Below, piece after piece: positions 1-5,668 of a stretch of DNA of 5,668 nucleotides. The stretch's first letter is position 1. Each line of letters opens with the position of its first letter. Origin of the DNA: a virus; IMG/VR virus record IMGVR_UViG_3300032116_005938, positions 1 through 5,668 of that record, one strand, 5' to 3'. The notes below the pieces were generated by a model. It was not told the origin of the DNA and ran no database searches. It was given only the letters and a program-made list of their open reading frames with translations. A program made the translations under genes and the position numbers.

Positions 1-1029
1 TGTCTTTCCTATAGTTCCTTCTTTATCTATTAGATCAGATGGTACTGCATAAATATCATTAGCTTCTGGTTGAAGTACCATAAGCTTAAGTGGTTCACAA
101 GCATCAAGATCACCCACTGAACCAGCAGCTATAAACATACCTGTTGTAATCATACCACTCTGCATAGCAGGTCTCATATACTCATAAGTAAGATCCATCT
201 TTGGAGCAATCCCTCCTTCCTCATGAAAGAAATAAGTACAAGGACCACCTACACCATTTGTTGGATCTTTTTCAAAAGAGGTACCTGTAAGAATAGATCT
301 ATTTCCTTTATAAGTATCTCTTCCATTTATTCTTACTTTGATACGCTGCTGCCAAGAAAATACTTTATCAGGATCACTTGGTCTATACCAAGCAGTATGT
401 TCATTAAGAAATGTACGATACTCTGTAAGCATACGCCAAGTACCTTTCTCAGATATATAATCTTTTAGACTCGCTCCCATTTTAAGAACAGCACCTTCTT
501 CAAAGACCCACATGTTAATTAGCTTAGCTGCATGAAAATAAGAGGAAGCAATCTGACGTTTCTTTAAAATAGCAGAGTGTCTATAGTGTAGCTCAGCTAA
601 CTGTTCATAAAGAGCCATGTGATACTGAGCATCTCTTACCTTAGCAAAGTCAAACCTCTTTTCTTCTTTGTCATAAATAGGCAAGAAGTTTAACCACATA
701 TAGTAGTCTCGCGACAAATACCAAGTTTTCGTGACATTATTCACGACACTTTTTACTATTATACCACTTCTGCATCTTTTCTTTTGCTCATTCCAATAGT
801 TTATAAAGTCTTTTGTCTTTATAGGAGCTGGGCAATAGAAACCTTGTTGCTGAAACTTTTTAGCTTCAGCATTAAATATTAAAGAAGTTTCGTCAAAATC
901 ATATTGACCAGGTTCTTTAAATAAAGAAAGAACAAAGTCTCTAAACTCCTCTCTGCTATAGAAAGTAGTTAGATCCCATTGACCATTTTGATAAGTTGGT
1001 ACTTCTATATAAATATTAGATAAGGTCAC
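1..1029 (-). CDS. terL: Terminase large subunit, N-terminal ATPase domain (partial; the C-terminal part lies beyond position 1). Proposed GTG start at 1029..1027.
   Basis: My own minus-strand translation is open for all 343 codons from 1029 to 1. It reads VTLSNIYIEVPTYQNGQWDLTT...RDYYMWLNFLPIYDKEEKRFDFAKVRDAQYHMALYEQLAELHYRHSAILKKRQIASSYFHAAKLINMWVFEEG...GGPCTYFFHEEGGIAPKMDL...TTGMFIAAGSVGDLD...IGKT. There is a deviant Walker A-like KKRQIASS at 564..541, of the K-x-x-R/Q-x-G/A-x-S type with an N-terminal lysine. A Walker B / catalytic Glu-like YFFHEEGG lies around 234..211, and a coupling-motif-like AAGSVGD follows. The frame is closed by TAA at 1041..1039. There is no in-frame ATG before the conserved core, so GTG at 1029 is the only canonical start. 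Confidence 0.85.
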   Translation of the reverse strand, partial: MTLSNIYIEVPTYQNGQWDLTTFYSREEFRDFVLSLFKEPGQYDFDETSLIFNAEAKKFQQQGFYCPAPIKTKDFINYWNEQKKRCRSGIIVKSVVNNVTKTWYLSRDYYMWLNFLPIYDKEEKRFDFAKVRDAQYHMALYEQLAELHYRHSAILKKRQIASSYFHAAKLINMWVFEEGAVLKMGASLKDYISEKGTWRMLTEYRTFLNEHTAWYRPSDPDKVFSWQQRIKVRINGRDTYKGNRSILTGTSFEKDPTNGVGGPCTYFFHEEGGIAPKMDLTYEYMRPAMQSGMITTGMFIAAGSVGDLDACEPLKLMVLQPEANDIYAVPSDLIDKEGTIGKT

Positions 1030-1249
1030 TGCTTCTTGTTATTTCATGTATCATTTCTACGTCACCTTTTGATTTATGCAAAAGATCTATTAGAACGTTT
1101 AAATGTTTAGCTCTAAGAATATTATTACCCTCATAACCATTCCAATAGTTTACGTATAAGTCTCTAGGTATGGCACTCCATACATCTGCAAACGGATTGT
1201 AATGAAATACCCAGTCGTGTAAATAGCCATTTGTAATTTCTTCTTTCAT
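1016..1249 (-). CDS. Hypothetical small protein (77 aa, aromatic-rich: WVFHYNPF..W..IPR..YVNYWNGY)
   Basis: ATG-initiated ORF between tRNA-Leu and terL. It is preceded by an A-rich leader (AAAAAAATAAAC-ATG). Its TAA stop at 1018..1016 lies 11-14 nt inside the proposed terL start. I recognise no family. Confidence 0.6.
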   Translation of the reverse strand: MKEEITNGYLHDWVFHYNPFADVWSAIPRDLYVNYWNGYEGNNILRAKHLNVLIDLLHKSKGDVEMIHEITRSSDLI

Positions 1250-1265
1250 AGTTTATTTTTTTTAG

Positions 1266-1347
1266 TGCCCCATAAGAGACTCGAACTCTTATACCTTGCG
1301 GCACCAGATCCTAAGTCTGGCGTGTCTACCAATTTCACCAACGGGGC
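1266..1347 (-). tRNA. tRNA-Leu (anticodon UAG, at 1313..1311), class II, no encoded CCA
   Basis: Hand fold of the minus strand gives GCCCCGT-TG-GTG-AAATTGGTAGA-CAC-G-CCAGA-CTTAGGA-TCTGG-TGCCGCAAGGTAT-AAGAG-TTCGAGT-CTCTT-ATGGGGC-A. The acceptor stem is 7 bp with one G-U pair. The D stem is 3 bp with the Leu-type AAATTGGTAGA loop. U33 and G37 are present, the variable arm is 13 nt, the T loop is TTCGAGT and the discriminator is A73. Confidence 0.9.
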
Positions 1348-1352
1348 TATAG

Positions 1353-1423
1353 TTGCGGGGCCTAGAGTCGAACTAGGATTTCTGGGTTATGAGCCCAATG
1401 TGCTACCGTTACACCACCCCGCG
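1353..1423 (-). tRNA. Initiator tRNA-fMet (anticodon CAU, at 1391..1389), no encoded CCA
   Basis: Hand fold gives CGCGGGG-TG-GTGT-AACGGTA-GCAC-A-TTGGG-CTCATAA-CCCAG-AAAT-CCTAG-TTCGACT-CTAGG-CCCCGCA-A. It has the C1xA72 mismatch. It has three consecutive G-C pairs (GGG/CCC) next to the anticodon loop. The 5' end CGCGGGGTGG and 3' end CCCCGCAAC are the same as in E. coli tRNA-fMet. These are the established bacterial initiator hallmarks. Confidence 0.88.
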
Positions 1424-1436
1424 ATAATTATTTAAG

Positions 1437-1531
1437 CTGTAGGGGGAGGATTTGAACCTCCAAATGAGCAGGGACTCCCCGCTCCCGCCTCCGAGACTGG
1501 GAGGTGCGTCTGCCAATTTCGCCACCCTACA
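1437..1531 (-). tRNA. Atypical class II tRNA-like gene (95 nt), isotype undetermined. The anticodon position reads GUC, but the loop is non-canonical.
   Basis: Hand fold gives TGTAGGG-TG-GCG-AAATTGGCAGA-CGC-A-CCTCC-CAGTCTC-GGAGG-[CGGGAGCGGGGAGTCCCTGCTCATTT]-GGAGG-TTCAAAT-CCTCC-CCCTACA-G. The acceptor stem is a perfect 7 bp (U1-A72). The T arm is canonical and the D arm is Leu-type. The anticodon loop at 1499..1493 has A33 and U37. The 26-nt variable region forms an 8-bp helix (GAGCGGGG/CCCTGCTC) with a 3-nt loop. Nucleotide 1 directly abuts the TAA stop of the upstream CDS. Confidence 0.6.
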
Positions 1532-2044
1532 TTATTGATCATATGCTAAGTTCTGGCCACCACGTACTTGACTTTGCTGTTCTTCCTCAAGATCTCTGAG
1601 AGTTCCTTTGAAACTCTGACGTATAGCTTCAAACTTTGATGCTGCGTTAACAAGTGCCGTAATGTTACCATCTCTACCATGCTCAATCTCTGTGGTCTCC
1701 ATATATTTAGCAAGACGGTCAAGCATACTTTTAATTCCCGCATATGCTCGGTACGTTGGTGTTTCATAAAGTTTACGACACATCGTAAGCCCATTGACAA
1801 TAAGATCTTCATCAGTTGAAAACTCAGCACCAACCTCCTGAAGTATAATTTCTTCTTTTTCTGTTTCTGGTACATCAAAGAATGGGTTTAAATCTGGATT
1901 AGGACAAGTCATATAAAACAGATACGCATATATCTGTAAATATTCGGTAGGATATCCGATCATGATATCATGCAAAAACTTCAAAGTAAAACAGTGTTCA
2001 CTTGCAGTTACTTGTCCGTTTTGTATATCAAATAGTCTAATCAT
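1532..2044 (-). CDS. Hypothetical protein, 170 aa; possible terminase small subunit by position only
   Basis: ATG-initiated ORF with no competing frame of similar quality. It is the last protein gene before the tRNA cluster and terL. The C-terminal part is helical and charged (..KFEAIRQSFKGTLRDLEEEQQSQVRGGQNLAYDQ). I recognise no motif, so the functional guess rests on synteny alone. Confidence 0.75.
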   Translation of the reverse strand: MIRLFDIQNGQVTASEHCFTLKFLHDIMIGYPTEYLQIYAYLFYMTCPNPDLNPFFDVPETEKEEIILQEVGAEFSTDEDLIVNGLTMCRKLYETPTYRAYAGIKSMLDRLAKYMETTEIEHGRDGNITALVNAASKFEAIRQSFKGTLRDLEEEQQSQVRGGQNLAYDQ

Positions 2045-2660
2045 CGTTTGTCTTTATATTGTAATAATAAGAGTCTGTATCTTCACTCACCCATTTATCA
2101 GATACTGTTTCTACACTCTTTAGTTCTGTATCAACTTTTATTTCTTTTGGTTCAATTGGAAAAGATTTTGTTATCCAGTTAGAGTCTTTCCAAAAGATTC
2201 TATTGTTAGGTTGGCATAATAAATAACCATCATCTGCTACAAGTATATGCCCACACTTATAATCACTTGGTTCATCTGAGTATGAGTTCTTGTACCAGTC
2301 TACTGTAAATAAATAGGTAGCCCATATTTTAGAACCATCTCTTAAAACTACTTGGCACTTCTTCTCGTATAAATAGTCATAAGTAATAACTGATACGTTC
2401 TCACTAAAACAATCCCATAGTTGTTTAAAATGAAAAGGTACATCTGAAACAGGTTTATGTAAATATATTTCACTAATAGGTACTCTTGATCTTAACATAC
2501 CATAGTCTGTCATCAAGTGAAAGGTAAGTATCTTTCCAGAGATTGATTGTACCCCAAATAAATAAGCAGAATGAAATATATCATGATCACTCGGATCTTT
2601 TGTAAAGTATGATTGCCTTACAAGACATTTCAGATTATCTATGTTATGATTTAAAATCAT
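2037..2660 (-). CDS. Hypothetical protein, 207 aa (aromatic-rich, motif ..LLCQPNNRIFWKD..)
   Basis: ATG-initiated ORF. It is translationally coupled on both sides: a TAATG junction with the nuclease gene at 2660, and an 8-nt overlap with the next gene at 2037-2044. I cannot assign a family with confidence. Confidence 0.8.
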   Translation of the reverse strand: MILNHNIDNLKCLVRQSYFTKDPSDHDIFHSAYLFGVQSISGKILTFHLMTDYGMLRSRVPISEIYLHKPVSDVPFHFKQLWDCFSENVSVITYDYLYEKKCQVVLRDGSKIWATYLFTVDWYKNSYSDEPSDYKCGHILVADDGYLLCQPNNRIFWKDSNWITKSFPIEPKEIKVDTELKSVETVSDKWVSEDTDSYYYNIKTNDD

Positions 2661-3493
2661 TAACTCTTTGTCTTTAGTTTATGACGGTTATCTTCTAACC
2701 AATGCAAACAAGAAATAACTTCTTGCTTTAAATAAGGAAGGTCATACTGCACAATATCTTTTACTATTGGATCACCATTTGTATCAAGAGCAGTGATTGG
2801 ATTACCAAACTTATCTTTGTCTACTTCTTCAAACATAATATGATGAATTGTTAGACTTCCAAACTTTAACTTTGGGTTGTGCTTCAGTATAATAAACATG
2901 TAAAGACTTAACTGTAATGCATAGTGATTAAGATTACAATCATCAAGGTGAGTAACTGGTGCGGTCATCTTTTGAGTAATGCCTTCCCAGTTTGTATATC
3001 CTTCTACTTTAATTTCTTTGTTTGTCTTATAATCAGTAATGTGTACTTCTCCGTTTACTACTTCTACCAAATCTGACTGACCACATATACCAGCTGACTT
3101 TAGATAAACCATATGTTCTGGATACACACCATTAGAAAGCTTTTGGTTTGGAGAATATTTTATTCCTTCTCTTTCTATTGGTTTATACACAGGTATAACA
3201 GTACCATGTCTCTCCATAGTCTCTACTTCACATATGTCTCTTTCTCTACAGTTATGATACCAGGTTCCAAGAGTTGTTGCACGATTAGCTTCTGATTTCC
3301 ATGCATCCTTTATTTCTTCAGGAGTCATACCATACCATTTGCTCTTCTTGCTCTTACTTGATTTCTCTGCTATAATATCTGCTTCAAAAGGTTGTTTGAA
3401 GTTGGATATAAAAGAGGTTACACTTAACCAATTAATACCATCGGGTTCTACACTACTGTACTTGTGATGTTGTGGGGTGAATGTAATTATCAT
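2660..3493 (-). CDS. PD-(D/E)XK superfamily nuclease (RecB/Cas4-like phage exonuclease type)
   Basis: The motif order is typical of the family. It has N-terminal HHKY...LSVTSFI, then GTWYH, then an acidic core ..GQSDLVEVVNGEVHITDYKTNK (the D ... D-x-K signature). The RecB-family Q-h-x-x-Y motif follows as YALQLSLYMF. The Cas4-type C-terminal CX2CX5C cluster is absent. Confidence 0.85.
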   Translation of the reverse strand: MIITFTPQHHKYSSVEPDGINWLSVTSFISNFKQPFEADIIAEKSSKSKKSKWYGMTPEEIKDAWKSEANRATTLGTWYHNCRERDICEVETMERHGTVIPVYKPIEREGIKYSPNQKLSNGVYPEHMVYLKSAGICGQSDLVEVVNGEVHITDYKTNKEIKVEGYTNWEGITQKMTAPVTHLDDCNLNHYALQLSLYMFIILKHNPKLKFGSLTIHHIMFEEVDKDKFGNPITALDTNGDPIVKDIVQYDLPYLKQEVISCLHWLEDNRHKLKTKS

Positions 3494-3819
3494 ATACCTA
3501 GTTTACTGTTTAACATATCCTCTTCGCTCTGATCCATCTCTGCTTTCCAATGACCCTTTGGACATTCTGAACTAAGTGATCTGGTTTTAAATTTTAAAGA
3601 GCATCCGCATCCACCAAGTTCTTGATTGCAACATGGAGTAGTGCCAGGTACCATACATCCTTTATCATTCTCTGTATAAAGATCACAAAAGAAACATATC
3701 TTCATTCTTTCTTCTGCAATGGCTTCAACATCTTCTTTCTTAAATACAGAATTAGTGATCCCCTCCAGTATCTGGTTCTTGCTCTTCCATATTCTGATCA
3801 CGTTGTCTCGTAGACTCAT
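3490..3819 (-). CDS. Cysteine-rich small protein (8 Cys), putative metal-binding
   Basis: The Cys pattern is C-x2-C ... C-x7-CC-x6-CGC ... C-P-x-G-H-W (..KICFFCDLYTENDKGCMVPGTTPCCNQELGGCGCSLKFKTRSLSSECPKGHW..). The ATG at 3819 overlaps the upstream gene by 68 nt. The only alternative canonical start is Met39 at 3705. The stop overlaps the nuclease start as ATGA at 3490-3493. Confidence 0.72.
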   Translation of the reverse strand: MSLRDNVIRIWKSKNQILEGITNSVFKKEDVEAIAEERMKICFFCDLYTENDKGCMVPGTTPCCNQELGGCGCSLKFKTRSLSSECPKGHWKAEMDQSEEDMLNSKLGI

Positions 3820-4183
3820 ATGCTGTTCTTTTGTGCATTTTAATAAATTCAGCTCTTTGGTTTTCTTCTTCCATGATCTTCTTTAGATTCCTAAGATCGT
3901 AGAGAGTCTCTGCTGTTTTATAACGAGCTGTCATCTGCTGTAAACCTTTTTGTCTGTTGTTCTCTTCAAACTTTTCAAGCATTTCTATCTTGTCATCTAA
4001 CTTCCAATGTTTAATTGTAAAGTCACCAAGATTTGTTAAATGTACTCTTGAGTGTTTGAGACTACTCAGACTTTTTCTTACTTCTTGCCAGTAGTAGGAG
4101 ATAATAGCTTCGGTGGCTTCTTTTGAAAGATTTGTTTCCTTGGCTACTTCTGGTATAAACTCTTTTGATTTTTTAGGACGCAA
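3752..4183 (-). CDS. HU/IHF-like DNA-binding protein (N-terminal HU-like half plus a charged helical tail); TTG start
   Basis: Residues 9-58 (FIPEVAKETNLSKEATEAIISYYWQEVRKSLSSLKHSRVHLTNLGDFTIKH) follow the HU pattern seen in [45 protein letters not shown]. The codon at 4183..4181 is TTG. There is no in-frame ATG or GTG before the conserved region. It overlaps the upstream gene's end by 11 nt. Confidence 0.65.
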   Translation of the reverse strand: MRPKKSKEFIPEVAKETNLSKEATEAIISYYWQEVRKSLSSLKHSRVHLTNLGDFTIKHWKLDDKIEMLEKFEENNRQKGLQQMTARYKTAETLYDLRNLKKIMEEENQRAEFIKMHKRTAYESTRQRDQNMEEQEPDTGGDH

Positions 4184-4535
4184 CGCATAAGAATTTATAA
4201 TCCAGTAATATATTTCCAGAAGAGCTAACCTTCATTTCAGGATTAATATAAATTTTCTTCTTATTCTTTCCTTCCTTTTTTATCAGATTCTTTTTCTCAG
4301 CCTTGGTCAAACAATTACGCACAGACTGGGTTGAGGAAAATATCTTTTTATCAAAAGCTTTATTACAAAAACTTGTTAACTCTTGGTCTCCTTCTATAGC
4401 AAGTAGTGTGAGGCAGTTTAAGTCTGCCTCACTTACAGGTATATCATACAGATAGCAGTGCGTAAGAATCTGATACTTGACAACCTGCCAAGTATTCATT
4501 CTTACTCTTTTATCTACCTGATTAACTATTGCCAT
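4173..4535 (-). CDS. Hypothetical protein, 120 aa; possible winged-helix DNA-binding protein
   Basis: ATG-initiated ORF joined to the GNAT gene by TAATG at 4533-4537. The segment ELTSFCNKAFDKKIFSSTQSVRNCLTKAEKKNLIKKEGKNKKKIYINP resembles a recognition helix plus a basic wing. This is a weak, pattern-level call. Confidence 0.65.
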   Translation of the reverse strand: MAIVNQVDKRVRMNTWQVVKYQILTHCYLYDIPVSEADLNCLTLLAIEGDQELTSFCNKAFDKKIFSSTQSVRNCLTKAEKKNLIKKEGKNKKKIYINPEMKVSSSGNILLDYKFLCVAS

Positions 4536-4966
4536 TATAAATCTATTTTAAAGCTCATATAATCTTCCCCTGTCTTACCCCAGTTTTTGTAGAGTAATAT
4601 AGGTTCTGCTCCCAGATTTTCAAAGATGTGCCAGGATGCTCCCTTTCTTGCTTCTCCTATAAGATGTTCGTACTTCATATCCTTTGCCCACTCTAAGACG
4701 GTAGAGACAAGTTCATATCCCAAACCTTTTCCTCGGTGTGCCGGTAGTACGGTAAAACTATCTATATGAGCTACGTTGTCTGAACTCCAAGTCATAATAG
4801 CTTCTGCCATAAGTCCCTTCTTATCTCGGAACCATATACCTTGACATTCTTTATTTTCTTGGAGCATGAAAAGTTTATACTTCTCATCCCAGCGTAGTTC
4901 TTTGGGATGCTCCCGTTCAAAGACAACTGTTTCCTTGTAATCTCTGAGCTTATAGAGCGTATTCAT
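4535..4966 (-). CDS. GNAT-family N-acetyltransferase, 143 aa
   Basis: It carries the canonical acetyl-CoA-binding motif A (Q/R-x-x-G-x-G/A) in FTVLPAHRGKGLGYELVSTVLEWAK. The length and beta-alpha pattern are typical of GNAT. Its ATG directly abuts the upstream TAA (TAAATG at 4964-4969). Confidence 0.9.
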   Translation of the reverse strand: MNTLYKLRDYKETVVFEREHPKELRWDEKYKLFMLQENKECQGIWFRDKKGLMAEAIMTWSSDNVAHIDSFTVLPAHRGKGLGYELVSTVLEWAKDMKYEHLIGEARKGASWHIFENLGAEPILLYKNWGKTGEDYMSFKIDL

Positions 4967-5218
4967 TTATTTTTCTTTTTTAAGACTTCTAGAAGTTTTT
5001 GGTTCCTCGTCTTCTTCCTCTTCTTTTGGAGGAGCTGTAATTTGGGCTATGAATGAAAGAGCCTTAAGTTCCTCAGCTCTACCCACAGCTAAAGCGGTGT
5101 TTAGTTCCTGAAGCTCAAGCTGTACTCTCTTAACCTCAATTTGTTCTTGGAAGAAGTTAATGACCTCTTCTTTGCTTGGGGCCTTTTGTTCTTCTTGTTC
5201 TAAATTTTCTGTGCTCAT
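4967..5218 (-). CDS. Hypothetical acidic coiled-coil protein, 83 aa
   Basis: ATG-initiated ORF. It has a heptad-like central helix (IEVKRVQLELQELNTALAVGRAEELKAL) and an acidic tail (KEEEEDEE). It sits immediately upstream of the GNAT gene. I recognise no family. Confidence 0.6.
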   Translation of the reverse strand: MSTENLEQEEQKAPSKEEVINFFQEQIEVKRVQLELQELNTALAVGRAEELKALSFIAQITAPPKEEEEDEEPKTSRSLKKEK

Positions 5219-5237
5219 TGTTCTTTGGTTTTAATTA

Positions 5238-5555
5238 TTAAAGACTAATATCCCCCGCGTCCGTATCAGACGGACCCGCGTGATAAAGTTGAAACATAGT
5301 TAGGAATTCTTCATAGGGAGTATCAATAACATAAGTATCCCCATGGTCGGTAAATATAGTCGTACAATTATACACCATCTCTTCCTCGTCATCCGTGGTG
5401 AGCTTACAGGCAATAACTACATCTATATGAAAAGCAAAAGACAGCCACTTACCTTTATCAGGTATACCCATTAGATCAGCTTTCTCTATATCTATCGTGT
5501 GGCAATGGATGTTACAAGTGTGTATCATAGACTTTGGTTTTATGTCAGGGTACAA
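5238..5555 (-). CDS. Hypothetical protein, 105 aa (start is TTG at 5555, or ATG at 5528 giving 96 aa)
   Basis: This is the first ORF after the non-coding upstream region. The codon at 5555..5553 is TTG, and the first ATG is codon 10. The 3' end carries a GC-rich hairpin. I recognise no family. Confidence 0.65.
   Translation of the reverse strand: MYPDIKPKSMIHTCNIHCHTIDIEKADLMGIPDKGKWLSFAFHIDVVIACKLTTDDEEEMVYNCTTIFTDHGDTYVIDTPYEEFLTMFQLYHAGPSDTDAGDISL
5256..5280 (-). other. GC-rich stem-loop embedded in the last codons of the 105-aa gene
   Basis: The plus strand CGCGTCCGT-ATCAG-ACGGAC-CC-GCG gives 6 contiguous bp plus 3 more across a 2-nt bulge. It is built from GC-rich codons (GCG GGT CCG ... 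ACG GAC GCG GGG) that are unusual in this AT-rich block. On the mRNA it is followed by U/A-rich sequence and the TAA stop. Confidence 0.35.
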
Positions 5556-5583
5556 TTAAATATACCTAAAAAGTTTAAACTCT

Positions 5584-5591
5584 CCAAATTT
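5584..5591 (-). promoter_or_regulatory. Candidate Bacteroidota-type -7 promoter element (TAAATTTG matches TAnnTTTG)
   Basis: The minus strand reads ..AATAATAAGTAAATTTGGAGAGTTTAAAC.. about 29 nt upstream of the TTG start at 5555. This is the only sizeable non-coding stretch in the window. I found no convincing -33 TTTG at the proper spacing. Confidence 0.25.
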
Positions 5592-5668
5592 ACTTATTAT
5601 TACCTATTACTCTATACCCCCATTTATCAACAGCTGTGCATAACCCCCCCCGGTTGTATATTTCCGGT

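Follow-up and report, generated by a model that had tools for sequence, protein, structure and literature searches.

The stretch of phage DNA analysed here (the window, 5,668 nt) holds a gene that has the outline of a tRNA and breaks several tRNA rules, which raises two questions: whether this gene, called X in the following, is a functional RNA, and, if so, whether it reads codons. The first-pass annotation had described an anticodon loop CAGUCUC with A33 and U37 and a 26-nt variable arm forming an 8-bp helix, and both are confirmed on the minus strand, where X, its parts and its neighbours are placed as follows.

1437..1531, minus strand: the X gene, a tRNA-shaped RNA of 95 nt from U1 to discriminator G73 (ARAGORN; covariance model R1; covariation)
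1525..1531, minus strand: acceptor stem, 5' strand UGUAGGG (reverse-complement reading; the family has U1, G2 and U3 without exception, partly through the search pattern)
1437..1444, minus strand: acceptor stem, 3' strand CCCUACA, and G73 at 1437 (reverse-complement reading)
1506..1522, minus strand: D arm with a 3-bp stem and a class-II, Leu-like loop, GAAAUUGGCAGA (pairs 10-26 and 11-25 covary)
1488..1504, minus strand: anticodon arm, 5-bp stem CCUCC/GGAGG and loop CAGUCUC at 1499-1493 (double changes in all 5 pairs)
1462..1487, minus strand: variable region, 26 nt (single-sequence fold and RNAalifold)
1445..1461, minus strand: T arm, canonical, GGAGG, loop UUCAAAU, CCUCC (4 of 5 pairs covary)
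1353..1423, minus strand: initiator-type tRNA-Met(CAU), 13 nt 3' of X in the same array (ARAGORN and Rfam, 60.8 bits)
1266..1347, minus strand: tRNA-Leu(UAG), the final gene of the array (ARAGORN and Rfam, 55.6 bits)
1532..2044, minus strand: conserved 170-aa open reading frame with no assigned function, its stop codon abutting the 5' end of X

The window gene has the full architecture of a tRNA: a 7-bp acceptor stem (UGUAGGG/CCCUACA), a 5-bp T stem, the elbow nucleotides G18 G19 and U54 U55 C56, and a 7/5 acceptor/T geometry that is backed by covariation. Within the anticodon loop, A33 lies at 1498, G34-U35-C36 at 1497-1495, U37 at 1494 and C38 at 1493, and the variable-arm helix joins 1484-1477 to 1473-1466 by 8 bp, one of them a G-U pair, around an AGU triloop. 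The D arm had been recognised as near that of the neighbouring tRNA-Leu; indeed, positions 8-26 are alike in 16 of 19 nucleotides, with a compensatory pair making up two of the three differences. As in the adjoining true tRNA genes, CCA is not encoded and G73 is followed by C74. X stands directly upstream of the tRNA-Met, which is marked by the mismatch C1xA72 and by an anticodon stem with three G-C pairs at its base, and of the tRNA-Leu(UAG).

Of the searches that had been recommended for this site, ARAGORN returned tRNA-Asp(gtc) at 1436-1531, and the Rfam tRNA model RF00005 (threshold 29 bits) gave no match to X even at E<=1. Since the same model finds both neighbouring tRNAs with 55-61 bits, the gene is truly atypical. 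Furthermore, Rfam 15 has no model for X and also misses the long-arm members of its family; a tmRNA or a Y-RNA-like (YrlA) gene finds neither an ARAGORN tmRNA call at the site nor an Rfam match, and tRNA-Sec, allo-tRNA, tmRNA, Y-RNA and every other Rfam family were rejected for lack of a match. Folding of the single sequence gives the same arms (-41.5 kcal/mol, z = -2.1), a z that is weak evidence when taken alone.

The decisive evidence came from homologues. We seeded the family with the 5' pattern TGTARRGTGRYGRAAYTGGYARAC, which matches more than 116 IMG/VR phage contigs and more than 120 Bacteroidota genomes (Cytophagales, Sphingobacteriales, Chitinophagales, Ignavibacteria); model R1 recovers additional copies that do not match this pattern, and one copy sits within the tRNA array of the 636-kb megaphage LR756504.1. 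Membership was defined by U1-A72, G2-C71, U3-A70 and G73, a Leu-like D arm, a canonical T arm, a 7-nt loop ending U35-Y36-U37-C38 and an R1 score above 55 bits. The window gene has all of these and scores 96.5 bits (E 1e-21), with true tRNA-Leu reaching 52 bits at most. In eight homologues, RNAalifold finds the same cloverleaf and variable-arm helix with compensatory changes in 13 of 27 pairs. In 38 diverse homologues, 99.9% of the cells are paired and both-sided changes occur in 13 of 20 pairs and in all four stems, a covariation score that none of 500 shuffles reached. A search for compensatory substitutions in the anticodon stem and the extra arm had been suggested, and they are there in 5 of 5 pairs of the former, with the helix of the latter predicted from the eight homologues. 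Because of this comparative covariation, rather than the single-sequence z, we regard the cloverleaf as being under selection. The claim that the gene is tRNA-like and not random is thus borne out in every stem, and X belongs, as a functional and selected gene, to a large conserved family of RNAs shaped like tRNAs.

The family has a sharp signature. Among 118 unique bacterial X, U1, G2, U3, C71, A72 and G73 are present in 100% and A70 in 117, where a seed pattern that fixes positions 1-4 accounts for part of the invariance of U1, G2 and U3; matches obtained with the covariance model free of the pattern agree with the U1/G2/U3 signature, and pair 4-69 covaries in them. In the loop of the same 118 sequences, U35, C36 and C38 reach 100%, U37 96%, G34 92% and U33 88%. 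The loop follows the pattern Y-N-G-U-C-U-C, and its consensus CUGUCUC departs from the Asp loop at one position only, with U in place of A37. Hence the exchange of positions 33 and 37 in an Asp loop, as described earlier, reflects a coincidence of this lineage. Among 79 unique phage X, 75 have U37, and 65 have U33, which the other 14 lack; three phage members (L149, L190 and L103) carry A37. In the closest relatives of the window, position 33 toggles between A and G and position 32 between C and U. The proposal to check A33 and U37 for conservation therefore has a divided answer, U37 being conserved and A33 not: on these alignments U37 is the hallmark of the family, and A33 is drift specific to the lineage. 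Position 34 is looser, with C34 in orthologous single copies of Ekhidna, Hymenobacter and relatives, a mixture of G34 and A34 in Marivirga arrays, U34 in one copy, and a GUU anticodon in one phage subfamily (CUGUUUC loops). Hundreds of homologues retain what had been called mixed identity signals: a class-II, Leu-like body carrying an Asp-type loop, C38 and G73.

Several readings of the loop and its stem fall away with these data. An A33-U37 pair collapsing the loop to a GUC triloop, as previously suggested, does not fit a family in which most members have U33 and in which C32 and C38 cannot pair. The double changes in all five stem pairs contradict a 9-nt loop and also a shift of the anticodon to CUC or UCU, with U35 taking the U-turn. 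The anticodon stem CCUCC, shared by Pedobacter, the window and Cytophagales, could suggest an anti-Shine-Dalgarno mimic; many phage members have other stems (CCACC, CCAUC, GCAGG and others).

Across the family, variable regions span 6 to 114 nt, so that a size near that of tRNA-Sec is no special trait of the window gene. Where the variable region of a phage homologue measures 15 nt or more, it is closed by a helix of 4 bp or longer in 76 of 77 unique sequences, compared with 40% of shuffled controls. The bacterial variable domains share a structured module that is conserved, namely an internal loop GAUAAA/CUAAC together with GGGUUGACCAC; the window arm lacks this module and is a stripped-down form of the host domain. 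A pairing of the conserved GACCAC motif of the variable domain with positions 7-11 was rejected, as it shows no covariation. Since the bacterial domains are too long for tRNA finders, ARAGORN misses the bacterial copies and calls short-arm members only.

In bacteria, X is a chromosomal gene in its own right. Most bacterial loci have a Bacteroidetes-type promoter box (TAnnTTTG) about 42 nt upstream, several genomes hold 2 to 5 tandem copies, and in 74 of 99 testable loci an AsnC-type regulator stands divergently, back to back with X. Some copies encode the full CCA, for instance Pedobacter X2 and several Cyclobacteriaceae copies. With the variable region left out, the core of the window gene is identical to Pedobacter X1 at 61 of 69 positions (88%), which could make X a host-range marker. 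By sequence, X in phages is a gene captured from chromosomes of Bacteroidota, the presumed host phylum, and this capture would have been repeated, from crAss-like relatives of roughly 100 kb up to the 636-kb megaphage.

The phage surroundings offer a syntenic frame. The 170-aa reading frame lies upstream of X in 80 loci and anchors the synteny of the phage group; it has no match in Pfam, PHROG or NCBIfam. The other phage neighbours are a small open reading frame, the terminase large subunit, the portal and sometimes PhoH. A protein partner sought among these neighbours did not emerge, none being tRNA-related, and no linked defence gene was found. GenBank phages include no close relative of the window, only a distant crAss-like exonuclease and the one megaphage copy of X.

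What, then, might X do? A conserved pyrimidine at 37, a weakly constrained position 33 and a hypervariable domain are hard to reconcile with routine codon reading, and X probably does something other than ordinary decoding. As these features are ill-suited to reading codons, the most likely mechanism appears to be that of an aminoacylatable look-alike: we tentatively propose, at a little less than an even chance, that X is a host-derived look-alike of tRNA-Asp that is recognised by AspRS and stands outside normal decoding. The phage copy would be transcribed within the tRNA array and would presumably mature as tRNAs do (through RNase P, 3' trimming and CCA addition), as is supported by its place in arrays in the window and in LR756504.1, by C74 after G73 and by the CCA of some copies. 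Elements read by AspRS would be offered at both ends of the molecule (G34-U35-C36 and C38; G73 and G2-C71), a class IIb synthetase could charge it, and charged X might serve as an amino-acid carrier or an enzyme ligand apart from decoding. The phage copy, a slimmed-down host gene, would supply more of it during infection. X also combines these elements with an Asn/Gln-type first pair U1-A72 and the conserved pyrimidine 37. The first-pass annotation had counted U1-A72 towards the AspRS identity set, which does not hold, as the canonical tRNA-Asp in phage contig L158 has G1-C72 and A37. Its option of a functional tRNA with unusual charging or decoding comes nearest to the evidence among those it named, and of this the functional part stands.

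Conservation within the loop is consistent with AspRS recognition, U35 and C36 being conserved above G34, in the order of strength of the AspRS identity elements reportedly found in the tRNA-Asp identity studies of Puetz et al. (1991) and Nameki et al. (1992). G10 is an AspRS identity element in E. coli, and only about half of the bacterial copies have it; G34 is replaced in about 8%, which should weaken recognition. The conserved acceptor and loop could also be read by a protein other than a synthetase. Against exclusion from decoding, most members keep U33-G34-U35-C36 in place, a strong C36-G first-position pair might permit a tRNA with U37 to read GAY, and the three phage members with A37 could decode.

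Accordingly, the alternative to be weighed first is that X is a true decoding isoacceptor of tRNA-Asp on an odd body, which would be charged with Asp, would read GAC and GAU and, in the phage, would supplement Asp decoding. We consider this rather unlikely. It would explain GUC at 34-36, the 7-nt loop, the fully canonical L-shape scaffold, the ARAGORN call, the place in tRNA arrays and the frequency of U33 and G34 in bacterial copies, and a G-C pair at codon position 1 may reduce the requirement for a purine at 37. Yet U37 is conserved where decoding tRNAs have a near-universal purine, U33 was lost repeatedly, variable domains extend to 114 nt, the first pair is U1-A72 instead of the G1-C72 of the coexisting canonical tRNA-Asp, and the Rfam tRNA model is silent. 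Moreover, C34, U34 or A34 on an unchanged body at orthologous loci would shift the codon from Asp to Glu, so that Glu codons would be misread, which argues against decoding. That X might be the sole tRNA-Asp of these phages was rejected, given the canonical tRNA-Asp beside it in L158 (1306-1378, loop UUGUCAC), and a second tRNA-Asp call of 75 nt lies beside X in L140. Bearing on X as the only host tRNA-Asp, a review covering Bacteroidetes does not list Asp-GUC as missing (PMC8007984).

A more specific form of the look-alike proposal, which we deem unlikely, makes X a dedicated non-decoding carrier for GatCAB-dependent, tRNA-dependent asparagine synthesis. The Asp loop (G34-U35-C36, C38) and G73 would allow even a discriminating AspRS to load X with Asp, GatCAB would amidate it to Asn by way of the Asn-type U1-A72, and U37, together with the bulky variable domain in hosts, would bar Asn-X(GUC) from the ribosome. 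The divergent AsnC-type regulator would tune X transcription to the supply of asparagine, which finds a parallel in E. coli, where asnA is under asnC control. Phages with AT-rich genomes would carry a minimal X and so raise the Asn supply in hosts without AsnA and AsnB; in the phage GUU subfamily, AsnRS might load Asn directly, and both routes would end in Asn-X. X has U1-A72, the first pair recognised by bacterial GatCAB (PMC4206432). GatCAB is found in Pedobacter (without AsnA or AsnB), Cytophaga, Cyclobacterium, Marivirga, Chitinophaga, Spirosoma, Ignavibacterium and Melioribacter and is absent from Bacteroides, Porphyromonas, Prevotella, Flavobacterium, Cellulophaga, Maribacter and Sphingobacterium (PMC4206432 Table S1). 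This split mirrors the taxa with and without X among the pattern matches listed (at least 120 genomes). A further step would have to release or use the Asn.

X could instead be an uncharged mimic that titrates or regulates a protein reading tRNA-Asp, with AspRS, GatCAB, the queuine-inserting TGT or a stringent-response factor as candidate targets, or that acts through the adjacent AsnC-type protein. Such a role, quite unlikely in our judgement, would fit an RNA that conserves its loop and acceptor while breaking decoding rules, that lies divergent to a regulator of the amino-acid-sensing type, and whose bacterial variable domains hold a structured module able to bind a partner. A second UUGUCUC hairpin is inserted in the D loop of L029 and L032, as though the loop motif were a binding site. 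However, strict G73 and a CCA-ready 3' end suggest that the acceptor end is used, the window copy is conserved without the structured module, and no partner protein co-occurs with X in phages.

It is very doubtful that phage X acts as an anti-defence decoy or as a cleavage-resistant substitute against an anticodon nuclease, with A33 and G33 as escape mutations. Phage tRNAs whose altered anticodon loops evade host nucleases are documented (PMC10264068); X resembles them in being phage-encoded, in its non-consensus loop and in its place within an array of tRNA genes, and among the nearest relatives of the window no sites vary more than positions 32-33. Their departure, however, is specific to phages, whereas the unusual loop of X, U37 and the remaining signature were inherited from a host gene family and are no phage innovation. 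Non-U33 is about equally common in bacterial chromosomal copies (12%) and phage copies (18%), in the clade of the window, positions 32 and 33 have changed by transitions, as drift would give, and no defence gene is linked to X. The earlier idea of a decoy made by the phage is weakened likewise, the same RNA being a chromosomal gene with a promoter and a conserved locus in the presumed host phylum. That the window gene is a pseudogene or a decaying duplicate of the neighbouring tRNA-Leu, an option raised earlier and favoured by their similar D arms, is ruled out for practical purposes by the compensatory changes that hundreds of homologues show in every stem, by the syntenic position kept in the phage group, by host chromosomal orthologues and by the Leu-like D arm being a trait of the whole family.

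Set beside known systems, X is a composite. With bacterial tRNA-Asp(GUC) it shares the Y-U-G-U-C-N-C loop, G34-U35-C36, C38, G73 and G2-C71, and both loops hold U33-G34-U35, the motif that TGT needs for queuosine insertion. It differs in U37 instead of A37, U1-A72 instead of G1-C72, a class-II D arm, a long arm instead of a 4-5 nt variable loop, and a position 34 that varies between species. The 3-bp D stem, the Leu-like loop and the helical extra arm are those of class II tRNAs (Leu, Ser, Tyr), and G73 is common to tRNA-Ser and tRNA-Sec. LeuRS and TyrRS, in contrast, need A73, and X has an invariant G73 and GUC, the anticodon of a class I isotype. As arm lengths lie anywhere between 6 and 114 nt, arm-dependent recognition by SerRS cannot be the conserved feature, and X has no Ser anticodon. 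tRNA-Sec and allo-tRNA have 8/5, 9/4, 8/4 or 9/3 geometry, and UCA for Sec, as opposed to 7/5 and CAGUCUC. With tRNA-Asn of the indirect pathway (ND-AspRS and GatCAB), X shares U1-A72, G73 and, in one phage subfamily, GUU; tRNA-Asn has A37 and A38, while most X have C36 of the Asp anticodon, U37, C38 and a class-II body.

There are precedents for tRNA-shaped RNAs with other duties. A non-decoding role has been proposed for the tRNA-like small RNA tRNA-Other of B. cereus. The tRNA-Gly of S. aureus that serves pentaglycine bridges is tRNA-shaped and acts outside ribosomal decoding (PMC8007984). Like X, these RNAs are tRNA-shaped and break tRNA rules, and some can be charged; unlike X, which is phylum-wide and also found in phages, they deviate in the T arm, the EF-Tu contacts or by a different anticodon arm, and have no sequence relation to it.

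If our reading is correct, a phylum-wide tRNA-shaped RNA gene with its own promoter and often several copies has been missed, and X would be a natural tRNA scaffold retired from decoding that kept its processing and probably its charging features along with a conserved pyrimidine 37. Such RNAs bear on the use of aminoacyl-tRNA outside translation, and the association with an AsnC-type regulator opens a part in the supply of amino acids (asparagine) to direct testing. So-called phage tRNA genes would then include captured host tRNA-like RNAs with non-decoding roles.

Our literature search for a described X family brought up nothing beyond one possible csRNA. DNAVirus_1850 is a structured RNA that a 2023 screen of IMG/VR found 27 times, overlapping an ARAGORN tRNA-Asp at one site only, and was reported without bacterial homologues, signature or context (PMC10690425). 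Compared by description only, it behaves as expected of X, of which ARAGORN calls the short arms alone. Short-arm phage X are currently mislabelled as tRNA-Asp or tRNA-Asn.

The window is an AT-rich phage fragment with all genes on the minus strand; of the genes listed here, the first three are adjacent.

Features of the window
1265-1347, minus strand: tRNA-Leu(tag), called by ARAGORN
1352-1423, minus strand: tRNA-Met(cat), called by ARAGORN
1436-1531, minus strand: X, called tRNA-Asp(gtc) by ARAGORN
3752-4183, minus strand: upstream gene, HU/IHF-like DNA-binding domain protein
4535-4966, minus strand: upstream gene, GNAT acetyltransferase, found again in 17 related loci

Read on the reverse complement (1531-1437), X is UGUAGGG-UG-GCG-AAAUUGGCAGA-CGC-A-CCUCC-CAGUCUC-GGAGG-(26 nt)-GGAGG-UUCAAAU-CCUCC-CCCUACA-G. 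The first-pass annotation was thus right about A33, U37, the 26-nt variable region with its 8-bp helix, the Leu-like D arm, G73 and U1-A72. With the Rfam tRNA model the two neighbours reach 61 and 56 bits, but X was not matched, even at E<=1; a single-sequence fold recovers its cloverleaf, with a z-score (-2.1) that is modest. The adjoining tRNA-Met is initiator-type (C1xA72 mismatch, three G-C pairs at the bottom of the anticodon stem), and the order X then initiator-type tRNA-Met recurs in loci L003, L009 and L010. Elsewhere in the window, a GC-rich imperfect inverted repeat in otherwise AT-rich surroundings (CGCGTCCGT...ACGGACCCGCG, ~5254-5282), at the 3' end of ORF 5238-5555 (minus strand), could be a terminator or regulatory hairpin.

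Via the conserved 170-aa ORF abutting X we found 80 related IMG/VR loci, 7 of which contain the odd 'tRNA-Asp' according to ARAGORN. In the alignment of these relatives G34-U35-C36-U37-C38 is invariant, position 33 is A, G or U, and every stem carries compensatory changes. A degenerate pattern of the acceptor 5' strand and D arm, which fixes positions 1-4 and holds no anticodon information, matched more than 116 further viral contigs, from which 79 unique full-length phage sequences were parsed. Their loops are mostly CUGUCUC (33), UUGUCUC (16), CUGUUUC (6) and UGGUCUC (4); the window's CAGUCUC occurs twice, besides other rare forms. Of the two loop bases whose conservation was in question, U37 is kept (75/79) and A33 is not, position 33 being variable; U33 is missing from 14/79. 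The variable region ranges from 6 to 102 nt. Pairing holds in 99.9% of cells across 38 diverse members, and 13 of 20 pairs show changes on both sides, a covariation matched by 0/500 shuffles, and RNAalifold independently predicts the cloverleaf and extra-arm helix. Variable-arm sequences are unrelated between clades; of the 77 arms that are 15 nt or longer, 76 have a closing helix of at least 4 bp, versus 40% of shuffled arms. Furthermore, R1, a covariance model of the family, finds X in most loci whose 170-aa protein is nearest the window's (at least ~75% identical), in each case downstream of the ORF, and adds pattern-free copies with an identical signature. Altogether, this shows that X is a conserved, selected RNA.

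In genomes, the degenerate pattern matched more than 120 contigs. Named taxa among the matches listed are overwhelmingly Bacteroidota, the list comprising Pedobacter and other Sphingobacteriaceae, Aquirufa, Cyclobacteriaceae, Marivirga, Fulvivirga, Ekhidna, Marinoscillum, Hymenobacter, Chitinophagaceae and one Ignavibacteria MAG. Chromosomal contigs of megabase size hold many of the matches, and tandem arrays of 2 to 5 copies occur in several genomes. Because their variable regions span 39 to 114 nt, ARAGORN missed every bacterial copy; none matched Rfam. An R1 alignment of 118 unique bacterial sequences has U1, G2, U3, C71, A72, G73, U35, C36 and C38 at 100% and A70 in 117/118, followed by U37 (96%), G34 (92%, else C, A or U) and U33 (88%). 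Pedobacter carries two tandem paralogues, X1 and X2, the latter with CCA encoded after G73 and a compensatory replacement of A4-U69 by U4-A69. The core of window X is identical to X1 at 61/69 positions, which points to a putative Sphingobacteriaceae-like source or host. X1 in L229 (5140-5247) and other Pedobacter copies keep, across species, a central U-U mismatch in the anticodon stem (CCUCC/GGUGG), whereas that of window X is perfect (CCUCC/GGAGG).

A Bacteroidetes-type TAnnTTTG box lies ~42 nt upstream of most bacterial copies, which are thus predicted to form transcription units of their own, each with a short leader. Clustering of flanking ORFs yielded one dominant neighbour, a ~156-aa divergent regulator, followed by sufB and sufC. 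In NCBIfam this regulator is nearest AsnC (184 bits, short of the curated equivalog threshold of 227), with LrpA next at 76 bits; the regulator gene is divergent from the first X copy in 74 of the 99 loci whose upstream sequence extends for 900 nt or more, and starts at a median of 158 nt from that copy. Phage X is flanked by the 170-aa ORF or a PhoH-like gene on one side and a small ORF on the other, beyond which lie the terminase large subunit and portal. It is often the sole tRNA-like gene of its stretch; the 636-kb megaphage LR756504.1 has it within a tRNA array. X is not merely the phage's tRNA-Asp, since a canonical one (G1-C72, loop UUGUCAC) shares its locus in L158 and, in L140, it has a 75-nt tRNA-Asp call as its neighbour. 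In L045, a phage-encoded tmRNA (1813-2169, tag GSTKTEGRVISFRPTYATALAA) neighbours X and four tRNAs.

Long variable domains have one architecture common to hosts and phages: an outer helix, a short helix with covariation, the internal loop GAUAAA/CUAAC, which may be a UAA/GAN-like module, and an inner hairpin often with GGGUUGACCAC. Window X lacks this module. In L029 (2867-3035) and L032 (3519-3687), the D loop of X is enlarged by a hairpin of ~20 nt (GGGUUGUCUCAGCAUGACCCC) with another UUGUCUC motif, which would fit duplication of a binding site formed by the loop motif. L154 (2192-2266, minus strand) and L156 (1176-1250) carry a GUU-type X of 75 nt with a 6-nt variable loop, which ARAGORN calls tRNA-Asn and which retains U37-C38 and the class-II D arm.

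X is almost certainly a conserved, functional, host-derived tRNA-like family. Its scaffold is a canonical L-shape, its genomic setting and 3' end are tRNA-type, and it is strictly conserved at the two sites read by aminoacyl-tRNA synthetases: one is the discriminator together with the first base pairs, the other comprises loop positions 35, 36 and 38. Position 37 keeps a pyrimidine, positions 32 to 34 tolerate change and the variable domain is expandable. The AspRS identity set has U35, C36, C38, G73 and G2-C71 as its core and G34 as a weaker element. We tentatively propose, with slightly less than even confidence in the whole chain, that X may be chargeable as a tRNA-Asp look-alike, would act outside ordinary decoding, and was probably captured by phages from hosts in slimmed form. 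Orthologous loci include C34, A34 and U34 variants, which would read a different codon on an unchanged body and, together with U37, argue against routine decoding, thereby favouring such a look-alike. The same features oppose a true but odd Asp isoacceptor, which we consider unlikely. That X is an uncharged mimic titrating a protein appears rather improbable. An anti-nuclease decoy or escape variant in phages has little probability, as phages inherited the odd loop from the host, and bacterial copies lack U33 about as often as phage copies do. Homologues, covariation, arm helices and R1 matches across related loci rule out a pseudogene in the window, and with it the decaying tRNA-Leu duplicate considered in the first-pass annotation.

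X joins an Asp anticodon with an Asn/Gln-type U1-A72 pair and adjoins an AsnC-type regulator. Bacterial GatCAB recognises U1-A72 (PMC4206432); it is present in Pedobacter (without AsnA or AsnB), Cytophaga, Cyclobacterium, Marivirga, Chitinophaga, Spirosoma, Ignavibacterium and Melioribacter, and absent from Bacteroides, Porphyromonas, Prevotella, Flavobacterium, Cellulophaga, Maribacter and Sphingobacterium (PMC4206432, Table S1). Among the X-bearing matches listed (120 genomes), there are no named Flavobacteriaceae, Sphingobacterium or cultured Bacteroidales, though these groups are species-rich; the exceptions are three environmental MAGs of uncertain taxonomy labelled Bacteroidaceae or Bacteroides. 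Given this taxon correlation, based on the sequence pattern and the matches listed, the boldest reading is that X could be a non-decoding carrier for Asp -> Asn conversion, which is a lead rather than a result. The phage GUU subfamily might give the same Asn-X product via AsnRS; GatCAB might not accept the long variable arms.

Rfam 15 holds no family for X, and our full-text literature search found no description of it. A 2023 IMG/VR screen reports a structured RNA overlapping an ARAGORN tRNA-Asp call at 1/27 sites (PMC10690425), which by that description may be the X family. In kind, X is tRNA-like or a non-canonical tRNA.

Other unusual tRNA calls accompany these loci. ARAGORN 'tRNA-???' genes with two-base anticodons (ct, tt) and odd anticodon loops occur in related phage loci (L072/L073, 839-914) and the megaphage array (L319, 17254-17329). 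In L132 (7214-7350, minus strand), a 33-bit match to the Rfam tRNA model has a 68-nt insertion that replaces or interrupts the anticodon arm region. tRNA-Asn and tRNA-Thr are normally class I; the 88-nt tRNA-Asn(GUU) and tRNA-Thr(UGU) calls in L140 (9966-10053, minus strand), L186 (2634-2721) and L319 (19243-19330, 19336-19423) have long extra arms with normal anticodon loops and suggest more non-canonical long-arm tRNAs in Bacteroidota phages.
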